64,000 nucleotides of DNA from Octopus sinensis (GCF_006345805.1 NC_043002.1:103416001-103480000), one strand, 5' to 3'. Numbered from the stretch's first letter, positions 1-64,000 are shown. The notes: generated by a model not told the origin, from the sequence alone. Program-made: numbers and translations.

Positions 1-160
1 TATTTTTTTATGTGTATGCATGCTATTATATGACCAACGTTGGACTCCTCATTCACATAATCACCAGATCTGGAGCTTAACTATAGTCTGTCCATATCCA
101 TAGCACTTACTCAGCGTTACCTGACACCTTCGAGTCTTCTTTTTATCATAATCACTCATA

Positions 161-194
<34 letters not shown>

Positions 195-689
195 AAAGAC
201 AGAGGGAGACAGAGACGTTATAGGTTAATAAATGAAAAATTGCTAATAATAAACATAACAGTATGTATATAGATTTCTCGATGTTTGCACATTTCTATGG
301 AACACACACACACACACACATATATATATACATATACATTTATATATATACATATGCATATACATGCATGCGTATACATAACTATGTACAAACATATATA
401 GATATAAAAGCACACACAACTGATGCCATTTGTATATGTATGTGGGAATTTCGTTCAAATGTGTGAATGTGGAAGCAATATAGTAAACAATATCGGATGT
501 ATTACAAGGTGAGAGTTAGAAAGAATTGCAACGAAGAAAAGTGTTATATTTTTGTAATTAATTAAGAAAATGACTATAGTAATAACAATAATAATGATGA
601 TGGTGATGCTACTATTACTAATAATAATAATTCATATTGAATAAAATATTAATCATTATTATATTTACAATTTCATATGTAAAATATTC

Positions 690-731
<42 letters not shown>

Positions 732-1166
732 TACTTTCCATTTTTACAGCCATATAATTTTATTGGAAGTTGTAGAGTATGACCTGGCGTTAAAGAGATA
801 GTATTCTAAGAAGGCGTTTTGCCAAATATTGATTGAACAAAAATGCACGTAGAGTTTCGTTAAAAATGTTAATTCCTCTAATATATCAGTTTCTAATTAA
901 TTTATAGCTTTGGTAAATAGAATTGCAATCACAAATTTCTTTATCGAAATATAAAAAAAAATGTTCTATAAAATCAAAGAGGAAATGAGTATAGTTTTGC
1001 TAACTGGAAATGTGCAACGCGGCGAATACTTTATAGATACAATGTCATACATGTTATGGTTTACCATGGATAGTACATGTACTAGTGGTTAATTATGTAT
1101 ATGTGATTGCATGCGTGTGCCTATACGTGGATGTTAGCGGTATGTATATATTTATGTATGTATGTA

Positions 1167-1200
<34 letters not shown>

Positions 1201-1201
<1 letters not shown>

Positions 1202-1233
1202 ATAGATAGATAGATATATAGATAGATAGATAA

Positions 1234-1306
<73 letters not shown>
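1201..1306. repeat. (GATA)n microsatellite following a (TA)n tract
   Basis: Direct reading of tandem GATA units. Confidence 0.95.
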
Positions 1307-1308
<2 letters not shown>

Positions 1309-1634
1309 TGTTTCTTTATTAGCAACACAGAGCTGCACACAGACAGGACAAAAATACAAGGTAGAGCTTTTCTTTTGCGAGTAAAAGAAGGGGGTTTGGT
1401 TTTCGATCAAAAGGGATCGTAAATGGAAAGAAAGAGGACAAAAAAGGGGGGATAAAAAAAGGGGAGGTGAAGAAAAAAAGGGAAAAAAAATTGATCAATA
1501 GGGATCGTTATCACAGAAATGTCAATATGAAGTAAGATAGTAAGATAGATACATAGATAGATAGATAATTGTTAAAGAGGACAAGAGGAATTGAGGCAAG
1601 GCAAGCATCGTATACACTATTATTATTATTCAAA

Positions 1635-1690
1635 GTCTTACACCTGTTTCTGGGATATCCTCGAGTATGGAACGTTCCATCATCAGAAGC
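1635..1690 (-). ncRNA. Degenerate type I hammerhead-like motif with extended stem II (probable Penelope pLTR remnant)
   Basis: Minus strand reads GCUU-CUGAUGA-UGG..23 nt..CCA-GAA-ACA-GG-UGU-A/AGAC. The core is canonical; stem I has one mismatch. Confidence 0.5.
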
Positions 1691-3621
1691 AAATAGGAAA
1701 AAATAAGGAAAATGAGAATGGTATATATTAATGAGTTGACGACATAGAGGAAGGGATTACAAGAATAAGGAGATGGAGAGATAGAAGAATAAAGAAGCAT
1801 AAAATTTCATAATTCAAATTTCCGAAGTTATAGAGAGAAGAGCATGACACCTTAGGTGCAAGTCTGCGTAGATCATGAGCGTAGGTCCTTAGGTTCAATC
1901 CTACGTAGATCCATGTGGGTTAAAATCCTGATATAGTAAACATCTCGAGAGAAAAGATGCGACCATATCAACGTTCAATAACTGAATGTCTCCTTAACTA
2001 CCGTCTTGTCTATAACCTTCGAAACCTAGTAATCCGTTACAGCTCTTACCTAGCGTAACTTATCGTTTAGATCGCCTGAGAACTAAATCTCCATACTTTG
2101 TGTATATATATATGTACGTGTGTGTGTGTTGATTCGACTACGGTTTTAGTTGAATAATATTCTTAAGGCCGCAATTTATTCACGTTCAGCATATCTCAGT
2201 GGTTGTTTCTACTTCAGTTCTTAACCAAATTGAAAACTGTTAACATTTGTGAAGAGGACTGGTCCCTAGCTCTATTTTGCTATAAGGAAATTGAGATTTC
2301 GTTCAGGACAAGAAGTTTACATCAAAATGTGTAGCGACGTTATAGGAGAGTAAGTAACACCTTCAATCAAGTTTAGATTTGAAAAACTTTTTTTTTTATT
2401 TTAAAAGCAAAATATATTTATCTTAGCTTCAATGATAGAAAAAAATCATGAAGAATTTCCTACTTTAGGTCCCATGCAACAACATTTTGTAAGAAAAAGC
2501 TGTATATATGAACATATAAGTAAGGCAAATAATTGGATTTAAGTATAATTAACTTTTTTATTTTAAATACAAACTATATTTTAATTAAATATTAATCATA
2601 TAGCTCAATTGGGGAATTTCGTAGTATCAAACTCATGCAATGAAGTTTTAAAAGAAAAAGTTATGACTTCTTTTTTATGAATATAGTCCTCCAAGGGGAC
2701 TTTTAATATATGTAACCGGCACCATTGAGGTAAGGAACAAATTATCAAGGACACCGCTAATTGACATAGTTGACACATTATTAATAAGCATAATAACATA
2801 GCCAAGAAAATCATGACTTACATGTAAAGATGCGAGGACAATTTCTTTTATCTGGTAAAGTACAGAACAAGAACGTTTTTACTTAAAATATTGCAGCCAT
2901 GAATAAAATTTCAATATTGAAAAGTCTTTGATTTTAATTCACTAAATAACCTTCTAATTTAAAAAAAAGGTACAAACACTTAGTTAGAATATTGACACAC
3001 TCGAATACATTAAAAAAACGTAATCCAGAAGTACCAATATAGTTAAAGTTTTATGCAAAGCAGAATATTAGGTAGGCAAAAACCTTATGTGAAAAATAGG
3101 CATTGGGTCAAGACTAAAAATGTAAATACCTGGCAACAACATAGGCTATACCGGAAGCATATTTTACTCTGAATTTGTTTTTTAAGGTAGATTTTACTGT
3201 AATACGTAACTTATTTTTGTATTATATCATTTATTGTACAAACTGATTATGTACTACTATTATTTTTTGTAACCGATTTCCAAATTTGTAATTATTAATT
3301 AATATTGTAAAAAAATTAATTTCTTTGAAGTGCAAAAAACATTTTAAGCGAGTTATATTTTTAAATTTTTAATGGAAATAACAAGTAATGACAAAGAGAA
3401 GTAATAACTTGTAATCATTTTTTTAGTTTTAATAAAAAACAATATTTTCTAAATCTAAATATTTTATTGGAAATTTTATCCTTAGCTGCAATATTTTTAG
3501 CAAAAGTTTACCAGATGTAATAACCTGTTCTGAACTTTACAAAGTGTAAAAACTTGTCCTGTACATTTCCAGGTTTATAATCTTAATATTATTATTTATC
3601 TTACTCCCATTTTGCCACGTA

Positions 3622-3661
<40 letters not shown>

Positions 3662-4761
3662 GCATTGTTTTAGCCTTCGAATGACGCCATCCCCCTGGTT
3701 AAGCGAGCAGGCCAACATAAGAAAGAGTGAGAGAAAGGGTGGTGAAGGAGTACTAAAAACCGATAAGGGCTTAAAAGCGTAATATATAAGCGCTCGTTTT
3801 CAGGAAGCATATTTGAATTGTAAATCACCAAGAATTGAAGCAGAGATAGAATCTATGAACTTGTGTTTTATTGGTAGCAAAAAAATAGGAATGTGTATTG
3901 CTGGAATGGGAAGTTCAGTTTCGAATATAGCTACATGCAAATAGCTATGCAATCATTTATTCTTTGTTCGACCGTGGTCGAGACCATGGAATTTACTATG
4001 TTTCGCGGTCCATCATAGCATTACGGAGGTCCTGTTGCTGGATGCCTGTAACCCTGGAGATTACATCAGGGTAGGAGAGTGTGCGCCCTCTGGTATCGCG
4101 AGCAGATGGCTTCCAGAGGAGAAGAGTAGAAATTACCTCGTTTCCAGCTCTACAATAGATGCATGCACATAACTCTTGACAGCAACGTTTAGGTTAGACT
4201 AAGACAGCTATTTAATCACGTTGACAACTAGTTTATGTTGGTTCTATATGTAATCATTTAATGTCATACGGTACAACCAAGCTAATTTACGAACTCCTAA
4301 AACTAGCCGTGAAATTATAGTCCGTTGATAATGAATAAAAACCTGATAGATGTGGTTTTCTTCATTTGGTTTTATAAACTAGGGATATTAACATGATATC
4401 TAATGTTACACCTGCAACAACGTCAAACATTATTTTGGAAAAAAGGAAATCCTATTCCTTGCAGCGATAATTACGATTATGAATTTACGGTTCCCATCGG
4501 AATGTGCAAACTAAATATATAAAATGAGAGACTAAATTGAATATATATGAGATATATTAATAAGACACAAATGGAGATTTCGGAATATAGATGAATATTC
4601 GATACCACACACTGGCATAACTAGATATGCACAGAAAAATATACACTTATGTGCAGCCGAAATACAACACATCAAGCAGCCATCTCTGCTAGAAATAACT
4701 GCCAAATAAACTCATGTCAGACACTACACTATTAACAACAAACTCAAAGCTACTATAATTC

Positions 4762-4799
<38 letters not shown>

Positions 4800-6374
4800 C
4801 ACACACACACATATATATATATATATGTCTGTATGTATAATTATATAGATAGGTAAATAGATTGATAGATAGATAGAAACGCACATGCGTTGTCCTCGGA
4901 AGACCACTAATCTACGTGTGGACTAGTCTGCGTCAAATGGTAATGGTGGTACAGACCTAGAGTTGGGTGGAAGGCTTCCATACAGCAAATGTATTTGAAG
5001 ATACACTCCGCCGACGCTACTCAGTTTTCCATTTTTCAAGTCTTTATGTGTGTGTGTGTGTGTGTGTTTGTGTGTATGTCTTTATGTGTATGTGTTTGTG
5101 TTTGCCTGTGTGTGTGAAAATATGTATGTATGATCTTCGATTCGCATAAATTAATTAAGACTTTATGACGCTCGATGAAATGTAGCGTTCCTATGTTATG
5201 CCTTTACCATTCCTATTTTACCGAAAAAGCTTATGCAATTTATTCTAAACAGAATCGACATGATCCTACTATTTTGATAAGCTCATCTCCCTTTTAGTTT
5301 ATATAAAAAAGGGCCTAACAAATGTAAATGATATATCCAATTTTAAGAACAGTGTGGGAATGAAGATATGAAGAATTTTCTTTTTTTAAGAAAATAGGTG
5401 GGGTTTTTTATGTGAAAAATATATTGGAGAATTCACTGTGGCTGTGTGAAACAGAAAGCAAATATACTCCTTGATTGATATGGAATTGAAACCATCACTT
5501 ACTTCCTCAGTTACTCATATTTCACTTTGAAATTTGAAGCCTTTTAGCAGGCATCAAATATCTAGCAATCAATTCCTGCATCTGTCTGAAATTGTATTTA
5601 TGAAATGGTAAATACGTGCATACATACACACACACACAAACACATGCATACATGCATACTTACATACGTACATACATACATACATGCACACTATGCATAT
5701 GTGTGTGTGTGTGTGTAAGTGACAAGGACTCAACAGAGTATTCTTAAAATTATTATTGATTTCACCGTTTCAGAACCTAAGTTACATATTCTGTTTATTT
5801 ATACCTAGTACGGCGCTCCAATGATGTTAAAAAATTCATAAGACTGGCCCAATTGTTGTAAGCTAGCCACAACTATACAGACCAAGTTTGCGTGTTCATT
5901 CGAAATCTCATCAATATACACCGATCAGCTTTTACTAATAATGTCCAATAATTTATTTTAAATACTCTAAATTTATATACGTCCATTCAACACGTTTCCA
6001 AATGAAAGGAAAGGCTATCGAAAAATAACAGCATTATTTAAGAACTTATAACTGCTTCCAGAATCAACCAGAGCTCAACTTCTGCTATGTTTCCACTTGT
6101 AAAATTTTCTGTCTATGAAATATTTATAAATGGTTTCAAACTTGGTAGAACGTCAAGACTGATGATTTATGTTCATCAGAGACAAGCGCACCTGCGTGTG
6201 CGTGTAAATTAGGTGTTTATGTAAGCGGCCCGTCCAAACTTGCGTTCCTATGAAAATGTATTTAGATGTATGTATGTATGTATACGTACGGGCTATAAAT
6301 ACTACACACACACACAGGTATATATATACATGTATACTTATATATATATATATATTATATATATATATATATAT

Positions 6375-6916
6375 ATATTAGTTATCGCCATACTAATAGG
6401 CATTCTTATACTAATATCGCCATACATAATATGGCGGTCAGCTTTTTTCTTATTTTTATAAGAATGCCATATAGTATGGCGATAACTAATATTTTCCGGG
6501 AACGCTGCCGTTGTTCTCTTTTAGAGAGACTTAGTAATTTTAATATTCTATTATTGAAAACAAGTGGATGTATTCCACCGAAGCTAGGTAAATAAAATCT
6601 TTGAACAGAGATTGTCGGAAGCGACACCTACTGGTTTGGCTACGCTGCATTGAAAAGGGGCAATACCCCGAAACGCGTCTGTAGCTGCCGGCCAAGTAGT
6701 GTGGAGCGACTGACCTCCCTTGTTCAAAGGTTATATGGATACAGTTTGTGTATCAAATAGCTAACTTAAGGCGATGGCCTCATGGAGCTAATAAGCGGTC
6801 AGCTTTTTTCTTATTTTTATAAGAATGCCATATTAGTATGGCGATAACTAATATTTTCGGGAACGCTGCCGTTGTTCTCTTTTAGAGAGACTTAGTAATT
6901 TTAATATTTCTATTAT
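6375..6916 (+). mobile_element. Retrozyme-like non-autonomous element: 5' inverted fragment + R (121 bp) + hammerhead unit + R, inserted in (TA)n
   Basis: Direct repeats 6434-6554 and 6795-6916 (period ~361 bp); 6375-6410 is an inverted copy of part of R; hammerhead at 6644-6685; (TA)n on both flanks. Confidence 0.8.
6644..6685 (+). ncRNA. Type I hammerhead ribozyme, U3-A8 core variant, predicted cleavage GUC/ after 6679
   Basis: GCUGCA-UUGAAAA-GGGG-CAAUA-CCCC-GAAAC-GC-GUC/UGUAGC: 6-bp stem I, 4-bp stem II, palindromic ACGCGU stem III. Confidence 0.8.
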
Positions 6917-6971
6917 ATATATATATATATATGTATAGTCATATATACATACTTATACATACATACATAGT

Positions 6972-7380
6972 CTCTTTTACTCCTTTACTTGTTTCAGTCA
7001 TTTGACTGCGACCATGCTGGAGCACCGCCTTTAGTCGAGCAAATCGACCCTAGCACTTATTCTTTGGCAGCCTAGTAATTATCCTATCAGTGTCTTTCGC
7101 CGAGCCGCTAAGTTACAGGGGACGTAAACACACCAGCATCAGTTGTCAAGCAATGTCTTTTTTGTTTGCGGCGGTTAAAAAACAGACACACAAACACATA
7201 TTTATACATATAGACGACAGGCTTCTTTTCAGTTTCCGTCTGCCAATTCACTCACAAGTGTTTGGTTGACACGAGGATATAGTAAAAAACATTTGCCCAA
7301 GGTGCCACGCAGTGGGACTGAATCCGAAACCATGTGGTTGGTAAGGAAGCAACTTACCACACAACCACTCCTGCGCCTAT
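6972..7380 (-). mobile_element. tRNA-derived SINE, family A (near full length)
   Basis: Minus-strand head 'ataggcgcaggagtggttgtgtggtaag...ggattcagtccc' with A/B-box-like motifs; tail 'ggcggtgctccagcatggtcgcagtcaaatgactgaaac'; many similar copies in the window. Confidence 0.85.
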
Positions 7381-9324
7381 ACCATTTCATTTGCCCATTC
7401 CTAATTTTAACGCAATTTCGGTCAATGCATTTTTGCCGACTCTTTTACTAACAAATTGACTCTTCGTTGTCACGCCTCTTTCAGTACCGCATTCATGTTG
7501 GCATTCTTTTTATTCTTTTATTCTATTATTCTTTTATATGTTTCAGTCCAATGACTGTGACCATGCTGGAGCACTGCCATTGTGATCATCTTTCCACACC
7601 TCCACCTTTGTCGGAGCAGCTTTTTGGTGAAGGATGGAGTTCGATGCTACTGCCCTCTTTTGAGTTTCTTACTTAGATATTGGCTCATCCACGATCTCGG
7701 TGAGCCAGAGGTCAAGTTCACGTTGGAAAACGTTTACATCCACTCCACGAAGTCTTCTCGGATGCTTCGGCAGACAGTTAAACAGCTGTGGGCTCTTGAA
7801 ACCCGCCCAAGCTATTGCAGCGTATATAAAGCTCAATTGTCAGTTAAATCAGATTTCTCCAATTGTTGACGAGTGATACCGTCCACATATTTTGAAGGAA
7901 GTCTGAGGTCATAGAATTCAATTTTGTCCTTACTGCAATATCATGCTTGGTGATTCATTTATTTTCATTTTCGTTGTATGTCTGTGTATCTGCGTATGTT
8001 TGTGTGCATCTATGTATGTACATAAGCTTCCCAATTGTGGAGTTCAGTGACTCCATGATTTCGCGAGAGGCAATGTCATCGGAAACTGTAGCTGTTTTAA
8101 TAAGTATTTTCACGGAGATTATCATTTTACCCTTCCTCTCTCATACTATCCTCTCGTACTTCCACCCTTTCTTTTTCCATCTCTCTCTTCTCCCCCTCCC
8201 TCACTCTCTCTGAGTCTCTCTCCCGCTCTTCTTTACCTTTCTTTTCTCTGTTTCTATGTGGAAGATGTGATATCATCTGATATTACAGGTCATTTCTATT
8301 TTTGTTTTGCTAGACAGGACGTAAATACTCAATTTTGGGTTGCTCTAAACGAAAATCTACGTAGCAAACTTCGTAAGATCTCGATATAATAAGGAGATAG
8401 TTCAGATGCACAACTTTATATCCGTCATGCTGGAAAAATGGCACTAAGCGATAAACGAATTAAGATACGGCTTCGAAATTTTCCCGAAGACTGGCAGACT
8501 ATCAGATAGGGTAAAACCGATCGGAAAAACCTATTAACCTAAAGTGATTCTCTTGAAACAAGAGTCAATCAAAAATATCATTCCGTACTTCAATATCTCA
8601 GCAAAATTGTGGGAAAAAATTCTTCTTTTTGTTTTCTCGTAATTTGAACTCTTATCTATCACAACGTATATTGTAGAACATTTTACAAATCTGTTCGATT
8701 AATTTGGACACGTGTTCTTTAATTTAGAGCAATATTGGATGTATAGCAATCAATCGAACCCAGACGAAACAAAACAAACTATATAAAATAAATAAATAAA
8801 CAAACAAACATACGTCACGCATATATTTGGCTATGTTTACACTTTATACTGTGCTCATTAGTAAAATAAGGAGACGATATTCGTGCTTGTAAGGGTTGTA
8901 GGGCATTGACGCAAAATATATTCTAATTGGAAACGAGAAACAATGAAAATGGGTCTGACCCATTTATATACCTAAAATTTAACAGTTCTATGAACTTTCA
9001 GAATTTGAAATTTAGAAATCATAAAGATAGGTGGGGATTAATATAACCCTTAAAGAATGCATTTACTTAATATGTTTTCAGTAGATTTAATGGAAGTCAT
9101 AAAACAATACAAGGACGATAGAATTGTATTATATAGATAGGTAGATTGCTAGATAGATAAATATACATACGTCAACGCACACACATATGTGTGTGGAGGT
9201 GTCTATGTATGTGTATATATAACGTGTGTGTGTGAGTGTCGTCCAATCATACTAGATTTGTGCCACGCCCTCGCGTTGTTGTGTTTGTTTGTGCTTTCTT
9301 GTTTGGATTAATTTTATATATATA

Positions 9325-9359
<35 letters not shown>

Positions 9360-9363
9360 CTTT

Positions 9364-9540
9364 ACTGCCCAAAAGGGGCTAGACATAGAGGGGACAAACA
9401 AAGAAAGACAAAGGGATTAAGTCGATTACATTGACCCAAGTGAGAAACTGGTATTTTATTTATCGACCCCGAAGGATGAGTCCCGTTGTCTGTCCTTGTT
9501 TTCCCCCCTCTATGTTTAGCCCCTTGCGGGCAGTAAAGAG
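9364..9540. mobile_element. Two SINE family B 3' ends joined head-to-head (tails outward) in (TA)n
   Basis: 9364-9412 is an inverted copy of ~9487-9538; the interior holds the 'catccttcggggtcgataaa' domain on the minus strand. Confidence 0.7.
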
Positions 9541-9544
9541 GTAT

Positions 9545-9617
<73 letters not shown>

Positions 9618-10317
9618 GCACGAACACGCACGAACACGCACGAACACGCACGCCAATTAATAATGGATGACATTTATGTCATTAGAAGAGTTTAAAAACT
9701 TACGTAATGGTTTAAGCTAACTTATATGTTTGGGGATGAATTTCTTTAATTTAACGAACTACGCGTCATTAAATCTAACTACGTTTACGCTTATATTAAT
9801 TATACTTTGTGAAATCCATATATATATTCATCGCTCTTTTAACACCAATGACTTCAAATTTAAACATAATTTTGTCTTCTATAGTAATATATGAAGTTGT
9901 AAAATTGTAATATCGTTTCTTACAAACTTGGCTCTAGTTTAGACAAAGATAAATTTAGAAATGGTTTTCTGCATAATAGTCTGAAAGATGTAAATAACTT
10001 TTAACAAGCGAAAAAGATAATTAATTAATAAACGGACAGCACAGCGGTAGAATAATTTGAAATTATTATCTCATGGAAATGGTAATTGCGAAATGTTTTT
10101 GGAAAGATGTAGGAGGAACTTTAATCTACCTACGTTGTTGTTGCCTCCCCCCCATATAATATTACTTAAGACGTAATAATTGTGATTAATTGATTAACAA
10201 ATCATATTATTAGATTTCCGTTATATGTTCGAAGCTAAGGTTCGTGGCCATGCTGGAACACTACGATGTTTTGTCACATTGCTAATGGCTTTCTTGTATG
10301 GTTGGCTGTAAATGAAT

Positions 10318-10525
10318 AGGGCGGCGAGCTGGCAGAATCATTAGCACGCCGGGCAAAATGCTTAGCGGTATTTCGTCTGCCGCTACGTTCTGAGTTCAAA
10401 TTCCGCCAAGGTCGACTTTGCCTTTCATCCTTTCGTGGTCGATAAATTAAGTACTAGTTACGCACTCGGGTATATCCTTTTTTGTTCTCCCTGTGTTTAT
10501 CCCCTTGTGGCTAGTAAAGAAATAG
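10318..10525 (+). mobile_element. tRNA-derived SINE, family B
   Basis: Head 'ggcggcgagctggcagaatc', B-box 'gagttcaaattcc', central 'gtcgactttgcctttcatcctttcg..gtcgataaa'; homologous copies at 13735, 27645, 54668, 54895. Confidence 0.85.
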
Positions 10526-10859
10526 GTTGGCTGTAAATGAATGATGGGGGTTTGATATTATTGCACTCACTTGAGCTTCTTGCCGTGATATAGCCATAAT
10601 TGGTTCAACTGGGATTTAGGAAAGAAAATGATCAAGAGGTTTCTGGAAAAATCCAAATCCAATCCTTGTAGATCACACAGGTGTTTCTGAAAATTCCGGT
10701 AAATATTTTTGAAATTTATGCATCAAAAATGATTGACAGGTGGTGTGAAACAAAGATGTCAGTAACGATTGTTCTTCAGTGCATGTAAACTATCGAACAG
10801 ATGTTGCTGCAATTAAAAGTCTTCATACAACATTTGTTTAATGTAACAGATACGGGTTT

Positions 10860-11230
10860 CAACTACGCATTATTGTAGGCGCTGGCTTGGTTGCATGGTT
10901 CTGGATTCAGACCTACAGTGAGATATCTTCGGCGTGTGACTTCTACTATAAACACAGGCCGACCAAAATCCTTATGAGTGGATTCGGTAGGCAGAAAGTG
11001 AAAGTAACCCGTCATGTATTTGTGTGTGTATGCATGTGTGTGCACGTGTCGCCGTCACGTGTTTTTGTTTATGTCCTTGACTATCAACACCGCTTTACGC
11101 ACGGTGTTGGTGTGATTGTGACCACGTAACTTAGCCATTCGAGAAACAAGGCAAGTAAAACATGTCGGGTTTTGAAAAATTATTGGGGTTGATTCGTTCG
11201 ACTTAAATACTCCGAGGCGATGCTTGGCTC
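10860..11230 (+). mobile_element. Diverged SINE family A copy
   Basis: 'ttctactataaacacaggccgaccaaaatccttatgagtggattcggtaggcagaaag' matches the family A body. Confidence 0.7.
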
Positions 11231-11286
11231 TGAAATAGGGATGTGTTACATTCTAATGTGTGTCGTTGTCTTCTGGTTATTTATTA

Positions 11287-11906
11287 GGAGGGACGAAAAG
11301 AAGGAGAGAAAGTGAATGTGTGTTGACTGGCAACGATGATCGAGTGGAAAGCATTTAGAGGACGGACAACCTCATATAATATTGTGACTTCATATATTCT
11401 TTAGAGGATTTTAGTGCATGTTCGTGTATGCAAATTTGTGAATGGATCAACAAGAAGATAAATCTAAGGTGAGGTAGTTGGTGATAGTTATCATTCGCGA
11501 CAGGGGAGGTAATTGCTCAATTTTGTGTTGAGATAAATAGACATACAAAACATCATGAGCTAAAGCAGTGAAATAAAATATGTAGAGTGATCATGAAATA
11601 TATATATATATGTGTATATATATATATATATTTCATGATCACATGTCCATCACTGTACATATTTTATCTCACTGCTTTAGCTCATGATTTTTTGTTGCGA
11701 ATGATAATTATCACCAACTACCTCAGCTTAGATTTATCTTCTTGTTGATCCATTCACAAACTTCCATACAAGGACATGCACTAAAATCCTCTTAAGAATA
11801 TATGAATTCACAATATTATATGAGGTTGTTTGTCCTCTAATGCTTTCCAATCGATCATCGTTGCCATCAACACCCATTCACTTTCTCTCCTTCTTTTCGT
11901 CCCTCC
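11287..11906. repeat. ~620-bp imperfect palindrome centred on a (TA)n spacer
   Basis: 11287-11598 is the reverse complement of 11631-11906 (high identity by eye; ~50-bp extra segment in the left arm). Confidence 0.9.
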
Positions 11907-11922
11907 CATAAATATAAATACA

Positions 11923-11959
<37 letters not shown>

Positions 11960-11965
<6 letters not shown>

Positions 11966-12150
11966 GGGAATTTCAGAAAAACAAACGAAATACGAAGACA
12001 GTGGTGTAGACAACTAACAGATGTATTAGTTTAACGCTCGGGAACTGAAAGGTCTTTAACGTTTCGAGCCTACGCTCTTCCGCAGAAAGTAACACAGGAA
12101 GAAACAAGGAGAGAGATAAATAAAGAATGTGTAGTGGCTAGCGATGTATC
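11960..12150 (-). mobile_element. Penelope-like pLTR remnant with minimal hammerhead-like motif (12054-12089)
   Basis: Minus: CUUU-CUGCGGA-A-GAGC-GUAG-GCUC-GAAAC-GUU/AAAG; homologous to 46440-46640, 48930-49080 and 63350-63620. Confidence 0.7.
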
Positions 12151-12529
12151 ATGCATACGCTTATATGCATTTGAAGGTATATGTTTTCAGGGTTACACCG
12201 TCATTTTCTACGTTGTGTTAATTTGAATCTCGGTTAACATGAACTAGTTTCTATAAATGTTGGAATGCTTTGCTTCTATTTTCCTTCTTCGTAATGTCGA
12301 ATTATCATTTCACGCTTCCAGCGTAGATGTGTCGTGTTTATGCGAGTGACATATGTCAGTGTTTAAAAGAGATTTTAGTTATGTAAGAGAGGGAAAAATA
12401 TTAGAAAAACAAAGAATATGAATAAGTACCCAGTGTTTAGATTTTTTGTGTTGTTCTTGAATTAATTGCCGACCAAAGTCAAAATGTTCGTATGAAATGC
12501 TGTACCAGTTGATTTTAAACGATCAGTTT

Positions 12530-12536
<7 letters not shown>

Positions 12537-12575
<39 letters not shown>
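12537..12575. repeat. (CT)n microsatellite
   Basis: Direct reading. Confidence 0.95.
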
Positions 12576-12579
<4 letters not shown>

Positions 12580-13734
12580 TCTTTATTTTATCTTATCCAT
12601 TATATATTTTCCCGTATAAAATAAAATGATTTATGTAAATGACGAACCCTAAGCAAATTTGCTTAAACACCTCTAGTGGTCACTATATTGTTAATAAATT
12701 TTATGCGTTATCCAATGATGGATTTATAATTGAAGATTCGCCAAGAAGTTCAGTGAGTTTTGTTAAGCAAAACAGGCATCAGTTGGAGCCTGGACATAAT
12801 TCTGAGTTTAAAATATGCTTAAAGAGAAGTAACATAATACATTTTCTGTGGATAAAAATATTGGTAGAGATGGTTATGATATCATTTAATATTACATATA
12901 ACATTATATTACTTTCCATATATGTTTCATATTACTTCAACGTTTAATATTCGATCCATTTTACATGCTATTACGCAAATAACTGTTTATCATAATGTAG
13001 ATGTCATAGAATTATTTGAATTTTAAACAATTCTCTTTTCACTGTTCAATGCCACCATATATACATTTATTCATGTTATTGAACCATTTATTTGTTATCA
13101 AATCGGTAAATTGCTGCGAGGCTTCACTTCCGCAGATAACGCTCAACCAAGCAGAATCACGTCCGGAATTCTCTTCCGTAGATACCGGAAAAAAATGAAA
13201 GACTTTAAGTCATTGCTTAGCATTATTTTTCGCTCACCGCACATAAGAGTCTAGTTTAGCTTTCTAATGTTGCATACTTTAATTATAAACTTGCCCACTT
13301 AACTATTTGGCAGAAATACTTCAGCATTATATAAAATAATAGTTATTTAAAGAAAGCTGCTGTAAAATAATTTAGTCCTCGAATGAAAGTTCCATAAGCA
13401 ATATATTACTAATATATTCCTTTCTTGGGGGCCCTACAAATATAATTAGCACATACGAAAAAATATTGTATCGTTATACAGCGAGAAGTAGTAGAACAAT
13501 TTAGAGCGTCGAATGAGATTATTTGAGCGGTTTAATTCAGAATCAGTACGCTCTGATTTCAATGAAGTCATCTGTGCATTTAATCTCTGTAAAATATGAA
13601 CCTCTCGAATACTTGATTTAATATAACGGCGTTTAAGTATCACCTTAATACGACATATTCAACTTACCAATAACATACTTCATTTAGTAATTTGAATTGA
13701 AATTTTGATTTTTTTCACCCGTCTTTACTCAGCT

Positions 13735-13870
13735 CAAATTCCGCCGACGTTGACTTTCCCATTCATATTTTCGGGTTCAATAAAAAACCAGTACCAGTCA
13801 AATACTAGGGTCAATGTAGTCGATTAACCCCACAAAAACGCTGACCCTGTGCCAAAATCTGAAACCATTG
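13735..13870 (+). mobile_element. SINE family B, 5'-truncated
   Basis: 'ctcaaattccgccgacgttgactttcccattcatattttcgggttcaataaaaaaccagtaccag'. Confidence 0.7.
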
Positions 13871-15668
13871 TTATCTATGGTGGAGTGCTTACCATTTCTG
13901 GTGCCAACCATGACTATAATTATTTCATCCTTTTTAGAAATTGCAGCATCATTTAGAATTTAGAGTTCTTAATCAATATACCACGAAGATAGAAGCATTA
14001 CTATAAAATCTAAAGTGAAAAATTGATTACAAAGTGAATTTGTTAAGGTTAGGGTTATAAAGTGGATTTGTTAGGAGAATAGAGAACGTGGAATTCATAT
14101 CTGTATTCCGGATCTCTGAGAGTGTTGAAGGAATAAATGACACCATATCCGTTATCATATGAACGGAGAGCAAAGTTGAGCTGCTGAATGCACCAACAGT
14201 TTCAAGGTGGTCTTAAATCTGAGGACGGATTACGACTACTTTATTATTACCATGTATTTTGTTTCCTTAGAGAAAAATACCACACAAAGCAGATTAAAGG
14301 ATCGTGCTCTAGAAATACTATTCAATTCTGTTGAACTCATTACAATATATTTAAAGAGGTGCTAAGGCATGAGGCTGCTTGTGCAATAACTAAAAATATG
14401 TTACAAAGAAGGCATGGATATATTACTTGAACCCAGAATTCAGGAGCACATATTCAGGATTTAAAAAACATTAGAACATTAAAGTATGCAATATAGGCCC
14501 ATATTTCCTTAAAGGATCAGAGGTAGTTATTTGAAACAGTTTTTTTTTTAAAATATGTGCCGTCAAATACAATAAATTAACCTCTGGATAATCAGTCATG
14601 ATTTTGCTCCTTTTCTTTCGTTTAATTATTGGTCTTGTGTTAAAGGTGTTTGATTCGCAATCATAAGGCCACGCATGCGACTCACAAACGAGACAACACT
14701 ATTTAAACAAAGAAATTCATTTTCATGTTAACCCAGTCTTCTCAGCTCTAATGGGTACCATTCTGGCGCAAACCGATTTCTTTTCAGCTATCACATACTC
14801 CAAAAGTGGACCCTAAAATAACAAAATCGCGGCATGTCTTAACAAGTCATATTCTCTAGTAATTGACGACCAGGTGTACATAGGTCTGAATATGATATTG
14901 TATGCTCAATACATCAGTAGATGTCTCGATACAACACAAAGAAATATAACGCTGGTGTTAAAATGACCGCAGAGTAATACTTCTGTTCTATGCAGGTGCA
15001 GATTTTGGCGAGTTTTCCTGTGCTGCTACAGAGTAACAGCTCATTTAACATTGACTCAAATGGAGTCTCATGATATTTGAAAGGATTGGCTCACTCGCTA
15101 CTGAAATTGGAAAAAGATTACGCAAAAGCTTGCGTCTAAAAATAAAAGGAAAAACAAAAAGGCAAAAAGAAGAAAAGAATCACAGCTAAGTATATTTCTT
15201 GAGGACCGCTGGGGAGTTGTGTTTGTGAATGGTTTAACATCAATTTATCGTTATGGATAACATCTGTTGCCAAGAGAAATGTGTAGTCTCACTGTTCAGT
15301 TCTATTTTGAATTAGATGTAATGTTTGTGACTGCACTCATAAATATCTTGCTGATAAGGTGTTTTGTTAATTGACAGAATACAGGTGGGTTTTATGATGG
15401 ATATCGTAGATATAGGCTGGCTTGTTCTCTCTGTTTACCTGAGGTAGCTGTAAGCATCTTAGATGTATTTCTTTCTTTTTCTACTTTTTCTTCTTACTGC
15501 ATTGAGATAGCTTTGAAGATTTGCCTGTTTAGTGCGCGTGATATGTATGTAAGAATGTATACATATTCATATGCATACACACACACACGCATATACACAT
15601 AAATGCATGCACATATATATACATGTACATATATAAATATATGTTTATATATATAAACGTACGTGTGA

Positions 15669-15706
<38 letters not shown>

Positions 15707-16160
15707 GCACATATGTGTGTGTGTGTATTTAACTATAAAGAAAGTAGACACTCCATCATTTGCGACGATGATCATCACACGTCTTTGATGAACTGAATTA
15801 TCTACTCAATATAAGAGCGTGTAATTGATTATTCCTCCGAATCTTGTAAGTTATATTTAATCTTGAGGGTGAGAATTAGTGCGAGAGATGGATTCAAGGA
15901 GGACACATGGAATTTTTCCATATAATCCAGCCACCTAACTTCCATATATCTCCAGCTTTCATGCAATATATATTTCTTTATGAAGATATGTCAACATCAT
16001 TTTATGAATCTGAAATCATTGCGATCGAACTCAAAACCTACAGAAGTGCGTAACAACCTTCTAAGACAAACAAACCAGATGAATTATTTTTACATACATT
16101 TATAATAACATAAAAACACATACACAACGCACATACGCACACACATACACACACACATAC

Positions 16161-16645
16161 ATCAACATCGTCATCGTCCTAGTTTAACGTCCGCTTTCCG
16201 CGCTGACATGGGTTGGACGATTTAACGGAGGACTGGCAAAGGAGAAGGCTGCATCAGGCTCCGATCAATCTGCCAAGGTTTCTACAGCTGGATGCCATGC
16301 CCAACGCCCACCACCCCGAGAGTGTAATGAGTGCATTTTATGTGCCACCGGTACGAGGGCGAGTCAGGCGGCACTGCATCGGCCACGCTTGAATATTATC
16401 TTTTCACCCGCCAGCAGCACGGGAGCAAGACAGGTGGCACTGGCAACAACCATGCTGGAATGTTGCTTTTTACGTATCACCGGTACGGGAGCCAATCAGG
16501 CGACACTGGAAACGACCCACGCTCGAAATGTTCTCTCTACGTAACATCGTCAGTGGAGCCAGTCAGGCGGCACTGGCAACAACCACGCTCGAATGGTTTT
16601 TTTACGTGCTACCGGCACGGGCCCAGTCAGGTGGCACTGGCATCT
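16161..16645 (-). mobile_element. Probable RTE-related element 3' portion with internal ~66-bp tandem repeat
   Basis: Minus strand ends '...ggacgttaaactaggacgatgacgatg'; 16346-16643 is ~4.5 copies of a ~66-bp unit containing 'tcaggcggcactggcaac'. Family assignment is from recall only. Confidence 0.45.
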
Positions 16646-16894
16646 TCATATATAATATGTAAATAAGTAACAAGGAATCACAGATATCAATATATCACGG
16701 CCGTTTCTTGCAGCTACATTTAGCCGATCAATGGTGACATTACATCAATTTGAAAGAAACCGCAGTCTTTAGGCGCAGATGACCATATAAATTTGGAACA
16801 TAAAGGATAATCCATTTTTAACAAATTTACATCAATAATAGAAAGCAAAATAATTACATTGTTTCCTTGCGTTATATATATATATATATATATA

Positions 16895-16935
<41 letters not shown>

Positions 16936-17215
16936 ATATGCATTACAGTGTTCCTTGTGTTAAAGCCTACTATAATTTCGAGAGTAGTAGAGAAAAATAG
17001 TAGTGGGGCCTCAAGATATAGAAGTGGTGACGTGGTATTTATATTTAACCCTGGCAAGGTGCCTCAATTTAAGTACCTAATTCAATTGAATATTAATTAT
17101 ATTATACATATATATGTATATATATACACACACACATATAAATACATATATATGTATATATATATATATACACGTATATACGTACAAATATATGTATATA
17201 TATACATATATACGT

Positions 17216-17248
<33 letters not shown>

Positions 17249-17255
<7 letters not shown>

Positions 17256-17440
17256 AAAGGGCTTAGTAAAATAAATTACTTTGCCACATACTGAACTCCG
17301 TGAGTTGAATTGAGCAAACACTATATGAGAGAGATTTTCTTTAAGTATTAGAAATAGTTTTAAAAAAGTTTTTTTAGCTACTATTTCTAATGAGTTCAGT
17401 ATGTGGCAAAGTAATTATTTTACTAAGCCCTTTTATATAA
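17249..17440. repeat. Nested inverted repeat (~49-bp outer arms, 11-bp inner arms) abutting (TA)n
   Basis: 17249-17298 vs 17392-17440 inverted; 'attagaaatag' vs 'ctatttctaat' inside. Confidence 0.85.
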
Positions 17441-17605
17441 TGTAATAATTTGATTCGCCTTAAATGGTCCCTTTACATACTGAATACTTGGTGAAATTGA
17501 TTAATAGTTAATTAATTTTACCCTCAATTGTTGAAATTATATTATATATATATATATAATATATATAAAATAATATATTATATATAAAAAATATATATAT
17601 AATAT

Positions 17606-17664
<59 letters not shown>

Positions 17665-17667
<3 letters not shown>

Positions 17668-18050
17668 GCAGCTTGCTTCCCAACCAACATGGTTCCGGGG
17701 TCATTCCTACTACGTGAAATGTTGGGGAAGTGTTTTCCGTCGGGCCGATCAAATCCTCGTGAATTGATATGGTAGACTGAACTAAAGGAAGCCCATAGTA
17801 TAAATATATATACGTAAACATTTATGTGTGAGTGAATGTGTCTGTGTTTACCCCCCCCCCCCCACCATCGCTTGACATCAGACGTTGGTGTGTTTACGTC
17901 CCCATAACCTAGCGGTTCGGCTTAAAGGTGGGGGATATAATATGCACCGGGCTTAAAAAGATTAAGTCGTTGGGTCGATTTCTTCGACTAACTGGCGATG
18001 CTGTAATATGGCCACAGTCAAGTGATTGAAACAAGTAAAAGAATAAAATA
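17665..18050 (+). mobile_element. SINE family A
   Basis: 'gcttgcttcccaaccaacatggttccgggg...catcgcttgacatcagacgttggtgtgtttacgtccccataacctagcgg...atggccacagtcaagtgattgaaacaagtaaaag'. Confidence 0.8.
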
Positions 18051-18052
18051 TA

Positions 18053-18092
<40 letters not shown>

Positions 18093-18182
18093 GAGTGTGT
18101 TTGTAAATATATATATACATGTTTGTGTGTGTGTGTGTTTGTATATCTACATATAAATATATATATAATATATAATATATAT

Positions 18183-18230
<48 letters not shown>

Positions 18231-18973
18231 ATATTACATATATATATATACATATATATACATATATATATATTGTACATATATAATATATAATATATAT
18301 ATAATTATTATATATAATATATATATATATATATACATACATACATACAAACATACTTTCAAACATGCATGCATACATACATATATGCATACACACATGC
18401 ATGCCTATATACAATTATTCCTGTATATTACTTTTCCGAATGCTGCGCAAATGAAAGTTTTTAAAAATGCGCCTTGTCATTGAATAGGAATTAAATAACT
18501 CGCAATATTAGCGTAAACTCTCACAATATATCTCGTTAACCTAATTAGCACTAATTAGTAGAGCTATCATACAGCTTCCTACCTCTCTCTATTTCTTCTC
18601 ACATCATTTATCTTCATCGCATTTCTTTTTATCGACTGATTTTCTTTTTTTCTTATTCTTTCATCTTTTATCTTTCCCCCACAACTTTTCCTGGTGTTTT
18701 TTTTTATATTTTCCATTTCTTTCTTTCTTCCTTTCTTTCTTTATGTTTGTTTATTTACTCCATGTAATTTCCTATCAACATATCTTTCCTTCCGTGTATT
18801 TTCCTCTATTTTTAAATTGTTACTTTCCTTTATTCTATCTTACTCAGATATCGAATATTTTCCCTATTTCTATCTATCCGTATATCTATCCATGCACACA
18901 AACACACTTACACACATCATACATATATGTAGATATATACAGACAAAATTTATACATACACACATGAGTGTAT

Positions 18974-19023
<50 letters not shown>

Positions 19024-19401
19024 GTATACACATATATACACGCACGTACACAAATGTATATACAAACACACACATGCACTAATTCATCTTCGTCCTTCTA
19101 GCACCTTCACACATTCGCAGTTTCTCTCTTATTCAGTCTACGTACCTGTCTATCAGTCTATCTACCTCGTTGCTCCTATCTCACTTTCCTCATATCGCTA
19201 AGCTAAAATGCAATTCCCATATCTCCCAACACACCCAATTATTTGATAACATAAAAGTGTCGACCTCAATACGCTATTTTGCAGGGGTTTTTTTTTCATT
19301 TGTATATATAAACATGTATATTTTGTGCTCTGTGTATATGTGTGATTGTGTGTGCGTCTGCGTATGCAACACAGTTGCGTGTTGAATATATGCATATATA
19401 C

Positions 19402-19448
<47 letters not shown>

Positions 19449-19471
19449 AATATATGTATATATGTATATAG

Positions 19472-19502
<31 letters not shown>

Positions 19503-20164
19503 ATATAATATATATATATATGTATATATACATATATATATGTGTGTGGGTGTATATATATATATATATATATGTAAATATATATGTATATATGTAAATA
19601 TATATGTATATGTATGTATATATACATACATATATACGCGTGAATTTGTATATATGTGAATATGTAAGTATACATGTATACACGAGCACATACAAATATA
19701 CGTGACTATATATATATGTGTTTGTGTATATGTAGGTAAGTATGTTTATACTTCCAACTGCCAGTAATTATATATCAAAATAAAAAATGTATGATGAAGT
19801 ACAAACACACACAAAACAATTCCAGAACCGACAAAACAAAACTAAACAGGTATATCTACACATACATAAACATCTATTCACTAGTTTCCATGTTTAGATT
19901 AACACAGATTCAACGACCATTGCACAGGTGTTATGATATTCCAGAATCGCTCAGTTGGAAATTACCACGTAAATCCTGGAGAGTTGGAAGCAATTAGTAT
20001 GTGTTGGCAGCTGGTCAAGACAAATTGACCATTGCTACCGCACTTAGAGCATGGCCAGTTCAATAAATGTATTAAGTAGCACGGAGCACATTATTTCTAT
20101 CCAGAAACACTTCACTTCATACCAATTGAAACTAAAACATTGACGCAAAACTATTGTCACTAAC

Positions 20165-20183
20165 ATATTATTATTTATTATTA

Positions 20184-20214
<31 letters not shown>

Positions 20215-20272
20215 TATTTGTATCATTATTATTATTAGTTTTTTATTAATATTATTATCATAATCATCATCA

Positions 20273-20359
<87 letters not shown>

Positions 20360-20381
20360 TATTATTATTATTATTATTATT
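20165..20381. repeat. (TTA)n/(TCA)n microsatellite
   Basis: Direct reading. Confidence 0.95.
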
Positions 20382-20645
20382 CATCTTTTTTTGTTGAAGA
20401 TTTGATTTTGCTTGTTTTCAAACTTTGTTGTTTGAAACATAAATAAACCTTTTTTTTTTTATTCATGCCTGGTTCATTTTTCGGCATAAGGCCAACTGTA
20501 CAACACAGCTATCATTGAAGCTTTCCTGCTTTAGAAGTAGCAACCAAATTTGAATAAGATCTAAGTTTTCTCAAACGGAGGATACATACACAAACATCCA
20601 TACTTACTGTGAAAAGACAGTCCCGAATAGGTTACGTTTCGAGGT

Positions 20646-20755
20646 AGATTTTTATAATTGTAAGGCGAGATTTGTATAATTGTACAGCGAGACTTCTATA
20701 ACTGTATAACGAGATTTGTATAATTGTAAAGTGAGATTTGTATAACTGTAAAGCT
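20646..20755. repeat. 22-bp minisatellite x5 (consensus agatttgtataattgtaaagcg)
   Basis: Five consecutive 22-bp units with no spacers. Confidence 0.9.
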
Positions 20756-22034
20756 AGATATTACTAAACCACAACTGCGTTAACCTAAATATTGGACTCT
20801 CATCGATTAGCTTTGATCTGCAAGAAAACGAGAAGGTTAAAATTATATCATGGTATTGCTCGGATAATTTCTCTAATTTAAAGGTATGATAAGATTTGGT
20901 GCGGATGATTTTGACGACAGTGCTTCTTGACACTGGAAGCAAACCTTCACATACAAATACGAAAATCAGAGAGAAGCGAGAAAGAGGAGAGACAGGTGGA
21001 GAGGACGAGATAGATAATAAAACGAAAGAAACATTGAAAGGGTTGATGTCCAATAAGTTAACATAAATTCCGTACTGCCAAATCAATGGCGCCAAGACAT
21101 CCGTACTATCTCGCCTCAGACCCAAATCTAAGGGCTAATGCCGGTGATATAGATCACTTTTAACGCCAGTTGACCCTCATCAAGATTCTCTATTGCCAAA
21201 TAGAATTGGCCAAAGGCACGTATAAGTGCAATAGGCTTGTAAAAGGGGTGTGACCGGAAACAATTTCGTTTAACAGAGATTATAACTGGAACGATGAGAA
21301 CAAAGAAAACCAAAAAAAGTCATACGCAGTCATGTCAGAGGGCCCCACAGTGAGCATGGAGGCCGCAGACGCAAACCTGGCTGAAACTGATTGATGGGTG
21401 TACTATCCTCATTCAAGTGCATTGCTGGCATTTTACTGGGGCAATGGTCAGTGGTAGTCTTCTTAGCTCAAGAGTGGACAGCATAATACAAACACACGCG
21501 CATTTTTTGTCACATTTTGTAGCAATGTGAAATACGGTCTTTTGGCTGCTATTTCTAAATTTTTCGTTATGTGGTTAAGCAACTTGTTGCTAAACACTTA
21601 ATTATTCTTTTATTATTTTACTTGTTTCAGTCATTTGACTGTGGCCATGCTGGAGTACCGCCTTTAGTCGAGCAAATCGACCCCAGGACTTATTCTTTGT
21701 AAGCCTAGTGCTTATAATTATATAATTATTGTTATAATTATATTTAAAATTTCTTGTATGAGTTTTTACCGAATATGGTTCTTTTCCATACCGAAACTAC
21801 TTGGTGAAATTTATTAATTACAAATTAATAATTTTTACCCTATATCTATAATGAATATTTTAACTACCTGGTAACAAAAAAGCTGCGGATCTATTTTCTG
21901 CAGTACTGTCTTGTGTCGCACAAGGTAAATTTGGAGGGAAATATGACTCCACAGATAACGCTATCTGTAACTCACACAGGCAAAAAGAAGGAAAATAATG
22001 AAATCAAACAGTCTTCGATTAATTATGGATGCGT

Positions 22035-22249
22035 TTCTGGGTTTCAGTCATTTGTCTGCGGCCATGCTGGAGCACCGCATTTAGTCGAACCAAACCGACT
22101 CACAGGACTTATTCTTTGTAAACCTAGTACGTATTATCTGAATCTCTTTTGCCAAATCGTTTAGTTTCGGGAACGTAAACACACCAACATCGGTTGTCAA
22201 GCGATGGAGGTGGGGACAAACACTAACACATAATATGTACAGATACATA

Positions 22250-22287
<38 letters not shown>

Positions 22288-22450
22288 CACACATGTATAT
22301 ACGATGGGCTTCTTTTAGTTTCCGTCTACCAAATCCACTCACAATGCTTTGGTCGGCCCGAGGCTATAGTAGAAGACACTTGGCCAAGGTGCCACGCAGT
22401 GGGCCTCAACCCGGAACCATATAGTCGGTAAGTAAGCTACTTACCACACA
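22035..22450 (-). mobile_element. SINE family A
   Basis: Tail 'tttcagtcatttgtctgcggccatgctggagcaccgc' and head 'gccacgcagtgggcctcaacccggaaccat' as read on the plus strand. Confidence 0.85.
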
Positions 22451-22917
22451 CTCACATACACAACAGTTTCTTCCGATACAAGTGTTTGTATGGAGCATGC
22501 TGCTAGTAACATACTCACATACACAAAATTATTTAAAAAATCATTTTCCTTATCGACATATAATATAAATTCGGATATACTAACTGCCTTGTGTGATGTT
22601 CTGATGGCGCTTGGTCAAAAATACAAAGGGTAAGTTTTCTAGCATTTTCCAATTTATAATTCTCGAAATATTATGTCGATAAAGAAAATAAATTTTTATA
22701 ATTCTAATCCAGAAACGCGTCCATAATTGATCAAAGACTGTTTGATTTCATTATTCTCCTTCTTTTTGCCTGTGTGTGTTACAGATAGTGTTATCTGTGG
22801 AGTCATATTTTATAGCGAAAAGAAATAACTGTCTTTTGGCTGGTATTTCTAAATTTTTCGATATGTGGTTAAGCAACTTGTTGCTAAACCCTTAATTATT
22901 ATTATTATTAGTAGTAG

Positions 22918-22990
<73 letters not shown>

Positions 22991-23304
22991 TGTATATATA
23001 CATGTATAGATATATGTATATATGTATATATATATATATATGTGTGAGTGTGTGTGTACACATGGACATGTATGTGTATACATGTCCATACATACTCTAA
23101 GTTTTAATTAATCAGCTAATTGCATACAGTCAAATAGAAAAAAAATATCATACTTAAAATATCACAGCGTACAATAAATTATTACGCACGTCTTATCACA
23201 ACCACAAACACAGACACACACACATATTTATACCGTCATAAATATCCAAGTACATATACACATCTCCACGTCCCGTTGTATTCTTGTATATTCACATATT
23301 TCTT

Positions 23305-23690
23305 TATTTATTTCAGTCATTTCTCTGCGGCCATGATGGAGCACCGCATTTAGTCGAACAAAACCGACACCCATGACTTATTCTTTGTAAACCTAGTACG
23401 TATTAAATGAATCTCTTTTGCCAAATCGCTTAGTTTCGGGAACGTAAACCCACCAACATCGGCTGTTAAGCGATGGAGGCGGGGACAAAAACAAACACAT
23501 AGACATGTACAGACACATACTCACACACACACACACATATGTATATACGATGGGCTTCTTTCAGCTTCCGTCTACCAAATCCACTCACGATGCTTTGGTC
23601 GGCCCGAGGCTATAGTAGAAGACAGTTGCCACGCAGTGGGACTGAACCCGGAACCATATGGTTGGTAAGTAAGCTACTTACCACACACTC
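23305..23690 (-). mobile_element. SINE family A, paralogous to 22035-22450 including flank
   Basis: Shares copy-specific variants ('gcatttagtcgaac', 'aaacctagtacgtatt') and the downstream flank with the 22035 copy. Confidence 0.85.
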
Positions 23691-23900
23691 ACATACACAA
23701 AAGTTTCTTCCAATACAAGTGTTTGCATGGAGCATGCTGCTAGTAACATACATCGGCATATTTTATTATATGGTTTTCATCTTAGTCATGCGACATAATT
23801 TAATAATGAGAGAATGTTTCTATGACAAACTTACCAAACAACAACCGACCAACGTGCGTCACCGTCGTCGCTAACATCAAGCATGAGGCAGAAGGGGGAG

Positions 23901-23917
23901 ACGAAGAAGAAGAAGAA

Positions 23918-23964
<47 letters not shown>

Positions 23965-24144
23965 AGAACAACAACAACAACAGCTACAACAACGACATCA
24001 ATTACAAGAAAAAGGAAAATGAACTGTAGAAGCAGCAGCGCCTCTTTGGATTAAGAACGAGAAAAACAAGAAAGCATTCACAGTAACAACGTTGATAATA
24101 ACAACTGAATCAGCAACTGTGACAACAAAATTGTAGTAGTAGTA

Positions 24145-24182
<38 letters not shown>

Positions 24183-24210
24183 AGTAGTGGCAGTAGTAGT
24201 AGTAGTAGTA

Positions 24211-24246
<36 letters not shown>

Positions 24247-24430
24247 GGTTGGTGGTGGTAGTAGTAGTAGTAGTGGTAGTAGTAGCAGCAGCAGTAATAG
24301 TAGTAGTATGGTAGTTGCAATAGTAGTAGTAGTAGTAGTGGTAGTGGTGGTGGTAGTAGTAGTAATGCTAGTAGCAGCAGCAGCAGTAGTAATAGTTGTA
24401 GTAGTAGTAGTAGTAGTAGTAGTAGTAATC

Positions 24431-24476
<46 letters not shown>

Positions 24477-24515
24477 CAGTAGTAGTGGTTGTTGTTGTGG
24501 TTGGTGGTGGTGGTA
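23901..24515. repeat. Compound trinucleotide microsatellite block (GAA)n, (CAA)n, (TAG)n, (TGG)n
   Basis: Direct reading; source of the poly-E/Q, poly-T and poly-V ORFs. Confidence 0.95.
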
Positions 24516-25369
24516 GTCTCCGCTTATAATTGTCCCTAGTGCTGCAATGCATGCTAAGGGAAAGATTTCTTATCTGGATTTTTAAAAAAACAACAACAAA
24601 AAAACCCGATTTCCTCCCGAGATGTAAACACGGTAACTCATTGCACCTGAAACGCTAGAAGTATACAACCTATGTGTGAAAGACAGAGATAGAAAGAAAG
24701 ATGGCTACAAAAAGGGACAAGACAGGGAGGGAATGGAAAAGAGATGGGGAAACCGTGAGTGGGAGAGAGCGTGAGAGAATAATAATTGAAGATGGAATGA
24801 AATAGAAATGTTTGTATCGATATACATAAGAAATGAGAGAGAGAGAGAGTGGGGAGAGAAGGACGTCGAAATAGAGAATACCGGGGAAAGATGGTCACAG
24901 ATGTTAATATTTGATAATTATAATTGGAGCAATAGTAAAGCATGTTGAGTTGTTACGGTGACAGCTGAGACTTACGGCGTGAGATATGCATAAAGAAGCT
25001 ACAGATACACATAGACACAGGCGCGCATGCTCCCACTTTCTATCATACACACGCGCACATATGTCAAACGATGTTTATGTGATCAAATTGAGAAACACCA
25101 ACAATTCCCCACCGCCTCCACTACACACTTGTACAAATGTATATATACTTATGTAGATATGCGTGCATGTATATAAAAAAAAAAACGGTCTTTAGAAATA
25201 ACCCAGTGGGGTTAGTGGCAGGAAAATGAGCAGCAGGAATAAATACAGGCGTATCAAAAACCATGCAACGCAATTTCCTAATTTGTTAAACTTATCTCCG
25301 ACTCAAGAGACTGTCTCACATTTTTTCGCAATATGAATTGCTTACAGCTTTTAAGTATATAAATATACA

Positions 25370-25570
25370 GTTAATCGAAACATGAAAACACAAAGAGAAA
25401 ACAAGACAACGCGAGGACGTGGAACAAGTACAGTATTATTGAACGCTCGGGAAAGGAAAGAAAGAGGAAGGACTTAACGTTTCGAGCGGAACTCTTCGTC
25501 AGAAACATAGGAAAAAAAAAAGATCCGAGGAAGGAAAGATGGGTGAAAAAATCGCCAACGATGCGCACGC
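25370..25570 (-). mobile_element. Penelope-like pLTR remnant with canonical minimal hammerhead (25472-25506)
   Basis: Minus: GUUU-CUGACGA-A-GAG-UUCCG-CUC-GAAAC-GUU/AAGU; homologous to 46161-46330. Confidence 0.75.
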
Positions 25571-25641
25571 GGTCAAATATTGAATGAATATATATATATA
25601 TATATATATATACACACGCACACACACACACAGATATATAC

Positions 25642-25688
<47 letters not shown>

Positions 25689-25744
25689 ATCCGTAACAAG
25701 ATAATTTTGAATAATCCGTAGCAAGATAATTCATCTTTCCATTT

Positions 25745-25779
<35 letters not shown>

Positions 25780-26471
25780 ACAAATTAAAGTTTTAAGGTA
25801 CTGCACAAGTGGGAATATATATGAAAGGTTGAAAATGCAATTTTAAAGATGTTTATTCACTTGACCGGTTTCACTTTTTTAGATAAAATATTATTAAAAG
25901 TAAAAGCTTTGTATGAGCTTTGTTGCGTTAAGTACTGGTTGTCACAAAAGTATTAAAGATCAGAAATACATTCTTTGATAATAATAAGAAAATGATCGAA
26001 AAATTTACAAGAAAGTATCAATGAAAATCATGTTTGTTTGGTAGTATATATATATATATATATACAGACAAAGATATATATTTAAGAATATACAAAAGAT
26101 TATAGTGGAATAATATATACATACATTATTATGGCTGCCCCCTCGTTATCGAGTATGGCCATTGCATGAAGTTTAACTGTTACTGGTGCCATGATCGAAT
26201 GTCACTTTTTAGCCTAGCTAAAGATCTACAGTGTCTGGTACAAAATTGGCAACTAAGACCTTTACTGGTAATAGCCGGCTGTAGTTGTAACTGGGCTTCA
26301 TGTATCTTTGCGTGTCGTTTAAGTCCTCCTGCCGAATTACACTATCTTCCACATGCCCGACAGTTAGGATTAATATTGTGTGTTACACCACCACCAGTGG
26401 CCATGTTGTCACTCATCTATCTCGTTTTATGACTACATGCATATATACATACATGCATATATATACATACA

Positions 26472-26545
<74 letters not shown>

Positions 26546-27644
26546 CACATGCATACATATAAAACATACATACATATACATACATATACATATATACATA
26601 CCTATATCATCGTGTGAGAGGACAACCGAAGCAGAAACATCATTTTTCCTTTTTTGTCTTTTCTACACTTTGGTCAATTTCGCCACCATCTTGTGGTATT
26701 GAGGTTCCTCTGCTCCAGCTGAGCGTTGGAATAAAAATTTTAAAGTAGGACGGTGGCTCTCTACGTGCAGTTCACATCTATTGGCGACCATATAAAACAC
26801 ACGATGTTGCACCTCTTGCAAGCATTCAAACGCAAAACCGTATGAGGAAAGTTCTACATGAAGCGTAGATATTCAGATGTCCCTAATGGCATTCTCATAT
26901 TTGTGACTATGTGAACACACCACTTTTGGAAGCTGTTTCCTTTTTCTTTTTCTATGCACTCACTCATCTCTGATTTTTTTCTTTGTTGTTTTTGGCTAAA
27001 ATACCAAAAACTACTACAATTTTCATTGTTTAAATTTTTATTACATAATTTACTACACAGAGTAATGTGTGATTTAGGCCTTATATGTTCAATGATTTTC
27101 AAAAATTTCTGTGATTTACCTTCACCTTTGAATACCGCAGTTCATTGTAAGTCATGCATGTTTCTAAGTATTGGAGTTTTGCTTATCTATTTTTCTTCAT
27201 GATGTTTAATCTCTAAAAAAACAAACAACCTATTATTTTAGTCATTGTTTCAGTTTCCTATCCCGACATTTTCATTATCTCTATTTTCCGATCATTGTTT
27301 GGATAATAACTGTATTTCATTTCATTCCAATATACATTATATTTATGTTGGGACTGATTCTTTGATTACACACTACTTCCTGTCCTTTGTGTTTTCTATC
27401 GTTCATTAATTACTAAATATATTTGGAAGATTGTTTGGAGATTTTCTCATATCTTGTTTCTTCATTTTGCAGGATATTAGTGCTCTCAATTAATTTGTAC
27501 CTCTTGATAATTGCATTTGTATATTTTTAAAACTGCAATCCCACGCCTACACATCCAGTAAATAGCTTCTATCTTACTGTAAACATTTTCCTTATTTTCT
27601 CCAGCTCTTTATTTATTCTCTCTGTTAATATATACTACAAAATA

Positions 27645-27845
27645 TGGCAGTGAACTGGCAGAAACGTAGCACGCTGAGTGAAATACTTGGCGGTATTTCG
27701 TTTGTCTTTATGTTCTGAGCTCAAATTCCACCGAGGTCGACTTTGCTTTTCATCCTCCTCAGCTCGAAAAATAAAGTACCAGTTGCGTACTGGGTCGATC
27801 TAATCGACTGGCCCCTTCCCTGAAAAATTTCAGAACTTGCGACTA
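27645..27845 (+). mobile_element. SINE family B
   Basis: 'ggcagtgaactggcagaaacgtagcacg...gagctcaaattccaccgaggtcgactttgcttttcatcc'. Confidence 0.8.
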
Positions 27846-27862
27846 GTGTAGAAAACAATATA

Positions 27863-28418
27863 CGAGGGTGAGTCAAAATGTAATGCCATTTTGTTCAGGA
27901 CAGGTATAATTACCAACACAGGAACATGTATCATACATCGAAATGAAGCTGGCCCGCTGTGGATCACATCATTACGTCTCAACATAGTCACCGTTTCTCT
28001 ATGTAGCAAAATCCGCCTTCGAATGAGAGCATGTATCCCTGCCCTGTAAAATTCTGTTGATTGTTCTTTGAGCCACTTCTTCACTACAGTTTTCACTTCC
28101 TCGTCACTGGAATAATTTTTGCCTCTCAAACTCTCTTTCATGGGGGCCGAAAAGATGATAGTCTGAAGGCGCTAAATCTGGTGAGTGTGGAGGTAGTGAA
28201 GAAGTGTCTCAGAGAACAGTCAACAGAATTTTACAGGGCAGGGATACATGCTTTCATTCGAAGGAGGGACATTGCTATTGAGAAAAACGATGACTGTGTT
28301 GAAAGGTAAGGTTGTGATCCACAGAAAACCAATTTCATTTTGATGCATGATACATGTTTCCGTGTTGGTGATTATACCTGTCCTAAACAAAATGGCATTA
28401 CTTTTTGACTCACCCTTA
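27863..28418. mobile_element. Mariner-derived foldback element (both arms are transposase 3' ends)
   Basis: Termini (TA)CGAGGGTGAGTCAAAA...TTTTGACTCACCCT; the minus arm translates MKESLRGKNYSSDEEVKTVVKKWLKEQSTEFYRAGIHAL and the plus arm VKKCLREQSTEFYRAGIHAF, resembling the mariner C-terminus. Confidence 0.85.
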
Positions 28419-29405
28419 AAAATAACGAAGAAAATTAGGAAGGCTGAAGACATTTGGTTGTGCGGTTACTTTAGATTTGGCGCTTATGAAAGTAGTCCAG
28501 TCAGTATGCCAATAAGTTCTGCGGTTCAATGTCTAACTCATTAAACACCTACAAGGTACACCTCGACACTCCCCTGAAAAAAAATTAACTCAGAAGTTTC
28601 GAGTTGTTTTGTCCCGAATCGAGGTAAAGTCACAGGAAAAAAACGTAGCAAGGGTTTTGTCCGGGATGGGAGGTTGTCCGAGGGGATTTCGTCTGGATCC
28701 CATACATTGATTAGGACATTTTTTGTGTGGCTTTTTTTACTTGCTAAAATTATGACTTTATCACAGTGACTTTGAGTATGGTGCCTTCAATTCTTTGAGT
28801 GTACATATGTCTCTTCAAAATACCTCAAGGTTTATGGCCCTTCTTTTCATCCGCTATGATTCTTTTACTTTCCACATTCTTCTTTAGAAAATTGTTCTTG
28901 CTCTTACTGCAATAAATTCAATCTAAATTTTCTCCCAGTGCTTGTCCACATTTAGTGTAGATTTGACCTATTTCATTTCTTGGACGCCTTTCGTACGAAG
29001 CGATTCTCTGTTTTAGTAATGTCTCATTTCAAAGATTCTTTAGTACAGATCGTGTTTTTGTTTACCATATTTCCGTTTTGTCGTTTCGTTAGTGATTGTG
29101 ATGAACATCATGGCATCCTGACTTTTATATTCTACCCATTATTTTTTTAGTACACATTATATCTGTGGGAGTAAAAACTAAAATGAGTATATTAGGAACT
29201 GAGTTTTCTTATACACGTCTTCATTGAACAGGTTTTATATTTTTAGAGTTAGGGTTACTTTCACTTTCAGTTTTATACTTTGTACCAATTGATGTTGCTT
29301 CATGGTAAAATCTTATATGATTTCAAGTCTATATTTCAAGCTTTAGAGTGTGATGTTCATGGGTTCCATCGTTTTAATTTCTCATCCTTAAAGTTCATGT
29401 TCCAC

Positions 29406-29453
<48 letters not shown>

Positions 29454-30521
29454 ATAATATTTTTCTATATATTATATTTTTCCGATTAGTTGGTCACAAT
29501 TCGAGATCTTTATTTCGTTACTTTCAAGCATTTACTTTCATTCTTAAGTCTGTGCTTCAACAATATTCGTAAGTAGTAATAGATTTACTTCATTCTTTTT
29601 TTCCTGTGTGTCTTTGTGCTTCAGTACTTCAGTGATGTTTTATATTCCATTCTTTGATCATATACAAACACACATACAAACACACACCACACACAGGCAC
29701 ACATACATCGAGGCATGCACGCACATACGCCCTCTCACGCATACACACATATGCACACACACACACACACACACACACAAGCACACACACAAGCACACAC
29801 ACGCTGGTACGCATTCAAGCACGGACTCACGCACAGATATATAACTTATAAATAAATTTTGAAGATATATAATTTCCCATTCTTTTTTTCTGATGTCTTC
29901 ATTATACATATGTATATATATTCGCATGGCTTAGTGGTTTCCAAGTCTTTTGATGATAGCTGTCTTATTTCCCATTCACAATTTCGTTTGTTTCTCATTC
30001 ACAGTAGACTGTAACTTTAAAGTAAGGTTGAGAAACAACTATGCATTCTTGTCGTGTCTACTTACAATTTGTCCTTTCTGTTTGCGAGACCAAATCTCTA
30101 TACCAACTGTATTCACTTTTATTGAAGGCCCCTTTCTTTGTTTCGATCTTCCCGATGTCTTTCTTGCACGTCTATTTTTATTTTATTTATATTCGAAGTA
30201 TATCAGAGTTAAAAACAGACCAAATTATACAAAGTTGCGATTTATTGTGTCTGGGAATGGATCGGACTGGTGTTGATATAAAATATGTTCGATGAATTAC
30301 TTAGATACGTAGTTATGGAACAACCACTGTGAAGCATTACTAACGCTCTAAATACATTAAGTGTTAGTATCACACTTCAAATCTTTTCCATCATCCTAAA
30401 CATTTCTTGAACTTTCTCCGGTGCCTCAAGTATATTATTACTCTTCTGTCCTTGTATTTGTTTTCTCCTTTTTCTGTGATAAAACCCACCAACATATACA
30501 TAATATATACATACATATATA

Positions 30522-30579
<58 letters not shown>

Positions 30580-31729
30580 ATATTTACATATATAGAAAAA
30601 TATATGCAAACATATACATACCAATACGAACACTCACACAGAGTTACACCTAGATAGATAAAAATATAGAGAGACAGACAGAGAGATAGATAGATAAATA
30701 GATAGACAGATAAATAAAAGATAGACAGATAGACAGACAGACAGACAGATAGATAGATAGATAGATAGATGCGAAATGTTTCATTTAGATTTCATCAACC
30801 AAATCCAATTTCAATTCTTTGATCGGCCTGAGGGTATATTGGAAGACGTCTTTCCGATGTGCCGCACACTGGAACCGAGACTAGAAAAATTACTTGGAAG
30901 CCAAGTACTTACCACACGGCCACGCCCACACCTATATATGTATATATATGTATATACAGATATTCACACACAGACACACACACTCATATATCTATGGGGT
31001 GGGGTGCGTCAATGTATATATGTATATATATGTATATAGAAAACTTCAAATTTTCAGCTTCTTAGGCTGCAGTAGACTCTAAGAGACCGAAAGTTCGAAA
31101 GCTTTGCCATTCCATTTCTCTTGAAAATAGAATATGGACTCTGCAAAAAATATTGAATAAGTCATCAGTTTAATGTTTAAATTTTCTTTCATTATAACTT
31201 GATATGAAAGGAATCATTATATATGAATGTGTATGTGTGTGTTTGCGCGCGCGTGTGTATGTGAGTGTGTTTGTGTGTGGAGAGAGAAAGAGGGCGAGAT
31301 ATGCATGGAGTGATCTGAATTTCATTTCACGCTTGGTTAGTACGTCCACATCACACTCAATGTTTTCCATCGAGTGTTTGCGGTAAGGCTGCCCGCCATT
31401 TCTTGTCGTGTCATAACCAGGATGAAGTCATTCTACCTTAATAATGCGGCAGAAGCCTAAATTTTATGACCCTCGTCTGCTTTGAAAATATTTGTTTAAT
31501 TTACTGTTAACATGTTTAATGCATGGACCGTACAAAAGCTAATCAGAAATAATTATGCGTTAACGAAGAATTATTATTAACCAATAATTAATATTACATG
31601 TGATTTGGTACAATCTGTGTCTTCGTGAAAATGACCTTCGGTCGCTAGTTATGGCAAGATATTTTCTGATTTCAAACCCTGGTGCTAAAATTATTTCTAG
31701 CTGTGTAACAAGGAGAAAGATTTCGAAGG

Positions 31730-31910
31730 CAGAGGTTAAGTCGGTTATATCCCCTGCCCCCAATAATTGACAAATAAATATTTATCGCCCACCGAAGAAT
31801 GAAAGGCAAAATCGAACTCGGCTGAATTTTCAACGCAGACTGTTGAATCAGAGACATGTCGTTGGAGATTTTGTCAAGTGAACGAATGATTCTACTGTCT
31901 CACCGTCTTA
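31730..31910 (-). mobile_element. Diverged SINE family B
   Basis: 'atcgcccaccgaagaatgaaaggcaaaatcgaactcggctgaattt' is the reverse complement of the family B central domain. Confidence 0.65.
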
Positions 31911-32490
31911 TTTATGCTCGTACAATAAAGTAATACACCTCTGTAATATATGAAAAAATCCTGGAAGGTATTGCCGGAAAAATATCACGAAGCATTCCAT
32001 CCGGCATTCTAAAGATGCAACGTTCATAAACAAACGGAATAAGAGTAGAAGAGAGCAAATATATTATCCTGTTCCACATACGAAATTGTACTTATTCTAA
32101 TAATTAATATTATATATAAATACATACATATATGCATACATACATACATACATACATACATACATACATACATACATACATACATACATAATACATGCAT
32201 ACATATATATATATAGCTCAAATTTACAGAAAACAAAGGATGACGACAGACGGGGGAACAACAACCATTTGTATTAGTTTGATGCTGGGGAAGAATGGAG
32301 ATATATCTATACATATATCTATATTATAACTTGCTGGTCTGTTCAGCCATTATTCTTCGGTAAGTTAGAGAGATGGAGGTGGAGTGAGTAAGAGGTAGAG
32401 AAAAAGTGAATAAAAGAAGGGGGGATGTGAGTAGAGAAGAAAGAAGGGGTTAAGAGTGGGAGAAAAGAGAGAGAGACAAGTTTTAACAAC

Positions 32491-32559
32491 CACGGGCATA
32501 TAGCGTAGTGGTTAACAGCGCCGGCTACCAACCCCAAGATTCCGAGTAGGATTCCAGAC
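32491..32559 (+). mobile_element. tRNA-like segment homologous to the one in the Penelope pLTR at 43664-43735
   Basis: 'tagcgtagtggttaacagcgccggctaccaaccccaagattccgagtaggattccag'; A-box present, B-box damaged. Confidence 0.6.
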
Positions 32560-32814
32560 ATATATATATAGGAAACATATACTGCATGGATCAGATATCC
32601 TCTCACCGAAGCTCTATTTTGATATCATTCGCCATGAGTTTGAGGTGTAATATATTATTTTATGTGTTAGCACTGAGTAAGAAACCGAGTTGTCAGCTTC
32701 AAAACCACGGCAGACCATTCCAATTTACCGATCCATTGTTTGCAGATTAAAATTCTATTGCTGATGACTTTGATATTTTACTATGTAGTATAACAGTGAT
32801 ATATGTAAGAATGA

Positions 32815-33200
32815 GTGGAGGCGCAATGGCCCAGTGGTTAGGGCAGCGGACTCGCGGTCATAGGATCGCGGTTTCGATTCCCAGACCGGGGCGTTGTGAG
32901 TGTTTCTTGAGCGAAAACACCTAAAAGCTCCACGAGGCTCCGGCAGGGGATGGTGGTGATCCCTACTGTACTCTTTCACCACAACTTTCTCTCACTCTTA
33001 CTTCCTGTTTCTGTTGTACCTGTATTTCAAGGGGCCGGTCTTGTCACTCTCTGTGTTAATTTGAATATTCCTGAGAACTACGTTAAGGGTACACGTGTCT
33101 GTGGAGTGCTCAGCCACTTACGCGTTAATTTCACGAGCAGGCTGTTCCGTTGATTCGGATCAACCGGAACCCTCATCGTCGTAACCGACGGAGTGCTTCC
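32815..33200 (+). mobile_element. tRNA-derived SINE, family C (~390 bp, well preserved)
   Basis: A-box 'tggcccagtgg', B-box 'ggtttcgattcc', cloverleaf-like head, then a non-tRNA body ending 'gtaaccgacggagtgcttcc'. Confidence 0.8.
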
Positions 33201-33248
33201 ATGTAAGAATGAAGAATGCCTTATTCACACGTGTGTATATGTGTGTAT

Positions 33249-33296
<48 letters not shown>

Positions 33297-33431
33297 TCAA
33301 GAGTACCCTTCCGTTTACACCTCGCTTGAATTTTTACTACTTCAATATATATGTGTGTGTGTATTAATGTGTGTGTGTGTGTCAGTCTGTCTGTGTGTTT
33401 TGATATATATATATATATATATATATGTGTT

Positions 33432-33500
<69 letters not shown>

Positions 33501-34531
33501 TTATATATATATGTGTGTGTGTGTATATATATATGTATGTGTGTGTGTGTTTGTGCGCGCCCACTTTCGTTTGCACATGTGTGAACGCTTGTATATGCGT
33601 GTGTGTCTGTGTGTCTGTGTGAGTGTTTGTGTTTCTGTGTGTTTGTGTTTCTGTCTGTATGTGTTCTGTTGCCGCTGTTTTTGTTATGGCTAAAAGTCAG
33701 TGTCATATAATCTCTCCCTCTATACGATACATTCATTTGTTAAATATCACGAAAACTAGCTCTGAACTTTATACGCTGAGATGCTTGAAAAGATGAAAGG
33801 AAAAAAAGTGATTTTGTTTTATTTTAATCTTTAAAGTCTGTATCCAAATTTTGACTTTGTACTTGCTGCTACAACGATATTATCTGCATTTACTTAGATA
33901 AACACTTCTATGTAAGCTTTTCTGAAATATTCGGGCTATATCCGCCATTGAAATACAGTGATTGCAGCTTTAAAGACATCCTTGTCCAAGAGAATGAATA
34001 AATATATCCTCTTAGATTTCTCTTGGAAATGTTATCAAGTAGGAGGTCGCTGGCGATCAAATAATATTACCCTCTTAACTTACTCTTTCATCTTTCTCGC
34101 TAGATTCCTATATTTCATATCAAATTATTTGCATCTACTCCGTCAGCTCCTACCACAAGAAACATCTCTACGACAATAAGAACAGCTGCTTCTCAAATTT
34201 CCTAAGAACTTTGGTAACGGGAAACACTTAAAGATATTGCCAAAAATGAAGGGTCGAAAAGAATATAATGGATAGAAAGAAAGAATACACACGTATATAA
34301 TTTTATACACGCACTCATACATCTTTTAGGACAAAAATATATAAATAATATAAAAATATACACTCTTAAGTATATACGAGTATGTGTTCAAAACGACACA
34401 TAAAAATATCTAAAAAATATACATGCTTGCATATATGCGTATATATAACTGTACACCTACACATATATTAAAGCGCTATTTATTTGCATATACATACATA
34501 CATAGATACATACATACATATATATATATAT

Positions 34532-35176
34532 AATTTAGCAATTAAGGACAACTACTTAATAAGGAAAACTTAACAAGAAATTGTCAGGTAGATAGCGTGA
34601 AAACCTCATAAGAGAAAAAATTTCGAAAATAATTATTTCTTATTGAACATATTAATTTATATATAGAGGGCATTATACATACATGCCAGATGGCATTATA
34701 CATACATGCCACACGCTAAGAGGGACAATTAGTCATTTCTACCAAAAATATTACTAATCCCACCGAATGCAATTTTTCAAAGTAAGACATTTAAAAAATA
34801 TAGACCTGTATCACAGTGATTTCATACTTACGTATCATCAGCAGGCCTGGATGTATCATACATAAACGACCCTGCCTCGCTTAAGCCGATCAGCTAACTG
34901 ATCAACATCAACGAAGCACATGGGTGAGTTTACATATATTACATCCTGTAAATGTCAGACTTTTTTCGAATTGCATTTCGGGAAAGGAAAAGTTTTTTCG
35001 GAATAAAAATTTAGCAATTAAGGACAACTACTTAATAAGGAAAACTTAACAAGAAATTGTCAGGTAGATAGCGTGAAAACCTCATAAGAGAAAAAATTTC
35101 GAAAATAATTATTTCTTATTGAACATATTAATTTATATATAGAGGGCATTATACATACATGCCAGATGGCATTATA
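34532..35176 (-). repeat. 476-bp hammerhead-bearing repeat unit, ~1.35 copies (retrozyme/pLTR-like)
   Basis: 'aatttagcaattaaggac' recurs at 34532 and 35008 (period 476); one hammerhead per unit. Confidence 0.85.
34802..34848 (-). ncRNA. Type I hammerhead in left arm, one A missing at the core/stem II junction
   Basis: Minus: AGGCCUG-CUGAUGA-UAC-GUAA-GUAU-GAA-AUCA-CUG-UGAU-A/CAGGUCU; identical to 41008-41055 except for a 1-nt deletion. Confidence 0.75.
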
Positions 35177-35644
35177 TATTTTTTTTCATCTGCGTTTTGA
35201 GAAATTTGCTGCCTTTTGTTGAGAGAGTTCGAATTTTTGCTTATCGTTGTTTGTGTTAATTGTTATTTGAACAGTGCCCGTTGTGTAACGGTAATTTTCG
35301 CCCTACGGGGCAGAAAATTCTGTATTTAAAATTTTTTTTCGGAATAAAAATTTTGTCCCTCTTAGCGTGTGGCATGTATGTATAATGCCATCTTATTTCT
35401 TTATTACGATTATACAATCGTTACATAGAAGTACAAATACAGGACATACATGCAAAACAAACAATTAAGAGGTTCGATTTTAAAATTTTCCATAACATTT
35501 GGATTAAAAAATTCGTCTATAAATTGTCCTTTACGTGACCAATAGAATATTATAACAATTCATAAACTTTCGATCTTACCGAAGTTTTAAACCCCGGCAA
35601 TTTATAAGGCCCCGCAGCTTTTGTTTCCTCTCCTCCCTCCATAG

Positions 35645-38600
35645 TTAAGCTGGGTTTCTGACACCCACCTTTTTTTCCACTTCCTTCCATCTTTTCTCAT
35701 ACACAGCCCGTGGTAAGATCCTCTTTTCCAGCCCCATTTTGCTCTTCAGATGATATCTGAAGTAAGTGAGCAAGCCGGGGCCCGAGACAAAGGATCCTAT
35801 CGCGACTCCTTCCATTCTTGTTCGCCACATGTATTCTTTTACTACTGCAACCGTGCAGTGAAAACATGCCTCACCTTCCTTCGAGAGTCCAGTTGGCGGT
35901 ATCATCTTAATCATAGACTCAGCCGACAGCTGTACTCGTCCCAGATGCGATAACACGTGTTCTGCGTAACTTATCAAGTCTGACAACTTCCGACAGTGTA
36001 CAAAAGCGTGCTGGACGGTTTCATCGTCCAACTCGCACCTTGGACACGTCGGTGGCACTGAAATTCCGTGCCGCGATAACTTCTCGCGAACAGGTAAAGC
36101 ATTCCTATAGCACTGCCAGGCCAGGGATCTTTGGAAATTATCCAAGTACCCCGTCCTGAAAGTCTTTTTAAACAGGTTGGTAAGCTGGTCTTCGTCAAAC
36201 CCCAGAGCCCCTCCTAGGACGTCGTCGTTCTTTGCCTCTACCAGCCTTCTATAAAATACCGAGGTGGTATTTCCGCAGCCGGCCTTGCCCGCCTTGTGGA
36301 TCAGCGTGAGTGCCTGTCGGCACTCCTTTTGCCATAAAGTCAGTTTCCATCTTTTGATGCGACCGGGTTTAAAATTCACTAAGGAGGCCGGTCTCGGGAA
36401 AAATTCCCCTGCCAGCGGACTCCACACCTTATCACCCTCCAGGTGGTGCCAGAGATGCCTCAGCCTCAACGCATGTCTGCGCATCATCAACCAAGGCATT
36501 CCTAACCCACCCTTTAACGGTTCCTGGCAGCAAACGGAGCGCCTCACAAGTGGCTTTCCTCCCTTCCACAAAAAGCGGAAAAGGATTCGCTCCAACTTGC
36601 TAAGCCATGAATCGGGGCAAGGGACAACGGTCAGGCGGTAAGTGATTACAGATGCAATGAACATCTGTACCACCTCCGCCCTTCCTTTCAAGGACAGAAA
36701 CCTTCCGGACCAGGTCCGTACTATGGCCTCCACCTTGCTCGTCACCTCACTCCAGTTCCTCTCCGTTTGGGAGTCTGGCCCAAACCAGACTCCTAGCAAC
36801 TTAACAGGGCCATCCGTCCAGTGTCCCACGACACTGGACGATATCGACTTGCTCCTCCAGGTGCCGAGGCGCAAGCCAACCGACTTGTCCTTGTTAACCT
36901 TTGCTCCTGCCACCGCCTCGTATCCTCTGATAGCCTCTTCCACACAAGGTAGCTGGGCCTCATTGGACACGATGAGGGTGACGTCATCCGCATAAGCAGT
37001 AACCGTCCTCCCACCTCCGATCTCATCCGAGTTGCTTCCCAGCCTCTCCAACTTTCGCAGCAATGGCTCAAGAGCCAACACGTACAAAAGTGGTGACAAG
37101 GGGCACCCTTGACGAACTGAACATTCGATCGAAAACGGTTCCGTTAGGTAACCGTTTATCTGGACGGTGGACTTGATGCCGCTATACATAGCGGAGATCC
37201 ACCCGCGAAATCCAGGGCCCAGTCCAGCCGCTTCGAGGACCGTCGCCAGGTACTCATGGTCTACCCTATCGAACGCTTTACTTTGGTCTAAATGGACCAT
37301 TACCCCGCCCTTGCCGGTTAATTTACCCACCCTGTCTAAGGTGTAGCGTATAAGGTGAAGATTGTCCTGGATCGACCTGCCTGGAATTGCACATGTCTGT
37401 GCTCTCCCTACAAGTTTCTCCACGAAAACCGTCAACCTTTTTGCCAACACCTTGGCCAAAATCTTTAACTCTACATTAAGTAGAGTTATGGGCCTGTAGT
37501 TACTAATGTTATCCCCCTTGCTCGGGTCTTTCTGGATTAGCGTCACCACTCCCCGGCTTACAGAGCTGGGAATTCTCCCATTCTGCTGCCAGTTCGTGTA
37601 GACGCCTGCCAATATTCCCCCGAACAAGTCCGGCATACTTTGGTAAAACTCGTAGGGCAGACCATCCAACCCCGGCGACTTCTCCCCGGCGCATCCGGCC
37701 AGTATCCCCTCTATCTCCGCGGGAGTGATCGCTTCTTCACAGCACTCCACCTCACGCCCCGAGAGCCGCGGCCGCCGGCCAGGAAGTCCTTTAAGGTCCT
37801 CCCCCGCTCCGGCGCCACACCACCCCCGAACACGCGGGCGAAATGCTGGTGAAGAAACTTTTGCATCTCCTCCTGTCCATAGATCTTTTGTCCCTGTTCG
37901 TCAGTTAAAGATTTGATTGAGGCTTTGTTACCTCTCTGACTCTCCACTCGACGGGCCCATCCGGCAACGTTAATACCTTCTCGTTTCCCAGCGCGTAGCT
38001 TAGCTCTGACTCTGCAACCTTCGTGTTTGGAGTTAAGGTGACGGTACAATACCGTCCTTGCCGCCAACACTCCGGATGCAGAGCCAGCTTCCATTGCCTC
38101 GTTTAGATTCTTAACTAAATCGTCCTCTATCCTAGACCTATCTAACCTTAGCTGATTGCTAAATCTAATGGACTCTGAACGAATGGCTCTTTTGAGGGAG
38201 TGCCACCATCTATTGTTAATGATGGTGCCACACAATGCCCTCTGTACTAACACCTTAATCCGGGTACGGAAGTCTTCACAATTCAAAATAGCCTTGTTCA
38301 GCTTCCAGTACCCGGGTCCCTGTCTATGACACTTGTCCAATTGCATCCTACACGTCACAAATTTGTGATCCGTGTAAGGCACAATGTGGAACTGTGGACA
38401 ACTAAACGTATCCTTATCTCTTTTCTTATATAAATATCCTATCTAAATACGATCTGCGTGAGCCGTCGTTGTTACTCCACGTCCACTGTGGAACGCTCGG
38501 CTCATCCAGTCGGTAACGGTCCACTAGATCAAAGCTCTCTAGTAGACCCTTGAGGCTAGGGTTCCCCTTCCTATTGGTTGAGCCAACACTGTCGACCCGC

Positions 38601-39033
38601 GCTTCAAGGACAGTGTTAAAGTCCCCTACTAGGATTACCGTTTTCGACGTCGCTAAAAAGGGCTCCAGGTTCCGAAAAAAACACGTCTGTCTACTCTCGT
38701 TCGGAGCGTAGACAGCTACCAACCTGAAGGACTGTTTACTTACGTGGGTCACATCCAGAACAACCAGCCTGCCTTCTGGGTCCAGAAAGACAGTACTTAC
38801 CTGCAAGTCCAAGCTCTTCCTGATAAGGACTGCCACGCCTCTGCCTCTTCCTCGGCTAGGAGAAATAAATTTCTCGAACCCATTTAGAAGAGGCGAGAAC
38901 GCTGGGCCCCGTTCATCTTGGACTCGGTTGCAATAGCTATGTCTACTCCATGTGTCATGAGGTCGTCCAGGAAGCAAATTTGTTTCCATTCCGACCCCAT
39001 TCCACGTACATTCACACAACCCAGCTTAGCCAT
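35645..39033 (-). CDS. LINE ORF2: AP endonuclease + reverse transcriptase + C-terminal CCHC; split by three single-base frameshifts (~38908, ~38428, ~37770)
   Basis: APE motifs NVRG, ATES, VAVYAP, GDFN, SYLDRIFI, TDHK; RT motifs SPGLDGLPYEFY, YRPITLLN, DQSKAFDRV, QGCPLSP, YADD; CPRCELDDETVQHAFVHC. Confidence 0.95.
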
Positions 39034-39187
39034 TGTCGGTGAGAGAAAAAAAAATGAACTTACGGTTGAGAAAGGGAGCATGACAGTTTAAATCTGCCCG
39101 CTTCCCCTTCTTCCTCCCTTGTGGTCGTAGCTGTAGGGCTCTTAACCGGCGTTGCCACCGGGCTCTGGGTAGGTGTGGTTGCCGGGG

Positions 39188-40488
39188 TTATACAAGTTTA
39201 CCCTCCAGTACTTCTTTTGTTACATCTCTAATCAGTCTGTTCTTTAGATGTTCCTGCAGTACTTCCTCCTTCCACCCGTCTTCCCCCACTTTTGCGAAGC
39301 GAGTGGTTGCTTTTATGTCTGTAGCCTTGCTAAATAGTTGGAATTTTGAAAATTTATAGTATTTATATACCCTTTCGTTTTTTTATCAAAAGCAATGATC
39401 TTATCATTTTTTTTTAAAGACTTTTTCACATCTTGTTTTATGGGGAGGGGCTTGGCAAACTGTTTCCCAATGAAAACAGTGCCATGGGGGTAGGGCTGGG
39501 GAATTTGCTTTATGTGTGTGTCTGCGGTGCTTGCTGATTTTTTCCTTGTTTGGAGAGGGGAGTCCAGGGTGTTGTCTTTTTTTCTTTTGTGTGTCACCTG
39601 TGTAAAATCCATTTGTTCGGTACAATCCGTTTCTGTTTCTTTTCTTGTCGTCGTTTTGTTTTCTTTTTCCCCCTTCTCCCCTTCAGTGTTAGAAGCACTT
39701 TGAGGAGGGGCTTCATTGGTTTTCTTTTTTTTTAAGCAGTTCGAGCGGACGTGCCCCTTCTCGCCACATTTAAAACATCTGGGTCTGCGCCCCTCCACTG
39801 ACACTCTCATGGACGTTCCATCTTCGTTAAATATTCTATCGGGCAGGTTCTCCAATATCTTGTCTCTGCTTGAACGAGGAGTTCCAGCGTCTGTCCCTTC
39901 CAGCGTACCTCCTTTCCTTCTCATCTGCAGAATCGAAATCTCCCGCTCAACATTGTGCAGGACCGCCGCTGCTACCCACATAATATCATACCCTCTCGGT
40001 ATGTCCTCTACCAGCAGTTTAGCTGTTCGTTTTCCCATATACGAGGGTAGCAGCATGATATCATCATTTTTCAGGGTCAATGATGACACCTCTCTTGCTA
40101 CCTCAGCCGAGTCAAAATGCACTTCAACAGTAGCGCTTCGAGCACCTCGAACAACATGGCGAATTTTGTCCCACACCGGGGACAAGCACTTTTCGACAAT
40201 TTCATTCCTGACGTCCATAATTTTCTTTTCTTTGTAGCTATACACTTTGTATATCACTGTTTTTTCCTTTATTTCTTGTACCTTCGCTTGCGGCGGCACA
40301 AGTCTGATCTCGTTTCCTTCCATTTTCACCAAGTTCCTAAATTCGAACAGTTGTTCGATCTTGAATTCAACGTCCATCATGGTTCCGCCTACCGCGGCCG
40401 AAAAAGACTGTTTTGTTACTTCCGTGTCCTTTAATTCACTTGTTCCCATCGCGGGAAAATCATTCTTCGACGCCAAGTCGAAATCCAT
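39188..40488 (-). CDS. LINE ORF1 (nucleic-acid chaperone with CCHC zinc knuckle); open to 39313 as given, probably to 39188 after one frameshift
   Basis: CFKCGEKGHVRSNC knuckle; an alternative frame continues FQLFSKATDIKATTRFAKVGEDGWKEEVLQEHLKNRLIRDVTKEVLEGKLV* to 39188 (inferred). Confidence 0.85.
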
Positions 40489-41007
40489 TTCTCAAAAAAA
40501 AAAATTACCTCGAAGGTAATAACAATTTTAAATACAGAATTTTCTGCCCCGTAGGGCGAAAATTACCGTTACACAACGGGCACTGTTCAAATAACAATTA
40601 ACACAAACAACGATAAGCAAAAATTCGAACTCTCTCAACAAAAGGCAGCAAATTTCTCAAAACGCAGATGAAAAAAAAAATATAATGCCATCTGGCATGT
40701 ATGTATAATGCCCTCTATATATAAATTAATATGTTCAATAAGAAATAATTATTTTCGAAATTTTTTCTCTTATGAGGTTTTCACGCTATCTACCTGACAA
40801 TTTCTTGTTAAGTTTTCCTTATTAAGTAGTTGTCCTTAATTGCTAAATTTTTATTCCGAAAAAACTTTTCCTTTCCCGAAATGCAATTCGAAAAAAGTCT
40901 GACATTTACAGGATGTAATATATGTAAACCCACCCATGTGCTTCGTTGATGTTGATCAGTTAGCTGATCGGCTTAGCGAGGCAGGGTCGTTTATGTATGA
41001 TACATCC

Positions 41008-41055
41008 AGGCCTGCTGATGAATACGTAAGTATGAAATCACTGTGATACAGGTCT
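41008..41055 (+). ncRNA. Type I hammerhead ribozyme in right arm, predicted cleavage AUA/ after 41048
   Basis: AGGCCUG-CUGAUGA-AUAC-GUAA-GUAU-GAA-AUCA-CUG-UGAU-A/CAGGUCU: canonical core, 7-bp stem I (one G-U), GNRA-capped stem II, short stem III. Confidence 0.9.
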
Positions 41056-41261
41056 ATATTTTTTAAATGTCTTACTTTGAAAAATTGCATTCGGTGGGAT
41101 TAGTAATATTTTTGGTAGAAATGACTAATTGTCCCTCTTAGCGTGTGGCATGTATGTATAATGCCATCTGGCATGTATGTATAATGCCCTCTATATATAA
41201 TATATATATATATATAATATATATATATATTATGTATGTATATAAATATATATGTATAATG

Positions 41262-41306
<45 letters not shown>

Positions 41307-41351
41307 ATTATGTATGTTATATATATATATATGTATAATGTAAATATATAT

Positions 41352-41382
<31 letters not shown>

Positions 41383-42259
41383 GATTATGTATCTATGAAT
41401 GCACTCACAAACACATTAGAACACTATTGTTAAATTTATTTATACACGCACACACACACACATACACACACATACATACATACATATATATATATATATA
41501 TCAAGGGAAAGGGAGATGGTGTCAGAGAAAGTTATATTGATTGATTGATATGCTGAAGAATACAAATCAATAAACCCGTATAAGTTTAAATATGCATTCA
41601 CCACCGCGCACTTGCATAAAGGCATGACTGTACGTAGCTAAGTATATAGGTGAACAGGTGTATGGTAACCTTCTTCGTTGATAGTAACTAATTTTGTATA
41701 TGTTCGTAATTATGAAACAAGAAGGAAAGTAAGGAAGTAAAAATAATATCCGCTTTCAAGTCTTGCTATGTCACATGGTTTCCTGCATTTATATTGAATA
41801 AAACAAAGTTTGTTTCAATTATTTTGCAAACCCCCACCTAGACATGTATCCACTTAATACTAACAGTTAAATTATATTGAAAATTTTTTAAGGTTTCAAT
41901 GAAAACTTCATTTAATTGATTCGCTTCAGAACATCCACTACGATAGACATAGGAATATGAAACTTTAAAAATATTTGTGCATCTGTGTGTGTATTTGTGG
42001 AAACACACAAGCACAGACACTCACAGACCCTCACACATATCCACACTCACACTCACACACACACACAACACACACACACCACACACACACACACACACAC
42101 ATATATACATATATATATATATATAATATATATATATATTATATTTGTATTATATATATACAATTACACACAAAAACACTAAGAACAAAAAAAACATAGC
42201 ACCACACTTCAAACCAAAACATTACCTTTTATATCAACACACAACCCCAGAAACAGTGA

Positions 42260-42801
42260 GACATTCAACACTATTGTACAAACTCTCCCTTTACTAACTA
42301 GAGATCCAAAAATGAACATCCTGCAAACATAAACTCATCAAATGCAAAAAACAGAACAAATCGCTAAAGAGACTACTAACAAATGCGAAGCTTTGCAAAA
42401 CAACCACGAAACCAACGGTTGAAAAATGTGAACGCCCGAAATGTTGAACCAGTCCCAACCTGATTGAAGGCTCGGATTTCCTTTTCAAACAAGGACAGAG
42501 GTTCACAATTAAAACTAGTTTCACCTGTGCCTCTGAGAACTTAATTTATGTAATAACCTGCTTGAGTTGCGGTCACCAGTACATTGGACAAACGAGTTTA
42601 ACTTAGAGGAAGAGAGTTACTCTGCATAAGGAGCAAATCCGTTTTCCGCAATACAGACAAATTGCTCTCAGTGAACACATAGAAAAATGTGCAGGTAACA
42701 TCAAACCAAATTTCACAGTGTTCCCATTCTACCAGTGCAAAGACGCAATCTTCCAACTAGAACGTTTGAATAAAAAAACACGTCTTAATATGCACGCATA
42801 A
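42260..42801 (+). pseudogene. Penelope-like element remnant (linker + GIY-YIG endonuclease), family 1
   Basis: Translates ...FTCASENLIYVITCLSCGHQYIGQTSLT*RKRVTLHKEQIRFPQYRQIALSEHIEKC; contains stops. Confidence 0.85.
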
Positions 42802-43240
42802 CCAACTTTTATATTTTTACATACACCATTCACGATTACATCACTGTAGATAAATCCCCTACTAAACAAGGTTTTTTTAAAACCTGTGTTTTTTCTGTAC
42901 ACATATTTAATCCTCACCCATTACCGAAAACTGAACAGTTATCTCCCTTACACACACCAATAGCAATAATAACAACCAATTACCCCTCTTTATTTCTGTA
43001 CTTGTGAAGTCATTCACTCGTGAATTTCATCACACACATGGACCAAATTTCGTCTTAAGCAAAAGTATATATTCAAATAAATTAAACATAATATCATGAA
43101 TAGGGATATCGCAACCGGTCGATAGATTAAAAATTATATTAAAACCATGTAAGTGTACGTATTTTTCTTTTTTAATTTCTTATATACATTACAACACACC
43201 ACGTGGGGACAATCGAAATTCCTTTTTCTGTTACTACTAC

Positions 43241-43272
<32 letters not shown>

Positions 43273-43469
43273 ATATATATGTATATATACATACGTATAT
43301 ATATATATATATATTTATATATAGAGAGAGAAATAGGGAGAGGGAGAGAGAAAATTGCGGTCGTATTGACTTCGAACAGGAAACACGTCACAAGGATTTT
43401 GTACATGGGGTGGGTTGTCCTAGGGGATTTTATCCTGATTCCATGAATTGTGAATTTCTTTCCTGGCGT

Positions 43470-44290
43470 AAAATGTGACTTTATTACAGTTCTATATTTA
43501 AAATATGAGGAATTACGTACATTATTTACATTATTTATATTTGACGGATATTAGTCCTCATATTTGTTGTTAATACAACGTTTCGGCTGACTCCAGGTGA
43601 ATTGCGGAAATTTTGAACATGGGTTCTCATTCCTAAAGTATTTTTTGATATTTTAATTATTAAGGTCAGCGCCTGGAATCGAACTCGGAATCTTGGTTTA
43701 GTAGCCCGCGCTCTTAATCACTGCGCCACATGTACGTGGAGTAAATTTTAGGGCTTATAAATGTAATATTCTCCTATACCTCCTTAATACTGTTTCCAAT
43801 AGGCTGTTCATATCTGCACTCGGTCTGCTTAGGAGGTTGTTGTGTCCTAGCATTTGTGTTGCTTCTTTCCGTTTTCATAATTTTCAATAGTATTCTCTTT
43901 CTATTATTTTAACTTCATCCCACAGGTGTAGGTGGTCTCCATTTTCCATACATGATCAGCTGTACTGAATTTATCAATATCTCCCTGTGTCACAGCTTTG
44001 CGATGTTCATCGACCCTTATTTTGAGGGGCGATATATTTCGCCTTTGTATAACCTACCACAGCTGCATGGGATGGAGTACACGCAGTTCTTAGTCATATT
44101 CTCTTCTATTGGTGGTTTTACTCGAAGGAGATATTTGCGAAGTCTTGCATTTCATTTTAATTCTGTCCTGATGTAATATGGACCGCATATCTTTCGTATC
44201 TTTTCGGAGAGGCCTTTCACATAAGGTAGACAGACTGTGGACAGTGTATCGGTTTCAACCTCTCTTTTCTTCAATTTGACACATATCGCC
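43470..44290 (-). pseudogene. Penelope-like element 3' part (GIY-YIG + pLTR with tRNA-like segment), family 2
   Basis: Translates TVCLPYVKGLSEKIRKIC...KNCVYSIPCSCGRLYKGE...RVDEHRKAV...ADHVW...HLWDEVKIIERE...LLSRPS; pLTR has 'cagccgaaacgttg', a hammerhead-like 3' half lacking its core. Confidence 0.85.
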
Positions 44291-44367
44291 AAGAATAGTG
44301 TTTAGCTATGTGTTCACCATTATCACCGATAATAGCCAGTATACACATGGAATACTTTGAGAATTTG

Positions 44368-44590
44368 GCGTTATGGGGCGGCATGTTTCGCCTTTGTGTA
44401 ACTTACCACAGCTGCATGGGATGGAGTACATGTAGTGCTTGGCTATATTCTCTTCTTTTGGGGCAGACCGAGTGCAGATATTAACAGCATATGGGAACCA
44501 GTTTTAAGAAAGGATAGAAGAATATTAGATTTATAAGCCCCGCCAAGTTCACTGCATATTTGCCCACGGACATATGGCGTTGTTTCACGA
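44368..44590. mobile_element. Second family 2 Penelope fragment with internal inversion
   Basis: 44368-44460 (minus) encodes MYSIPCSCGKLHKGETCRP; 44463-44545 (plus) matches the ORF end at ~43750-43830 in opposite orientation. Confidence 0.7.
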
Positions 44591-44819
44591 AACACGTATA
44601 ATCTTATAAACGGAAAATACAGGAATCAGAATGGACATATTTAGTATAAGATTTAATTTTTAACTTTTTATGGAGTGGTGGGTATAAAACCTTTCAGTGT
44701 TGGTTGAGTTGAAGGTGGTTCTGTCTCTAAAGTACTTTTATATATACGAATTAAACATTGAGAGATGTTCACTTTAGTAAATCTAATTTGAACGTCTTTT
44801 ACCTGTGTAGTTGGAAGTA

Positions 44820-45420
44820 ATATTCACGCCACTAAAGGACATGCTCAACTTGTAAAGAATCGACAACTGACAATCAAATCTGTGATATTGAGCAGAATAT
44901 TTCCTAGAGCCCATCAGTTTTCAGATCACCATATTTGTCGACCCTTTCTCTTTCTCTCATGATATTACATTCATCTTCAGGCAATTCCTTTGGCTGTCCC
45001 TTCTGAAGGTTACTGCTTCTGGCCTTCGTTTTTTAACACCTTGTCTGTCTGGAATTCAAAGTCGCAGAAGATCTTTGCCTACCCCATTTTGTCCATTACT
45101 TTTTCTGGGGTACGATGGTACCAATCACTTGTTATCTGATTTCCATACTTCCAGCAGAGTGGTTAGTTAAGGTTCTGGCTTACCTTGTGCTTGCGCTTGT
45201 ACTCTTTTTGAGTGTGTACTCTTATTGAAGGGGTTTGTTGCACTATTGTGGCATCTGTTTTCACTGAGTTGGTGTTATCCTGGGTTTGATGATATCCGTC
45301 TTCCTTTAAAGGACACATATTTGAGCCGGGTCCATGATGCCTTTTACTCGCTTGAGATTTCCCTAGCACATTCAACTCCATTATTGGTAAATCCTTCACC
45401 TCTCTATCAAGACCCTTGTT
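44820..45420 (-). pseudogene. REL-endonuclease LINE remnant (R4/Dong- or NeSL-like)
   Basis: Fragments QKEYKRKHKV, KIFCDFEFQTDKVL, DKYGDLK in the order expected for the CCHC-REL C-terminus; heavily disrupted. Confidence 0.6.
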
Positions 45421-46087
45421 TTACTAGTGATGCACGTCCGTACGTTAATCAGGCCACTTTCACATTTACACCTTATCATATACAACCTGTGTACACTCGC
45501 TTTAGGATGGAAGGCATCCTCTTTCAGAGTGTACAATAAAAATGATCAGAAGGGGTGCTTTATAAGGGACTAGAACAATAGCCCACTTACTTTATATTGA
45601 TTCTTATTGCCTCTCTTTACTCTCCACCCCATACCGAAATCATTCCTTTAGTGTTCTGCTCTGTTCTAACCAGAAATCGCTCTAAAGGAAACAGCATGAC
45701 CCTTTTAGAATGTTGAATTCTTATTAACGTATCAACGAACCGATTGAGTGAACCTATGAACAACAAACCTGTAACGACTTCTGGAAACATCTGTAAGTGA
45801 AATTTACTGGAATAAAGAAAATTATGTAAAGAACATTATTTATGCCTTGTTATATCTATCGCTCTGTGTAAAGACCAGTACAAGTCGGGAGAAACCAAAG
45901 ATTTGCAATACAGAAGGATTGTGAAGCCTAACCTGAGAACCTGCCACAAGAATATGCGGAATTCTTTACTAATCTAAACAATATTATTAGTCTTCTGTAT
46001 TAACAGACAGTTTGTTTAGTAGAGTATTTTAGCCGGATTTATAATCCCTCATCAGTTACACTGTTTATATTTATATATATAAATATA

Positions 46088-46160
<73 letters not shown>

Positions 46161-46164
<4 letters not shown>

Positions 46165-46330
46165 TCCGTCTTCATTTTCTATTGGAATTTCATCTGTCCC
46201 CTGTTTCTGAAGAGGAGCTTTGTTCGAAACGTAAAGCCACCTTTCTGTCCTTCCCTGAGAGTCTGCTAAAACTCTACATGTACCACGTACTCGCGTTGTT
46301 GTTTCCTTTTGTGCTTGTTCTTGTTTTTTT
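46161..46330 (+). mobile_element. Penelope-like pLTR remnant with canonical minimal hammerhead (46203-46237)
   Basis: GUUU-CUGAAGA-G-GAGC-UUU-GUUC-GAAAC-GUA/AAGC. Confidence 0.75.
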
Positions 46331-46439
46331 TTGGTGGTGGTGGGTTATATATATGTGTGCCTCTTTGTGTGTATATACAAGAGATATATACATGCATATA
46401 CATATTTATATATATATATATGTGTGTGTATATATATCT

Positions 46440-46640
46440 TGTCCATTCTGTCCGAAGTCAGACGCCATGATAGATCGTTAGCTACTACACGAATTTTTTT
46501 TATCTCTCCTTTTTTCCCTCTGTAGAAGAGCGTAGGCTCGAAACGTAAAAGACTTTTTCTATTCCTGAGCACTATACTGATGCATCTGTTTGTTTGTAAA
46601 CCACCTGCCTTCGTCTTTATTTTCGTAAACTTTCCCTTTA
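46440..46640 (+). mobile_element. Penelope-like pLTR remnant, hammerhead-like motif 46516-46551 (core CUGUAGA, stem I broken)
   Basis: Homologous to 11960-12150 and 63350-63620. Confidence 0.7.
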
Positions 46641-48754
46641 TATTTATATATATGTGTGTGTGTGTATGTGTGTGTATGTGTGTGTTAAATAGATACAAAA
46701 ATACTCATGTTTAAACTGAATTTACTTCCAAGTTGAGTTAAGTACGATGAGATAACATTAACACCATATAATATCAAGGGTGTTCTGCATTTTACGAGAA
46801 AATATTAAAGCATTATTTATCAGTTATTAATATACTTTATTTTATTTTATTTATCTATTTGTTTATTTTTGCAGTTTCCATTGCTCAGCACATATTTCTT
46901 TATGGTTGCCGTCCATTTTTTCCAGCATCCTGCATATTCCATATTAACTTACCTACGCGTTATTGTTTTAGATTGTGAATGCGAAGATCTAATGAAACGA
47001 TAAATACTTAGGCAACTGTATGAATTACCATAATGTCGAAATTCACAGATACGATACTAACACCTCATTCAATCACCTTTTTCGTTTTGGAGGGAGTTAT
47101 AATGCGCTGCCATAAAAGCAGAATTTCTCTCCTGTGGACTCTTAATTACATTTATATCTTCGCGTTATATTTCATCGTTGAATCCATATTCACAGTCAGC
47201 AGGTCCACAAATGGAGAAAAATGCTGAATCAGTTTGTTTGTTTTCTATGAGTTGGCTTGTTTTATTTCATTGTAAACACAAGGATATCAAGAACAACATT
47301 AATAATAATAATAATACATAAATAAATCAAAACAAACAAATAGATAAAGCTATAAACAAATACTAGCAACAATTCCTGCCAGAGCGATAACAATGGTAGA
47401 AATAGCAACGAACTTTTATAAACCAATAAATAATCTCGCTATACGTTTATGTCAAGAGTGCAAAAACACAAGTTTTCTTTGAAGCGAGACCAATGCCAAC
47501 TTCTCAAACAAAATCCAATATTAAGGACAAAACGAGTGCCAAGCTTCCTTTTGATTGCAAGTAACAATATTTCCTTTGATTATCATTTTAGATGAGATCT
47601 GAAAGGGTAACGGCTTCAGATCTTCTCATTTAAGTGTTCTTAACATTCAAAAGTATTACTTTGGCGTTAGATGAAGCCACACGATGTATAAGAGCTACAT
47701 GGTAATTACACCTGTTACCGTTTTTGGCATGTAGCATTCTCGTTCTTGAAAGCTTGCCCGGCATTCCTTATGCTTCCCCACCGCATTCATCCCCGCTACT
47801 TAAGTATATTTACATAATCATATATACAAGTATATACGAAGGCCCCTAAATACATACGATGAACTACGCTCAGGCACACGCATATTAGAGCAAACATACA
47901 CGCTCACAACTGATATAATCATATAGGCAGGCATACACATTACCTCCCTCAAAAGCACCTACATACAAATATATACACACGTACATCTATAGGCATTCAC
48001 AAAAACACTTGCACATATATTCGCACATTTAATGGATATAATCCCAATATTTATTATTTTCAATTTCATATTGATTGTAAATATTATAGAAAACCCTTTA
48101 TCATCCACAATTATGAGGGTCGTAGCGGGGCAGAGATAACAGATTTCATATACATAGGAATATATTTACATAGTTTTAGGTTGCGAACTAGAATTTAAAG
48201 CAGGAGTGACATTTATGAATATGGGATACAGGACAAAAAATTGAGTGGGGTGGGAAGCTTGATTTAAATATCGAAAGGAAAAGAAGAAAACCTGGTTTCG
48301 GATTATTTGGCGTGGTGACTTTCTACCCGAAGATGATCGACGAGAAAAGTTGTTGGAACCTTAATATAATTGTATATAGACTTAATCACGTTATATTACA
48401 TTTCCTGAAATGTGTGTGTATGTGTGTGTGTACTCTTTTACCGTTTACATGCGGCAGTACTTATTTCGCTTCTGCTGAGATGCAAAATTATGTGTATGTA
48501 AAGAAAGGAACAGCATCAACTGTCAACCAGCATTGGGGGGAACAAGCACAGGCAAGAAAGTACACTCATGCATAAATATATGCGACAGAAATTAATTTAG
48601 GCCTAATCTTCTCACAGAACTTGGGTGACACTGAACTATTGTAGAATGCAGATGTCAATGGTTTTGAAAACCAAAATAATGCAGTTGAGAAGAAAACATC
48701 TTACTACCCAACCATATGTCTGTGTGTGTGAATATCAATCAATCAATCAATCAC

Positions 48755-48803
<49 letters not shown>

Positions 48804-48865
48804 ATATATATATATACATACATACATACATACATACATACAACATACATACATACATACATACA

Positions 48866-48899
<34 letters not shown>

Positions 48900-48929
48900 C
48901 TTACATACATACACACTTGTACTTTTAAT

Positions 48930-49080
48930 CTTTATAGAAAAACAAAAGGCGAAGACAGGTGTAGGAACAACAAGCTTGTGTATTAGTTTGACGCTCAGGA
49001 AAATGAAAACGCCATTTACGTTTCGAGCCTACGACCTTCAACAGAAAGGAATAAGAGAATAGAAATAGAAACAGAGAAAG
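48930..49080 (-). mobile_element. Penelope-like pLTR remnant, hammerhead-like motif 49013-49048 (core CUGUUGA)
   Basis: Minus: CUUU-CUGUUGA-A-GGUC-GUAG-GCUC-GAAAC-GUA/AAUG. Confidence 0.65.
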
Positions 49081-49082
49081 AA

Positions 49083-49122
<40 letters not shown>

Positions 49123-49125
49123 CAT

Positions 49126-49164
<39 letters not shown>

Positions 49165-49540
49165 AAATGTGAACGACAGGCAAACAGTGGCAGAGAGGGA
49201 GATGAAAAAATGATGTGTCTGTATGCGTATGTGCATAAGTGTATGTTGAAACCGCCATCGATTCAGGAAGACTAACATTTCAATAAATTATAAATATCAC
49301 AATCTTACAAAAACTACCCGTTGATTCCTTTAAGGTGAACGTCTGCATCGTCTGTCAGGGAGAGAAGAATATAATCTCTCTGACCTTCAAAATATCCGGT
49401 AATTGTCTTAACATATCTACATTTATCCGCTTAGATCGAAATATTATGTTGCATCAACACTCTTCTTTATTTCTAAGTTCTCTCGCTTCTTATTTCATAT
49501 TTGTTTCATTATTAATATCCCCTTTATTTATTTATTTAAC

Positions 49541-49585
<45 letters not shown>

Positions 49586-50311
49586 TATTTGTTATCACTC
49601 ATTCTAGATGGAATCACAGCTGTGTAACATTTCAGCGTAGCGGGAGTCTTGTACATCCTATGTTAGCATAACTTGCAATCCTTAATTAGTCCACACTATT
49701 CCCAACACCGCTTTGGTATTTACAGCTAAATATCAAATCATATGTGAATTAATGACAACGTTTTCTACAGGAAAACAAACGGAAGATTTGAACTAAATAT
49801 AGATCCCTTTCTCTTTATCATTCTATCTTTCTTACACTCTCACTATGCTACTAAGTCTTTCGATATCTGTCTGTATGTCGGCCTCTCTGTCTGTCTATCT
49901 GTCTATCTCTCTGTCTGTCTGTGTATCTCTCTGTCTATCTAGCTATCTATTTGAATGTCTGTCTGTCTACCTGTGTATCTGTTTGTGAGTCTATTTATCT
50001 ATCGCTTTGTGTATGTCTGTGTTTGTGTGCCTGTGTGTGCACGCGCATGTTTGTGTGTTAATATGTATATGCGTGCGTGTATTGCATTGAAAAGACTACT
50101 ATTTTAGAAAATATATTTTTTTATCTTGTGTCGAACCGCTAAGTTAAATGAAGAGAAAACAAGTGAAATCCGGTCGGCAAAGGATGATGGGGACAAACGA
50201 AAAAATAAATGCACACATACACACATTTATACATATATATGCATATATATATATATATATATAATATATATATATATATATACATGCACACACACGCACA
50301 TACACACACAC

Positions 50312-50365
<54 letters not shown>

Positions 50366-50639
50366 GTTTATATAACTAATTATACTCGCAATGTTTTCTT
50401 TGACCCAAGGCTACAGAAAAACAAAGACCCTGACACAAGGGGCCGCGTAGAAATGGAGAGAAAAGGAAAGAGATAAACATAAACATTGCGCTCACAACTA
50501 CAATACCTGTAGCCCCTTCTCCAACAAATGTCCTTTACAATAATTATTGAACCACCTCCTCAGATACATTAGGCTACATTTCAAATGTTCTTCGAATGTC
50601 TGGTGTGGTTCGTTCACGAAACTTTCAAATTCGATCGTA

Positions 50640-50945
50640 AATAATACCACAGCTCTTCAATATCCTCCCGAAGAACCTGAGGGACCTGCATGGTGTAGAT
50701 GCGGATGTCTTTAAAGTAGGACTGGATCTCTTCTTGTCAGGTGTCCCGGATGAACCAACTTCACGGCAGGAGGTGCAGATGAGGGTAGATGAGGGCAGCT
50801 GCATCGAACTCTCTCATGCACCAAATGGCAGTTGCTAAAAAGCATTCGTGAGGTAAAATCATGTAGCAAACCAAATGGCGGTGCCCCAGCATGGCCACAG
50901 CTCATGAGCTGAAACTGGAAAAATCAAAATCAAAATCAGAATCAT
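50640..50945 (+). mobile_element. CR1/L2-group LINE 3' end
   Basis: Translates PQLFNILPKNLRDLHGVDADVFKVGLDLFLSGVPDEP; tail 'ggcggtgccccagcatggccacagctcatgagctgaaact'. Confidence 0.75.
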
Positions 50946-52014
50946 ATTGATCTGAGGGTTTCCCTCTTGCGACCGAAGATCGTTTAGCTTTGTAGACTCA
51001 CTTGTGACTCTTGCCATGTCTGCTCGGGAAATAATCCATTCTACTAAAGGCACATGACTCGAGAAATAAGGTAATGTTGTCGTTGTGACGATGTTTCAAA
51101 GTGCCACATACGGCCGATATGTGTACTAGGATCGCTTCCAAACAGCAGCATAAATAAACCGCTACATTGTTCATGATACATAATTTGATAAAAGGCAGAC
51201 ATCTTTAAGTCTGCCGACATTGTCTGATCTGTTTTCCACGTGTATACATTAATCTTACATTATGCATTTAAGAAACATTTATGTGGTCTCGGTGTGAATA
51301 TATAATTCGTGGACAACCAAAAGAAGCAGTATATAGATGTTTCTTTAATGTATCGTATATGCTAACATTGTTGCATATTTACTCATAAACCACACCGCGT
51401 TGTTACATTTCTGAAAAGAAGGTGGCCAACCGTGTAACATTATCTACATTTCATTACTCCAGTAATAGCATGTTTACATTATTTATATGAAATTATGTTA
51501 TTCTTAATTTCGACAGTGGAAAGGTGATAGAAACTCTAACTTATCAGTATCGAGATAAACGAATCTAGTTTGTTTGAATCACTCTTAGTTGTTGAGTATT
51601 CCTACATTTATCCACAGGCTACTCTGACAAGGAGAGAAAATTTATGTTTATTAGAGAAATCATGTAAGATTTTCCACATACATATTTATATATTCATATG
51701 CCTTGCTTTGATGTGAGTCACACTTTTTACATATATGCATACATTTATATATTATATACGCGCGCGTGCGCTCGAGAAAACACACACTCGCACCATATGT
51801 ATAAGTGCATATAAAAGAATAGCAACCTTGTTTCCTTTGTCTATCAGCAGATACTAAAGCAAGAGTATGCCAGAGCGGAACAAAGTAACAAGAAATATTA
51901 AACATACATTGCCCTCCACCAGCCCCCATTCTATTTAGTGGTGCATAACATTACGAATTATCACTTGTAACTTATGAATATTTATCGGTATATATATATA
52001 TATGCATGCATATG

Positions 52015-52085
<71 letters not shown>

Positions 52086-52151
52086 ATATTATATATATAT
52101 ATATACATATATCTATATCTATCTATCTATCTATCTATATATATATACATA

Positions 52152-52192
<41 letters not shown>

Positions 52193-52209
52193 CTCTCTAT
52201 ATATATATG

Positions 52210-52261
<52 letters not shown>

Positions 52262-54289
52262 ATACACACGTACACACACGTACACATTCGTATACATAGG
52301 GGTATGAATTTAACCGATGTCTACCTGCAGATTATGTAAACTAGTGGTTGGCAATTGGTAAAAACACCGGTTTATTGTTTTGCATTTTGGAGTCTTTGGA
52401 GGGAGGGTTGAAGAACTGACATTTATTCCGTACCATTATACAAACATTCATTTGTGAATCTTGCAAAAAATAGGGGAATAAATAGTAAAATGTATAACGG
52501 TGATCTTCAAGAAACGCTGTATAAACATTATGCAAGTGAATATGACAAATGCAGTTTATATTTTCACTGTCACAAGAGACAGATTTTATATGAGAAAATA
52601 TTTTGTATGATCTATGATGGATTTCAATCAAAAGCCGTCGAAAGATTGCGAATGTATACATTACCATATTTTTCTGATTGGTATATCAAATGAGGCTTTG
52701 TTGAGAAGGAGATTGTATTGTCTCTTGTCTACTTGACTATTATCAAATAATCCAGTGTTTCTTAAACCTTTCCGAAAAATGAAAATATTTCTCTATCGTA
52801 TACAATGAAATTAGTTTTAAATTTCATAATCCAAATTACTGAGATTTTGAAAAAGCAACACTTCCTAATAGAAATGTTGCTTATTGCGCGAAACTAACTT
52901 TAGCAGGAAAGATTCACCAGTAATTTATCCTCAAGGAACGAGAGCTGAGGTAACATATAATAGTCGGAAAGATAATTTGCGCTCTACAGAGGAGTTTCAC
53001 AATGATTGTCATAATTACTATTATTAAAGCAATATAGGGTCTATATTCATGTATGTGGTACATGCGTGAACGTAGCTGCTTCTTAACAGTCCTAACTACA
53101 CTCGAAGTGTTAAATTCTACCCAATAAAGATTCAGACAAAATGGCGGCTATTTACCTTGTTTTGTATGAAAGAATTCTTCCCGTTTCACAGTGTAGATTT
53201 ATCCAATTAGGTTTCAAGTGTATGGTCCAAAGTAAAACAGACGTAAATACATTAATCTGTTATTCGTTTCCTGAAATTCACAGCTACATTCATAAAGAGT
53301 TTATGCACGCAGAAGTATACACGGGTAGGTTGCAGAAATTCATAAGAGTAGGCTTACAAGTGAAGATAAACGCATACATGTAGGCAGGGTTTGCATACTA
53401 CGTATTTGCGATTCATTCTATATATGTAATGAATACAAGACACCCAAAATTATGTCGGTATATATTAGCGTACGTGAATCATGTGTAATGATTGGTGTAG
53501 AAAAAGCTAAGTATATATGTATATATAAACACACACACACGTTGAACGCTATTATTTCGTGCCTATCTCATTATTGAAAATATACATTATATATCATATT
53601 TGTATGTAAAATTATAAATGGATGGAACGCACAATTATTTTCATTACAAGAATACATGCACATATACTTACCACACACACATATTTATTCATATATGCAC
53701 ACATATGAGTGTTTGTATGTGCAAATATTATACAGATGTGTCTGTATACGCGACGCTAATCGTCCCCACCTCGCCATCATCCTTGCCGTCGCCATTGCAC
53801 CGCACAGAGCAAGTAAAACAATGTGTATAGTGATTATAATGAAGCTAAGTGAAATGTTTATGCTGTGTGTAATATAATTACAGCTTGTTATCACTGCCTG
53901 TTGCTTTAACCACTATCAAATATATATTTCACTTTATCTTTGTAATTTATGTTTTCTCTGTTCAAACATAATTTATGGGAAATTTCCACTCAAACGTCTC
54001 TAAACAATTTGATAACATATTGCCGCACGCTTGATAAACATTATATTTTACTGGGACAGAATAGAAATGAATTTGGATCGATGCTCTAAAAATAATGGAG
54101 CGAGACACACAGACTCATATCTATGTCGGTTAATGAAGGAGCCACTAAGATGTCGTTGGGCGTGATACGATTCATGGCAAATATCCATAGCGTTTTATAT
54201 TATATTTGAAGGAGACATAAAGCTCTATCATATATGGTGAATCTATTGGATGGTGAGATAAGTTCGTTCGTTCATGCTTTTTGTTGTTG

Positions 54290-54320
<31 letters not shown>

Positions 54321-54568
54321 GTGAGAGAGCAGTTCATGCTATAAATGTGACACTGGGGTAAAATATACGAAGCCCAGTATACCCATCATGACTACCCGTC
54401 TGATAAGGGTACACCAGGCACACGCATCACAACCATATGTGCGCGACATGGTGATCTCATATCAAGATAAACAGCACATGACCTTGCAGGTGGGGCCCAG
54501 TTAGAATTTTCTTCAGGTTGAGTAGCCCATCCCGCTCAAACGGTCCATGAATAAGGGTTGTTTAAGGA

Positions 54569-54570
<2 letters not shown>
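54321..54570 (-). mobile_element. 250-bp element embedded in an (ATT)n tract; probable 3' end of a microsatellite-targeting LINE
   Basis: Complex sequence flanked on both sides by (TTA)n; the minus strand ends 'ctgctctctcac(ATA)n'. Family link is from recall only. Confidence 0.5.
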
Positions 54571-54662
<92 letters not shown>

Positions 54663-54667
54663 TCAAA

Positions 54668-55090
54668 GGAGGCGGTGAGTTGGCAGGATCGTTAGTATGC
54701 CGGGCAGAATGCTTTGTGATATTTCGTCCGTCTTCACGTTTTGAGTTCAAATTCCATGGAGGCCTATTCTGCCTCTTATCTTTTCAGAGTCGATTAAATG
54801 AATACCGGTCGCGCACTGGGGTCGATGTAATGGAATTAATCCCTTTCCTCAAATTTGAGACCTTGTGCCTCCAGTAGAGAGGATTATTTCAAAGAAGATG
54901 TGAGTTGCCAGAATCGTTAGCATGCTGAGCAAAATGCTTCGCGGCATTTCGCTTGTCCTTACGTTCTGAGTCCAAATTCCACCACAGTCGACTTTACCTT
55001 TGGGTGTAGATCAAATAAGTACCAATTACGCACGGAGGTCGGTATAATCGACTAGAACCCCTCCCCCAAAATTTCAGCCCTTGTTCCTAT
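54668..55090 (+). mobile_element. Two tandem SINE family B copies (54668-54880, 54895-55090)
   Basis: Heads 'ggcggtgagttggcaggatc' and 'gatgtgagttgccagaatc', each followed by a B-box and the central domain. Confidence 0.8.
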
Positions 55091-55529
55091 AGCAGAGACG
55101 AGTGTTAATATTTCAAGACACTCTTTCGTTTTGTGCCTGAAACAAGTGAAAACTTATTAAAAAAACAATGCATTAAACAAATAACCGAGAGGCGCAACTT
55201 GTGTCAAGAAACACGTAAATTCATGAAAAAATACCAAAAACTTGTTTTCCTGTTAATTCAAATGACATCGGAACGGATTAAAAGAAACGTAATAAACGAA
55301 AGAATTTATATGGTAAATCAATATTTATACCAAATATTATAAACCTCTGGACTAAAGTGCCTCCTATAGCGCGAAAATGGGCTGAAAATTTATTCCGGGG
55401 TGGGGGTTGAAAAACAGTTGAGCAGTTAGAAAACTTAAGTGTGTTTAATGAATCGCTCGTGTATTTTGTTTACAACACATTCTTTGCGTGAAATCGTTTA
55501 TGATTCAAAACAATTTTAATAAGCTTTTA

Positions 55530-55830
55530 TCTGTTTGCTAATTCCTGTCATTGGACTGCGGCCATGGTGGGGCACTGCCTTGAAGTGTTTAATAGAATAT
55601 GTGGAGACCAGTTCTTTTTTTTGCATGACTAGCAATCTATGCTTTACTTTTGCCAAGCCATTACGTTATATGAACAGAAATAAACTAACACCTTCTCTTC
55701 AGATACACACATACATACACACACAACACGCACACACAGAAACACAGCCCACACTCACTCATACTCATATTTATATATGACACCGGATTATCTAAGGCTA
55801 TAGGAGAAGCCACTTATCCAAATTACCACA
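55530..55830 (-). mobile_element. Diverged SINE family A
   Basis: Tail 'cctgtcattggactgcggccatggtggggcactgcc' as read on the plus strand. Confidence 0.6.
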
Positions 55831-58117
55831 GAATTACTGAAACGATGTTGTTGCACAATGTACCTTCTTAAACACTAAACTGTTTGTTTGGATGACTTTT
55901 GAGCTAATAAATCAGTTTTAAACTGAAAATGCTTTATTTGATATAATTCATTGAAGTCTTTGTGTCATACCCTACATGCGAAAGTGAAAAAAAAACTTTA
56001 GTGTTTCTATAGACAGTGTAACTGAGAGACAAGGAAAGAGAAAACATTGAGTCAATGATTTTAAAGACCAGAGAACATGTTACTTGGAAGAGACTGGCTG
56101 CTAGTTATAGCAAATGAAGCGACCACATGGATGCCCTTCTTGTTGTTTTTGCATCATGATTGCTGTTTAGACTCAATCAAAATCTGACATTCCACTTCTG
56201 TGGTCTAAAGTGCTTCCGTCAGGCCATCCCGGCAGAGTATGTCGTTACTAGTGTTAGCATGGCAAACTGCTTTGTCTGATAGAATTGCGCATTTTCTCGA
56301 AGCGAGGTGGGAGACCATGGATCACAAAACACTTTCTATTAGAAAACTTACACACAACTAAACTTTGTCAGTCAGTGTCACTCTGTTACTCAGTTTCAAA
56401 CATGTCTGATGCCTGCAAGCAATGCAAATAAATAGATTCAATCAGATCTGACCATTAGTAATTGTATGTTTGTCTAGGACAATATTATTATTCCATACAT
56501 TCCTGAAAAATAATCATTAGTCACTTTAGCTCCAAAATGTATAAACTGCAGGATGAAAATAATATAATATGTTAGCTGATTGAGTGTTTTTATTAATATT
56601 TTCCTTCGTTTCTTACAGACATTATTTTCATCTTCTCATTACAATCCCGCACAATAATGAACTTAACAAACGATGTATATTTCACGTTTCGCGAATGGAT
56701 CTGATTACGTATATTACGTATGATTGTGTGTATGTTCATGCAGAGTCTCAAGGTTTTCTACAAGGTTACACTTCTAGGAGATCGCTTTGCTCTGTATAGT
56801 CGAGATTCGAAACCGAATCCACACACCTGTTGCTTGTCAGACGAATGTCTGATCCTTTGTGCCTTATCTCTGTGCTCCGAGATCTTCGGTATTCGTTGAA
56901 AGGTTAATCCTTTGTTTTAGATTTGATGTACTTCCTCAATTTTCTTCAAAACTTGCCGGACCAACCACCTGCACCCGGATATGTCTCCAAAAATAATACC
57001 TCTTTGCTAGAGCGTGCCATGGTTCCCTATATATGGCTAAAAGACTTCACCAGGTGGTGCTATTAAGTTAGACATAGCCTGGGCCTATACTGCCCGACAA
57101 CTATAAAAGTTATACATGTGTATGTGTGCGTGTGTGTGTGTGTATGTGTGGGTGTGTGTGTATGCGTGTGTATGTGTGCGTCTGTGTGTCTATGTGTGTG
57201 TTTGTGTGTGTGTGTCCCTGAATGGAAATACAATCTGTCACAACTGATCAGAATGTAAGAGAATGAAGTCAAGGTGTTTCAAATAAAGTTTTTCGCCCGG
57301 TCCATAATTCGAAACCACAATCATGCGATCGTATATGCTACACTGTTACCACTAGGCCACACACTTACACCTACCATGTGTGTGACTAATTTTATTCCGC
57401 TTATACAAGTAGGACTTTTGCCAATGGAGACTTTTTTTTCGGTCATCCTTTAATTAAGAATTGATATTTTCCGACTGATTCGTCTTCAAACGCCAAATGT
57501 GAAACCAAAATCTTTTGTTTCCGCATATGTCATAACAGATCCCAAAATAATTGTCGACATACTGAGTGAGATGTCGTATAAATAATTAGCTATTGATATC
57601 ATGATTTACTTGTTATATCTATAAATATTTCAAGTATGATATGACATAAATTTCCAATATTTGTGATAACAAGTTCTACATCACGTCATCACTGCAGACT
57701 TTGCGAAAGTTTTGTTCTTGTATTGTCAGAGATTGCCTGACCTATGACATCGCCAAAATGTTCCGACGTTATTAAATCTTCCTATCAATATTCACTCTAC
57801 ATTCTAAATCAGTCACACATACACGGACGTAGACATTCCATACGTCTATAAATTCACACACATATGCATACATACAAGCATATATAAATCTATGTGTGTG
57901 TCTAGGTATGTATATATATAAAATAAAGAAGCATATAATCATATACACATACATGTATGTATGTGCACACACACAGGCACACATACATATCTAAGTATCT
58001 ACATGAATATGTTTGTGTTTGTGTGTATATGTGTGTGTACGTGTCCCTGAATGGAAATACAATCCGTCATTTACAACATACCAGTGTGTCTATGTGTACA
58101 CAAATATATATGCTCAG

Positions 58118-58174
<57 letters not shown>

Positions 58175-59029
58175 CACAAACACACACTCACGCATATATG
58201 TTGTATATATGTGTGCGTCTTGCTGGTATCACAATCACTCCAAGGTCTATAGCTATTTCATTACCAAGTGGGTGTCAAATTATATAAAATATTTGGAAAC
58301 AAGAAGACGTTGTGATTCTGTCATGTCGTTTATACAATATTGATAGTATAATAAGCGCCCCGTAAATATCTCGGCATAAACTTTGTGACCAATGATTTGT
58401 CGCCCATTCTTTTTGAAACAGCTGTAACCCGTGGAATAAATGTGATGTCAATAACTCCATTTTTCACTTATTTTATACTCCGCGTCTGAAGTGAAGCTTC
58501 GGGATTTTCAGTTCCTAGAAAACTAATGTTTCTTCCAAATACATTTTCCTTCTTCGTTGGTGTTGGCGGAACGCTATAAATGCATACCGTGCAGGAGTGT
58601 AAAGAAAAACTGCAACACCCCTCTTCAAAAATGCGTAGGGATTAACGTAGTTTCGACGCAATTAACGTTAGATGAAGTTCTTCCGATGGTACTACTTTTT
58701 AGTTGCGATAAAGTTAGTGAAAGTCACTGTAGGGATAAATATCCCTTAGAAAATATACTTAGGTAGGTATGTGTTACATAATAACATTATAACATTATCA
58801 CAACGTGGGTCCTGTTCATTCCTACTATTTCTACGACAGGTAGGAGTCAATGCAAAGTAGATTTCTCATGTGAATTGAACGGTTTTGGTGCAAGTTGCAA
58901 TAAACGAGGGAGATTATTTTCGTAGTGGAATTTCCTTTGTTGTAAAGAACCAACTATCTATCGTGTGTCTTGATACATTTACAATTTTTGCTTTGAATGT
59001 GTGTATATATATATTTATTTTTATTTATT

Positions 59030-59325
59030 TATTTAGTTTCAGGTCACAAGCTGTGGCCATGCTGGGGCACCGCCATTTGGTGTTGCTACATGATTTTCCT
59101 TCACGAATGCTTTTTAGCAATTGCCATCTGGTGCATGAGAGAGTTCGATACAACTGCCCTCATCTGCACCTCCTGCCGTGAAGTTGGTTTATCTGGGACA
59201 CCTGACAAGAAGAGATCCAGTTTCATTTTAAAGACATCTGCATCCACCCCATGCAGGTATCTTAGGTTCTTCGGGAGGATATTGAGAGCTGTGGGCCTAT
59301 CACGAACAGCACAGGTAGGGTAATG
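59030..59325 (-). mobile_element. CR1/L2-group LINE 3' end
   Basis: Reverse complement of the 50640-50945 sequence. Confidence 0.75.
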
Positions 59326-59370
59326 TGTTTTATAATTAAAGCTGCAAAAACATCACAAAATATCACAATA

Positions 59371-59412
59371 AGCTGCTACTCAGAGTTTCACGTTCCCGTT
59401 CGTCGGACAGCT
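59371..59412 (-). ncRNA. Type I hammerhead-like motif, U4C core variant
   Basis: AGCUGU-CCGACGA-ACG-GGAA-CGU-GAA-ACUC-U-GAGU-A/GCAGCU; all three stems pair. Confidence 0.7.
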
Positions 59413-59474
59413 GTGATTAAGAATAAGATTAACTAACAGTATCTTCTGATATTTTGGTAGCTTTAATAATAAAG

Positions 59475-59827
59475 TAAATAGGTGCCGGCGTGGCTGTGTT
59501 GTAAGATTGCTTCTCAACCACATGGTTCCGGCTTAAGTCCCACTGCATGGCACCTTGGGCAAGTTAGTTCTACTATAACCTCAGGCCGACCAAAACCTTG
59601 TGAATGGATTTTATATATATTTGTATGTGTGTGTGTGTGTTTGTGTGCCTGCACTTGTTCCCCCCCACCACCACCACCACCATCACTTGAGAACCGACGA
59701 TGTGTTTACGTCCCAGTAACCTAGCGGTTTGGTAAAAAGAGACGGATAGAAGTAGTACAATGCTTACAAAGAATAAATTCTTGAGTTGATTTGATCGACC
59801 ACAGGCAGCAATGACTGGAAGAAATAA

Positions 59828-59830
<3 letters not shown>
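59475..59830 (+). mobile_element. SINE family A
   Basis: 'ggtgccggcgtggctgtgttgtaagattgcttctcaaccacatggttccggcttaagtcccactgcatggcaccttgggcaag'. Confidence 0.8.
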
Positions 59831-59861
<31 letters not shown>

Positions 59862-60595
59862 ATGTGTGTGTGTGTGTGTGTGCGTGCGTGCGTGTGTGTG
59901 TATGTGTGTGTGTATTTGTGTGTGCGTGTGTAGATATGTGTCTGTACGAGTTAGCTTGCATATATTTGTGCGTGAGAAGATGTGCATGTGCGTTAGAGTG
60001 CGTGTCCCTATTCTAGTTTATGTGTATCCTGTCCTGATATAATATATTCCAAGACTACTTAACGGTTCTGAGAAATAATTTACCGATATCAGTTTACGTC
60101 GTTTAATGTTTTCGATCAAATTACAAAATCTTCTGCTTTAGTTCCTACCAAATCTCTTTTAATTTACACAATATATACAAATAATGGATTAGAGCATATG
60201 TTCTGAAAGTTTTTCGGCCACCACACCTCATGGCCACATAATACCCTCAGTGTCCCCACCCCTATTGATACTTAATATTGTATATTTTCTATACAATACT
60301 ATAATATAATAAATTCATAGCGTTTCCCAATTCGCTGCCTTCCTCCCAAAGCATCCCTTTTCTCTACCGCCGCCCTGCATCGCCAACTTAGACACTAGTG
60401 CCGACGTGAACCCTCTCAACCCCCACCGTTTGACCATCGGTGTTGGTGTGTTTACGTCACCGTTGTCACTAAGTAGGGCTGCAAATTGCGTGATAGAACA
60501 ATTCCTGCCGTGAATTTATTGTATCAAAAATCTTCTGGGAGGCGCTCCAGCATGAACTCTGTTAATGGAGTGAAACACATCAAAGAATAACAGAA

Positions 60596-60630
<35 letters not shown>

Positions 60631-60689
60631 CACACCAAGAAGACCGTCTCAATGCAACATATCAGCTACCTGGGATAGACTTTGTATAT

Positions 60690-61110
60690 ACATTGATATA
60701 CATCTGGAAAATCCAGGAGGGTCTTGTCCGAATTTTGGTATTGAAAATTATCCCAAGAGCAGAACGCCACTGTATGGTGCCAAATATCCCAACATAACCA
60801 TCAAAATACAGGACCAGATAAGTAACAGCTTGGTTTTCAGGGGATCACAGCTCTTCAATGTCTTTCCTAAGTGCCTTAGAGACCTGCATGGTGTGGATGT
60901 GGGTTTCTTTAAAACTAAACTGGATCACTTCTTGTCAGGGGTTCCAGATGAACCTACCTCTCGGCAGGAAACACAGATGCGGGCAGCGGCGTTAAACTCC
61001 CTTGTTCACCAGGTGCCACACATCAGAGGTGATTTCACATACTAGTGTAGCTCATTCAACGGTGGTACCACAGCATGGCCGCAGCGTTCGGGATGAAACA
61101 TTTTTAAGGA
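60690..61110 (+). mobile_element. CR1/L2-group LINE 3' end (longer copy)
   Basis: Translates FRGSQLFNVFPKCLRDLHGVDVGFFKTKLDHFLSGVPDEPTSRQE; same tail as 50640. Confidence 0.75.
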
Positions 61111-61376
61111 TTTAAGGATATATATATACATACACAAATATATGCATATATATTCGTATATATATACATATTGATACAAATATGTGTGTTTGTGTACGTG
61201 TTTGCTTAGGTGTGTATATAAGGACACACACGCAGGCATTCTTAGAACACACTAGCTTTCAAATATGTTAATATTTGACCGCCATATGCCTCTTTGTTTT
61301 AATGCCACCGAAATATTTCACTGTTTCATATCTGTATATATAACTAGGTCCGGGTATATATATACATATATATACA

Positions 61377-61411
<35 letters not shown>

Positions 61412-61413
61412 AC

Positions 61414-61467
<54 letters not shown>

Positions 61468-61569
61468 GATATATATATAAATATATATATAAATATTTAT
61501 ATATATATATATATACATATATATATACACACACACCCACGTGCAACACACACACACACATATATATAT

Positions 61570-61633
61570 TGATTTTTGATTTTGATGTTTCCAGTTTCAG
61601 CTCATGAGCTGTGGCCATGCTGGGGGCACCGCC

Positions 61634-61636
<3 letters not shown>
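61570..61636 (-). mobile_element. CR1/L2-group LINE terminal tail only
   Basis: 'ttttgattttgatgtttccagtttcagctcatgagctgtggccatgctgggggcaccgcc'. Confidence 0.7.
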
Positions 61637-61671
<35 letters not shown>

Positions 61672-62131
61672 GATTCCGTCAATATATTTGGGTACAGAAT
61701 CATTTATACACATCAATGTTATATATACGCCAACCAATGTTCGTAATGTGTAGTGGCCGTTCAATACAGAAAGGTCTGTTTTACTAAGCTGATATAAAGC
61801 TCTTTACGGTCTGTAACAGCGTGATATATTATAAGGCGATCAGTGAACGCTAATATCGAAATATTAGTAAAATAAATACTTCGATACTAATGGCACAATC
61901 TCAGCGGTTACTTCCTGTAGCTTATAACTGTCTTTCATTATTCGTCAAAATGCCAGGCAATGGTATTCGGTCAGCTCATCAACTGACCGGTTAATACATA
62001 CGAGTACGTAGTATGTATGTATACGCGCCCGCGTTCATACGCACACATAAATATATATGCCTGTCAATCGCACTTTCTCTTTACGTTGTACATATTATGT
62101 ATATGTATATATATATATATATAATATATTA

Positions 62132-62167
<36 letters not shown>

Positions 62168-62169
62168 AT

Positions 62170-62216
<47 letters not shown>

Positions 62217-62258
62217 ATATATACTTATTTATTAAAAAAACAGCAGAAATTCAACAAA

Positions 62259-62300
62259 ACCTGTTAGTCGGACTTTCACCTTCCCGTTCGTCGGACAGTT
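62259..62300 (-). ncRNA. Type I hammerhead-like motif, U4C core variant (second copy)
   Basis: AACUGU-CCGACGA-ACG-GGAA-GGU-GAA-AGUC-C-GACU-A/ACAGGU. Confidence 0.65.
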
Positions 62301-62586
62301 TTGTTAACAAAACTGAATGAACACGAAGGAATTTCCGAGTTAGTTCCAACGACAATTGTAGAAATACTGTAGATGACGTAAGGTAGCCAGTGGGAATGAA
62401 AGTGCATCATCGGCTACCACCTAGGTACACCCCCAGTAATTAAATAATTACAGCCGCACTTGCCCATACCTCACCAACACCACCTCCTCATCGGCATCCA
62501 ACATCGACGCTGTCATATCAACGACTCCTTCACTTTTCACTTCTATCAGTGTTACCTAGTGTATCTCCTGCTCTTTCTGCCCTTCC

Positions 62587-63613
62587 CTATACATCTGGCA
62601 AACGGGACGCTGCTTGATTGACCAGTTCGCGGAACACCTCCGAGACATATGACTCGGCAATTACAACTCAGTCTCGCGCCATTTCCGCTCCAACGGTAAT
62701 TTTTTGCAAGCACTGTCTGTGTTTGGATTGTCCTTGCACATGGTCCATCCGGACTCCTCTTTCGGCTGTGAAGAGAGATTAATCTTCTCTCTTCTCTCCT
62801 TTGCGCCACATGGGCTCCACTCTGCACCCCTCTTCATCTAACCCTCCTCCCCTCTCCTCTCTACCTCTCACCACTACTTCCTCCCACGCACCTCTCCTCT
62901 CTTGCACCGATTCCTACTTCTCTTCATTACTACTCTCCTTTCTTCTCTCCAACCCAACTTCTCCCTTCCATTCTCACTTCATCGTCACCCCTCCCTCGTA
63001 ACACGACTCCTACACAATCCAACCTCACCTTTCCTATCCTTCCCATTCCAACCCCACCCTATCCCTTACTCATATTCCCACATACCCCACCAATACCTCC
63101 AACCTCAGCCTAACCCACACCCAACCTTGCTTTCCCCATTCTCGCTTCCACAACATCTGAACACCACCAAACCACACTGGACACCCACAACACACACTTG
63201 AGATCACATCACACCAACAAGCACACACTAGCACTGGCCACTTCCTAGCCCCATACCATCATCCACACGCCTACACATGCACACACGCACACGTCAAGGT
63301 CACCAGCCCTCTTCCTCACGCACATACATACTCTCTTATACACACGCATGTGCACCTTCCTTTTGGGATCACCACTACTTTATTATTTTCCCTTCTTCTT
63401 AGCTCTCCTGTGTGACCCGCTGTCCGGCATTCGCCATGATAGATCGCTATCCAATACACATTCGTTATTTCCTCTCCTTGTTTCTTTCTGTTCTTTTCTA
63501 TGGCTGAGCGTAGGCTCGAAACGTTAAAGACTTTTTCAATTCCCGAGCGTTATACTAATACATATGCTTGTTGTCTACACCAACTGTCTTTTTCTTTTGT
63601 TTTTTGTGAATTC

Positions 63614-63620
<7 letters not shown>
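62587..63620 (+). pseudogene. Penelope-like element 3' part (GIY-YIG C-terminus, pyrimidine-rich spacer, pLTR with degenerate hammerhead 63494-63529), family 3
   Basis: Translates LYIWQTGRCLIDQFAEHLRDI*LGNYNSVSRHFRSNG...LSVFGL...EERLIFSLLSFAPHGLHS; pLTR contains 'gagcgtaggctcgaaacgttaaag'. Confidence 0.8.
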
Positions 63621-63653
<33 letters not shown>

Positions 63654-64000
63654 TATATAATATATATTATATATATATATATATAATATATATATATATT
63701 ATAGATATATATATATATAATATATTATATATATATATATTATTCGCAGAGAGAGAGAGAAAGAAAGAGAGAGAGAAAGATACATATACATGAATATATA
63801 CACACAAGACCAAGATGAATACGTGTTTGAGTGTGTGTGTGGGACGGTTGCGTATGTTTTTTAGTGTCCGAGTGTCCGTGTGTCCGTGTGTCTGTGCCTC
63901 TGTGTTTGTCTTCTTGTCTGTGTCTGCATATGTGTCGAATTTCATACAGTTTGAATTTCTGTTAAAGATGTATAATTTACGGAGATTGAAACTACTGGGT

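What the first reader, a model, noticed from the sequence alone, without database searches (positions are those of the whole stretch)
34532..41200. Tx1/L1 LINE bracketed by 677-bp hammerhead-bearing inverted arms: a candidate LINE-retrozyme composite
Seen: a full-length APE-RT LINE lies between two ~99.4% identical inverted arms (34657-35333 / 40524-41200). Each arm carries an outward-facing hammerhead, and the whole sits in (TA)n. The left arm also contains an inverted copy of most of the LINE 5' UTR, joined to the repeat at the same junction. It extends 125 bp further into the tandem unit than the right arm, so it was not simply copied from the right arm as it stands now. Known: L1/Tx1 LINEs do not normally have terminal inverted repeats or hammerheads, while Penelope-like elements and retrozymes carry hammerheads and PLE insertions often have an inverted terminal copy. 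Inference: a hammerhead repeat array captured the LINE, and the composite was re-mobilised as one unit by PLE-type double priming, giving a LINE that can hitchhike in a ribozyme vector.
Basis: partly seen in the sequence, partly recalled or inferred. Interest (0 to 1): 0.92.

Follow-up and report, generated by a model that had tools for sequence, protein, structure and literature searches.

The report
Octopus LINE nested in inverted hammerhead repeats
An ordinary L1-type jumping gene has landed inside a small ribozyme-carrying repeat that lies in two back-to-back inverted blocks; the layout is real, but one locus cannot show that the whole package ever moved as a unit.

Summary
Arms 34657-35339 and 40518-41200 are inverted copies (684 columns, 99.1%). 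Each is 1.1-1.4 units of a 476-bp tandem repeat plus the first ~160 nt of the LINE 5'UTR.

Each arm carries an outward-facing type I hammerhead motif. The right copy is canonical in the core. The left copy lacks one base in helix II. Rfam calls neither. The repeat RNA is very strongly structured (z = -10.8), so it looks like a retrozyme or PLE-derived element.

The LINE (35394-40680, minus strand) is L1-like. It has its own perfect 13-bp target-site duplication inside the repeat, so it entered by ordinary TPRT. A relative in Octopus sinensis sits the same way, with an 18-bp duplication, inside another short tandem element that has no copy of the LINE in its inverted part.

The head-to-head repeat blocks in a TA microsatellite match known Penelope-type insertion architecture. 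The 5'UTR piece in the left arm fits repair copying from the right arm, followed by end-joining. It fits co-mobilisation of the composite about as well in number of steps.

No other copy could be reached, so re-mobilisation is untested (about 0.2). The LINE lies antisense to the ribozyme, and its reading frames are broken as assembled. Moderate-to-low interest.

The parts
34519..34531 (.). Short (TA)n preceded by (CATA)n. Left flank of the whole structure.
   Evidence: Sequence read; repeat families D2/D6.
34532..35176 (-). Left repeat block: 476-bp unit (34532-35007) plus the first 169 nt of a second unit. The hammerhead-sense strand is the minus strand, with its 3' end outward (left).
   Evidence: Direct repeat D7 with spacing 476; BLAST self-matches.
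34802..34848 (-). Left hammerhead copy. Identical to the right copy except for one A missing from helix II (CUGAUGA uac-guaa-guau GAAA).
   Evidence: It fails the strict descriptor. The indel is T versus TT, so it could be a consensus error.
35177..35339 (+). Inverted copy of the first ~160 nt of the LINE 5'UTR, joined to repeat position 169 exactly as in the right arm.
   Evidence: Inverted repeat I1; alignment; junction strings.
35334..35352 (+). About 20 nt, ttttttcggaataaaaattt. This is repeat positions 457-476 plus 1-4, in the orientation of the left block. It is read here as the residual end of left unit 2. The 5'UTR|repeat junction has 0-2 nt of overlap.
   Evidence: Comparison with the unit sequence at 34988-35010.
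35353..35393 (-). 41 nt of repeat (positions 157-197) just 3' of the LINE. 35381-35393 is the 3' copy of the 13-bp TSD. 35352/35353 is the head-to-head inversion junction.
   Evidence: 100% matches to 34688-34728 and 41129-41169.
35394..40680 (-). L1-like LINE body, 5287 nt. It starts with T10-CATCTGCG and ends with AATAAAGAAATA.
   Evidence: The 5' and 3' ends align to the Octopus sinensis relative in L003. The RT's best solved-structure matches are human L1 ORF2p, E = 1.5e-48 (8c8j_A, deposited as RNA-directed DNA polymerase) and 3.8e-48 (8sxt_A, LINE-1 ORF2 protein).
39313..40488 (-). ORF1, 391 aa, with a CCHC zinc knuckle.
   Evidence: 49% identical to Octopus sinensis LOC115216432.
35645..39057 (-). 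ORF2 (APE, linker, RT, zf-RVT) in four frame segments: 39057-38902, 38911-38420, 38463-37561 and 37648-35648.
   Evidence: Pfam hits; tblastn against L003 ORF2; indel positions.
40538..40564 (-). 5'UTR hairpin with a UACG loop, conserved in the O. sinensis LINE (UUCG loop, with a C-to-U change that keeps a G.U pair). A second copy lies in the left arm.
40681..41200 (+). Right repeat block (positions 169 down to 1, then 476 down to 126). The hammerhead-sense strand is the plus strand, with its 3' end outward (right). 40681-40693 is the 5' copy of the LINE TSD.
41008..41055 (+). Right hammerhead, type I topology, all core positions canonical. The predicted cleavage site is after A41048.
   Evidence: Descriptor hit with helices I/II/III of 7/4/4 bp. 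The looser descriptor gives 2 hits in 400 shuffles. No Rfam match.
41192..41382 (.). TA-rich microsatellite/minisatellite on the right flank. It is interspersed with tatgtatgtata motifs that resemble the repeat's own hairpin segment.
   Evidence: TRF; families D4/D5.

Best explanation
This is a nested transposon locus in an octopod genome, not a demonstrated new mobile unit. I propose three steps.

**Step 1 (inferred).** A non-autonomous, hammerhead-bearing 476-nt repeat of the retrozyme / Penelope-derived kind inserted into a TA microsatellite.
- It took the usual Penelope-type form: partial tandems plus an adjacent inverted 5'-truncated copy.
- This gave two blocks joined head-to-head at 35352/35353, with their ribozyme-sense 3' ends outward.

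**Step 2 (shown).** An L1-like LINE inserted by ordinary target-primed reverse transcription into the right block.
- It entered at repeat position 169/170, antisense to the ribozyme.
- It duplicated 13 bp of target.

**Step 3 (inferred).** A break in the left block was repaired using the inverted right block as template.
- Synthesis ran from shared repeat sequence across the repeat|LINE junction and 160 nt into the 5'UTR, then stopped.
- The end was joined to repeat position ~457.
- This replaced about 287 nt of repeat with 160 nt of 5'UTR. Such exchange would also keep the arms nearly identical.

**Function.** The locus has no evident function of its own. If transcribed, the 0.68-kb inverted arms would give double-stranded RNA.
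For: **The LINE is an independent TPRT insertion.**
- It has a perfect 13-bp TSD, found on the LINE strand only at the expected places: flanking the LINE, and once more as the intact site in the right block. The other two copies lie in the left block on the opposite strand.
- Its 5' end (T-run then CATCTGCG) and 3' end (AATAAAGAAA) align with the ends of the O. sinensis relative. That relative has its own 18-bp TSD.
- An Argonauta relative has a 17-bp TSD.

**The O. sinensis parallel.**
- There the LINE also sits inside a short tandem element: a ~355-nt unit present 1.3 times, plus an inverted 49-65 nt piece and a 13-bp TSD.
- That inverted piece contains no LINE sequence.

**The repeat looks like a structured ribozyme element.**
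- The hammerhead motif is unlikely by chance.
- The circular fold of the 476-nt unit has z = -10.8 on the hammerhead strand and -5.9 on the other strand.

**The architecture is a known one.** Partial tandems, an adjacent inverted 5'-truncated copy and a microsatellite bias are described for Penelope-like elements (PMC8557442).

**The 20 nt at 35334-35352 fit a leftover.** They are repeat positions 457-480 in the orientation of the left block, as expected for an untouched remnant.

**Difference counts lean the same way.** The arms differ at 1 site in the inner 329 nt and at 3 sites in the outer 351 nt. That is the expected direction, but it is not significant.
Against: - Only one locus was available. 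Steps 1 and 3 are inferred from junction anatomy alone.
- The model needs three events. The co-mobilisation model needs about the same number.
- No Penelope-like ORF lies in the window. There is no ORF of 150 aa or more outside the LINE apart from low-complexity ones.
- The inversion junction lies only 28 nt from the LINE 3' end. Under this model that is a coincidence of about 6%.
- The right block stops at repeat position 126, while the left runs a further 125 nt. Some loss or microsatellite turnover at the right edge must be assumed.
Confidence: 0.45

Rival explanations
1. A transcript in hammerhead sense, running through repeat, antisense LINE and repeat, was reverse-transcribed Penelope-style at a (TA)n site from both nicked strands.
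- This produced a main copy (35353-41200), 5'-truncated at repeat position 197.
- It also produced an adjacent inverted copy (35352-34532), 5'-truncated at 5'UTR nt 160 after a 24-nt template switch.
- The LINE therefore travelled as a passenger.
For: - The geometry fits. Both 3' ends face outward, abutting TA repeats. Both 5' ends are truncated and joined in the middle. Both arms have the identical repeat|LINE junction. The outer end points differ.
- An adjacent inverted 5'-truncated copy and a microsatellite bias are standard for PLE insertions, and PLEs can retrotranspose foreign RNAs in trans (PMC8557442).
- The arms are nearly identical. Possibly only 2 substitutions are real.
Against: - There is no second copy of any junction to show mobility (searches found nothing; searches gave no same-family copy except L003).
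- It needs an extra 24-nt template switch to explain 35334-35352.
- It needs a 6.7-kb antisense-LINE transcript that escapes its own hammerhead, plus a recently active PLE. No PLE ORF lies in the window.
- The O. sinensis LINE-in-repeat locus has no LINE sequence in its inverted part.
- This kind of passenger mobilisation of a LINE has not been described, to my knowledge.
Confidence: 0.2
2. A simple direct repeat array received the LINE. A later break at repeat position 197, just 3' of the LINE, was then repaired by replicative template switching (MMBIR/fold-back type).
- That repair copied 24 nt of repeat first.
- It then copied the region from 5'UTR nt 160 outward, in inverted orientation.
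- No Penelope-type step is involved.
For: - The two closely spaced junctions (35339/35340 and 35352/35353) have 0-2 nt of overlap and a short templated insert between them. This is typical of such repair.
- An unrelated 327-bp inverted duplication of flank sequence lies next to the O. sinensis element (L003 8562-8888 versus 9189-9497). Inverted duplications therefore do occur around these loci.
Against: - It needs the right block to have once extended at least 125 nt further.
- It needs a third junction at 34531/34532 back into flank DNA.
- It does not use the known PLE-type head-to-head architecture, which the O. sinensis host element also shows on a small scale.
Confidence: 0.2
3. Assembly artefact. 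The inverted left arm is a mis-join or a fold-back chimeric read carried into the consensus.
For: - Complex tandem/inverted PLE-type structures are known to trouble assemblies (PMC8557442).
- The indels between the arms, and the LINE's private frame breaks, sit in short homopolymer contexts typical of long-read consensus errors.
Against: - The arms are not identical (2 substitutions).
- The left arm has 125 nt of repeat that the right arm lacks.
- The junctions are clean, with a short templated insert.
- The structure lies mid-window between unique flanks.
Confidence: 0.08

Closest known systems
Metazoan non-LTR retrozymes (tandem repeats with type I hammerheads; Cervera and de la Pena 2020, PMC7229834; Li et al. 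2026 preprint, 10.64898/2026.07.22.740005)
   Same: - A tandemly repeated unit of a few hundred bp carrying a type I hammerhead motif.
- A very strongly self-paired unit RNA (z = -10.8).
- No coding capacity.
- Penelope-like insertion features.
   Different: - The unit is 476 bp, just above the reported 150-450 bp.
- Only 1.1-1.4 units and one ribozyme are present per block.
- The helix II closing pair is A-U.
- Rfam models do not score it.
- Genomic copy number and circular RNA are unknown.
- The element has not been reported for cephalopods in the papers I could search.
Penelope-like element insertion architecture (pseudo-LTRs, adjacent inverted 5'-truncated copy, microsatellite targets; Craig et al. 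2021, PMC8557442)
   Same: - Partial tandem.
- A head-to-head inverted copy with the 3' ends outward.
- A TA microsatellite at both ends.
- A hammerhead in the repeated part.
   Different: - There is no PLE reverse transcriptase or GIY-YIG ORF.
- The sequence between the arms is an APE-type L1-like LINE in antisense.
L1-superfamily LINEs, including the Tx1 group with its target-specific families (Kojima; PMC4494074 and PMC4640811 for context)
   Same: - ORF1 with a CCHC knuckle.
- ORF2 with APE, RT and a C-terminal zinc motif.
- A 13-18 bp TSD.
- A defined 5' end.
- Nested in a repeat in two octopus species, with a shared GAGGGACAA 16-19 nt past the insertion point.
   Different: - Assignment to the Tx1 clade was not tested.
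- The two target sites themselves are unrelated in sequence.
- The Argonauta relative is not in a repeat.
- There is no poly(A), only AATAAAGAAA(TA).
- ORF2 is split before the RT in all three species.
L1 twin priming (5' inversion; Ostertag and Kazazian 2001, from my own knowledge)
   Same: Two cDNAs primed from the two nicked strands and joined head-to-head by microhomology.
   Different: Twin priming inverts the 5' part of a single LINE copy without duplicating it, and places that part at the LINE's 5' side. Here the LINE is complete, and the inverted piece lies beyond its 3' end and duplicates its 5' end.

Membership tests
Hammerhead ribozyme, type I | Core C3-U4-G5-A6-N7-G8-A9 and G12-A13-A14, an A15.1-U16.1 pair, and H17 not G | tested here: met
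   Right copy 41015-41048: CUGAUGA ... GAA A...U A. The left copy has the same core.
Hammerhead ribozyme, type I | Three helices in type I topology (open helix I; closed helices II and III) | tested here: met
   Right copy: helices I/II/III of 7/4/4 bp, with a GUAA loop on helix II. The left copy loses one base of helix II, leaving 3 bp and a bulge.
Hammerhead ribozyme, type I | Score above threshold with the curated covariance models (Rfam hammerhead families) | tested here: not met
   No hammerhead family was reported at gathering score, nor at E <= 10, even on 101 nt.
Hammerhead ribozyme, type I | G10.1-C11.1 closing pair of helix II (nearly invariant in natural ribozymes; from my own knowledge) | tested here: not met
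   The pair is A-U in the right copy.
Hammerhead ribozyme, type I | Self-cleavage | not testable with these tools
   Needs in vitro transcription of both variants.
Metazoan non-LTR retrozyme | Short tandem repeats (150-450 bp), each with a type I hammerhead | tested here: inconclusive
   The unit is 476 bp, tandem over only 44-172 nt of overlap, with one ribozyme per block.
Metazoan non-LTR retrozyme | Highly self-paired unit RNA | tested here: met
   Circular MFE -143.8 versus -89.0 +/- 5.1 kcal/mol for shuffles; z = -10.8.
Metazoan non-LTR retrozyme | Many genomic copies, expressed as linear and circular RNA | not testable with these tools
   There is no other copy in the window or in the searchable collections. 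The source genome was not available.
Penelope-like element insertion | Partial tandem plus an adjacent inverted 5'-truncated copy, in a microsatellite | tested here: met
   Junction at 35352/35353; outer ends at 34532 and 41200 in TA repeats. The feature list comes from PMC8557442.
Penelope-like element insertion | PLE reverse transcriptase with GIY-YIG endonuclease ORF | tested here: not met
   The only long ORFs in the 64 kb are the APE-type LINE and low-complexity frames. A degraded PLE was not searched for.
L1-superfamily LINE | APE endonuclease, RT and C-terminal zinc motif in ORF2; nucleic-acid-binding ORF1 | tested here: met
   Pfam Exo_endo_phos, RVT_1, zf-RVT and zf-CCHC. The best solved relatives are human L1 ORF2p at 1.5e-48 (8c8j_A) and 3.8e-48 (8sxt_A), against R2 at 5e-26.
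L1-superfamily LINE | Target-site duplication from TPRT | tested here: met
   13/13 bp at 40681-40693 and 35381-35393.
L1-superfamily LINE | Intact reading frames (autonomy) | tested here: not met
   There are two private 1-nt frame breaks in the APE region (~38903, ~38429), plus the split before the RT that all three species share. The private breaks could be consensus errors.
Tx1 clade / target-specific LINE | Phylogenetic placement in Tx1, and repeated insertion at one target sequence | tested here: inconclusive
   - No reference set was available for placement.
- Two of the three copies seen lie in short tandem elements, with GAGGGACAA 16-19 nt downstream (post hoc p of about 0.002).
- The target sites differ, and the Argonauta copy is elsewhere.

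The most novel reading that the evidence does not exclude
A hammerhead-bearing, Penelope-mobilised repeat that had been hit by an L1-like LINE was retrotransposed as one 6.7-kb unit with the LINE as antisense cargo. This left the typical PLE signature of a main copy plus an inverted 5'-truncated copy. One retroelement class would then have carried another as a passenger. A weaker version: this octopod LINE lineage preferentially targets such repeats next to a GAGGGACAA motif.
Probability: 0.2. Interest if true: 0.7.

Novelty: new member of a known kind. Interest (0 to 1): 0.35.

Why it matters
- **If the ordinary reading is right.** The locus adds a probable retrozyme-like hammerhead repeat to cephalopods. 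It also gives a clean, base-resolved example of nested retroelements reshaped by repair between inverted repeats. That is useful for annotation but not surprising.
- **If the composite did move as a unit.** Penelope-type machinery would be shown to carry kilobases of foreign retroelement sequence. That bears on how non-autonomous ribozyme elements and LINEs exchange parts.
- **A cheap test in public genomes.** The possible target preference of the LINE (two species, a shared 9-mer at the same offset) can be tested in public octopus genomes.

Tried and rejected
**Rfam.** I scanned the whole window at gathering score, 8 kb at E <= 10, and 101 nt at E <= 10. No hammerhead family appeared. The motif call therefore rests on my own descriptor and its shuffles.

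**Looking for other copies.**
- Protein searches with the RT, ORF1 and the O. sinensis ORF1 gave no same-family copy except L003.
- An exact look-up of ORF1 found nothing.
- DNA pattern scans for the hammerhead and for the conserved 5'UTR hairpin found nothing in the collections scanned: viral (hammerhead only), genome (hairpin only) and metagenome (both).

**Distant relatives.** L001, L002 and L004-L006 have no hammerhead and no similar repeat.

**Classical L1 twin priming.** Rejected. The inverted piece is on the wrong side and duplicates LINE sequence rather than inverting it.

**LINE-driven 5'/3' transduction into an older remnant.** Rejected, because no TSD exists at 35352 and 41201.

**The repeat as the LINE's own 3'UTR or 5' monomers.** Rejected.
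- The LINE ends align with its relatives exactly at the TSDs.
- The repeat does not align to the O. sinensis UTRs: local scores were 40-60 on both strands.

**A hammerhead-like string in the O. sinensis host element** (UUGACGA-GGGA...UCCC-GAAA, starting at about L003 15300). Rejected, because it has U at position 3 and G at position 17.

**mir-297 and mir-3119 matches.** These are TA-repeat and hairpin artefacts.

Full report
**What is there**

The window is AT-rich, microsatellite-rich eukaryotic DNA.
- The LINE proteins have their closest relatives in cephalopods. The RT is 57% identical to a protein of Argonauta hians. ORF1 is 49% identical to Octopus sinensis LOC115216432.
- The O. sinensis locus L003 carries a related LINE at 84% nucleotide identity over ORF2.
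- The source is therefore most likely an octopod whose genome is not in the searchable collections.

**The observation**

A self-comparison gives inverted arms 34657-35339 and 40518-41200, 684 columns at 99.1%. No further copy lies in the 64 kb.

The arms are built from a 476-bp tandem unit (34532-35007; 34532-34703 repeats at 35008-35179).
- The left block holds positions 1-476 plus 1-169.
- The right block holds positions 126-476 plus 1-169.
- In both, position 169 is followed by the start of the LINE 5'UTR (T-run, then CATCTGCG), for 160 nt on the left.

The arm differences are two T/TT indels and two substitutions.

**The hammerhead**

On the plus strand at 41008-41055 the right arm reads aggccug-CUGAUGA-auac guaa guau-GAA-aucacugugau-A|caggucu.
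- This is a type I topology with every core position canonical. Helices I, II and III are 7, 4 and 4 bp.
- A looser descriptor (5, 3 and 3 bp) hits 2 times in 400 dinucleotide shuffles of the window.
- The left copy (34802-34848, minus strand) lacks one A of helix II.

Two cautions apply.
- No Rfam hammerhead model reports the motif at any threshold tried.
- The helix II closing pair is A-U rather than G-C.

The 476-nt unit, folded as a circle, has an MFE of -143.8 kcal/mol against -89.0 +/- 5.1 for shuffles. That gives z = -10.8 on the hammerhead strand and -5.9 on the complement.

A structured, non-coding, tandem unit with a type I hammerhead matches the description of animal non-LTR retrozymes (PMC7229834). 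These are now argued to derive from Penelope-like elements (10.64898/2026.07.22.740005). Each block here has only one ribozyme, so this locus could not release a unit-length RNA.

**The LINE**

The body is 35394-40680 on the minus strand (5287 nt).
- ORF1 (391 aa) has a CCHC knuckle. ORF2 has APE, RT and zf-RVT.
- The nearest solved structures to the RT are human L1 ORF2p (E = 1.5e-48 for 8c8j_A, 3.8e-48 for 8sxt_A), ahead of R2 (5e-26).
- It is therefore L1-like. Placement in Tx1 was not tested.

ORF2 is in four frame segments.
- Two 1-nt breaks in the APE region are private to this copy and lie in short homopolymer context.
- The break before the RT is shared with O. sinensis. It is matched by an in-frame stop in Argonauta, so it may be a genuine layout.

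**The key new fact: the LINE has its own target-site duplication**

AGATGGCATTATA occurs at 40681-40693, directly before the LINE 5' end. It occurs again at 35381-35393, directly after the 3' end AATAAAGAAATA. The repeat then continues in register for 28 nt more.

The UTRs align with those of the O. sinensis LINE right up to these points.
- That copy (L003 9747-15272) has an 18-bp duplication, TTTCATCGCTACCTGGTG.
- An Argonauta relative has a 17-bp one.

The LINE therefore entered the repeat by ordinary TPRT, antisense to the ribozyme.

**The O. sinensis host element**

The O. sinensis copy also lies inside a short tandem element.
- The unit is about 355 nt, present 1.3 times, with an inverted 49-65 nt piece at one end and a 13-bp duplication.
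- I found no hammerhead in it.
- The 9-mer GAGGGACAA lies 19 nt past the insertion point in the window and 16 nt past it in L003. It occurs nowhere else in L003. The post hoc probability is about 0.002.
- This is a lead for target preference, nothing more.

**The junctions**

Reading the plus strand from the left, the order is:
- repeat 1-476, then 1-169;
- 5'UTR 1-160;
- ttttttcggaataaaaattt, which is repeat 457-476 plus 1-4;
- at 35352/35353, a flip to the reverse complement of repeat 197-157;
- the LINE in reverse;
- the right block in reverse.

In hammerhead sense, both blocks start at 35352/35353 and end outward in TA repeats. This is the published Penelope-type architecture: partial tandems, an adjacent inverted 5'-truncated copy and a microsatellite bias (PMC8557442).

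**Explanations**

(B) My preferred reading has three steps.
- The repeat alone inserted in that head-to-head form.
- The LINE then landed in the right block.
- A break in the left block was later repaired from the right block. Synthesis crossed the repeat|LINE junction, ran 160 nt into the 5'UTR and aborted. The only homology beyond the LINE is 28 nt. The end was then joined at repeat 457.

On this reading the 20 nt at 35334-35352 are an untouched leftover.

This explains the shared junction and the different outer ends in one event. It needs an extra 24-nt template switch, a long antisense-LINE transcript that escapes its own ribozyme, and a recently active PLE.

(C) A fold-back or MMBIR-type inverted duplication of a simple array is a third, purely DNA-level option.

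The arms differ at 1 site in the inner 329 nt and 3 sites in the outer 351 nt. That leans towards B, but the difference is not significant. I could not separate these models on one locus.

My estimates are B 0.45, A 0.2, C 0.2 and artefact 0.08. The remainder is left for explanations not listed.

**What failed**

No collection searched contains the repeat, the hammerhead or the conserved 5'UTR hairpin. No protein search reached another copy of the family. More distant LINE relatives have no hammerhead nearby.

**Verdict**

The claim that the LINE hitchhikes in a ribozyme vector is not supported by anything beyond geometry, and a conventional history explains every junction. The parts are members of known kinds. 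The arrangement is a curiosity worth a quick genome-wide junction count.

Noticed in passing
window 40538-40564 (-), copy at about 35296-35322 (+); L003 9876-9903: The LINE 5'UTR has a hairpin with a UNCG tetraloop (UACG here, UUCG in O. sinensis). It is conserved within an otherwise diverged UTR, and one C-to-U change keeps a G.U pair. It is possibly a functional RNA or DNA element of this LINE lineage.
   Followed up: partly
window ~37560-37900; L003 12918-13005; L001 9869-9871: ORF2 is interrupted between the APE-linker part and the RT at the same place in three species. Two octopus copies have a frame change, and Argonauta has an in-frame stop. This may be a real three-ORF or recoding layout rather than decay.
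   Followed up: partly
window 38903 and 38429; 34835 and 34881: The two private frame breaks in the APE region and the two indels between the arms are all 1-nt length differences in short homopolymers. They could be long-read consensus errors. If so, the LINE and the left hammerhead may be intact.
   Followed up: partly
L003 9499-9746 plus 15291-15557: The O. sinensis LINE sits in a ~355-nt tandem element (1.3 units) with an inverted 49-65 nt end piece and a 13-bp TSD, CACATTATTATAT. Its fold is moderately structured (z about -3.5). No hammerhead was found. Its terminal hairpin gives spurious miRNA hits.
   Followed up: partly
window 34720, 35361, 41137; L003 15307: GAGGGACAA lies 16-19 nt past the LINE insertion point in both species. 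It occurs nowhere else in L003 (43.6 kb), and in the window only within the repeat copies. It is a possible target-recognition motif.
   Followed up: partly
L003 8562-8888 versus 9189-9497: A 327-bp inverted duplication (88.7%) of flank DNA ends exactly at the boundary of the host element, including its TSD.
   Followed up: no
L004 1-15884 (ENA ERZ25071366 ctg14421c): A distant relative of the LINE (about 42% RT identity) lies in a head-to-tail tandem with a 6508-bp period at 99.2% identity.
   Followed up: no
window 41201-41400: The TA-rich right flank contains repeated tatgtatgtata / atgtataatgta motifs resembling the repeat's own duplicated hairpin segment (ggcattatacatacatgcc). The edge of the right block may have expanded into a minisatellite.
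   Followed up: no
window 22041-22450, 6972-7155, 59507-59609: Other interspersed repeats are shared with the O. sinensis locus at 83-88% identity. They were not characterised.
   Followed up: no
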